Part shown: positions 1 to 31,032 of the stretch, in pieces
Position numbering within the stretch: the stretch's first letter is position 1
Layout of the letters: each line of letters opens with the position of its first letter
Virus record (IMG/VR): IMGVR_UViG_3300031553_000024
Span: 1-31,032 of that record
DNA from: a virus
Lineage: Duplodnaviria; Caudoviricetes
Strand: one strand, 5' to 3'
Length of the DNA stretch: 31,032 nt
Program-made: the position numbers and the translations under genes
Notes under the pieces: generated by a model
What the model was told of the DNA's origin: nothing
Database searches by the model: none
The model's input: only the letters and a program-made list of their open reading frames with translations

Positions 1-179
1 CTCCAAACAGGCCGCCGGCGATCATCCGCCTTAGTCTCACAAATACCACCCGACGAACATCTCAGGCACATCCTGCGCTGGCCCGAGCACAGAGTCGCCC
101 CCCTCGGCCAACAGGCTCAGCCCCGCCCCAAGCCCACAATTCATGTCCGAAAACTTACACAATCTTTACGGACAGGTCC

Positions 180-208
180 TTGACATTATATACATGGTGT
201 GCTATAAT
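180..208 (+). promoter_or_regulatory. sigma70-type promoter (early)
   Basis: TTGACA (180-185), 17 bp, TATAAT (203-208), with extended -10 TG; upstream of a purine-rich RBS and the first ORF. Confidence 0.85.
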
Positions 209-243
209 GAGACCGTGAGAGAAAGAAAAGAGGGAGGGGAGCA

Positions 244-402
244 ATGAAAGGCAAATGGGAATTTTGGGCGGAGAAGTGGGCGGGCCCCTCCGGGGCCGAG
301 GCCGAGATTGTTGTCACCAAGAGCGAGCCGGTAGTGGGGTGGTGGCCATATACACACATGCTGACATTCGACAGCGGCGAAACTTATCTCGTTGGAGCAT
401 AA
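244..402 (+). CDS. small hypothetical protein (52 aa, MKGKWEFWAEK...)
   Basis: Own translation; strong GGAGGGGG RBS; first ORF after the promoter; below the ORF-track cutoff. Confidence 0.6.
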   Translation: MKGKWEFWAEKWAGPSGAEAEIVVTKSEPVVGWWPYTHMLTFDSGETYLVGA

Positions 403-424
403 TGCTGAAGGGCGAGGAGAGAAC

Positions 425-727
425 ATGGCCAATACAATGATTACGGTTCTGATAGACGTGGAGCAGTTGGCGGGGCTCGATAGATATATCGAGCCCCGGG
501 GGCGGTCGGAGTTTATCCGCGGCGCGATCAAGCTCCGGCTGGCGTTAGAGCCGATGCTGGGGTCTTGGCGGGTAGAGGAGCAGATCGAACGTGTTCGGGA
601 CGCGCTAAGGGGAGGGCACGATGAACAGATACGAGGTGTGGGATCAGTGCACGCCGGAGGAAGCGGAGGCGCTGGCAGCGGGGATGTACGACGCGGACCA
701 TCCCCGGACGAGCCATCATCCGACTGA
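425..727 (+). CDS. ribbon-helix-helix (CopG/Arc-like) transcriptional regulator
   Basis: ITVLID..LAGLDRYI...RSEFIRGAIKLRL pattern; GAGGAG RBS before ATG 425. Confidence 0.7.
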   Translation: MANTMITVLIDVEQLAGLDRYIEPRGRSEFIRGAIKLRLALEPMLGSWRVEEQIERVRDALRGGHDEQIRGVGSVHAGGSGGAGSGDVRRGPSPDEPSSD

Positions 728-890
728 GGAGGGTCGGTATCGAGGGGGCAACTATGGTTGGCGTTATGTGCCAGCCGACCGGACCGGCGACTGGGGGGCA
801 GAGTGGGAGCCCGAGCCCGCGCCATGGCAGCGAGAGCCGGCGGGCTGGGATGACATGCCCGAGCCCGAGGGGGAGGCCGGGATGCTCTAG
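621..890 (+). CDS. acidic hypothetical protein
   Basis: ORF with GGGAGGG RBS. Confidence 0.6.
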   Translation: MNRYEVWDQCTPEEAEALAAGMYDADHPRTSHHPTEEGRYRGGNYGWRYVPADRTGDWGAEWEPEPAPWQREPAGWDDMPEPEGEAGML

Positions 891-974
891 AATGGGCGGC
901 GGCCACACAGTTGTGGGAGCGGGGCACCTGAGCGGGGCATAGTGAAACCGAAAGCACAGAGAGGAGTGCACAAC

Positions 975-1265
975 ATGAGGCGGATTGTCGCGGGAAAAAG
1001 GTTCGACACAGCGACGGCCACGGTCGTGACCAGCGACCGCTACTGGGACGGGCGCAACTGGGAGCGCAGCGGCCGGAATCAATATCTGTACAGGACGCGG
1101 AACGGGAGTTACTTTGTGGTGAGTACTAGCCTGTGGCAGGGCGAGCGCGACACCTTGGAGCCCATCGACGAGGCGGCGGCCCGGGATCTGTACGAGCAGG
1201 TCCTGCTCGAACATGAATTGGAATACGAGGCCGCCTTCCCGGGTGCGGTCGTCGAGGACGCGTAG
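975..1265 (+). CDS. conserved phage hypothetical protein
   Basis: GKRFDTATA...LYRTRNGSYF...EPIDEAAAR resembles a recurring small phage protein family; GAGGAG RBS. Confidence 0.7.
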   Translation: MRRIVAGKRFDTATATVVTSDRYWDGRNWERSGRNQYLYRTRNGSYFVVSTSLWQGERDTLEPIDEAAARDLYEQVLLEHELEYEAAFPGAVVEDA

Positions 1266-1337
1266 GTAGCAAGGGGCGCGCCCGGGGTGAACACCGCGAC
1301 GGGACCTGACCACAGCGCCGACCAGGGAGGCTTTACA

Positions 1338-1460
1338 GTGGACACGAAAACGTGAACGGGCTACAGTGGGTACACGCGCCAACGGAGCGAGCGGCGACCG
1401 AGGCCGTGGGAACGCGAGCCCGAGGGCTGGGATGATATACCGGAGAGGGATGATGGCTGA
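1338..1460 (+). pseudogene. interrupted remnant paralogous to the C-terminus of ORF 621-890
   Basis: GGGAGG RBS, GTG, in-frame TGA at codon 6, then PWEREPEGWDDIPE (compare PWQREPAGWDDMPE). Confidence 0.4.
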
Positions 1461-1788
1461 ATACACAGAGACAGCAGACGTCGAGTGGGTGGCCGCTGAG
1501 GACGCGCGTACATGGGCAGTGCTTGGGCCTCTCGTGCAGTGTCCAGCGTGTCATGGGGCGATGATGCAAGGGAGTGATGAGACGCCCTGCCCCTGTGATC
1601 TTTGTGCCGGGACGGGGAGGGTTGCGCGCAGCTGTGCAGACGAGTATCTCCGGCTGCTGCACGAATACGAAACGCTGACCGCCGACTATGACAGGATGAT
1701 GACTTGGTACGGAGCAAGCCAGAAGCGCATCGCCGAGCTGCGCGGGGAGCGCGATCGGTACAAGTCGCAGTTGGGCGGGTGGCTATAA
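1450..1788 (+). CDS. zinc-finger protein (CxxCxG...CxxCxGxG) with coiled-coil tail
   Basis: CPACHG and CDLCAGTG motifs. Confidence 0.6.
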   Translation: MMAEYTETADVEWVAAEDARTWAVLGPLVQCPACHGAMMQGSDETPCPCDLCAGTGRVARSCADEYLRLLHEYETLTADYDRMMTWYGASQKRIAELRGERDRYKSQLGGWL

Positions 1789-1871
1789 TGCTGCGCCCGT
1801 CTATCAGAGAACAAGGCCTAGGATGGGCATGGGCGGCGGGGCAACTCGCCGCCCATGAAAAAAGGAGAGCG

Positions 1872-3032
1872 ATGACAGACGCTGGAGAGCTGACGAAGCA
1901 TGAGAGCGCGACGGTGGACACTAATGTGCTGGAGCAGGTGGTGGTCGGCGGAGACTTGGCGCAACTCACAGCACGAGAGCGAGTAGAGTACTACAGCCAA
2001 GTCTGCAAGAGCCTCGCCCTGAACCCGCTGACGCGGCCGTTTGCATATATCAAGCTCCAAGGGCGTTTGACGCTTTACGCGCTTCGGGGCGCGACGGACC
2101 AACTGCGCCGGATCCATGGGGTGAGTGTCGAGGACATGCGCATTGAACAGGCGGGCGGGCTGGTCACGGTTACCCTATCCGTCACTACCGGCGATGGCCG
2201 CAAAGACATTGAGGTGGGCGTCGTGCCACTGCCCGGGGCGCCAATCGGGGATGCCAATGCGGTGATGAAAGCGGTGACGAAGGCCAAGCGCCGGGCGACG
2301 CTGAGCGCGGTGGGGTTGGGATGGCTGGACGAAACGGAGGCAGAGACCATCCCGGACGCCAAGATCGTCACTGTGAACGAAGACACAGGGGAGATTGAGA
2401 GCGAGCAGGCTGCATCATTCGAGGGCAATGGCTGGCGTGGGTTTTTCGACACCGCCGCTGCCAAGACCGGAATCAGTGTCCAGCAACTCAAGAGCTACAT
2501 GGGGGATCCTGCCGATTATGCACACCTGAGCGGCAACGCCAAGAGCGACCTAGCCAAGCAACGGATATCCGTTGGGCTAGACGCCGCCATGGCGGCAGAC
2601 GGCGTATCCGAGCGCGCAGAGGGCCGGCGCAACGCGCCCCCAGCGGACACAGCGCATCGCGCCAGGGGGCGGCGGCCAGAAACCCCGGACGCGGTTCGCG
2701 CCCGGATCCAAGCCGCGGTAGCCACATTGGAGCCCAACAATATTCAGGTGTCCGACGGAGAGCGGGGAGCTATGACCGGTGCATTGGAGAGCCTCTTGCC
2801 GGACATAGCCCCGGCTGCCCGGGCTGCCCAGCGGCACCTGCTGTGCCGCTATCTTGTTGGGGCAGAGAGCAGCAAGGAGATGAATGGCGCTCAGGTGAGG
2901 GCGCTCGCGAACTGGGCACAGGACTATGTAGATAACCAGTATGTGCCGAATCAGGACGCCAAAGCAGAGGCTGGCCAGATCATCGTCTGGCTTGAGCAGG
3001 AAGAAGAAGATGCCGCAACGAGAACACCTTGA
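1872..3032 (+). CDS. probable ssDNA-annealing recombinase (RecT/Redbeta/Sak-like) with long C-terminal extension
   Basis: LNPLTRPF..IKLQGRLTLY and NAVMKAVTKAKRRATL motifs; AAGGAG RBS; early-region position. Confidence 0.55.
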   Translation: MTDAGELTKHESATVDTNVLEQVVVGGDLAQLTARERVEYYSQVCKSLALNPLTRPFAYIKLQGRLTLYALRGATDQLRRIHGVSVEDMRIEQAGGLVTVTLSVTTGDGRKDIEVGVVPLPGAPIGDANAVMKAVTKAKRRATLSAVGLGWLDETEAETIPDAKIVTVNEDTGEIESEQAASFEGNGWRGFFDTAAAKTGISVQQLKSYMGDPADYAHLSGNAKSDLAKQRISVGLDAAMAADGVSERAEGRRNAPPADTAHRARGRRPETPDAVRARIQAAVATLEPNNIQVSDGERGAMTGALESLLPDIAPAARAAQRHLLCRYLVGAESSKEMNGAQVRALANWAQDYVDNQYVPNQDAKAEAGQIIVWLEQEEEDAATRTP

Positions 3033-3189
3033 GGCCCATGACTGGGCACAACGCTCGCCGCCGAGGGCGATGTGACTATATGGCTACGAAAGGTCACTAT
3101 CACAACCGAATACGGTTACTTCCTAGTCGAGGGATCCACGTACAGTACCCCGGGGAGGCGGCCCCGGGGTATACACAAAGGGAAGGGAA

Positions 3190-3591
3190 ATGATGGAGGA
3201 AGAAGCAGGCAGGCCGAGAAACCACTGGGGGATCACATTCGGGACCAGGCGGATCAATTTGCCCTTCAGGCTGGTAAACGACCCGGACTATACCGATCAG
3301 GCAATCCGACTAGCCGTGTTCCTAGACTGGTGCTCAAAGCGGAGAGAGGAGTCGGTCCGGCACGCCATCCCTGGGTGGCGTCTGGCAATAGAACTGGACT
3401 GGAGCGAGGCTCGTGCGCTAAGCACTGCTACGGAACTGGCCGAGCGCGGATGGATCGCGATACGGTACGGCCCTCAGTGGGAGCGCAGCGCATACGACAC
3501 CCGGGAGAGCATTCTCTACGACCTGCATTATGAGATAAAGATGCAGGAAGGGGAGGGCGGAAAGAGTGATGACAAAGTGGAGAAGGGTTAG
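3190..3591 (+). CDS. hypothetical protein
   Basis: ORF with RBS in a tightly packed operon. Confidence 0.55.
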   Translation: MMEEEAGRPRNHWGITFGTRRINLPFRLVNDPDYTDQAIRLAVFLDWCSKRREESVRHAIPGWRLAIELDWSEARALSTATELAERGWIAIRYGPQWERSAYDTRESILYDLHYEIKMQEGEGGKSDDKVEKG

Positions 3592-3832
3592 AGTCGTTGA
3601 TCGTAGCATGTGGGGCTATGGTCCATATCCTCGGATTGTAAGCGTATCCGTGCCATGGATCTGCCCAGTGTGCGGCGGCCCGAGGGGCGAGCCCAAGGAG
3701 CATCACTTCTATGAGGGCGGCGACTGGTACACCTGCAGCGTGTGGGACAATCCGTGTGGCCACGTTGACAAAGACGCGGCCGTCCTGGCAGAGGGAGCGC
3801 ACTACTGGGCGGCGCGGGGGAGGCCACGATGA
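3566..3832 (+). CDS. small zinc-binding hypothetical protein
   Basis: CPVCGGPRG...CSVWDNPCGH; ATGA overlap with the next gene. Confidence 0.6.
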   Translation: MMTKWRRVRVVDRSMWGYGPYPRIVSVSVPWICPVCGGPRGEPKEHHFYEGGDWYTCSVWDNPCGHVDKDAAVLAEGAHYWAARGRPR

Positions 3833-4134
3833 ATCTCTACACGGTTATGAGCGAGGAGATTTGGTATACCGAGAAGATTCTAGCCGGCTCTGGGCCACGG
3901 GAGATATACATCATCGCAGAATTGGTCATCGCACGGAACCGAAGCCAGGCCACGTGGCTGGCCTGGAAAAGCGACCCTGCCTATTGGGTATATGATGACA
4001 TTCACGAGATGCCCAAGTTCTCGGTGCACATCAAAAAGCACGGCGTGGCCGGGCCAGCGCGGATAGTGACAGAAGAACTCGGAGAGGAAGGGGAGGCATT
4101 ATGGGGTCTGAACGAGGCAACCTCGACGACCTAA
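3829..4134 (+). CDS. hypothetical protein
   Basis: ATGA-coupled ORF with GGAGG RBS. Confidence 0.6.
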   Translation: MNLYTVMSEEIWYTEKILAGSGPREIYIIAELVIARNRSQATWLAWKSDPAYWVYDDIHEMPKFSVHIKKHGVAGPARIVTEELGEEGEALWGLNEATSTT

Positions 4135-4649
4135 TGGGGCTACACGCGCAAGTCGAGGATTCCGTGGAGGAGACAGAGAGTGTTGTCAGGGCCTTGCGCA
4201 GGCCCTACAGTCTGCTGCCGAATGCCTGGTGGCTGAGAAGGCAGGCCGACAGGATAAAGGCGGCAAGGGACTCGGTCCTGTTGCTCGTCGATGATCTACG
4301 TAAGCTGCAGGAGTTATATGCGCGCATGGCAAGAGGGCCCGACGAACAGATGGCCGAGGAGGGCAATTGTGGCGAAATGGCTGAGCCACTGCGCAGGTTG
4401 CAAGCCTTGGTCGGGAGACGATTGCCCTGTGGGGGGTTTGAGGAGTCGTTTTGGGATCTCTCCAAAAAGATGGGATGGGCCGGGATCCATTACGAGGCCG
4501 GCCTGGGCGGCGGTTGGTTCGTGCGGGCCGGGGCCCGTATCGGCACTGACTATATAACTGACGAACATCATGATCCGGAGGCTGCTCTGGCGGAAGCCGA
4601 AGCCGCGGCGGATGCTATAGGGAAAGAGATGGAGGAAGATAGCGGATGA
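4134..4649 (+). CDS. hypothetical protein
   Basis: TAATG coupling upstream, ATGA coupling downstream. Confidence 0.55.
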   Translation: MGLHAQVEDSVEETESVVRALRRPYSLLPNAWWLRRQADRIKAARDSVLLLVDDLRKLQELYARMARGPDEQMAEEGNCGEMAEPLRRLQALVGRRLPCGGFEESFWDLSKKMGWAGIHYEAGLGGGWFVRAGARIGTDYITDEHHDPEAALAEAEAAADAIGKEMEEDSG

Positions 4650-5215
4650 CAGAAGAATTGGCAGGGACGAAGTGGCAAGAAGGCAAGCCGCCGCGACAGG
4701 GCCTCTACAAGGCGCGCTTTCGGGATGGATCCCAGGGCATTGCTTGGTGGCACAAGACGCCGGCCTGGGGGCACTGGGTGGCGAGGGTCATGGATTCTAA
4801 GGAGTTAGGGTTGCATGCCAGCATATCTCCGGAGTATTGGGCCCCAATTATTTGGCCAGAGGATGGGGCAAAGCCCGACGAGACGCAGCCCGGATGGGAT
4901 GAGCCCAAGGAGCAGGCCCCCGACGACGCTGCCCTATTGTCAAGGCCCGAGCCAGAGGAGATTGGCGAATCGCTTGAGGCGCTCGGGTACGTCGCCTTCG
5001 AGGAGGATAGTAACAGAACGGGGACATGGACATATACGGAGCCACAGGAGGTCTGGCTGAAGATGAATATCTGCAACGATTATACCGAGCGCTGGAGGGT
5101 GGTGGCCGTCGTGGAGGATGATCCCGTCTACTCTACTGCTGGACATCGTAGCCCTCGCGAAGCGATTGATGAGGCGTGGGAGGCCGCATACCAGGTCAGC
5201 AAGGTGAGAGAATGA
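4646..5215 (+). CDS. hypothetical protein, DUF551-like N-terminus
   Basis: WQEGKPP..GLY...YWAPIIWPE. Confidence 0.55.
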   Translation: MTEELAGTKWQEGKPPRQGLYKARFRDGSQGIAWWHKTPAWGHWVARVMDSKELGLHASISPEYWAPIIWPEDGAKPDETQPGWDEPKEQAPDDAALLSRPEPEEIGESLEALGYVAFEEDSNRTGTWTYTEPQEVWLKMNICNDYTERWRVVAVVEDDPVYSTAGHRSPREAIDEAWEAAYQVSKVRE

Positions 5216-5338
5216 TGAGGTACGAGGGGAAGGACTCAGGATGACACAGCTAATGATACAGAATTTGGCGGCGGCGGGCATTGTGCTTGTGGCCACAGTC
5301 GTTGCTATCTTGGCAGAGGCCAGTAGGCGGGGCCGCTT

Positions 5339-5560
5339 GTGAATCTCATGAGAACAAGTAGACCGGAGAGGCCAAGCGAGTGGATCATAGAGGAGACGCC
5401 ACGGACGTTCACAGGCACAATCAATGCGTCCCGAGCCTGGGCGTGCTATGCGGCGCACTTTGAGAGCTGGTCGCTGTATCGAGGGAGTACATCTACATCG
5501 GCGAGCCTGCCAAGGCAGTGCCTCACATTGTGGGTGCGACGGAAGGGAAAGCATGAGTGA
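5339..5560 (+). CDS. hypothetical protein
   Basis: Fills a gap in the operon; start uncertain. Confidence 0.4.
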   Translation: MNLMRTSRPERPSEWIIEETPRTFTGTINASRAWACYAAHFESWSLYRGSTSTSASLPRQCLTLWVRRKGKHE

Positions 5561-5585
5561 GAAACCGATTATTATGTCGGCGTGG
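5553..5585 (+). repeat. 33-bp exact direct repeat, copy 1
   Basis: ATGAGTGAGAAACCGATTATTATGTCGGCGTGG, identical to 6451-6483. Confidence 0.95.
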
Positions 5586-5620
5586 CTGGAAGCCATCTTT
5601 CACGGATATAGGAGAGGACG

Positions 5621-5830
5621 ATGAAGGAGCTACGAGACGCTTACAAGGATGTGGTCTCCCTGGAGTACAGAGTGGAGCAAGAGGAAGAGTCGAGCCTGCG
5701 TAACGAAAACTGGTACTGCAAGGCGCAGGCGGAGCGGCTAGCCAACCTGCGGCTCGCAGTGGAGCGCCTGGCTTGGGTAGTGCGGCAGGAGGAAGAGCGG
5801 TGGATGCGTCGACAGAGCGCAACGAAGTGA
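5621..5830 (+). CDS. small coiled-coil hypothetical protein
   Basis: GGAGAGG RBS; coupled on both sides. Confidence 0.55.
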   Translation: MKELRDAYKDVVSLEYRVEQEEESSLRNENWYCKAQAERLANLRLAVERLAWVVRQEEERWMRRQSATK

Positions 5831-6267
5831 TGCCTGACACGGGGTGGCAGAAGGGGCCGGGGTTTGTGTTGCAGCCGGAAGGGCAAGAAGGTGAACCGCC
5901 AGACGAGGGGCTATATCTGGTGTGTGACGACGGGGTGCGTGCCGTCGCACGATGGTCTGACAATCGCTGGGAGCGGGACGTCTCTGCGCCAAGCCGAACG
6001 GGGGTACAAGCCAAGTATGTGCATTGGGCGTCGATCATATGGCCAGAGAGCTTGCGGCACTATGAGGACGGCAACTGGTTACTAGACAGCAAGGACGGGC
6101 CCCCTCGCTCCGGGGGTTCGCTCATCACCCGCCTGCTGGAGCTGGCGCAAGAGCAATGCGAATCAGAGGAGCATTCTCATGACCACGAATGGGTATCGGC
6201 CGGACTACGCAGTGCCCCCGGGCTACACTCTAGCGGAGACCCTCACGGCACTCAAGATGAGTTATGA
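5830..6267 (+). CDS. hypothetical protein, DUF551-like, paralog of 4646-5215
   Basis: QEGEPP..GLY...HWASIIWPE; TGATG coupling. Confidence 0.55.
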   Translation: MPDTGWQKGPGFVLQPEGQEGEPPDEGLYLVCDDGVRAVARWSDNRWERDVSAPSRTGVQAKYVHWASIIWPESLRHYEDGNWLLDSKDGPPRSGGSLITRLLELAQEQCESEEHSHDHEWVSAGLRSAPGLHSSGDPHGTQDEL

Positions 6268-6454
6268 AGAGCTGTGTGAGAGGACTGGTCTTTCTCGGCA
6301 GTACGTTCGTGGGATTTTGAAAGGGGAGCGAATGCTTACGCCGGGCATAGCGCTCCTGCTGGAGGAAGCCACGACAGTCCCGGTGCGGATGTGGGATGCG
6401 TTGGAGGCCAACTATCGTGCTGCGCTGGCAGCAGAAAGGGAGCAGTCTCGATGA
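6179..6454 (+). CDS. higA: HigA-family XRE HTH antitoxin-like protein
   Basis: PDYAVPPG.TL.E.L....MS..EL..RTGLS......ILKG...LTP.IAL.LE....VP...W..LEANY; GAGGAG RBS. Confidence 0.8.
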   Translation: MTTNGYRPDYAVPPGYTLAETLTALKMSYEELCERTGLSRQYVRGILKGERMLTPGIALLLEEATTVPVRMWDALEANYRAALAAEREQSR

Positions 6455-6483
6455 GTGAGAAACCGATTATTATGTCGGCGTGG
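6451..6483 (+). repeat. 33-bp exact direct repeat, copy 2 (5' end of the ASCH gene)
   Basis: Identical to 5553-5585. Confidence 0.95.
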
Positions 6484-7035
6484 TCGATCAGGCGAATCCT
6501 TACGGGCGTGAAGACGCAAACGCGACGGGTCATGCGCGCGGATGTGCCTGCAGATGTGGTGGAATTCTTGGCGGGAGAGTACTGGGTCGGAATGGGCGCA
6601 GGGAGCCATCGATTGATGGAGGCGCGGCCTCCATACACGCGAGGCGACCGATTGTGGGTGCGAGAGGCGCTGCGCCGAGCCACTCGCGCGTCTGGCCCCT
6701 CTCCCTACGCCATATACACATACGACGGGACTCCGGCACAACCCATGTGGGCATGGGCTCGCCTAGCGTTACCTGCGAGATACATGCCCAAGAGCTGCGC
6801 GCGATTGTGGCTGACCTGCACCGATGTCGAGGCAAAGCGGCTTTGGCATATGTCGCCAGATGATGTGGAGGCCGAGGGGGCGGAGAGCGGCGACGAGTTC
6901 GTCGCTACCTGGCGCACCCTGCACCCGAAGCGGGGGCAGTGGGGAGACAATCCCTGGGTATGGGTAATCAAGTTCCGGCTAGGCACATTTTATCCTAAGA
7001 CTACGATGCCGAGAGATGACCAATTGAACCAGTAA
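6451..7035 (+). CDS. ASCH/PUA-like phage protein
   Basis: ILTGVKTQTRR, GDRLWVRE, YMPK..ARLWL, AEG, NPWVWVIKF. Confidence 0.8.
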   Translation: MSEKPIIMSAWSIRRILTGVKTQTRRVMRADVPADVVEFLAGEYWVGMGAGSHRLMEARPPYTRGDRLWVREALRRATRASGPSPYAIYTYDGTPAQPMWAWARLALPARYMPKSCARLWLTCTDVEAKRLWHMSPDDVEAEGAESGDEFVATWRTLHPKRGQWGDNPWVWVIKFRLGTFYPKTTMPRDDQLNQ

Positions 7036-7118
7036 GGACTGCTTACTGGTTGGCAGGTAACCACAGGGAATTGGGGCACAGAGACACGAAGGGAGAACAA
7101 TGACCCAGGGTTGGGAGA

Positions 7119-7364
7119 GTGGGGAACTGCGACAGGTGCCGGAATGGCAGAAAGGGGACCCTCCGGCGGCCGGGTGGCATCATTGACGTTGTGCTAATCG
7201 GTGCGTGTTTTGCAGGCGCGGCCGTGGCTGTGGCTATTGTTGGCCAAGTCATAAAGGAGCATGGGGAGTGGGTTGAACGATGCCTCACTGGCGTTGCACC
7301 GCTCAGCAATCTCGAAAACGACACCGGGCCGGAGCGGGATGAGCCGACAGGAGAAGACCAATGA
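7119..7364 (+). CDS. small membrane protein
   Basis: One hydrophobic segment; ATGA coupling. Confidence 0.45.
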   Translation: MGNCDRCRNGRKGTLRRPGGIIDVVLIGACFAGAAVAVAIVGQVIKEHGEWVERCLTGVAPLSNLENDTGPERDEPTGEDQ

Positions 7365-7573
7365 GCAAGAAACCAAAGCTGTCGATGATGGAAGCCTCGA
7401 AGCGTATCCTTCTGGGGATGTTAGAGATGCAAGTCCCGTCAGGACGGGGGCGACAAGAAGATCGCGTCAAGGCCAGGGGCGTGATGCGACGGTTCCTTGC
7501 CGTGCCGCAAGCGCTGAGCCATTTAGAATGCGAGAGATTGATAGAGGAGTGGGTGCGTGGCACAGCGAAGTAG
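7361..7573 (+). CDS. hypothetical protein
   Basis: AGGAG RBS; coupled ORF. Confidence 0.55.
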   Translation: MSKKPKLSMMEASKRILLGMLEMQVPSGRGRQEDRVKARGVMRRFLAVPQALSHLECERLIEEWVRGTAK

Positions 7574-7907
7574 GAGCAAGTACGGGAATGTGAAGACTGT
7601 TGTGGACGGGATCACTTTTGACTCCAAGGCCGAGGCAACCCGATATAGCGAATTGCGGATGCTGGAGAAAGCCGGCAAGATCAGCAAGCTGACGCTTCAG
7701 CCGGCCTTTGTCATCATCACGCCCGGACGGGATTGGCTCGGCAAGGAACGTGGTCCCATTCGCTACGTGGCGGACTTTGCCTATTATGAGGACGACGAGC
7801 ATGTCGTCGAGGAGGTGAAGGGAAGGGCCACGCCGCTCTATAAGTTGAAGGCGCGGCTCTTTCGGGCACAGTATCCGGACAAGGTTTACAAAGTGATTCG
7901 GGTGTAG
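7557..7907 (+). CDS. DUF1064-family PD-(D/E)XK endonuclease-like protein
   Basis: SKYGN.KTVVDGITFDSKAEA.RY.EL; YVADF.Y; VVEEVKG; Y.LK..LF. Confidence 0.88.
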   Translation: MAQRSRSKYGNVKTVVDGITFDSKAEATRYSELRMLEKAGKISKLTLQPAFVIITPGRDWLGKERGPIRYVADFAYYEDDEHVVEEVKGRATPLYKLKARLFRAQYPDKVYKVIRV

Positions 7908-7912
7908 GAGGC

Positions 7913-8104
7913 ATGATGGGTCGGTGGGGGAATCTGGACCCGACGTGGCGTATAATAACACATCTGGTTATATCTATGGTGCTTATGGCAGCCGCGCTCG
8001 GCGCCGACGAGCTCTGGATACAACTCCTATTCCTAGCCCTGCTTGCAGGCAATGTCGTAGCGCTTGTTAGGTGGGGGCAAGGTGAGCCGCGCCTGTGGAA
8101 GTGA
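7913..8104 (+). CDS. small two-TM membrane protein
   Basis: AGGAGG RBS; two hydrophobic segments. Confidence 0.6.
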   Translation: MMGRWGNLDPTWRIITHLVISMVLMAAALGADELWIQLLFLALLAGNVVALVRWGQGEPRLWK

Positions 8105-8138
8105 GGGGGCACAATGGCTCAAGGAGAGGAGGGGCGAC

Positions 8139-8384
8139 GTGGGCGATGATAGTTCATTGACGCTTGTTGTAACCACGGACGTGTTTGGAGACCCTGTCGT
8201 AGCGGACGATCAGGGTGGCGTCTCCAGGTCTTGGGCCAGTGCCGGGGCCCCGACGCTAGAATTGGCCCTGTACAAGTATACCATGGCACTGAGGGAAGCA
8301 TATGCCCAAGCCTTCCGTAGCCCTCATAAGGAGGACCGCCGCCGGGCATGGGAGATGGGAGAATGGCTCGGGGACGGTGAGTAG
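8139..8384 (+). CDS. hypothetical protein
   Basis: AGGAGGGG RBS before GTG 8139. Confidence 0.5.
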   Translation: MGDDSSLTLVVTTDVFGDPVVADDQGGVSRSWASAGAPTLELALYKYTMALREAYAQAFRSPHKEDRRRAWEMGEWLGDGE

Positions 8385-8402
8385 CCGGCGAGGTCGCCGA
8401 TA

Positions 8403-9257
8403 GTGTGGTTCGGGGGCAAAGGGAATATGAGAGCGAAGCTGCTTCCTCTTTTCCCGCCTCACCACACCTATGTCGAGCCCTTCGGCGGCGCCGCCTCGAT
8501 GCTGTTCGGCAAGAAACCGTCGCCGGTCGAGGTCTACAACGATCTGGACTCGGGGCTGGTAGAATTCTTCCGCGCCCTCCGGGATCCCGAACAGGCAAAA
8601 GAGCTACAACGGCTCGCCTCACTCACGCCCTATGCACGGGAGGAATATGACTACTGTCGAGCCCACTGGCAGGAGGAGACTGACCCTGTGCGGCGCGCCT
8701 GGCAGTGGTTCGTCGTGGCGAGGATGTCATTCGGCGGCCATTTTGGGCACAGTTGGGGCAGCGTCGTCACCCTATCGAGGTCCGGCAAGGCCGCCACGGC
8801 GAGTCCATGGCTGTCCGCCATAAAGGGCCTGCCCGAAGCCCACGAACGGCTTATGCGGGTGCAGATAGAGCATCAGGACTGGCAGACCATCCTGGAACGC
8901 TATGACACGCCAGAAACGCTGTTCTACTGCGACCCGCCGTATGTGCATAGCACGCGTTCTTCTGGGAAATATGATCACGAAATGACGGATGAAGATCACG
9001 AGATGTTCATCGCCAAGTTGTTGGAGACTGAGGGCATGGCGGTCGTGTCCGGGTATGAACATCCGATTTACCGCGCGCTGGACGATGCCGACTGGAAACG
9101 CTATGAATGGCAAACTGTCTCTTTTGCAGCAGCCAAAACGCGGGCCACAGGGATCCAGGGCAAGGGGTCTGCGCTGCGCATGCAGCCGCGTACCGAGGTG
9201 GCCTGGGTGAAGCCCTGGGCTATCGAGCGATTGCCACTGTTCGCGAATGGGCGATGA
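8403..9257 (+). CDS. dam: Dam-type (D12 class) DNA adenine methyltransferase
   Basis: WFGGK, YVEPFGG, EVYNDLD, FYCDPPY, VSGY motifs. Confidence 0.92.
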   Translation: MWFGGKGNMRAKLLPLFPPHHTYVEPFGGAASMLFGKKPSPVEVYNDLDSGLVEFFRALRDPEQAKELQRLASLTPYAREEYDYCRAHWQEETDPVRRAWQWFVVARMSFGGHFGHSWGSVVTLSRSGKAATASPWLSAIKGLPEAHERLMRVQIEHQDWQTILERYDTPETLFYCDPPYVHSTRSSGKYDHEMTDEDHEMFIAKLLETEGMAVVSGYEHPIYRALDDADWKRYEWQTVSFAAAKTRATGIQGKGSALRMQPRTEVAWVKPWAIERLPLFANGR

Positions 9258-9272
9258 TAGGCGCGAAAGCCA

Positions 9273-9301
9273 TTGACAACCCGAGCGATATCGGGTATAC
9301 T
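9273..9301 (+). promoter_or_regulatory. sigma70-type promoter with palindromic spacer
   Basis: TTGACA, 17 bp, TATACT; ACCCGA-N6-TCGGGT inverted repeat at 9279-9296. Confidence 0.75.
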
Positions 9302-9489
9302 ACAGTTACGTTAGATGAGCTCTTTTGCAAACGGCGCTGGCAACGCCCATAGATATGTCTGGCAATGGGACCCGCTCTTGAGCGATGTCCTTTTGTCGCC
9401 CGGTGCCAGACACGGGATTGCCACTAGGACAAAGGACATCGCTGAGGGGCGGGTTGCTGTTTGTCTGCGACCGCGGCGAGAGAGGAGAC

Positions 9490-9822
9490 GTGGTGGAGGA
9501 TAATGTTATGATGGAGACAAGGGCTGAAAAGATCATGCGCGACATCCCAGACCCCGCCCCGTGGCCGGATGTGCGCAGGGCAGAGTCCACACAATACGGT
9601 GCGTGCTATGCTGACCCCCACTGCTGCAGCATGTCATGGATAGGATCTATCCATGACATGCTTGCCATTTATAACAGCTTCGTGAGTGGCCACGCATACA
9701 GGTGGGTCTCGCCACGCGAAGAAGACAGGACTCTGCTTTTGACAGAGAGGAGAATCTGGCGCGTCAAGCATGTCGATGATTCCGCCGTAATAGTACTGCA
9801 TTTCTACATGAGGGTTGAGTAA
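9490..9822 (+). CDS. hypothetical protein
   Basis: GAGGAG RBS before GTG; start uncertain. Confidence 0.5.
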   Translation: MVEDNVMMETRAEKIMRDIPDPAPWPDVRRAESTQYGACYADPHCCSMSWIGSIHDMLAIYNSFVSGHAYRWVSPREEDRTLLLTERRIWRVKHVDDSAVIVLHFYMRVE

Positions 9823-9890
9823 GCACAAGAGGGCAATGCAGAGAAGGCGGCCATTCGTATTGGAGAGGGGAGGGATATGAAGGAGGGATC

Positions 9891-10214
9891 ATGGCAGCAG
9901 ATTGTCTAGACCCGGGCCGGATCTGTATAGACAAGACCGTCATCACCGAGCATGGGCGGGAACTTGGCGGGCTGGGCATAGCGCTCTATTGCGTGCTGGC
10001 CATTCATGATGCGGAGGCAGCCGAGAGCCGGTTGGGATGGCATCACTGGGCCGCTAGGGACCGCCCCTCATATGCAGAACTGGGCAGATTGCTGGGGGCC
10101 AACAGGCAGACGGTGGCCAAGTATATGGCCCGGCTCAGGAAGGCGGGGATAGTGGCGATGACGCCAGAGGGCGACGTGCTGGAGCCACAGTATGAGGGAA
10201 GGCGCGAGCGATGA
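9891..10214 (+). CDS. winged HTH DNA-binding protein
   Basis: LYCVL...PSYAELGRLLGANRQTVAKYMARLRKAG; AGGAGG RBS. Confidence 0.75.
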   Translation: MAADCLDPGRICIDKTVITEHGRELGGLGIALYCVLAIHDAEAAESRLGWHHWAARDRPSYAELGRLLGANRQTVAKYMARLRKAGIVAMTPEGDVLEPQYEGRRER

Positions 10215-11305
10215 TAGGAGACGAAAGCATGACAGGCACAGCGCGAAGACTCAAGCGCGCCATTATCCGTGAAGAACTAGTCGCGCTGACAGGGGACACT
10301 CTGTCAGCGTTGATCTTGAACCAGTTTCTCTACTGGTCCGAGCGGGTCCGCGACTTTGACAAGTTCATCGCAGAGGAGAAGAAACGCGACCCGGGCTTGC
10401 AGATGCCGCCGACTCACGGCTGGATCTACAAAACCGCCGCGCAGCTCCGGGAAGAAATCATGTCCACGGCCTCGGAGAGCACCATTAGCAGACGTCTACA
10501 GGGCCTTGTACGGGCTGGGATCCTCTGGCGTCGGCGCAACCCCGAATATAAGTGGGACCGAACCTGGCAGTACCGAGTCAACTTGGAATGCCTTCGTGAT
10601 GGCCTCGCGGGGCTTGGCTATCCGCTAGGGGGGTGGCGTTTTGTAGAGCAGGGAGGGCTCCCAGAGGCTTCCGATAGTCACCTTGCAGCGTCGATAACGC
10701 AAGGTGACGAATCGACAGTGCACCCTGCGCGAGCAATACCAGAGATTACTACAGAGATTACAGACATAGTAGCCTCCCTCCCTTCCGGTCGGGAGGGGAA
10801 AGACTCCACCGGAGTACCGGTGGAGGACGCGCCGCAAAAACGGCGACGTCGCGCCCCCGATCCCCGATCCGATAGCCCCGCTATTCAGGCGTTCCGCTCC
10901 GTGGTGAAAAGATACCCGAAAAAAGCTTTGTACGATGTCATCATAGAGGCGCTGGGAGAAACGCCAGATCTGAAGCGACTGTCCTCATGCTATTGTGAAT
11001 GGCTTGAGAGAGGATACAATGGGAATAGTTACAAATGGCTAACCGAGTGGTACACAGCAGGCGTGCCAGCGAAGCATAGGGGGGCGCGCGCCTCTCCTGT
11101 CGCAGACGGGTCCGAATCGATGTTTGAACGGATGGACCGCATCCTACTGGAGGACCTAGGCAATCATGGCGACAGAGGAAACGCTGACCACAGTGTTCAG
11201 GATATTGATGCGGGCGTATCCCGACCACGTGGCGAAATGGCTCCAAAGGGGAACCGATCTAGTAGAGACGAAACGCCTCTACTCCAGATTCCTGGCGGAC
11301 CTTGA
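10211..11305 (+). CDS. phage replication initiator / replisome organizer
   Basis: N-terminal wHTH (ALILNQFLYWS...GWIYKT...TISRRL..LV..G), IPEITTEIT linker; precedes the loader-inhibitor gene. Confidence 0.75.
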   Translation: MIGDESMTGTARRLKRAIIREELVALTGDTLSALILNQFLYWSERVRDFDKFIAEEKKRDPGLQMPPTHGWIYKTAAQLREEIMSTASESTISRRLQGLVRAGILWRRRNPEYKWDRTWQYRVNLECLRDGLAGLGYPLGGWRFVEQGGLPEASDSHLAASITQGDESTVHPARAIPEITTEITDIVASLPSGREGKDSTGVPVEDAPQKRRRRAPDPRSDSPAIQAFRSVVKRYPKKALYDVIIEALGETPDLKRLSSCYCEWLERGYNGNSYKWLTEWYTAGVPAKHRGARASPVADGSESMFERMDRILLEDLGNHGDRGNADHSVQDIDAGVSRPRGEMAPKGNRSSRDETPLLQIPGGP

Positions 11306-11759
11306 TGACACGATGCTGATAGCGGGGACTGAAGCGCACATCGCGCATAGCAAGTGGTGGCCAAAGGTATCCGAGCTGCGCGAGTCATGTGCGGAGCTGT
11401 CGGCCAGACGCGACGGGGTCCCTACGGCATTTGAAGCATGGGCAGAGGTGACCAAGCAGGTGCGCCGCTGCCCCGGGCAACGCAACTGGTCGAACGAACT
11501 GATTCCGTTGGCCATGGACGGCATTGGTGGGATGCAAGCCTATGGCCTGTCGCCGGTGGACCAGACGAGTGCTTGGCGGGCCCGATTTTACCAGAGTTAT
11601 GAGAGCCTGATAAAACGAGAGCGCTATCGTATAATGCTCCCCGTCATGACACGGAGTCGTGTAGGCGGGGCGTTGACAGACGGGGGTAGCGAACATGAGG
11701 CAGATGCTGATGGACGTGCGCTATTGTCGTATGTGCGGGAGAACGATGGCCAGAGATAG
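11166..11759 (+). CDS. replicative helicase loader/inhibitor (SPP1 G39P-like)
   Basis: LADLD...SKWWPKVSELRE...EAWAEV...IGG...RARF.Q.YE; synteny with the initiator. Confidence 0.72.
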   Translation: MATEETLTTVFRILMRAYPDHVAKWLQRGTDLVETKRLYSRFLADLDDTMLIAGTEAHIAHSKWWPKVSELRESCAELSARRDGVPTAFEAWAEVTKQVRRCPGQRNWSNELIPLAMDGIGGMQAYGLSPVDQTSAWRARFYQSYESLIKRERYRIMLPVMTRSRVGGALTDGGSEHEADADGRALLSYVRENDGQR

Positions 11760-11774
11760 TGGAAGGAGAACACG

Positions 11775-11930
11775 ATGAGGCGTATCGCGGCGCGGCTGCG
11801 CTATTGTCGCACCTGTAAGAAGAAGACCGTGCACCTACGCAAGGGCTCGCTGGGCAGTGGTGTGTGGTGGGTGTGCGCGCGTTGCCACAGGGAGACTATG
11901 TCTGTGAGGGCGGCGCGTGGCACAGCATGA
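11775..11930 (+). CDS. zinc-ribbon protein (51 aa)
   Basis: Own translation MRRIAARLRYCRTCKKKTVH...WVCARCH; AAGGAG RBS. Confidence 0.6.
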   Translation: MRRIAARLRYCRTCKKKTVHLRKGSLGSGVWWVCARCHRETMSVRAARGTA

Positions 11931-11943
11931 ATCATGGAGGAGT

Positions 11944-12030
11944 ATGATGGTGTGGCCTGTGGCAATCGTGGCTTGGGCGCTGTTAGTCGTGTTGGCGGTG
12001 GAGTATTCGCGACGGGGCATGGATGTCTGA
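11944..12030 (+). CDS. putative membrane peptide (28 aa)
   Basis: MMVWPVAIVAWALLVVLAVEYSRRGMDV; GGAGGAG RBS. Confidence 0.4.
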   Translation: MMVWPVAIVAWALLVVLAVEYSRRGMDV

Positions 12031-12094
12031 GAGATGAAAGCTAGCAGGGCGATTTGTAGACGGAAGCGACGTTACGGATGACATAGGGGGTAGG

Positions 12095-12313
12095 GTGAGA
12101 GAGTTGCTCAGGACGGATTTGGCGGGGAAAGTGGCTTTGCTGGCGACGCAGGGCGAATTCGAGTTGCTCGCCAAGTTGGGGTTACTGAATGAGGAGTTCA
12201 ACGTAACATGGGTGGAGACGCAGTGTGAGAAGTGGTTGCAGACACGGAGGGAACCGGAAGTTACAGAGGGCGGGTTTGTGGTTTGGCTAAGGCGTCTATT
12301 GCTGGGATGGTAG
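12095..12313 (+). CDS. hypothetical protein, paralog A
   Basis: Clear similarity to 12414-12713. Confidence 0.55.
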   Translation: MRELLRTDLAGKVALLATQGEFELLAKLGLLNEEFNVTWVETQCEKWLQTRREPEVTEGGFVVWLRRLLLGW

Positions 12314-12413
12314 ATTGTTGAGGGGCTTATCGGGCGGCTAGGGACCCCGCGTGGCAGTGGTAGCGAGCACAGGGCTGACGGTGACGTCATGAACGATATG
12401 GAGGGGAGGGGCG

Positions 12414-12713
12414 ATGGAATGGATTGGGGCGGATCCCCAGGCGCAAAAAGTAGTGTTGGTGGCGAGAGAGGGCGAACTGGAATTGCTTCAGGCGCTGGGC
12501 GTGATGGATGACAAGTTCGAGGTAACATGGGTCAATAACCCTTGGGAGAAGTGGGTGAAAAAAGAGAGGAAACTGGAAGTTAGAGAACACAACGCGCGGG
12601 CCTTAGCGAAGCTCTATCGGGACCTTGGCTTAGCGTCGTGTGCCGAGTCAGAGGGGAAACGGCAAGACCAGACACGATACCAGAAGCCCCCTGCAGAAGG
12701 AGAAGGAGGATGA
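12414..12713 (+). CDS. hypothetical protein, paralog B
   Basis: KVVLVAREGELELLQALGVMDDKFEVTWV vs KVALLATQGEFELLAKLGLLNEEFNVTWV; GGAGGGG RBS. Confidence 0.6.
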   Translation: MEWIGADPQAQKVVLVAREGELELLQALGVMDDKFEVTWVNNPWEKWVKKERKLEVREHNARALAKLYRDLGLASCAESEGKRQDQTRYQKPPAEGEGG

Positions 12714-12827
12714 CGCATAGGGCGTGGTTGCAGAGCTGTGGATCATCGCTATATGGAGGAGGCGGCATAGAAGATAAGGGCGCGAGATTGGGGGCGAAGC
12801 GACGGCAATCAAAAAAGGGGAGGAACA

Positions 12828-13496
12828 ATGGACCGCTACGATGTGCAACTGACATTCACAAGGGCGCTGCTAGGCGCAGTGCCACTTGATCCTGAGCTCT
12901 ATCGGAGATGGATTATAGATCATCGGGGGATCGACCCAGAGCAGGCGGCGGACGAACTCGAATCGGCGGCATTGGGATTTGAGGGGATCGATGAGGAGAC
13001 GACGAAGGGCACGACAGGATTCCACAGGACACCTGTCGGGGAGCCTGCATTGTATGACTACGTGCTGAAAGGGTTTTTCAAGGACGCCTGCGGGATGCTT
13101 CGGCGCGATACTAGCTCGGCAAGCGCCAAGGTGCGGGCCTACAAGAAGGTCATCGATGGGATGGTATTTGTAGAGCCACGGCTAATTCCTCTGGGCCTGA
13201 AGGGGCAAGACGCCAGTGAGTCGCCCGTATCGACAATGGGGCTCTGGGAATGGGCAGGCGACGAGGGCGTGCTTACGCGGCCATTGCGTGGACAAACGGC
13301 ACAAGGCGAGCGCGTCGCATTGGCAAGGAGCATCGCCGTCCCGGCAGGCACCACCATGGAATTTCGCGTATTGATTCTCGGGGTGGTGAAGCAAAGCCTG
13401 CTAGAGGAATGGTTCACTTACGGCGCGCTGCGTGGTCTCGGGCAGTGGAGAAACGGGGGGTGGGGTTCCTTCGAGTATGAGTTGACAAAGCGATAG
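12828..13496 (+). CDS. solitary Cas7/RAMP-superfamily RNA-binding protein
   Basis: First strand YDVQLTF..ALLG; GEPALYDYVLKGFFKDA (compare RAMP G.P.IPGSSLKG..R); AVPAGTTMEFRV; C-terminal Gly-rich loop GLGQWRNGGWGSF; GGAGG RBS. Confidence 0.8.
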   Translation: MDRYDVQLTFTRALLGAVPLDPELYRRWIIDHRGIDPEQAADELESAALGFEGIDEETTKGTTGFHRTPVGEPALYDYVLKGFFKDACGMLRRDTSSASAKVRAYKKVIDGMVFVEPRLIPLGLKGQDASESPVSTMGLWEWAGDEGVLTRPLRGQTAQGERVALARSIAVPAGTTMEFRVLILGVVKQSLLEEWFTYGALRGLGQWRNGGWGSFEYELTKR

Positions 13497-13748
13497 CGAT
13501 GCAATGCAGCGCGTCGCCGCGGCGACGCGCTGCACAGCAAAGGCGTGGCCGGGCGACGCGCTGCAGCGCGGAGCAGCGCGCAGCACAGCAAGGGCGACGC
13601 ACGGCGATGCGTCGCACAGCAAAGGCGGGGCGGGGCGCTGCAGCGCGCGGCACAGCAAAGGCGGGGCACGGCGCAGCAGCGCGCAGCACAGCAAGGGCGA
13701 GGCGCTGCGGGGCGACGCGCAGCCCAGCATAGGCACAGCGATGGCAAC
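13496..13748 (+). repeat. 5-nt-periodic GCR-NN array with 11-nt anchors; candidate guide/ncRNA locus
   Basis: 49 consecutive GC-led modules, 46 with a purine at position 3; GCACAGCAA(A/G)G at 13532, 13583, 13614, 13650, 13686; degenerate copies at 13722 and 13733. Confidence 0.9.
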
Positions 13749-13749
13749 G

Positions 13750-13779
13750 TTGACGAGTGGCGGAAACAGGCCCTAAAAT
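13750..13779 (+). promoter_or_regulatory. possible sigma70 promoter right after the array
   Basis: TTGACG, 18 bp, TAAAAT; followed by AGGAGG and GTG 13805. Confidence 0.45.
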
Positions 13780-13804
13780 GTGAGAGGAGGCCGACGGAAT
13801 CCCA

Positions 13805-14260
13805 GTGGCTAAATCGTGTAGCGTTTGTGAGCATCCGGACCGCGAAGCCATCGACAAGGCATTGCGCGAGGGCGTTACGCCATACAAGTTGGCTCAGCGG
13901 TATGGCCTTCCCAAGGAATCCTTGCGGCGCCATAGAACCAATCATGTGGGGATGCCGACTGTCAAAGAAGGCTTGATCTCGTGGGGGCCGAGGCGCACCA
14001 GGGCCATCTCTGCTTGGTGGGACGGGCAAGGTGGTAACGTGAAGGGGATGGCGGCGCGGATCCAGAACCTAACCGCTGACGTTGATCCTGTTCAGCGGTT
14101 GGCGGGGGCGGTCATTGCCTCCGCCCGTGCAGCGGCGGACCGAGAGTTCTTTGGCCTCGGAGAGGACGCGGAGCTTGCAGCGGATGGCCAGTTCTGGATC
14201 GCTCTGGCGGAGCTGGATCCGGAGCGCGTGGCCAGCCTTGTAAAGGGATTGGGGGGGTGA
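13805..14260 (+). CDS. CxxC-H/HTH DNA-binding protein (TerS-like N-terminus)
   Basis: CSVCEHPDREAIDKAL..G.....LAQRYGL....LRRH..NH. Confidence 0.65.
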   Translation: MAKSCSVCEHPDREAIDKALREGVTPYKLAQRYGLPKESLRRHRTNHVGMPTVKEGLISWGPRRTRAISAWWDGQGGNVKGMAARIQNLTADVDPVQRLAGAVIASARAAADREFFGLGEDAELAADGQFWIALAELDPERVASLVKGLGG

Positions 14261-14315
14261 TGATGAAAGACGATATATTGCCCATGGCGTTCCCCGCAAC
14301 AGGAGGTAAAGCGCG

Positions 14316-14969
14316 ATGGAGAGGCACACATCGTTCGATGCGATCGTCCATGGGTTCCGCTTCCCCAACTTTTTCGAGGTCTCGCTGTGCTTCGAGCTGC
14401 CCCTGGTCGGACCGATCGACATAGGACGGATCATCTACGGGCTCTGTGGCGGGATGAGCTATGCGGCGCTGGACTATTTTCACGCGGACATCTCAGTTCC
14501 CACTGTGGACACCCAGCCCGCCTTTGGCGACCCCCTCTACGCCTACCTGTGGCGTCGGCAACTGGACACCCTCAGATGGCCCGATGTGCCTATGCGCATT
14601 TTGGAATGGATGCTTCGAAAGGATGCGGACGTGGCTCGGCGGACCTGCATGCGCGAGTTCCCCAAGGTGCGTCGAAGGATCGACAAGATGGAGCCCGCGG
14701 TCTTGCTGTTGATCCGGGGTGCCGGGGTCAGCAGCCCCACGGTAAACCACCAGGTCGTGGCGACCGGGTACGTCCTTGATGAGACGACTCAGGGCCTGCG
14801 CATTTCGCTATACGACCCAAACTACCCGGGCGAGACGCCGGAGCTGACGCTGAATCTGTCGCCAGCACACCGAGAGGAGGCACCACAACACAGCAAATCG
14901 GGTGCGGGCATACGGGGTTTTTTCGTGCTAAACTATCGCCCGCGCAAGCGCGAACTACCGACGGATTAG
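14316..14969 (+). CDS. putative papain-fold cysteine peptidase-like protein
   Basis: GLCGGM ... NHQVVATGY ... LYDPN in Cys-His-Asp order; AGGAGG RBS. Confidence 0.6.
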   Translation: MERHTSFDAIVHGFRFPNFFEVSLCFELPLVGPIDIGRIIYGLCGGMSYAALDYFHADISVPTVDTQPAFGDPLYAYLWRRQLDTLRWPDVPMRILEWMLRKDADVARRTCMREFPKVRRRIDKMEPAVLLLIRGAGVSSPTVNHQVVATGYVLDETTQGLRISLYDPNYPGETPELTLNLSPAHREEAPQHSKSGAGIRGFFVLNYRPRKRELPTD

Positions 14970-15002
14970 GAGGCGGCCGAATGACGGACAGTGGAGGGCG
15001 TG

Positions 15003-15635
15003 ATGGCTAGACCGGTCTTTGTGGTCGGCATGCACCGCAGCGGCACCAGCATGGTGGCAGGGATATTGGCGCATCTGGGGATTCCCATGGGGCATAACCT
15101 GACAGCGGCAGACTGGTCCAATCCATATGGTCATTATGAGGACAAACAGTTCACGGCCATCAATCGGGACGGCTTGCGGGCAGCCGGTGGAGACTGGCGG
15201 CATCCGCCCTTGCCTTGGGCGATTAGCGGCGCGGGCATGGCCTCCCGGGCGCGTGAATATATCGCCCGGCGGGAAGAAGATATAGGAAAGGATGCGTACT
15301 GGGGTGCTAAGGACCCACGCATGGCTCTAACGCTGCACGTTTGGTTGCCATTGCTGGGCGGGGCACGATGGATTATTGTTAGGCGTCCTCTAAATGAAAT
15401 CTGCGCCTCACTCGCGAAGCGGAATCAAATGCCGGAGTCGGAGGCAATAGAGCTTTGGGCGCATTACATCGCAGCGATTAGCCTCGGGCTGATTGATGAA
15501 TCAGAAGCGGATGTGTGCGTCGCGCATTATAAGGAGATCACTGGGGAGCCACGCCAGGGCGTCGAGAGGCTCGCCGAGTGGCTTGGGGTTCCTTGTACCG
15601 AAGAGGCGATTCAGCATGTGAGGAGAAAGCAATGA
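15003..15635 (+). CDS. sulfotransferase family protein
   Basis: VVGMHRSGTS (PAPS 5'-PSB loop), GHYED, WGAKDPR, R.P....ASL. Confidence 0.85.
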   Translation: MARPVFVVGMHRSGTSMVAGILAHLGIPMGHNLTAADWSNPYGHYEDKQFTAINRDGLRAAGGDWRHPPLPWAISGAGMASRAREYIARREEDIGKDAYWGAKDPRMALTLHVWLPLLGGARWIIVRRPLNEICASLAKRNQMPESEAIELWAHYIAAISLGLIDESEADVCVAHYKEITGEPRQGVERLAEWLGVPCTEEAIQHVRRKQ

Positions 15636-16246
15636 GCGTTCTGCCAGTCGTAATGGTGACACCGGCCTTGCCAGAATCCGCCATAAGGCGTTGGGGTGAC
15701 GAGGAGATATTGGAGCAGATCGTAGTCTGGGATACGAAATGTCAGCGCTATACAAGGACAGTGAATCGAGGCATTCGGATAGCATTGCAGCGAGCACGTG
15801 CGGATGTTTACGATAAGGAACTGGAATATATCTTATTGGCAAATGATGATTGCCAGCCACAGACGGCCAATTGGATCGCAGAGTTGATCTGGGCTATGGC
15901 TCAGAACGAAAGCCTGGGCTATGTCGCACCGGGCCAGCCATGCCGCACCGAAGGGATGATGGAAGCGACAGGGCCAACCGAGACACCCCAAATCAAGGAA
16001 ATATTCGCTGTCCCCTTCGGATGCGTGCTGATTCGGCGCAGTGTCTTTAGGGACGTCGGCTTATTGGATGAGAGATTCCGGCACTATGCGTCGGATACGG
16101 ATCATCAATATCGCGCCAGGGCGTTTGGCTGGAAGAGCGCATGGTGCCCACATGTCTGGGTTGATAGGGAGGCACATGCGCCAAAACTAATGGACCTATG
16201 GCAAGAGGACCGAAAGTTATTCTATGGGCGGTGGGGCAATGAGTGA
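15632..16246 (+). CDS. glycosyltransferase, GT-A/GT2-like
   Basis: VNRGI, LLANDD, CVLIRRSVFRDVGLLDERF..Y.SDTD...RA...GW. Confidence 0.85.
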   Translation: MSVLPVVMVTPALPESAIRRWGDEEILEQIVVWDTKCQRYTRTVNRGIRIALQRARADVYDKELEYILLANDDCQPQTANWIAELIWAMAQNESLGYVAPGQPCRTEGMMEATGPTETPQIKEIFAVPFGCVLIRRSVFRDVGLLDERFRHYASDTDHQYRARAFGWKSAWCPHVWVDREAHAPKLMDLWQEDRKLFYGRWGNE

Positions 16247-16919
16247 GCATCCGATAGTGGTCGTGGCGCCGCTCAACTTGGGCATGATTCGCCCCGAGCT
16301 CGCCTATGCTATAGCACACTGGGTGTTGACTGGGGGCGACAGACTTCGAGTGCTCATAGATCCCGATGCCAACAGCAAGCCCACAAGCGACAATCGCAAC
16401 CGAACCTGTTCGCGGTTTTTGGCGCACCCCGACAAGCCCGAGGTATTGTTCATGATAGACGCGGACATTGCGGCGCCGAGCCCGATACCATATGCGCTCA
16501 AGATGTGCGAACAGGATAGGCCCTACGACATCATCGGGATGCTCTGCCCTGCGTGGCAGCCCATAACGTATCCGGATGCGCCGTTGCGGTGGATGGCGTT
16601 CGACCTTTCGCCAGAAGGACGACTCGTGCAGGACAAAGCGAAACTGAATGCCCCCGGGCTATTGCGTTGGGACCTGGTTGGCTCGGGGGCGCTTCTGATC
16701 CATAGACGCGTGTTAGAGGACCCAAGCATGGCGGCGCCTTTTGCAGACCGTTTCGATGGACGGGGATTCAGAGTGAGCGGCCACGATTTTGAGTTTTGCC
16801 GAAGGGCCGGCATGGCCGGATACAAGACCTGGGTGGCAATGGACGCAAGGTGTGGTCATCAGGTGACGGTGGACTTGACGGATGTGGCCCGGGTCTTGGC
16901 GCATGCTGAGCAGCACTAA
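16239..16919 (+). CDS. glycosyltransferase, GT-A-like
   Basis: NRN...FL, FMIDAD, VGSGALLIHRRVLE, GHDFEFCRRA...G, CGH. Confidence 0.8.
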   Translation: MSEHPIVVVAPLNLGMIRPELAYAIAHWVLTGGDRLRVLIDPDANSKPTSDNRNRTCSRFLAHPDKPEVLFMIDADIAAPSPIPYALKMCEQDRPYDIIGMLCPAWQPITYPDAPLRWMAFDLSPEGRLVQDKAKLNAPGLLRWDLVGSGALLIHRRVLEDPSMAAPFADRFDGRGFRVSGHDFEFCRRAGMAGYKTWVAMDARCGHQVTVDLTDVARVLAHAEQH

Positions 16920-16977
16920 TGTCTTGAGAACGCAAGTTTCATTGCCGGTGCTTTGGCAAGATTACTGGTCTGTAGTG

Positions 16978-17006
16978 TTGACATTGGCAAGATAATATGT
17001 TATACT
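16978..17006 (+). promoter_or_regulatory. sigma70-type promoter upstream of the morphogenesis operon
   Basis: TTGACA, 17 bp, TATACT with extended -10 TG; TTGGCAAGAT direct repeat at 16953 and 16984. Confidence 0.8.
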
Positions 17007-17096
17007 GGGGTTGACAATTGGGAAGCTCCAGTGGCGGTTGGGAGGGCGGGCGGAGCGACAATATTGTGATTGTGGCCAATCTGAGGCAGAAGAATT

Positions 17097-17155
17097 GGCG
17101 CGACCATGTGGCTGGGGGAGGTAAGCCCCTGGTGTTATGGTCGCGTTTTGTTTCT
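17097..17155 (+). terminator. intrinsic terminator/attenuator-like hairpin in the late leader
   Basis: GGCGCGACCATG...TATGGTCGCGTT outer stem, inner GCTGGGGG/CCCCTGGT stem, then TTGTTTCT. Confidence 0.55.
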
Positions 17156-17228
17156 GGGGATGGCGAATGATGCGAGAGAGACGGACGCTGAAAGTGGCGG
17201 CGGCCTTACATAAAGTGACTAAGGGCTA

Positions 17229-17570
17229 ATGGGCGAGCGATATACCGCGCGGCAATTTATCGACGTCATCCCCGGCACCGGTGGTATCATCTCGGATATC
17301 GCGCGGCGGGTCGGTTGTCAGTGGCACACGGCTAAACGGTACATTGACGTTCACCCCACCGTGCGTCGGGCTTATGAGGCCGAGCGCGAGAATGTCCTTG
17401 ATCTCGCAGAAACCGAGTTGCACAAAACGATCAAGCAGGGCGAGCCGTGGGCCGTCAAGTTTTATCTGACGACTATTGGCAAGCACCGGGGATACACTGA
17501 GCGCCAGGAGCTTACCGGCGCCGAGGGCGCTCCGCTGACGATTGTATTCAAACGCAAGGCGAGTGAGTAA
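17229..17570 (+). CDS. terminase small subunit-like HTH protein
   Basis: GIISDIARRVGC...LDLAETELHKTIKQGEPWAVKFYL...GK.RGY.ERQELTG..G.PL. Confidence 0.75.
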   Translation: MGERYTARQFIDVIPGTGGIISDIARRVGCQWHTAKRYIDVHPTVRRAYEAERENVLDLAETELHKTIKQGEPWAVKFYLTTIGKHRGYTERQELTGAEGAPLTIVFKRKASE

Positions 17571-17582
17571 AGGGGGGGGCGC

Positions 17583-17984
17583 ATGGCAGAATCTGAATGC
17601 ACTGAGGGGTGGCCCAAGCAAATCGGGGCGGATGGCCAAGAGAAGCTCCTGCTTGCGATTCGTAACGGGGTGTCGCCAGCCGTCGCGGCGCGCACAGTGG
17701 GCATTCCCGAAGAATCGTTTTGGCAATGGTGCAGAAACGCCGCAGAATGGCCCGCAGAATGGCCCTTGGAGTGCCGCCTGTTCTATGTGGACATAGAGAC
17801 GGCTATAGCAGAGGCCAAGGCTGATGCAGAAAAACGGGTGTATAAGCTATCCCCTGTTGCATGGCTGCGCTGGGGGCCAGGTCGCGAAACAACGGCCAGG
17901 GAGGGATGGGGCGAGTTGTATCAGATCGTGGGCGTCTCTGAATTCCTGAGTATTATTCGGAGGGCCGTGAATAAGTGTCAGTAG
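17583..17984 (+). CDS. second terminase small subunit-like HTH protein
   Basis: LL.AIRNG.....AA..VGI....F.QW...IE.A.AEA...AWL; directly upstream of TerL. Confidence 0.6.
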   Translation: MAESECTEGWPKQIGADGQEKLLLAIRNGVSPAVAARTVGIPEESFWQWCRNAAEWPAEWPLECRLFYVDIETAIAEAKADAEKRVYKLSPVAWLRWGPGRETTAREGWGELYQIVGVSEFLSIIRRAVNKCQ

Positions 17985-19174
17985 CAACGGCTGGGTCATC
18001 CGCTGATATAGAGGTATTCGAGAAGCAGGCGGAGTTCCTGGCGGCCCCGGAGCGGTTCACTGGCTTCATCGGTGGGACAGGGTCTGGCAAGACGACCGCC
18101 GGATCCTACAAGGCCCTCATACACGCACAGCCAGGCACTCTCGGACTCATCGCGGCGCCGACCTACCGGATGCTCCAGGACGCGACGCTGCGCAAGTTCC
18201 AAGAGGCATGCGGGCCGTGGATTGTAGACTATGCGCGTGCGGACATGATTGCTCATATGAGCACGGGCGCAGAGATATTGTTCCGGACAGCGGACAATCC
18301 GGATCGCCTACGTGGCGACAATCTCCACTGGGCATGGCTCGACGAGGCTGCGCTTTGTAATGCCCGGGCCTGGGATGTGCTCATTGCCCGGTTACGCGCC
18401 GATGGCAAGGCCGGGGATTGTTGGATCACGACGACGCCGAGGGGCCGCAACTGGGTATACGAACGACGGGGCGAAATGCGTACGTGGCGGGTACGTACGC
18501 GCGACAATCCCTATCTAAACGAGGAGTTTGTGGGCTCCTTGGAGGCAGCCTACACGGGCCTCTTCGCGCAACAGGAGTTAGAGGGCAAGTTTGTCGCATT
18601 CGAGGGGTTAGTGTATGATGAGTTTGATAGAGCCATTCACGTGGTCGAGCAGCACGGTGAAAGCCCCGTGGTACGCTATGTCGCCGGCGTTGACGAGGGA
18701 TATACCAATCCCGGCGTCGTACTGGTCGGAGCCCTCGACAATGACGGACGGATCCACATCGTCGAAGAATTCTACGAGCGGCGAGTCCTGCAACCACGGT
18801 TTGTTGAGGTCTGCGCTGATATTAGCCGGCGCTACAATGCTCCTGAGTTTTTTGTTGATCCGTCAGCAGCGGGATTGATAGCGGCCATGCGGGTGGCGGA
18901 GCTGCGCGTGATCCCGGCGGATAACCGGGTGAATGATGGGATCCAAGAAGTCAAGTCGCGGTTGGCAATCGCTGGGGACGGGATGCCGCGACTGACATTC
19001 GCCCCCACGTGTGTAAACGGCATATCCGAGATGGAGTCGTATCCCTGGGCGCAAGATCGCCAGGGGCGGGCTCTTGATAGGCCGGTAAAGCAAAATGATC
19101 ACTTTGCAGACTCGTTACGTTATGTGTGCCTGGGGATCCGTGAGACGCAGGGGTTTGCCTATGCAGCCATATAA
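17975..19174 (+). CDS. terL: terminase large subunit
   Basis: Walker A GGTGSGKT, Walker B WLDEAA, TTTP.G.NW, nuclease GVDEG and DHFADSLRY. Confidence 0.95.
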   Translation: MSVATAGSSADIEVFEKQAEFLAAPERFTGFIGGTGSGKTTAGSYKALIHAQPGTLGLIAAPTYRMLQDATLRKFQEACGPWIVDYARADMIAHMSTGAEILFRTADNPDRLRGDNLHWAWLDEAALCNARAWDVLIARLRADGKAGDCWITTTPRGRNWVYERRGEMRTWRVRTRDNPYLNEEFVGSLEAAYTGLFAQQELEGKFVAFEGLVYDEFDRAIHVVEQHGESPVVRYVAGVDEGYTNPGVVLVGALDNDGRIHIVEEFYERRVLQPRFVEVCADISRRYNAPEFFVDPSAAGLIAAMRVAELRVIPADNRVNDGIQEVKSRLAIAGDGMPRLTFAPTCVNGISEMESYPWAQDRQGRALDRPVKQNDHFADSLRYVCLGIRETQGFAYAAI

Positions 19175-20992
19175 GTGCCAGGGAGCCTCGCAGTGACCAT
19201 CAAGCCGAACCTGTTGGGGCGCGTCTTGCGTTATGCCATTGACGGCGTACGTTATGGGGCCCGAGAGAACGACAAGACGAATACGTCGGCGGCGGGGATG
19301 TACGGCCTGCCATTGCAGGCGCATAGCAAGGCGTCGCGTTGGCAATCGGATGCCGTTGACACTGATGCGGCATATCGCAATGCTGTCTGTGCATCCTGGG
19401 TCTATGCCGATCTGATGCTCATCTCGCGGCGAATCGCTTCTGCCAAATGGGAGGTGAAGGACCGCCAGGGCGAGGAGCTGATTGATCTGGGGAACCATCC
19501 CTTTGAGCGGCTCTGGGCCAGGCCGGGCGGGACATTTACGGGTGGGCTGCTCGCTCAATATCTCACGTGGTGGTACTTGCTTCGCGGGGAGGCCTTCCTA
19601 TTCGTGAGCTCGGATGCTCCTGGTCGCGGTGAGCCCAGGGAGCTATGGCCCCTGGTCGCTAGTGCCTGCAAGCCCAATGTCGAGACCTTGCGCAAGAGTG
19701 CCCTGACGGGCATGCCGATTGTGGACTACGCCTACAATGTGGGCAATGAGTCGTTCCTCCTCCCCGGCGAGAACGTCGTGCATTTTCGCACGCCGAACCC
19801 ATTCGATTATTGGCGGGGGCTCTCACCCCTGAGCGCGGCAATGGACGGCATCACCCTCGATTTGGGCGCGCGTCGGTGGCAAAGAGACTTTTATCGAAAC
19901 GATAATGCTATCCCCGCCGCCGTGGTGAGCTTACCGGAAAACATGCTGCCAGTGGACTTTGATCGCATTACGGCGCACATCCAACAAGACATTCAGAATG
20001 GCAAACGCCTGTTCTTTACGCGGGCGGGCGGTCTTTCCGTAGATGTGATCCAACAGGCCATGGCGGATATGCAGTTTGTCGAAAGCCGTGCCTTTACCAA
20101 GGGAGAAATTGATAAGATATACGGCGTTCCGACCGGCCTCCTGGACGGGGGCAATTCCGGTGATGCCCAGCAGGCCATAGAAATCACTTTCGGGCGTAAC
20201 ACGGTCCAGCCGATGCTCGATTATTTCGCAGATGAGCTGACCGCCAAGGTCGGGCCATTCTACGGCGAGGGGATCGTTATCGCCGCGCCTTCCGTGGTCC
20301 CGCAAGACCGGTCACTTGAGATAGCGGAATATCAAGCATACAGCAGGGACCGGACGCTGAACGAGAATCGGGCCGAGCGGAGCCTGGCCCCGATAATGGG
20401 GTTCCCAGCCCAGATTGGCGACCTGGACATCACAGATGTCCCCGTCCGGCTTTTGGAACTTTTGCCGCCAGGCTCGCTTGTGTCCACCATGGCAGGGGCA
20501 GCAACGCCAGCAGTGACAACGCCACAGGCGAACACCCCGGCCGTCGGAGATGACGTACCTATAGCGAGCTTGCCCCAACTTGAGGCGCCGTCCGCGGTTA
20601 CCGCCTCTACACTGGCCGAAAAGGCGGCTCAGCTTGGTATAGCGACTGAACTCAAGCGCTGGGAGCATGTGGCGGCTAAGGAGATCAAAGAGGGGCGCGC
20701 GCCTGGGGAACGCGCCTTTGAGAGTGATGTGCTCCCGTCGGGCCTGAAGGAAGGGATTATGCAAGCCCTCACTTTGGCGGACACAGAGGCAGATGTGCGC
20801 GCGGCTTTCCAGTCGCCCTTTTTTCGCCAAAGCCGTCCGAGAGACGGCGAGCGGGGAAAAAGACCCGAACGCGGACGCGAAGGATCAAGACGAGACGAAA
20901 CTGGAACGGACTCTGCGGCTGTCGTTGGGCCAACAACTGCGTCGGGTTCTAGCACTCCTGGGATGGCCCCCGGACATAGCGGGGCTCAGTGA
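19175..20992 (+). CDS. portal protein (start may be GTG 19193)
   Basis: HPFERL..RP, LRGEAF, VVHFR.PNP.D..RGLSPL, F..NTVQP; follows TerL. Confidence 0.92.
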   Translation: MPGSLAVTIKPNLLGRVLRYAIDGVRYGARENDKTNTSAAGMYGLPLQAHSKASRWQSDAVDTDAAYRNAVCASWVYADLMLISRRIASAKWEVKDRQGEELIDLGNHPFERLWARPGGTFTGGLLAQYLTWWYLLRGEAFLFVSSDAPGRGEPRELWPLVASACKPNVETLRKSALTGMPIVDYAYNVGNESFLLPGENVVHFRTPNPFDYWRGLSPLSAAMDGITLDLGARRWQRDFYRNDNAIPAAVVSLPENMLPVDFDRITAHIQQDIQNGKRLFFTRAGGLSVDVIQQAMADMQFVESRAFTKGEIDKIYGVPTGLLDGGNSGDAQQAIEITFGRNTVQPMLDYFADELTAKVGPFYGEGIVIAAPSVVPQDRSLEIAEYQAYSRDRTLNENRAERSLAPIMGFPAQIGDLDITDVPVRLLELLPPGSLVSTMAGAATPAVTTPQANTPAVGDDVPIASLPQLEAPSAVTASTLAEKAAQLGIATELKRWEHVAAKEIKEGRAPGERAFESDVLPSGLKEGIMQALTLADTEADVRAAFQSPFFRQSRPRDGERGKRPERGREGSRRDETGTDSAAVVGPTTASGSSTPGMAPGHSGAQ

Positions 20993-22535
20993 TGCCATCT
21001 TCTGGTCGGCGGAATTGCAAGAGGTCGTGCGGATACTCCGGCCCGAGTTGGAGCGTATGGCCTTGGTAGCGGCGGCGACAACCTATGCAGCCCTGCCCGT
21101 GGGCGTGGACTGGGCGCTAGTGGCTCTCGATGCAGCAGAATGGGCGACGACCTATAGCTATGATCTAGTGACGGGCTTGAACGAATATAGTCAGAAGGTT
21201 TTGCGCCAGAAGGTGCCACAGTTCATAGACACGCCGGGGCAGACGATTGGCGACCTCCGACGCGAGCTAACGCCGACGTTCGGCCCGCAACGCGCCGAGA
21301 GTATCGCGGTGACCGAGGTTACCCGAGCATATGGTGAGGGCGAGCGCATGATGGCAGCGCGGGCCCAGGAGGCGGGATTAGAACTCACGGCCTACTGGCA
21401 GACAGTGAAAGACGAAAAGGTGTGTCCTCTCTGTGCCCCCCTGGATGGGCAGCCGCAAAACAGGTGGGCTGAACTCTCGCCAGGCGCGGACTGGGTGCCT
21501 CGGCATCCAGGATGCATTCTACCCGGGAATATAGTCATAGTGCCCGGGGGCGCGGAAGCGGCAGTGCAATCGTTCTATGTCGGCGGGGCGGTTGAGATGC
21601 GTCTTGAGAACGGGAGCAGGCTCACCGTTACCAAGAATCACCCGATATTGACGGGGCGTGGCTGGGTTGCGGCTGATGTCCTTCGCGAGGGCGATTATAT
21701 ATTCTACGGCGGCAGCGCCCAAGGGATAATGTTTCCCGTCGACCCAAACGACCAAGAGGTGCCAGCCGCTGTTGAGGATATATATCGTACGCTCAAAGAA
21801 TCGGCTGCGATGGCGACCAAACGCATGCCACTTGCCACCGAAGACCTCCACGGCGAGGGCGCTTGCATCGAGGGCGATGTCAATATTGTATATCCCAAGA
21901 GCATATTGTGCGATGGGGATAAGCCCGTGGGCAGCCAGCCCGGTGGCCAGCGTGCGCTCTACAGGGCTAATGGTCAACAGCCGGCTCTGGCGGGTTTGGG
22001 CCTGATGGCGCCGTTCCTCCCACGACGGGATGCGCCCGACATTGGCGGCATGGGCGGCTCTAACCTGGGCCTCTCGCTGAAGAGCAGACATCCGGTCCCA
22101 TTTGAGGTGTCCGGCCAGGCTGCGGCCGCGAGGAGTAATATCCGCCTTCAACAAGCGACGGCGGAAAGTCGAGCGATTGGCCCCGGCCTCATGCGCGAGG
22201 GCATTCTCAGACTCTCCGGCCAAATAGCGGGCCAACAACAAGTCGAGCCCAGGAATAGCGATCCGGTCGCGCTGTTGGCCTCCCGTCGGCAGCCGTGGCA
22301 ATCCCGCGCGACGGAAGCGCCCGAGGATCGTATTGGCATGACAGCCATACTCCAGGGCCAGCTGACTGGCAGTCTCGCCGGCCATATAGCGCCGATGCAA
22401 ATCGTAGATGTTCGGCATTTCGACTATTCGGGACATGTCTATGACCTCCAAGCTGGTGTGGGAGGGATATACATGGCATCTGGGGTGATTGTCAAAAACT
22501 GCAGATGCTTCATTGTCCACAGATGGAAGGCATAG
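20793..22535 (+). CDS. MuF (SPP1 gp7-like) minor head protein, intein-containing
   Basis: RAESIAVTEVTRAY, W.T..DEKVCPLCAPLDG; the P.HPG|CRC motif is split by the intein. Confidence 0.88.
   Translation: MCARLSSRPFFAKAVRETASGEKDPNADAKDQDETKLERTLRLSLGQQLRRVLALLGWPPDIAGLSDAIFWSAELQEVVRILRPELERMALVAAATTYAALPVGVDWALVALDAAEWATTYSYDLVTGLNEYSQKVLRQKVPQFIDTPGQTIGDLRRELTPTFGPQRAESIAVTEVTRAYGEGERMMAARAQEAGLELTAYWQTVKDEKVCPLCAPLDGQPQNRWAELSPGADWVPRHPGCILPGNIVIVPGGAEAAVQSFYVGGAVEMRLENGSRLTVTKNHPILTGRGWVAADVLREGDYIFYGGSAQGIMFPVDPNDQEVPAAVEDIYRTLKESAAMATKRMPLATEDLHGEGACIEGDVNIVYPKSILCDGDKPVGSQPGGQRALYRANGQQPALAGLGLMAPFLPRRDAPDIGGMGGSNLGLSLKSRHPVPFEVSGQAAAARSNIRLQQATAESRAIGPGLMREGILRLSGQIAGQQQVEPRNSDPVALLASRRQPWQSRATEAPEDRIGMTAILQGQLTGSLAGHIAPMQIVDVRHFDYSGHVYDLQAGVGGIYMASGVIVKNCRCFIVHRWKA
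21513..22499 (+). mobile_element. intein (329 aa) in MuF
   Basis: N-terminus CILPGNIV; block B LTVTKNHPILT..GWV.A..L..GD; block F VYDL; C-terminus GVIVKN followed by a Cys +1 extein. Confidence 0.9.
21519..22436 (-). CDS. antisense endonuclease: tandem HTH plus DUF559/Vsr-like PD-(D/E)XK domain (305 aa)
   Basis: GGAGG 8 nt before ATG 22436; two HTH repeats; SPVE..L...QY..G.Y.IDIA....LAVEV.G..WH...GW..L.VW. Confidence 0.8.
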   Translation of the reverse strand: MSRIVEMPNIYDLHRRYMAGETASQLALEYGCHANTILGRFRRAGLPRLPTGGQQRDRIAIPGLDLLLARYLAGESENALAHEAGANRSTFRRRLLKADITPRGRSLAGHLKWDRMSALQREAQVRAAHAANVGRIPSWEERRHQAQTRQSRLLTISPVERTLATGLAAHGLIPIAQYALGIYNIDIALDASALAVEVFGGKWHAFGRHRSRFFERTIYILNSGWHLLVVWVDGKHYPLGAAAVEYIIALAKDISRNPATPRQYRVILGNGEPAPVLKTHLNRPADIERLHCRFRAPGHYDYIPG

Positions 22536-22538
22536 GCT

Positions 22539-23021
22539 GTGTCTTATCACATTGAGGTAAGGGGTCTTGGGCTCTTAGATCGGGTGCTGGGCGAATTGGC
22601 AAGCGCGTCCTTTCTGCGTCCGGCTCTGCTGGCCATAGCGTCCGACCTCAAGGCTCGCGTGGCCCCCTATCCCCCGGCAACAGGGGCGAATCGCGCCAGG
22701 GCGTGGCGTTCGGGGGCAAATAATACCTGGTATGAGAGACATTATGGGCCTCGGTGGGCGCGCAAAGACGGGAGCGTCGGCGGGCGACAGACATCCCAAG
22801 CGCTCGGCCAGCGATGGACATATCGCGTGGAGCCGCGCAAGGCCATCATTGGCAATAATGCAACGTATGCGCCCTACGTTCAAGACGAAACGAAGCAGGC
22901 GGGATTCCACAAGGCCCGCGGTTGGCGTACGGCCCAAGGCGTCATACGCGAAGCGCTCCCGAGCATTCAGGCGGGGCTGGAGAACTATGTGCGGGATATT
23001 CTAAGGAGACACGGGGCATGA
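22539..23021 (+). CDS. virion morphogenesis / HK97 gp10-like protein
   Basis: IIGNNATYAPYVQ...Q...H..RGW.T; follows MuF. Confidence 0.65.
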   Translation: MSYHIEVRGLGLLDRVLGELASASFLRPALLAIASDLKARVAPYPPATGANRARAWRSGANNTWYERHYGPRWARKDGSVGGRQTSQALGQRWTYRVEPRKAIIGNNATYAPYVQDETKQAGFHKARGWRTAQGVIREALPSIQAGLENYVRDILRRHGA

Positions 23022-23311
23022 AACCAGCGGGAAGACCGATCAAGTGTGCTCATTGTGCGCATAGCTGGGCGTATGTTCGCGATGATGCGCTATATGTTTA
23101 TCAGCGGCACAACGGCGAGACGCACGAAAATCGGATCACTATCCCAGAACTAGAGGCGCTTTTTGTGGAACGATATGTTTGGTATACCATAGGACTGGAT
23201 ATATACCACAACTGTCGGCCGTTTGCCGAGCGCCGCCCGGCCACAAGCATTTCGCGCGGGAAGTGGCAATGCGTCCATTGTGGCGCGATATGGGATGTGT
23301 TCCCACAATGA
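23018..23311 (+). CDS. zinc-ribbon hypothetical protein
   Basis: CAHC, HNC and CVHC; ATGA-coupled. Confidence 0.55.
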   Translation: MKPAGRPIKCAHCAHSWAYVRDDALYVYQRHNGETHENRITIPELEALFVERYVWYTIGLDIYHNCRPFAERRPATSISRGKWQCVHCGAIWDVFPQ

Positions 23312-23559
23312 GTCTATATAATGATCTGATGGAGATGCTGGCGAGGGATCGACGGCGGCATAATTGGGAATGGGTAATGCCCCTCACGCAATGGGAACTA
23401 TTACGGAACGCGCGATTCAGCGACGATGCCCCGGCGCCCTGGACCGGGGCGAAGGTAATTCAACCAAGTGTAACGGCAGCGGCCGGTACCATCTTGGGCC
23501 ACGCGGTCATCATAGATAATAATGCCGCGTGGCTTGGGTTGGTGTTGAGGCCGGGCTAA
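23308..23559 (+). CDS. hypothetical protein
   Basis: ATGA-coupled ORF. Confidence 0.5.
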   Translation: MSLYNDLMEMLARDRRRHNWEWVMPLTQWELLRNARFSDDAPAPWTGAKVIQPSVTAAAGTILGHAVIIDNNAAWLGLVLRPG

Positions 23560-23591
23560 AGCATAGGCTGCATCCGCACAATTGAATATCT

Positions 23592-23652
23592 GAGCGCCTG
23601 CGAGCGCCTGCTATAGGAGCGCCTTTGAGCGCCTCTGGTGGGCGCTTTTGTT
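23592..23652 (+). repeat. 4x GAGCGCCT direct repeats plus a complementary GGGCGCTT and T-rich tail
   Basis: Copies at 23592, 23602, 23617, 23627; complement at 23640-23647; just before the protease RBS. Confidence 0.85.
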
Positions 23653-23668
23653 ATGTCGGAGGTGAGCG

Positions 23669-24697
23669 ATGCCATATCAGGCCATCAAAGAGCATGATGA
23701 GTTCTGTGTCTACAAAATCGGGCCGGACGGAGAGCCGACAGGCGAGACGCTGGGTTGCCATGATTCACGCGCCGAGGCGGACAAACAGATGGCGGCGCTA
23801 TATGCGAATGAGCCCGAGGCCGCCCTGGAAACCAAGGCCGCGTGGTCTGTGGCCACAATCAATCAGCTCCCCGATTCGGCCTTCCTCTGGATCGAACCGG
23901 GCGGGGAAAAAGATGATGAGGGCAAGACCACGTCGCGGGCATTGCGTCACTTCCCATATCGCAACGAAGCTGGAGATATAGACCTGCCACACTTGCGCAA
24001 TGCGCTGGGGCGGATCCCTCAGAGCCAGGCCCCGGCAGACGTAAAGGCCCGGGTGACTCGCAAGGCCCAGGCCCTGCTGGAAGAGGCGACACAAAAGAAG
24101 GATGCGCCCTCGTGGGACGTGCGTCTCACCGTAAAGGCGCTGGGCGAGCAACGCGTCGGCGGCTATCTCGCTCTTTGGGGAGGCCCCGAGGAGAAGGACC
24201 TCACTGGGGAATGGTTCACGCCGCAGACGGCGGGACTGACGCGCATATATGACGCGGTGGGCAAGCTGCCAATGCTGTATGCGCACGGGAAGGACGCTCC
24301 GGGGTTTGAGCTGGTTGGGGCCTATGATGTCCTATTGCCAGACGCCACTGGGCTTTGGGCTGAGGGCCAACTCGACAAGGCTAACCGATACTATCAGGCG
24401 GTCCAGGACCTCATACGAATAGGCGTGCTAGGCCAATCATCTCAGACGTTGGCGAGCGCCAGGCAGGTGGCGGCCGACGGCGAAATCAAACAGTGGGTGA
24501 TCGCCGAGGGCAGCCTGACCCCGTCGCCCGCGGACGCGCGAATGATAGACCGGCCTGTTGAGGAGCTGAAAGCAGTTTACAAGGCGCTGAATATCGCGTT
24601 CCCAAATGACGAAGGCCCAGAACCAGAAGGCGATGAGGAATCGCGGCGACGGGCATTGGCATTGGAGCGGGAACGCATTGTGTTATTGGATTTATAA
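23669..24697 (+). CDS. prohead (capsid maturation) protease with N-terminal extra domains
   Basis: GYLALWG...DL.GEWFT, MLYAHG, D..GLWAEG.L, GQSS, EGSLTP.PA; N-terminal INQLPDSAF...RHFPY...HLRNAL.R; precedes capsid. Confidence 0.8.
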   Translation: MPYQAIKEHDEFCVYKIGPDGEPTGETLGCHDSRAEADKQMAALYANEPEAALETKAAWSVATINQLPDSAFLWIEPGGEKDDEGKTTSRALRHFPYRNEAGDIDLPHLRNALGRIPQSQAPADVKARVTRKAQALLEEATQKKDAPSWDVRLTVKALGEQRVGGYLALWGGPEEKDLTGEWFTPQTAGLTRIYDAVGKLPMLYAHGKDAPGFELVGAYDVLLPDATGLWAEGQLDKANRYYQAVQDLIRIGVLGQSSQTLASARQVAADGEIKQWVIAEGSLTPSPADARMIDRPVEELKAVYKALNIAFPNDEGPEPEGDEESRRRALALERERIVLLDL

Positions 24698-24713
24698 CCA
24701 CAGGAGAAAAGAC

Positions 24714-26123
24714 ATGGCGACGAGAATAGAACTGTTCAACGTGGCGAAGGCGAAGGCACTTGAGGCCATCGAGAAGGGCGCCCTTGAAGAGGCGCAGGAG
24801 CGGCGCAAGGAGGCGGAAAGCCTCAAGGCGCTCATTGAGACCGAGGAGGCCGTCAAGGGGCTGGATATTCCCAAGACGGACCCGATTCGGCCGCCAATGC
24901 CGGGCGGGGCCCCAGAGGAGAAGGCGGCGAAGGCGGACGAACCGGAGGTTCCCTATACCGTCAAGGCGTTCTACGAGAAGCGGTTCGGGGAGCGCGATGC
25001 CGGTGTGGACCGGATTCTGAAGGATATGCACGGCGGGGACTACATGACCCGCTATTGGAATCAGCGCCAGTCCTTTTTCAAGTACTTGCGTTATGGCTCA
25101 CCGCGGATGACCGCTGATGACTGGGTGGCTGTGCGTGATCCGGTATGGACGCCCGAGTCCATCGCAAACGCACTACTCAAGGGTTTTGACAGTGTAGCCA
25201 ACCTCAAGGCAACGATGATCGAATCAGCGGAGGCCCTCGGTGGTGCCTGGGCACCTGTGGACTTTCAGGCCCGGCTCATCGAGCGAGTGGCGGCGGTCGC
25301 GCAAGTACGCCAACGCACCACGCCCATCCCAACGTCGCGTGACACTTTGGAGCTGCCGAAATCGACGGGCGGGGGTTCTCAATACGCCAACGCGGTTAGG
25401 GTGACTTGGGTTGATGAGCAGCCGAGCAGCACTGCCGCGGCGACGAACCTCAGCACGGGCCTCGAGAAGATCCCGGTACATACCTGCATGGCGACCGTTA
25501 CTCTTTCCAAGAACATGCTAGAGGACGCGGCATTTCCTATCGAGCCCTATCTGACCAGGGTGTTTGGCGAGGCATTGGCGATCAACGAGGATAATCTATT
25601 CCTGACTGGCGATGGCACGAGTGGCCCGCAGGGGATCGTGCCTGACAGCGCCAATGGCCTGAGCCTGAGCTATGGCATAAACCCGAGTTCTACCACCGCT
25701 GTGGAATGGGACGGGCTCATCAGTACTATGTTCAAACTGGATCAGCAGTATAGGCAGAACGCGGCCTGGATCATGGAAAAAGCGACTTATGAGGACGTGG
25801 CCCAGCTCAAGGACAGTTATGGGCAATATCTCTGGCGCGAACGCTTCGGAGATAATGTCGCGGAGGGCTTCCACCAACGCTTGATGGGCTCGCCTGCACT
25901 GGAGCAGGAAGCTATGCCCTCAGTGGAAGCCAGTGCCTTCGTGGCCATTTATGGCGACCTGAGCGGATATACGATTGCTGAGCGCGTGGGTATGAGCGTG
26001 CAACGCTATGACGATTCAACCACGGCCAGCCAGAATCAGGTCAAGATCGTCATGCGGCGGCGGCTGGGCGGTAAGGTCACAGAGCCATGGCGCTTTGTCC
26101 TCTACAAGGTCGCGACAAGCTAA
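24714..26123 (+). CDS. major capsid protein (HK97 fold)
   Basis: GG..AP..F...LIE, WVDE, LS..MLEDA, ED..FL.GDG...P.GI, LKD..GQYLW, GD.SGY.I.ER; AGGAG RBS. Confidence 0.92.
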   Translation: MATRIELFNVAKAKALEAIEKGALEEAQERRKEAESLKALIETEEAVKGLDIPKTDPIRPPMPGGAPEEKAAKADEPEVPYTVKAFYEKRFGERDAGVDRILKDMHGGDYMTRYWNQRQSFFKYLRYGSPRMTADDWVAVRDPVWTPESIANALLKGFDSVANLKATMIESAEALGGAWAPVDFQARLIERVAAVAQVRQRTTPIPTSRDTLELPKSTGGGSQYANAVRVTWVDEQPSSTAAATNLSTGLEKIPVHTCMATVTLSKNMLEDAAFPIEPYLTRVFGEALAINEDNLFLTGDGTSGPQGIVPDSANGLSLSYGINPSSTTAVEWDGLISTMFKLDQQYRQNAAWIMEKATYEDVAQLKDSYGQYLWRERFGDNVAEGFHQRLMGSPALEQEAMPSVEASAFVAIYGDLSGYTIAERVGMSVQRYDDSTTASQNQVKIVMRRRLGGKVTEPWRFVLYKVATS

Positions 26124-26138
26124 CCAGGAGTATATAAC

Positions 26139-26603
26139 ATGAATGTACGAGAATTTGGTCGGGACTATTTTGTAGAGGTTGGAACCACGCTCTGTGAGAC
26201 CGCCCTGACCGGGGTCTCCGCTATTCCGGCCTCGGGCGGCTATTGGGACGTGTCCATGTGCGACTATGTCCACGTTGTGGGGCACCTGGGCACGATCCAC
26301 CCTTCGGATTCCCCAACGTTTGAGTTGCAATGCGCAGAGGCAGCGGACGGCACGCTAGACGCTATCTCGGCGACGGCGCTCAAGTTCACCCCAGCCGTAA
26401 CTGATGATGGCCAAATGATTATGTGGGATATCAAGGTAGACACCTTGCCTGCAGATCATCACTATCTTGGCATCGCAGTCGCGGGAACGCTGACGAACGG
26501 ATCATATGCGGACTTTATGGTCTTCAAGGGTCGGCTGTCAATCCCGGTGAGTCAGAGCGCCACTCAGATCAGTTCCAGTGCCATCATGCGATGGCTGAGC
26601 TAA
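26139..26603 (+). CDS. putative capsid-associated (decoration) protein
   Basis: Beta-rich composition; immediately after the capsid gene; AGGAG RBS. Confidence 0.55.
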   Translation: MNVREFGRDYFVEVGTTLCETALTGVSAIPASGGYWDVSMCDYVHVVGHLGTIHPSDSPTFELQCAEAADGTLDAISATALKFTPAVTDDGQMIMWDIKVDTLPADHHYLGIAVAGTLTNGSYADFMVFKGRLSIPVSQSATQISSSAIMRWLS

Positions 26604-26604
26604 G

Positions 26605-26636
26605 AAAAAGCCCGGGCGAGGGCGACCTCGCCCGGG
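26605..26636. terminator. 11-bp perfect hairpin; U-tract only on the minus strand
   Basis: CCCGGGCGAGG-GCGA-CCTCGCCCGGG preceded by AAAAAG. Confidence 0.5.
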
Positions 26637-26649
26637 ACAGGAGTTGAAC

Positions 26650-27228
26650 ATGCGAAAACTTTTGATCGCGGGACTGGTCATTGCGGTTCTGGCCGGGTGC
26701 TCTTATGCCACTCTGGTCTATACGGAGCAGGGCGGTGCGAAGATGGTGGTCGCTAGCGGTGGTGAGCTAGAGATGCAAAGCGGCGCCACGCTAGATGTTC
26801 AATCGGGCGTGACCAGCACCTTCGGCGGGGACGTTACCATCACCGGGGCGAGTACTCAAACGGGCGCGGTGAGCGCCGAGTCCACCATGGGTGTCGATGG
26901 GGCGCTTACGGCAGCGGGGATCGTGAGCATTGGAACCTGGCTCCGTATCCCCCCAGAGACAGTTATCACAGTGACGATGGATAGCATCATCACGCCAACT
27001 GGCACTTTCCAGCAGTTGGGGGCGGCGGGCGCAGTCAACACGAGCAGCATCGCTGCGGGAACGGCGGGCGACATTCTGGTCCTCATCGGTCCCGCATCGA
27101 ACAGCGTGACCATCACCGATACGGGCACACTCAAGCTAGGTGGTAGTAGGGCCCTCTCGGCGAATGACACTCTATTGCTCATAGCGGACGGCACGAACTG
27201 GAATGAAGTCGCCTTCGTCAATAACTGA
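26650..27228 (+). CDS. head fiber/decoration-like protein with lipoprotein-type signal peptide
   Basis: MRKLLIAGLVIAVLAGC then VYTEQGG..MVV.SGGELEM.SGA.L; Gly/Thr-rich beta repeats. Confidence 0.65.
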   Translation: MRKLLIAGLVIAVLAGCSYATLVYTEQGGAKMVVASGGELEMQSGATLDVQSGVTSTFGGDVTITGASTQTGAVSAESTMGVDGALTAAGIVSIGTWLRIPPETVITVTMDSIITPTGTFQQLGAAGAVNTSSIAAGTAGDILVLIGPASNSVTITDTGTLKLGGSRALSANDTLLLIADGTNWNEVAFVNN

Positions 27229-27247
27229 GGCCAGAGGCCATAGTAAG

Positions 27248-27276
27248 GCGGGGCGGGAGACCCAAGCCCGCCCCGC
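27248..27276. other. intergenic GC hairpin
   Basis: GCGGGGCGGG-N9-CCCGCCCCGC; no U-tract on the + strand. Confidence 0.5.
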
Positions 27277-27291
27277 ACATAGAGAAGGCCA

Positions 27292-28161
27292 GTGAACGAA
27301 TATGCGACGCCATGGCAACTGAAAGACTATCTCGGCCTACGCGACAGCGATAAGGCCGTCGTGGAATCTGTGACTGGAGAGGACGTCTTGCTCCGGCGCT
27401 TCTGTGAGAGCGCCAGCCGCAAGATCGATACCTGGACGCGGCGCAAGTTCTATCCGCGCATCGAGACGCGATACTATGATGACGATGAGAGTTGGCGGAT
27501 ATGGCTGGACGATGATCTGCTAGAGATAAACTTGCTGACCACTGGGAATACAGGCACAACGATCACACCGGCGCAATACATCCTGTGGCCCTACGGCGAT
27601 TATCCCAAGGCCCGAATCGATATAGACGAAAGCACCGGCGTCGCCCTGAGCTTCAGCGGAACGCCGCAACGCGCAAACGCAGTGGCTGGGACTTGGGGAT
27701 ATAACTCAGACTGGGCCAGGGCCTGGGTTGGTTCGGGCGATACCCTCCAGGCGGCGGTGACTGATGCAACGGGGACGACGCTCACAGTGACCAGCGCCGC
27801 GGGGGCCAACGTTCAGGGTCTAGCCCCACGGTTCCAGGAATGCCACCTCCTCAAAATCGACGATGAGCTCCTATACGTCTATGCGGTCCCTCTGAATACG
27901 AGCCTCTCTGTGCGCCGGGGCGTGAATGGCAGCACCGCAGCCACACACCTGGATGGCGCCGCGATCTATGTTTTCGAGCCGGAACCAGAGATCACGCTTG
28001 CCATACAGCGTTGGGGGGCATATCTCTATCGGCAGAAGGACTCGGATACGTTTGAAACGCAAGCCTTCCCCGAGGTGGGGATGGTGACAACGGCCGCTGG
28101 GCTGCCAGCGGACATCCGCCAGGTACTGGACGTCTATACGCGGCGAGAGACTATATCATGA
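27292..28161 (+). CDS. head-tail connector (gp6/gp15-like) with inserted beta domain
   Basis: YAT..QLK.YL, ASR.ID..T.R.F, G.WGY, LP.DI...L..Y.R; insert ends VRRG.NGS.AA.H..GA.I. Confidence 0.75.
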   Translation: MNEYATPWQLKDYLGLRDSDKAVVESVTGEDVLLRRFCESASRKIDTWTRRKFYPRIETRYYDDDESWRIWLDDDLLEINLLTTGNTGTTITPAQYILWPYGDYPKARIDIDESTGVALSFSGTPQRANAVAGTWGYNSDWARAWVGSGDTLQAAVTDATGTTLTVTSAAGANVQGLAPRFQECHLLKIDDELLYVYAVPLNTSLSVRRGVNGSTAATHLDGAAIYVFEPEPEITLAIQRWGAYLYRQKDSDTFETQAFPEVGMVTTAAGLPADIRQVLDVYTRRETIS

Positions 28162-28586
28162 GCTTGAGTAGCGTCCTGGCCGCCATGCAGACGATCAATA
28201 GTAACGTAACCGGCGTGGCGCAGGCATTCACGCGGCCGCCACAGGTCATAGACACGGCCGACATTCCCTCCCTGATCACCTACTGGCAAAGTTCGGCGAT
28301 CACCAATCCGAACTATACGCAACGCGAAGTCACCCACACAATCATGATCCGGCTCGTAGGCGAACCGCTGGGCCAGAACATCGATCATGCTGCCCGACAA
28401 GAGCGGCTGGAGCCCTTTTTCGAGCGGGTGCTGGACGCATACGATGGCGCCGTGCAACTGGGATCGCTGAGTGGTGTACACCGAAGCGAGATCATCAACG
28501 CCGTGGCCAATTGGGCAGGAGAATACGCAACGATAGAGTTCACCTTCCAGATAACAGAAAAGTACAATGTGACGGTGGGGTTATAA
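28158..28586 (+). CDS. putative tail terminator/completion protein
   Basis: Size and synteny between connector and tail tube. Confidence 0.55.
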   Translation: MSLSSVLAAMQTINSNVTGVAQAFTRPPQVIDTADIPSLITYWQSSAITNPNYTQREVTHTIMIRLVGEPLGQNIDHAARQERLEPFFERVLDAYDGAVQLGSLSGVHRSEIINAVANWAGEYATIEFTFQITEKYNVTVGL

Positions 28587-28588
28587 CA

Positions 28589-29428
28589 TTGTCTGATGAC
28601 GTGAGCGTTGTGGTGGCAATCCCCTCTGAGCGGATGATGTACGCGGAGGCAGTCCATAGCTTGATGACGATCATCGCGCGAGGCAATTCGTTTATGGGGC
28701 ATGGGTATGCGCGGACTGACATAACGCGCAACGAAATGGCCGCAACGCTGCTGAGGCAAACATTCACCCACATCCTCATGCTGGACAGCGATCACATACA
28801 CCCTCCGGACATTGTGGCAAAGTTGGCGCAATGGCCAGCGCGAGACCGAGACAAGTTCATGGTGGTGGGCGGCCTCAACTTCCGCCGGGGGGTTCCCTAT
28901 GATCCCTGCGCCTACATGTGGAACGATGGAAAGCTAGCGCCAATCCACCGATGGCCAGATGACGCATTGTTGAAAGTTGATGTTCTAGGGTCTGGAAGCA
29001 TCTTGATAGATCGGCGTGTTTTCGAGCGACTCCCTTACCCCTGGTTCGGCTATGACTATAGCTTGCTGGACGCGCTCGGGTGGCCCGAGTGCGGAGTCGA
29101 AGGGCTGAGGGCGGCTACGTGGCCGGGGACAGACGTCTGGTTTTCAAAGCTGTGTAACAAAGCCCATATAGATCAGTGGGTTTATAGTGGGGTGTCCTCC
29201 CCACACATAATGCACACCACGATAACCCAGGCAGTCCGCGAGGCCTTTTTGCGCGCGGCGGAAGCACACGGGGAAATAATCACTGTGACAAAACCTACCC
29301 GCGCCCATATCCCAGAAAACGGAGGCGACAAATGCCAAAGCGACGACGGCGAGCGGTCGGAGCACGATGGCGCCCGCGTGCCATTGGCAGGAGCGTTACC
29401 ATTCGCGGAATCCCTGCCAGAGACCTGA
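28589..29428 (+). CDS. glycosyltransferase, GT-A-like, within the tail operon
   Basis: ITRN, THILMLDSDH, LGSGSILIDRRVFE.L..PWF, GTDVWF; similar to 16239-16919. Confidence 0.8.
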   Translation: MSDDVSVVVAIPSERMMYAEAVHSLMTIIARGNSFMGHGYARTDITRNEMAATLLRQTFTHILMLDSDHIHPPDIVAKLAQWPARDRDKFMVVGGLNFRRGVPYDPCAYMWNDGKLAPIHRWPDDALLKVDVLGSGSILIDRRVFERLPYPWFGYDYSLLDALGWPECGVEGLRAATWPGTDVWFSKLCNKAHIDQWVYSGVSSPHIMHTTITQAVREAFLRAAEAHGEIITVTKPTRAHIPENGGDKCQSDDGERSEHDGARVPLAGALPFAESLPET

Positions 29429-29646
29429 GCGCCGAGGAAGTGGAGCGGATAGGCGTTGCGCGCCTCAAAGCGCAGCGCGGTCTATATGAGATTCTATACG
29501 AACGTGAATCAGGGCAGGCGGAAGCACCGCCTACCGAACAAGCCATGATGGAGGGATCCGATGGCACAGAAAACGAGTGGAGTGCGACGGTTGCGCAAGA
29601 TTCAGTTCAGCCCGGAGACGACAGCGGGGACGGCGGTCAGTTGTGA
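29332..29646 (+). CDS. small hypothetical protein preceding the tail tube
   Basis: GGAGG RBS; GIPARDLSAEE...GLYE. Confidence 0.55.
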   Translation: MPKRRRRAVGARWRPRAIGRSVTIRGIPARDLSAEEVERIGVARLKAQRGLYEILYERESGQAEAPPTEQAMMEGSDGTENEWSATVAQDSVQPGDDSGDGGQL

Positions 29647-30577
29647 TGATATGTGGAGAGGGACTGCGATCCTCACGGATGATCGCACAATAGAAACTCC
29701 GGAAGAGGATGACGGATGGATGGCCGGTGGTGACCGGCAGTATACGGCCATGAAACGCGCCTCGTTGAGCTTAGAGGAACGCGATGCCACGTTTGAGGAG
29801 CTGCCATGGATCCTTGGCGGCGGAATCAATTGGCAATCAACAGGGGCTGGGGACGGCACAGTCGGGAAATACAGCTACACCTATCCATTCGGCACATCAG
29901 GTGTGAAGACCGCCAAAACGTTCAGTTTCGAGGCGGGCGACAATGTATTGGTTGAGACATTCGACTATGGGCTTGTCTCGGAGTTTACGTTGGCAGCCGC
30001 GTACGGCGAATCCGTGAGGATGTCCGGGACGGTGATTGGCCGTGAGGTTACATCCGCCGGGGCCTTTTACAGTACGTCCGTGCAAACGCCGACGGTCGAG
30101 ACAATCTATGCCAACAAGGGTCAGTTCTATATCGATGCTAAGGGCGGGACGGCCGGTACAACCGAAGCGCCTGCGACGCTGCGCGACTGGTCTCTAGCAG
30201 TGACGACCGGATTCACGCCCGTCCCGACCCAAGACGGCAACATAGCATGGGCGCATCATAAGCAGGTTGGCTACGAGGCCACGCTGTCCCTGACTATGGA
30301 ACTCAATGATACGGCGGGGACCGAGAAAATCGCCTGGCGGGACGGTACGCCGCGGATCATACAGATCAAAACGGAGGGCGCCGCTCTCACAAGTGGAGGG
30401 ACTTCGTACACGAACAAGTCCTTGATTATCAACGCGGTAGGCGTTTACGAGACCTTCGATCCTATGAGTGATGCCGATGGGAACGACACAGTTTCGGCGA
30501 CATTCCGGTTGCGCCATGACGCAAGCGCGGGTGACTCCGAGATCATCGTGGTGAATAACGAGGCGACCTACAGCTAG
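29561..30577 (+). CDS. major tail tube protein
   Basis: IQF..ETTAGTAV N-terminus, Ser/Thr/Gly-rich, ends IIVVN; precedes the chaperone. Confidence 0.75.
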   Translation: MAQKTSGVRRLRKIQFSPETTAGTAVSCDDMWRGTAILTDDRTIETPEEDDGWMAGGDRQYTAMKRASLSLEERDATFEELPWILGGGINWQSTGAGDGTVGKYSYTYPFGTSGVKTAKTFSFEAGDNVLVETFDYGLVSEFTLAAAYGESVRMSGTVIGREVTSAGAFYSTSVQTPTVETIYANKGQFYIDAKGGTAGTTEAPATLRDWSLAVTTGFTPVPTQDGNIAWAHHKQVGYEATLSLTMELNDTAGTEKIAWRDGTPRIIQIKTEGAALTSGGTSYTNKSLIINAVGVYETFDPMSDADGNDTVSATFRLRHDASAGDSEIIVVNNEATYS

Positions 30578-30605
30578 GCTCGACACCTAGCAAAAAAGGA
30601 GGAAT

Positions 30606-30884
30606 ATGGTCGACAGCGTAATAGACACGATCAACATCGACGGCGCGCGCCTAGCAGAGATACTGGGCGATTTGGACGAGATGCCTTACGAATATGTCCT
30701 ACTTTTCAACGAGCCGGGCAATGAGCACGTGTGGTCGACAATCCTGGATCTGCTCGACGACGTGAGCGATTGGGACAAGACGCGCCTGCGGCGGCTCAAA
30801 ATGCGAGAGGTCATGGCCCTCTTTGAGCGCGTTGTAGAGTCCGTCGGCAAAAAGGCGGTCACGGACGAGGAAAAAAAAAGCTGA
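30606..30884 (+). CDS. tail assembly chaperone (gpG-like)
   Basis: AAGGAGG RBS; ends at an A9 slippery run. Confidence 0.75.
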   Translation: MVDSVIDTINIDGARLAEILGDLDEMPYEYVLLFNEPGNEHVWSTILDLLDDVSDWDKTRLRRLKMREVMALFERVVESVGKKAVTDEEKKS

Positions 30885-31032
30885 ACCAATGGGCAGATAA
30901 TCGAGGTCGCCAGGTGCCTTGGTGGGTCGGGGTCTTGCGCTGTGCCGAGTCGTGGGGGATGCCCCCCTGGGACGTGATACATGCCCGTGAGTATATCATC
31001 TGGGGACGGCGGGAGATGGCCTACCGGGCCGC
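30872..31032 (+). CDS. -1 frameshift extension of the tail chaperone (gpGT-like), truncated by the window end
   Basis: A-AAA-AAA heptamer; -1 frame open: KKLNQWADNRG...CAESWGMPPWDV... Confidence 0.7.

Follow-up and report, generated by a model that had tools for sequence, protein, structure and literature searches.

A pentamer-plus-hexamer array beside a RAMP gene in a salt-marsh phage, probably a VIPR guide locus, and its natural alleles

Introduction

What could a phage encode in a run of GC-led modules, most of them five nucleotides long and some six, that begins where a gene ends? The question arises in a 31,032-nt stretch of viral DNA (the window), for which a first-pass annotation had proposed a non-coding array of separate guides delimited by 11-nt anchors. 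VIPR systems consist of a phage RAMP protein (Vipr) and RNAs made of 5-nt repeats, in which NN bases pair with DNA with a 1-nt skip, and have been described as a phage tool for silencing rival DNA (bioRxiv 10.64898/2026.04.26.720920). Alternative repeats (NNNGG, YNNNG and NNNNG) and "staggered" arrays with vrRNAs at 1-nt overlapping positions have also been reported (10.64898/2026.04.26.720920). The array studied here is most probably the guide-RNA array of such a system. The family, non-GGY scaffolds and staggered arrays being already in print, the locus itself is no surprise; what it adds is useful evidence of array turnover.

Results and discussion

Genomic context

The window is a 31-kb fragment of a virus record with methylase, resolvase, replication, terminase, portal and capsid genes, and the runs that contain its sequence are labelled as salt-marsh metagenomes; none of the 18 runs listed for it is an RNA dataset. 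No cas genes were found among the 45 ORFs scanned and no CRISPR array in the 31 kb. This is a minimal virus-borne locus of the VIPR kind, on a contig that is itself a fragment. Many relatives are temperate, as an integrase is present in 29 of 43 records; no integrase was found in the 39.6-kb record of this phage. In that sister contig (G001), window positions 1-4446 are missing, save for bases 1-127, which match in reverse far downstream. Concerning other genes, sulfotransferase- and glycosyltransferase-like genes (14991-16919 and 28511-29428) lie close to packaging and head genes and could be involved in virion or DNA modification, and a MuF-like head-morphogenesis gene (20793-22535) has a weak match to an intein splicing domain.

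Table 1. Features at and around the array (positions in the window).
Feature	Position	Strand	Remarks
vipr-like gene	12828..13496	+	222 aa; single RAMP domain and C-terminal G-loop; GGAGG ribosome-binding site upstream
Predicted vrRNA array	13496..13748	+	49 GC-led modules: 41 pentamers, 8 hexamers
Five GCACAGCAA(A/G)G anchors	13532..13696	+	exact starts 13532, 13583, 13614, 13650, 13686
Anchor hexamers	13537, 13588, 13619, 13655, 13691	+	clade-conserved unit boundaries; give the G so that the following unit opens with GGC
Junction of the 330-nt in-register deletion relative to the long allele	13628..13629	+	directly past an anchor; L001 3801/4132
Sigma70-like promoter match	13750..13779	+	just 3' of the array; likely for the next gene; weak (1 found, 0.6 expected)
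151-aa ORF	13805..14260	+	CxxC and HTH-like stretch, read by eye

Architecture of the array

An unseeded parse, which follows GC every 5 or 6 nt, reproduced the 49 consecutive GC-led modules reported before, 46 of them with a purine at position 3 (3/49 without), and yields 50 modules if one at 13490 that overlaps the stop codon of the upstream gene is included. The first base of the array is the last base of that stop codon. Elsewhere in the window the longest GC chain on either strand has 7 modules, and in 2000 dinucleotide shuffles of the array the longest chain averaged 6.3 modules with a maximum of 15. The five exact anchors were found where the first-pass annotation had placed them, and the five NN strings between them are identical to its listing; an additional 6-nt break at 13516 does not lie within any anchor. 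The 5/6-nt period breaks codon phase, as had been remarked. The anchor spacing of 11+5n is also present, but it is the mere arithmetic of one hexamer per unit.

The 11-nt anchor had been read as a processing or handle site. Of 729 homologous units, only 58 have GCACA in front of the hexamer, but a final G is found in 697 of 747 hexamers. What is conserved as a boundary is therefore the 6-nt module, the 11-mer being a homogenised form of it peculiar to this phage; phase breaks do bound units clade-wide (747 internal units), with the hexamer and not the 11-mer as the boundary element. In the long allele described below the hexamers end in G (18/18), so every unit opens with a canonical GGC. The canonical GGY scaffold, a type II feature, is otherwise lacking, as only the first module of each unit has it.

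RNA structure in the array was considered and rejected, since the z-score of -4.0 against dinucleotide shuffles falls to -1.6 (12/200) against module shuffles. No conserved structured tail was identified after the array, and Rfam and tRNA searches gave no match. Because the array abuts the stop codon and no promoter match lies between it and the vipr-like gene, both would be co-transcribed by read-through.

The upstream gene encodes a predicted RAMP protein

The vipr-like gene adjoining the array had been overlooked in the first-pass annotation. The AF2 (AlphaFold) model of its product (pLDDT 86.7) matched CRISPR RAMP chains in all the first 27 rows of the VIA fold search (best Z 11.9, rmsd 3.6, 160 residues aligned, with a Csm chain), and Foldseek against CRISPR RAMPs gave an E-value of 7.7e-9. 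Its G-loop resembles that of Csm4/Cas7 (E 0.015), and a beta-hairpin at residues 146-171 of the model can be read as the thumb. According to the model, the protein is a single-domain RAMP with RRM core, thumb and G-loop, as in VIPR. Vipr chains were not among the fold-search matches, which is uninformative because the library ends in April 2026.

Regarding sequence relationships, no model for the protein was found in Pfam, PHROGs, NCBIfam or PADLOC, and a PDB search with the single sequence gave no match. The protein has 3875 homologues, and its nearest Atlas clusters are 89-98% viral. Its closest host-named relatives, with 50-53% identity, are in Chloroflexota assemblies, which may be taken as a weak hint of the host. 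HHalign aligned the family end to end with the Vipr family of phage SUSP1 (probability 79.2, E 1.6e-5, 180 columns, 20% identity), and SUSP1 Vipr was the top match of the family profile among 109 SUSP1 ORFs (E 0.0086). These alignments show a remote homology to the validated Vipr. The sequence used for SUSP1 Vipr was YP_009199429.1, in which H17, R138, D177, W178 and R179 agree with the numbering of the structure paper. W178 and R179 are retained as W207 and R208 in the phage protein, whereas T(A)17 and Q206 take the places of the G1-reading H17 and D177.

The accessory vap gene, usual in VIPR systems though not present in all, was also looked for, and no conserved one was found among 175 homologue loci, in which the array neighbour is not conserved. 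The 151-aa ORF behind the array occurs only in this phage's own 3 loci among the 175, and its clusters are unnamed (score 0.82); its assignment as a Vap is possible but unsupported. Just upstream of the vipr-like gene, two small paralogous ORFs (12095-12313 and 12414-12713, 49% identical over 49 aa) are also present only in this phage's loci.

Linkage and grammar across the clade

An array lies within 150 nt of the vipr-like gene in 156 of the 175 loci, downstream in 129, upstream in 23 and on both sides in 4; of the others, 11 have enough flank but no array within that distance, and 8 are too short. Dereplicated at 90% identity, the loci form 85 groups; 71 have the array beside the gene, 8 lack it and 6 are too short, and all 71 show the same pentamer-plus-hexamer grammar with at least 3 hexamers each. 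Internal units (n=747) have a modal length of 6 modules, and 429 hexamers have the form GCAANG. The clade parser was seeded with the hexamer, which somewhat inflates these hexamer shares; the parses of the window and of the long allele were unseeded. Per module, base use in the clade is G 0.93 and C 0.74, followed by three variable positions. These are adjacent 5-nt repeats with fixed and variable positions, as in VIPR, and they fit the published YNNNG/NNNNG.

Some loci depart from the common layout. Arrays of the same grammar that resemble orphan vrRNAs lie 1-10 kb from the vipr gene (L088:13931-14617, L090:20035-20305 and L077:1627-1810). In a Synergistaceae-associated relative (L087:9410-9960), GA-led modules replace the GC-led ones with the same hexamer breaks. 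Moreover, four long-flanked Vipr homologues (L091, L094, L168 and L172) have no adjacent array according to the parser and may use another repeat.

Comparison with known systems

Like the staggered VIPR arrays (10.64898/2026.04.26.720920, figs S17-S18; compared by text and legends), the locus has a phage-borne stand-alone RAMP beside 5-nt tandem repeats, units that abut with a 1-nt offset and a repeat that fits YNNNG when read C-N-N-N-G. The 1-nt phase shifts between units are present, and the RNA may be processed at these boundaries, as in that type. The hexamer consensus, the unit lengths and the in-population block deletions found here are not in that paper's text. More generally, neither this hexamer nor array turnover within a population is mentioned in the accessible parts of the literature, but figures or supplements may cover the grammar.

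As far as the available part of the SUSP1 paper goes (10.64898/2026.04.26.720927), the Type II system of that Escherichia phage shares with this locus the end-to-end homology, the W/R pair of the G-loop and one repeat per 5 nt. It differs in its GGY/NN repeats, 9-16 per vrRNA, and in having separate vrRNAs with a pseudoknot tail and vap1, whereas GC-led modules, about 6 per unit, no detected tail or vap, and a replaced H17/D177 pair are found here. The system is therefore VIPR but not type II, as the GGY scaffold with 9-16 repeats per vrRNA is absent. It also resembles the non-canonical VIPR 5-mer clusters, period-5 arrays with non-GGY cores located beside Vipr-like folds (bioRxiv 10.64898/2026.10.21.760802); in the accessible part of that work, the examples from the 21 clusters are GAC/NN, CAC/NN, WGT/NN and TGH/NN, unlike the GC core of this array. 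With Cas7/Csm3/Cmr4 of Class 1 CRISPR it shares the RAMP fold and G-loop, but there is no cas operon or repeat-spacer array here and the code would be non-contiguous.

Natural alleles and array turnover

Natural alleles of one array were found: a long form, one lacking 330 nt, one lacking 119 nt and one rearranged with 32 new in-register bases. The long form (L001) encodes an identical protein, matches the window without a single difference in its flanks (3668 nt upstream, 2418 nt downstream), and has a chain of 114 modules versus 50 in the window. Among 8 runs examined of the 18 listed, assembled as contigs, several at depth below 5 and X1-X3 being possible sources of the DNA, the 330-nt skip is present in three (X1, X5 and X6) and the long form in X3. 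In run X2 the skip is 119 nt long and has 14 nt of shared sequence at an anchor; X8 combines a skip of 290 nt with a 32-nt insert of new GC-led modules. Both the 330-nt and the 119-nt deletions keep the register. Assembly collapse was rejected as the origin of the short allele, since the same joint occurs in X5 and X6, neither of them marked as a possible source.

The units of the long allele share 7 module triples versus 0.2 expected, and none of 5000 shuffles was as high; sharing so far above chance indicates that duplication and recombination shape the strings. In the short allele alone, triple sharing is not above chance (p 0.10). The strings had been considered too diverse for slippage and taken for about five to six independent guides. 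The first view is weakened by these repeated triples and by the block deletions between alleles, and the independence of the units has to be given up. The expectation that NN varies more than GCR was borne out, as related units differ more from one another at the variable positions than at the fixed ones.

Units would be lost and reshuffled through microhomology at the anchors. A tentative extension, which we regard as possible but doubtful, is that in this large VIPR clade the array is a self-editing guide tape, in which anchor-sized microhomologies delete, duplicate and recombine units in register within one phage population and so make new guides without an acquisition enzyme, specificity being gained by reading the short units either in a shifted scaffold (NGC|NN) or beyond the hexamer boundary. 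No account of how VIPR guides are gained or changed was found in the accessible published VIPR text, and this locus makes the question testable.

Target searches

Target enrichment over shuffles, a check proposed in the first-pass annotation, was not established, and no target was established for this phage or its relatives. As to self-targeting, none of 14 units had a perfect match under any of 12 rules, and the mean best match equalled that of shuffles. An exact IMG/VR scan with the phage's longest unit returned 0 matches in register 4-5 and, in register 3-4, 8 stretches of one gene family that stop short of the hexamer, a chance-level result. When 301 genomes from the class to which a Chloroflexota relative belongs were scanned with at most 1 mismatch, there were 2 matches versus 2 in the control and 4 versus 10. 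Scans with units of gut relatives found 22, 15, 2 and 5 stretches in unrelated genes, judged to be at chance level from pattern size and run without a control; follow-up scans of IMG/VR did not recover two candidate target genes, and no rule emerged convincingly from local skip-rule tests that applied no habitat filter. The right competitors are probably missing from the target databases.

Interpretation of the array

The same-grammar array beside the gene in 71 of 85 groups, the RAMP fold and the homology to SUSP1 Vipr fit VIPR, and a non-coding guide RNA with its information in the variable positions, as proposed at first, is supported as the most likely reading. By homology to the SUSP1 system, Vipr would polymerise on the array RNA, each 5-nt module being covered by one subunit, with the GC-containing scaffold buried and two bases per module left exposed for gapped pairing with double-stranded DNA by a 1-nt-skip rule. 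Each hexamer would break the register of the filament and so delimit separate guides of about 26-51 nt, as in the published staggered array, and rival elements, presumably competing phages or prophages, would be transcriptionally repressed by the bound filaments. The remote homology, the non-GGY scaffold, the failure to establish a target and the lack of a conserved vap gene are points against the VIPR reading. So are the short units: with a mode of 6 modules versus the published 9-16, a single unit would specify only about 8-14 nt.

This shortness, insufficient for genome-level specificity, speaks for an unlikely variant with the same protein and RNA, in which the guide is one long unprocessed or multi-unit RNA and the hexamer is read through, or in which three bases per module pair. 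Positions 3, 4 and 5 are indeed all variable, and sequencing has confirmed only ribozyme and single-vrRNA architectures, not staggered ones (10.64898/2026.04.26.720920). Against it, neither cross-hexamer windows nor a 3-base rule produced matches consistently in excess across 3.2 Mb of DNA from relatives, and the AA and G of the hexamer are nearly fixed, like a handle. It is less probable still that the array is a degenerate or decoy scaffold that binds Vipr, for self-regulation or to titrate a rival's Vipr, its variable bases subject to drift through slippage and recombination and encoding no targets. Low-complexity strings with module runs in common, frequent deletions, near-equal substitution at the variable positions and the targets not found would all agree with drift; yet the long allele has all 16 dinucleotides at positions 4-5, the grammar is held across 71 divergent groups, run X8 acquired modules in register, and missing competitors could account for the failed searches. 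That the repeat is instead a low-complexity ORF under translation, or a plain microsatellite with no relation to the gene upstream, is largely excluded and highly improbable. Open frames do run through the array on both strands, but stops are rare by composition, T making up only 4.7% of the array, and the disrupted codon phase, the lack of family matches and the close linkage of the array to the RAMP gene, whether downstream or upstream of it, contradict it.

Which bases pair

Within the VIPR reading, the coding dinucleotide may be positions 3-4 (NGC|NN, the YNNNG class) and not 4-5 as first annotated, and we lean slightly towards the former. Read as N-G-C-N-N, the repeat equals the published YNNNG, with the coding pair one base to the left of that annotated before. 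The replaced G1-reading residues were also counted for register 3-4. In a hand-picked set of gut relatives, the use of 3-4 dinucleotides correlates with codon positions 1-2 (r 0.63, versus 0.13), while with all habitats pooled codon use fits neither register. Moreover, 7-module skip-1 windows in register 3-4 gave 6 matches in relatives' DNA among 117, from 4 units, versus 1.5±1.0. Against within-array shuffles the excess of register 3-4 (sense-wobble) shrank to 4 strong matches versus 0-4, and register 4-5 (antisense) had a similar one, 4 versus 0-2, in 24 tests. Related units show similar levels of substitution at positions 3, 4 and 5, and neither substitution nor transition patterns separated the registers.

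The locus is suited to asking what the two pairing bases are in VIPR clades that lack GGY, and if guides of about 6 modules suffice; the pairing rule and the guide length both bear on the construction of minimal programmable repressors. Also counted in favour of register 3-4, one unit matches an ORF, which we take to be replication-initiator-like, at 17 of 18 bases and in frame. In addition, eight modules of one array (L059:3597-3636), also in register 3-4, match the antisense strand of the vipr gene of another gut phage (L022) at 16 of 16 bases, possibly by chance, with the skip on codon position 1.

Follow-up and report, generated by a model that had tools for sequence, protein, structure and literature searches.

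The window, the whole stretch of viral DNA analysed here (a record of 31,032 bases), probably carries a self-splicing intein together with a Vsr-like homing endonuclease encoded antisense to it. The splicing domain likely includes the sense segment that faces the nuclease core. This reading is drawn from the sequence and from predicted models, and we hold it with fairly good confidence. An earlier inspection of this DNA (the original prediction) had proposed a homing element whose splicing and nuclease functions lie on opposite strands. This proposal is supported by the fold prediction, by selection on the antisense strand, by the start, Shine-Dalgarno (SD) and promoter signals, by empty alleles and by the allele pattern in Jerseyviruses.

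The MuF gene and its intein

The plus strand of the window holds a terminase-portal-MuF-neck-capsid cluster. A second record was 100% identical to the window record across 5,915 bases. The MuF open reading frame (ORF) matched Phage_Mu_F in Pfam (PF04233, E 2e-8) and TIGR01641 (E 2.2e-6), and the intein within it matched Intein_splicing in Pfam at E 2.4e-8, under the curated cut-off. The plus-strand features are the following.

20793..22535, plus strand: MuF (SPP1 gp7-like) minor head gene ORF, broken at H-P-G^C-R-C; start provisional
21513..22499, plus strand: class 1 intein, 329 aa, with Cys1, Thr40/His43, Asp311, Asn329 and Cys+1
21513..21716, plus strand: N-terminal part of the Hint fold, residues 1-68, pLDDT 84-98
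21630..21641, plus strand: block B, T-K-N-H, opposite the last predicted strand of the nuclease
21903..22379, plus strand: linker, predicted mostly disordered, the shadow of the N-terminal half of the nuclease
22380..22499, plus strand: C-terminal part of the Hint fold, residues 290-329, blocks F and G, pLDDT 91-98

The original prediction of a 329-aa intein with an open plus frame at 21513-22499 had its coordinates right, as the Phage_Mu_F and Intein_splicing matches indicate, and the empty-site sequence quoted with it agrees with the intein flanks. Cys1, Thr40, His43 and Asn329 were invariant among 86 intein sequences. The intein ends in Lys-Asn/Cys, and its penultimate residue is Lys328, not His; a penultimate His is usual in class 1 inteins, not obligatory. 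The intein block names, the class 1 splicing mechanism and the sigma-70 consensus are used here as general knowledge.

The predicted intein model is a Hint fold, with 112 of 144 residues aligned to the Mtu RecA intein (2imz) at Z 12.7 and rmsd 2.5. Its N-terminal part lacks the usual I-E-x-L segment ahead of block B and is 20-30 residues short. The distance from Cys1 to the block B Thr is 39 residues, compared with 56-99 in 133 of 136 control inteins. Of three controls with a short N-terminal part, two were mis-called starts and one retains I-E-K.

The middle of the intein had been described as free of LAGLIDADG and HNH motifs, and profile searches of the plus strand of the intein indeed found no match to either family. 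The linker was predicted with pLDDT below 50 for intein residues 131-269. An in-frame endonuclease on the plus strand was ruled out, the middle of the intein being predicted disordered.

Sampling of the family

Scans yielded 213 nuclease loci, the two large scans being represented by the best 80 of 573 and the best 80 of 416. A complete intein with the antisense gene in codon register was present at 190 of the 213. The remaining 23 were dropped for want of a block A/B call (10) or a block F call (13). Inspection of some of these traced the failure to contig ends and pattern misses, and in two nuclease homologues, L181 and L213, the opposite strand has no intein frame. Dereplication at 85% identity gave 132 elements (set T1).

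In the viral and metagenome profile scans, the motif searched for lies opposite block B, which biases them toward overlap. Therefore, a genome-scan subset (30 T1 members found by the core motif alone) and a set picked on the sense strand were added as checks. Of 120 loci chosen solely by the block B motif on the sense strand, 112 matched the nuclease on the antisense strand, and 52 complete elements out of these 112 formed set T2. The controls comprised 148 loci with canonical block B motifs, 28 of them with parsable blocks F/G and 24 after dereplication. The elements are related by descent, so the counts below are not independent.

About 1,100 stored stretches in IMG/VR are estimated to hold the family, and 111 cultured-phage records match it. 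In the three cultured-phage records parsed, out of four inspected, an intact ORF begins at the block F His, with an SD-like sequence ahead of it; the full-length antisense gene was annotated in none of the four. Homologues at 34-35% identity are carried by Gordonia phage MuF genes.

The antisense open reading frame

21519..22436, minus strand: antisense gene, 305 aa, predicted HTH-HTH-helical linker-Vsr-like nuclease

The 305-aa minus-strand ORF (22436-21519), predicted to be codon-aligned with the intein behind a GGAGG ribosome-binding site, was confirmed, with GGAGGT at 22449-22444. Nuclease residue j faces intein residue 309-j. The antisense ATG is the CAT of intein His308 in GHVYDL, and the antisense stop is intein codon 3 (CTA); a start in the C-terminal splicing region and a stop 6 nt within the intein start, both as foreseen, were borne out by these coordinates. 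The further claim that even the splicing blocks are dual-coding held for the first strand of the C-terminal region (to His308), but the rest of blocks F-G carries expression signals.

From stop to stop the antisense frame is longer, at 351 codons, with a GTG at 22550. This GTG was rejected as the start, since relatives begin at the block F His. The ATG at 22436 is backed by 36 database proteins starting there and by codon bias.

A protein search with the antisense product gave 36 matches, itself included, at E <= 1e-3, and the 35 relatives share 36-57% identity. The Pfam match was weak (E 5.5e-5, below the cut-off). No match was found in PHROGs and NCBIfam or in a single-sequence search of the PDB, and Foldseek with the nuclease and intein models returned nothing at E <= 0.001.

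Antisense frames that are long and codon-aligned occur commonly in this window. The frame had been called the only convincing minus-strand gene, and 14 other minus-strand ORFs were without a Pfam match and eight without a PHROG match. The nuclease itself also lacks a PHROG match, so the claim is consistent with the data, not proven. Antisense stops in the nuclease region amounted to three in ~28,000 codons, and the antisense frame was seldom broken (1 of 67 complete elements). The antisense ORF is a real gene and is under selection.

Overlap with the N-terminal splicing region

The antisense stop lay past block B in all 132 T1 elements (in 128 within the intein), in 30 of 30 members of the genome subset and in 50 of 51 T2 elements. 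Over intein residues 31-68, codons that read as antisense stops made up 0 of 512 Leu and 0 of 314 Ser codons, compared with 14% and 11% in the N-extein. The antisense frame was open over B..B+28 in 132 elements versus 75 expected, and in 8 of 24 controls.

Selection ratios were estimated from 43 independent pairs (median identity 63%) with transitions/transversions pooled by stratum and without saturation correction. Block B gave 0.33 for the sense and 0.56 for the antisense frame, and the strand after block B gave 0.55 and 0.60, respectively. In the nuclease core the sense ratio was 0.72 and the antisense ratio 0.45; in the N-terminal half of the nuclease they were 0.85 and 0.52. The antisense baseline was 0.98 in the extein and 0.89 in blocks F-G. 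This dN/dS comparison in both frames, suggested along with the original prediction, indicated that both strands are constrained in block B and the next strand. The middle of the element evolves as an antisense protein (antisense 0.45-0.52 versus sense 0.72-0.85). The last helix of the Vsr-like core (241-256) faces the Hint G-D strand.

Predicted nuclease fold and active site

22308..22409, minus strand: predicted HTH unit 1, residues 10-43, missing from short (~250 aa) relatives
22146..22247, minus strand: predicted HTH unit 2, residues 64-97
21669..21977, minus strand: predicted Vsr-like nuclease core, residues 154-256, with Glu160, Asp186, Glu197 and His204
21633..21650, minus strand: predicted last nuclease strand, residues 263-268, facing block B; pLDDT 92 for 261-270

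The nuclease model (mean pLDDT 87.0) aligned with Vsr (1cw0; Z 11.2, rmsd 2.3, 116 aligned), NGO0050 (3hrl; Z 9.5) and I-Bth0305I (3r3p; Z 9.3, rmsd 2.5, 95 aligned), and its N-terminus matched HTH structures. The predicted fold agrees with the two HTH repeats and the Vsr-like nuclease first proposed for the minus strand. HTH families matched the nuclease homologues, and no NUMOD was among the matches listed (25 of 33 families).

Among 36 nuclease sequences, E160, Q177, Y183, N184, D186, E197, G200, R216 and W225 were invariant and H204 was kept in at least 90%. In a profile alignment with Vsr and NGO0050, D186 and H204 fall on the catalytic Asp and His of Vsr, and E197 falls on the position of Vsr Phe62. 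The last EDxHD Asp (I-Bth0305I D222, Vsr D97) is not conserved in the family. There is no conserved Asp between His204 and Arg216, position 215 being Glu in 42% and Lys in 33%, and the last Asp of NGO0050 aligns to Phe in the family profile. Therefore, the protein was filed as Vsr-like and EDxHD-related, not as a proven EDxHD member. The His is missing from seven Jerseyvirus-group copies and 11 further copies.

Expression signals in blocks F and G

22444..22449, minus strand: Shine-Dalgarno sequence GGAGGT, spelled by the block F D-L-Q codons
22466..22471, minus strand: predicted -10 box TATATC, 4 of 6 consensus matches
22490..22495, minus strand: predicted -35 box TTGACA, spelled by the block G I-V-K codons

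Conserved codon choices in 183 related elements suggest that the start, the SD and the promoter of the nuclease are written into intein blocks F-G. A His ahead of V-Y-[DN]-L was found in 110 of 132 T1 elements, 41 of 52 T2 elements and 1 of 24 controls. This His is encoded by CAT in 99 of 110 T1 elements, 36 of 41 T2 elements and 15 of 21 members of the genome subset, versus 353 of 767 extein His codons. The block F Leu is CTC in 112 of 125 (T1) and 29 of 45 (T2), versus 20% in exteins, and the adjoining Gly, Val and Tyr codons vary freely. Where the block F His was lost, a CAT was present two codons off in 11 of 22 elements; otherwise this occurred in 2 of 110.

The predicted promoter of the window, TTGACA-18-TATATC, ends 29 nt ahead of the antisense ATG. 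Sigma-70-type promoters with at least 11 of 12 matches were detected upstream in 45 of 182 elements versus 1.6 (maximum 6) in 200 synonymous recodings. At a threshold of at least 10 of 12, they were detected in 62 of 182 elements versus 9.5 under synonymous recoding and 0 of 24 controls. A promoter tool run on the window reported 0 sites because it requires T at position 6 of the -10 box. The penultimate intein residue in the 182 elements was His in 100, Lys in 39 and Ser in 33. TTGAC lay on the opposite strand in 30 of the 39 copies with Lys, which likely explains the loss of the penultimate His. Such signals suggest that nuclease expression may be decoupled from late MuF expression, as originally put forward.

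A conserved sense segment opposite the nuclease core

21753..21902, plus strand: sense module, residues 81-130, with V-E-D-I-Y at 87-91 and E-D-L-H-G-E-G at 110-116

Across 183 elements, excess codon sharing was 0.10-0.16 at residues 81-130 and 0.00-0.02 at 131-285, and sense constraint peaked at I87-E88-x-x-F91 and E-D-F-H-G-D-G (110-116). The description of the plus-strand middle as lacking any recognisable motif thus stands for residues 131-285, which are unconstrained, but not for residues ~81-130, which are under sense selection.

Codon use in the nuclease pointed the same way. The nuclease Val before Glu197 is GTG in 148 of 153 copies, compared with 177 of 1166 linker Val codons. The Ala of the nuclease strand x-[VI]-A-V-E uses GCC in 165 of 174 copies (versus 43%), and the residue preceding it is GTC in 87 of 88 cases of Val and ATC in 77 of 79 cases of Ile. 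These biased Val and Ala codons preserve the sense H-G. The third bases are free at nuclease Y183, N184, D186, G200 and G201, and two intein-less nuclease homologues are without the GTG/GCC codon pattern. Sense Asp115 (93%) and Gly116 (75%) are kept despite variable third bases, which argues for a constraint on the protein and not on the DNA.

The intein model has pLDDT 89-97 across residues 81-130. Confident structure prediction for the module could partly mirror nuclease covariation.

A total of 164 inteins were parsed from 150 proteins, eight of them shorter than 240 aa and two of these eight mis-parses. The module was present in all six real inteins below 240 aa (161-232 aa, query included), which are too short for the nuclease and were retrieved with queries that contain the module. 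One of the natural mini-inteins, L539 (161 aa), has four antisense stops and no start His and keeps the module; it was selected on E-D-F-H-G-D-G, and only its I-E-D-V-F counts as independent. The module is also kept in L283, where a minus-strand HNH gene replaces the first half of the nuclease, and in L212, where the HTH region is missing. At least four full-size copies are without F-H-G-D-G.

A targeted scan for short-N inteins without the module, which was limited to a B-to-F spacing of ~45-55 codons and to a single Asn codon, found none among 14 matches. These were 11 full-size family members (with a V-[FY]-[DN]-[FL] module variant), two long-N canonical mini-inteins and one non-intein. One long DNA pattern for the module gave no match, and an Atlas search with the mini-intein returned generic Hint clusters only.

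Covariation analysis of 313 sequences (effective 236) recovered the expected Hint-sheet pairs 26-303, 28-301 and 2-327, and the module pairs 20-116, 87-312, 20-119 and 5-88 were among its top 11. Half-samples were unstable, with 5-88 at ranks 2-651 and 87-312 at ranks 7-299 (of 11,506). The 20-116 coupling came largely from 25 sequences sharing one pair and is likely a clade effect. When the module profile was set against 97 canonical Hint N-regions, no similarity emerged (probability 0.4%); therefore, descent from that segment is not claimed. Structure alignment of the intein model gave no location for the packing of the module.

Judging from sequence patterns and models, the chances are about even, or somewhat better, that the module is part of the splicing domain and replaces its missing piece, in which case the two genes would be interlocked. 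A fuller version of this arrangement may be right or wrong with equal chance. It would make this a widespread family of inteins whose Hint is rearranged, in which the segment after block A was lost and replaced by the module behind block B, facing the active site of its own nuclease. Two folded, working cores would share codons, the promoter would have taken the place of the penultimate His, and the element could lose no more of its nuclease than the DNA-binding half.

It is unlikely that residues 81-130 of an antisense homing element lie outside the Hint fold, as a DNA or RNA signal or as a small, separately folded insert whose sole role is to keep the precursor soluble. The constraint on Asp115 and Gly116 at the protein level, with variable third bases, speaks against it. 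So do the top couplings, which reach Gly5 and Leu312 (Leu312 being outside the nuclease ORF), although these couplings are unstable. All six real short derivatives keep the module, yet F-H-G-D-G was lost in at least four copies. A non-Hint segment would also fit the missing sequence similarity to the canonical segment and the result of VIA-align, in which the best Hint structures were matched over only 101-117 residues, roughly what the N- and C-terminal parts add up to.

Filled and empty alleles

An uninterrupted H-P-x-C-x-C was found in 94 of 103 shorter MuF relatives. For the Jerseyvirus allele there were 498 matching phage records, 70 of them covering at least 80%, and seven filled and eight empty alleles were analysed. 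Three Jerseyvirus inteins were 100% identical over 816 nt, with exteins that were 88.7-96.6% identical. The intein was closer than the extein in 21 of 21 Jerseyvirus-group pairs, and in the extein tree the filled Jerseyvirus-group alleles were scattered among empty ones. Cultured Jerseyviruses thus appear, by sequence comparison, to show a homing-like pattern.

Dual coding slows intein divergence, and recombination in exteins could mix the tree.

The antisense protein might be genuine yet have ceased to act as a homing nuclease in this copy or its lineage, serving as a DNA-binding regulator or a nickase or persisting as a decaying, vertically carried relic. Such a loss of function would account for the unconserved last EDxHD Asp and for the absence of the His in some lineages, but Glu160, Asp186 and Glu197 are invariant in the 36 sequences and the antisense ratio in the core is 0.45. 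Vertical patterns are described for some VSR-like cases in the part of a 2025 preprint considered here (bioRxiv 10.1101/2025.01.02.630785); against this, identical inteins sit in divergent exteins and the antisense frame is broken in just 1 of 67 complete elements. We regard this explanation as quite improbable. The predicted fold suggests that the antisense protein is likely a Vsr-like homing endonuclease, which likely spreads the intein.

Proposed mechanism

For a self-splicing intein with an antisense homing endonuclease, the following course can be proposed. The host RNA polymerase likely starts at the sigma-70-type promoter in blocks F-G and would produce an antisense mRNA, to be translated from the His308 codon; both signals are read from sequence and codon bias. 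The nuclease, whose fold is predicted, would bind via its HTH units and cleave or nick the H-P-x^C-R-C site of an empty allele in a co-infecting phage. Repair would then copy the intein, as the allele patterns suggest. The late MuF precursor would splice via the class 1 route, for which the residues are present, and residues 81-130 likely pack on the short Hint where the I-E-x-L segment is missing. If the module is needed for splicing, the nuclease core could not be deleted harmlessly, and decay to a mini-intein would be slower.

That the antisense ORF is a mere shadow of sense codon use was rejected as extremely improbable: long codon-aligned antisense frames are common in the window, the Pfam score is weak and PHROG and NCBIfam matches are lacking, but the middle of the element evolves as an antisense protein, the predicted nuclease fold is confident, the start, SD and promoter show codon bias, and the frame is open, with three antisense stops in ~28,000 nuclease-region codons.

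If the module of this intein belongs to the splicing domain, the element would be a natural pair of folded domains encoded by the same codons on opposite strands. With hundreds of sequences and cultured phages at hand, the question of how antisense gene overlap arises and what it costs would become testable. It would also be a way for a homing nuclease to resist its usual loss from an intein. The family further points to natural mini-inteins of 161-165 residues with an unusual Hint layout.

Comparison with known systems

Anti-sense LAGLIDADG inteins were reportedly described by Gorbalenya in 1998. As cited by Gosselin, Arsenault and Gogarten in the part of their preprint covered (bioRxiv 10.1101/2025.01.02.630785), these also have an opposite-strand nuclease in a full intein, with a different fold, and evidence of spread is given there for the actinophage minor capsid copies. 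The same preprint describes full inteins with an anti-sense VSR-like homing endonuclease in actinobacteriophages. The novelty of the opposite-strand layout that the original prediction implied was therefore overstated.

The element of the window resembles the inteins of the preprint, as far as its text was covered, in the contiguous intein, the anti-sense VSR-like nuclease, the long helical N-terminal part and the matches to 1CW0 and 3R3P. Minor capsid proteins are likewise among the hosts of non-canonical inteins there. The secondary ORF is described in that text as typically outside the splicing domain, which is a description and not a definition; here, in contrast, the ORF starts in block F and passes block B in nearly all copies. 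Unlike the actinobacteriophage cases of the preprint, the family extends far beyond actinophages. The terms promoter, ribosome and start codon are absent from the main text of the preprint (bioRxiv 10.1101/2025.01.02.630785), and a shortened Hint, a sense module or sense-strand selection opposite the nuclease core is not described in the text covered. Literature searches for the module or the expression signals, with most subscription journals outside their range, returned nothing relevant beyond the preprint.

The EDxHD homing endonucleases include I-Bth0305I (PMC3239194) and the Vsr-like family of fractured genes (PMC2677866); the latter has, in the portion of the paper considered, an invariant Glu at the position of Vsr Phe62 (PMC2677866). 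Like these enzymes as described in the parts covered, the antisense protein has a C-terminal Vsr-like domain after an N-terminal DNA-binding part, with Asp and His at the Vsr catalytic Asp and His and Glu at Vsr Phe62, the alignment being via Vsr and not I-Bth0305I. The EDxHD enzymes are found in a group I intron or between the halves of a split intein, on the same strand, and have NUMOD repeats, which according to Taylor et al. may span an HTH (PMC3239194). In contrast, the nuclease described here has HTH units, is antisense in a contiguous intein and is without the last Asp. The ShiLan-type hidden HNH insertions (PMC11855218) likewise conceal a homing nuclease, in a different reading frame, within an in-frame insertion of a phage gene. 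In the part of that report considered, the enzyme is an out-of-frame HNH nuclease without a splicing domain, unlike here. Beyond the known layout, the present family contributes its breadth, the expression signals written into blocks F-G, and a sense module under selection through which each gene has likely come to depend on the other.

Altered, shortened and possibly displaced copies of the element

In the intein at locus L283, the Vsr-like gene has lost its first half to an HNH gene that occupies a different minus-strand frame. The sense frame is still open. The intein at L027 has lost Cys1 in a short deletion at the N-junction, but its nuclease is intact. A nuclease homologue was also detected within a phage head cluster (L181:2459-3175) where the opposite strand has no open intein frame, and this is possibly a free-standing or escaped copy.

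Natural mini-inteins of the short-N Hint type, which has a shortened stretch between Cys1 and block B, were identified at one locus and in the proteins P0159, P0208 and P0183. All four are 161-183 aa long, a length insufficient for the nuclease of this family.

L539:1210-1692, natural mini-intein of the short-N Hint type

Insertion in other host genes

The same element was located inside a DNA polymerase-like protein gene (L011) and, at L625 and L632, in a host protein with K-A-x-x-R-N-V-A-x-T-N ahead of the intein, which by eye appears to be a prohead protease. The large proteins P0142, P0143 and P0145 displayed 4-5 matching stretches each, suggesting more than one intein of the same family per gene.

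Sequence features within block G and the window

Copies with a block G ending in I-I-T-H-N, in both the set of 132 elements and that of 52 complete elements, often encode, 45-48 nt upstream of the ATG, an extended -10 box resembling TGTGTTATAAT. These boxes form a second predicted promoter type.

The frames of portal and MuF share 200 nt (window 20793-20992), and the bases of this overlap are identical in a second record. A -1 shift at CCCTTTTTT would fuse the two frames. Both parts were matched by PHROG 2662, and the N-extein frame comprised at least 500 codons in 18 of the 132 relatives. This site and the other genes noted in the window are as follows.

20816-20824, CCCTTTTTT, within the portal/MuF frame overlap
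8403-9257, DNA methyltransferase
15578-16919, two glycosyltransferase-like genes
23179-23559, small ORF weakly matched to capsid (E 0.005)

An empty allele in Jerseyvirus

The MuF gene of PP856710.1 (L495) is an empty Jerseyvirus allele, in which the insertion site is altered to H-F-G^C. The nearest relatives of its extein are nonetheless filled alleles. This allele is possibly resistant to the nuclease.
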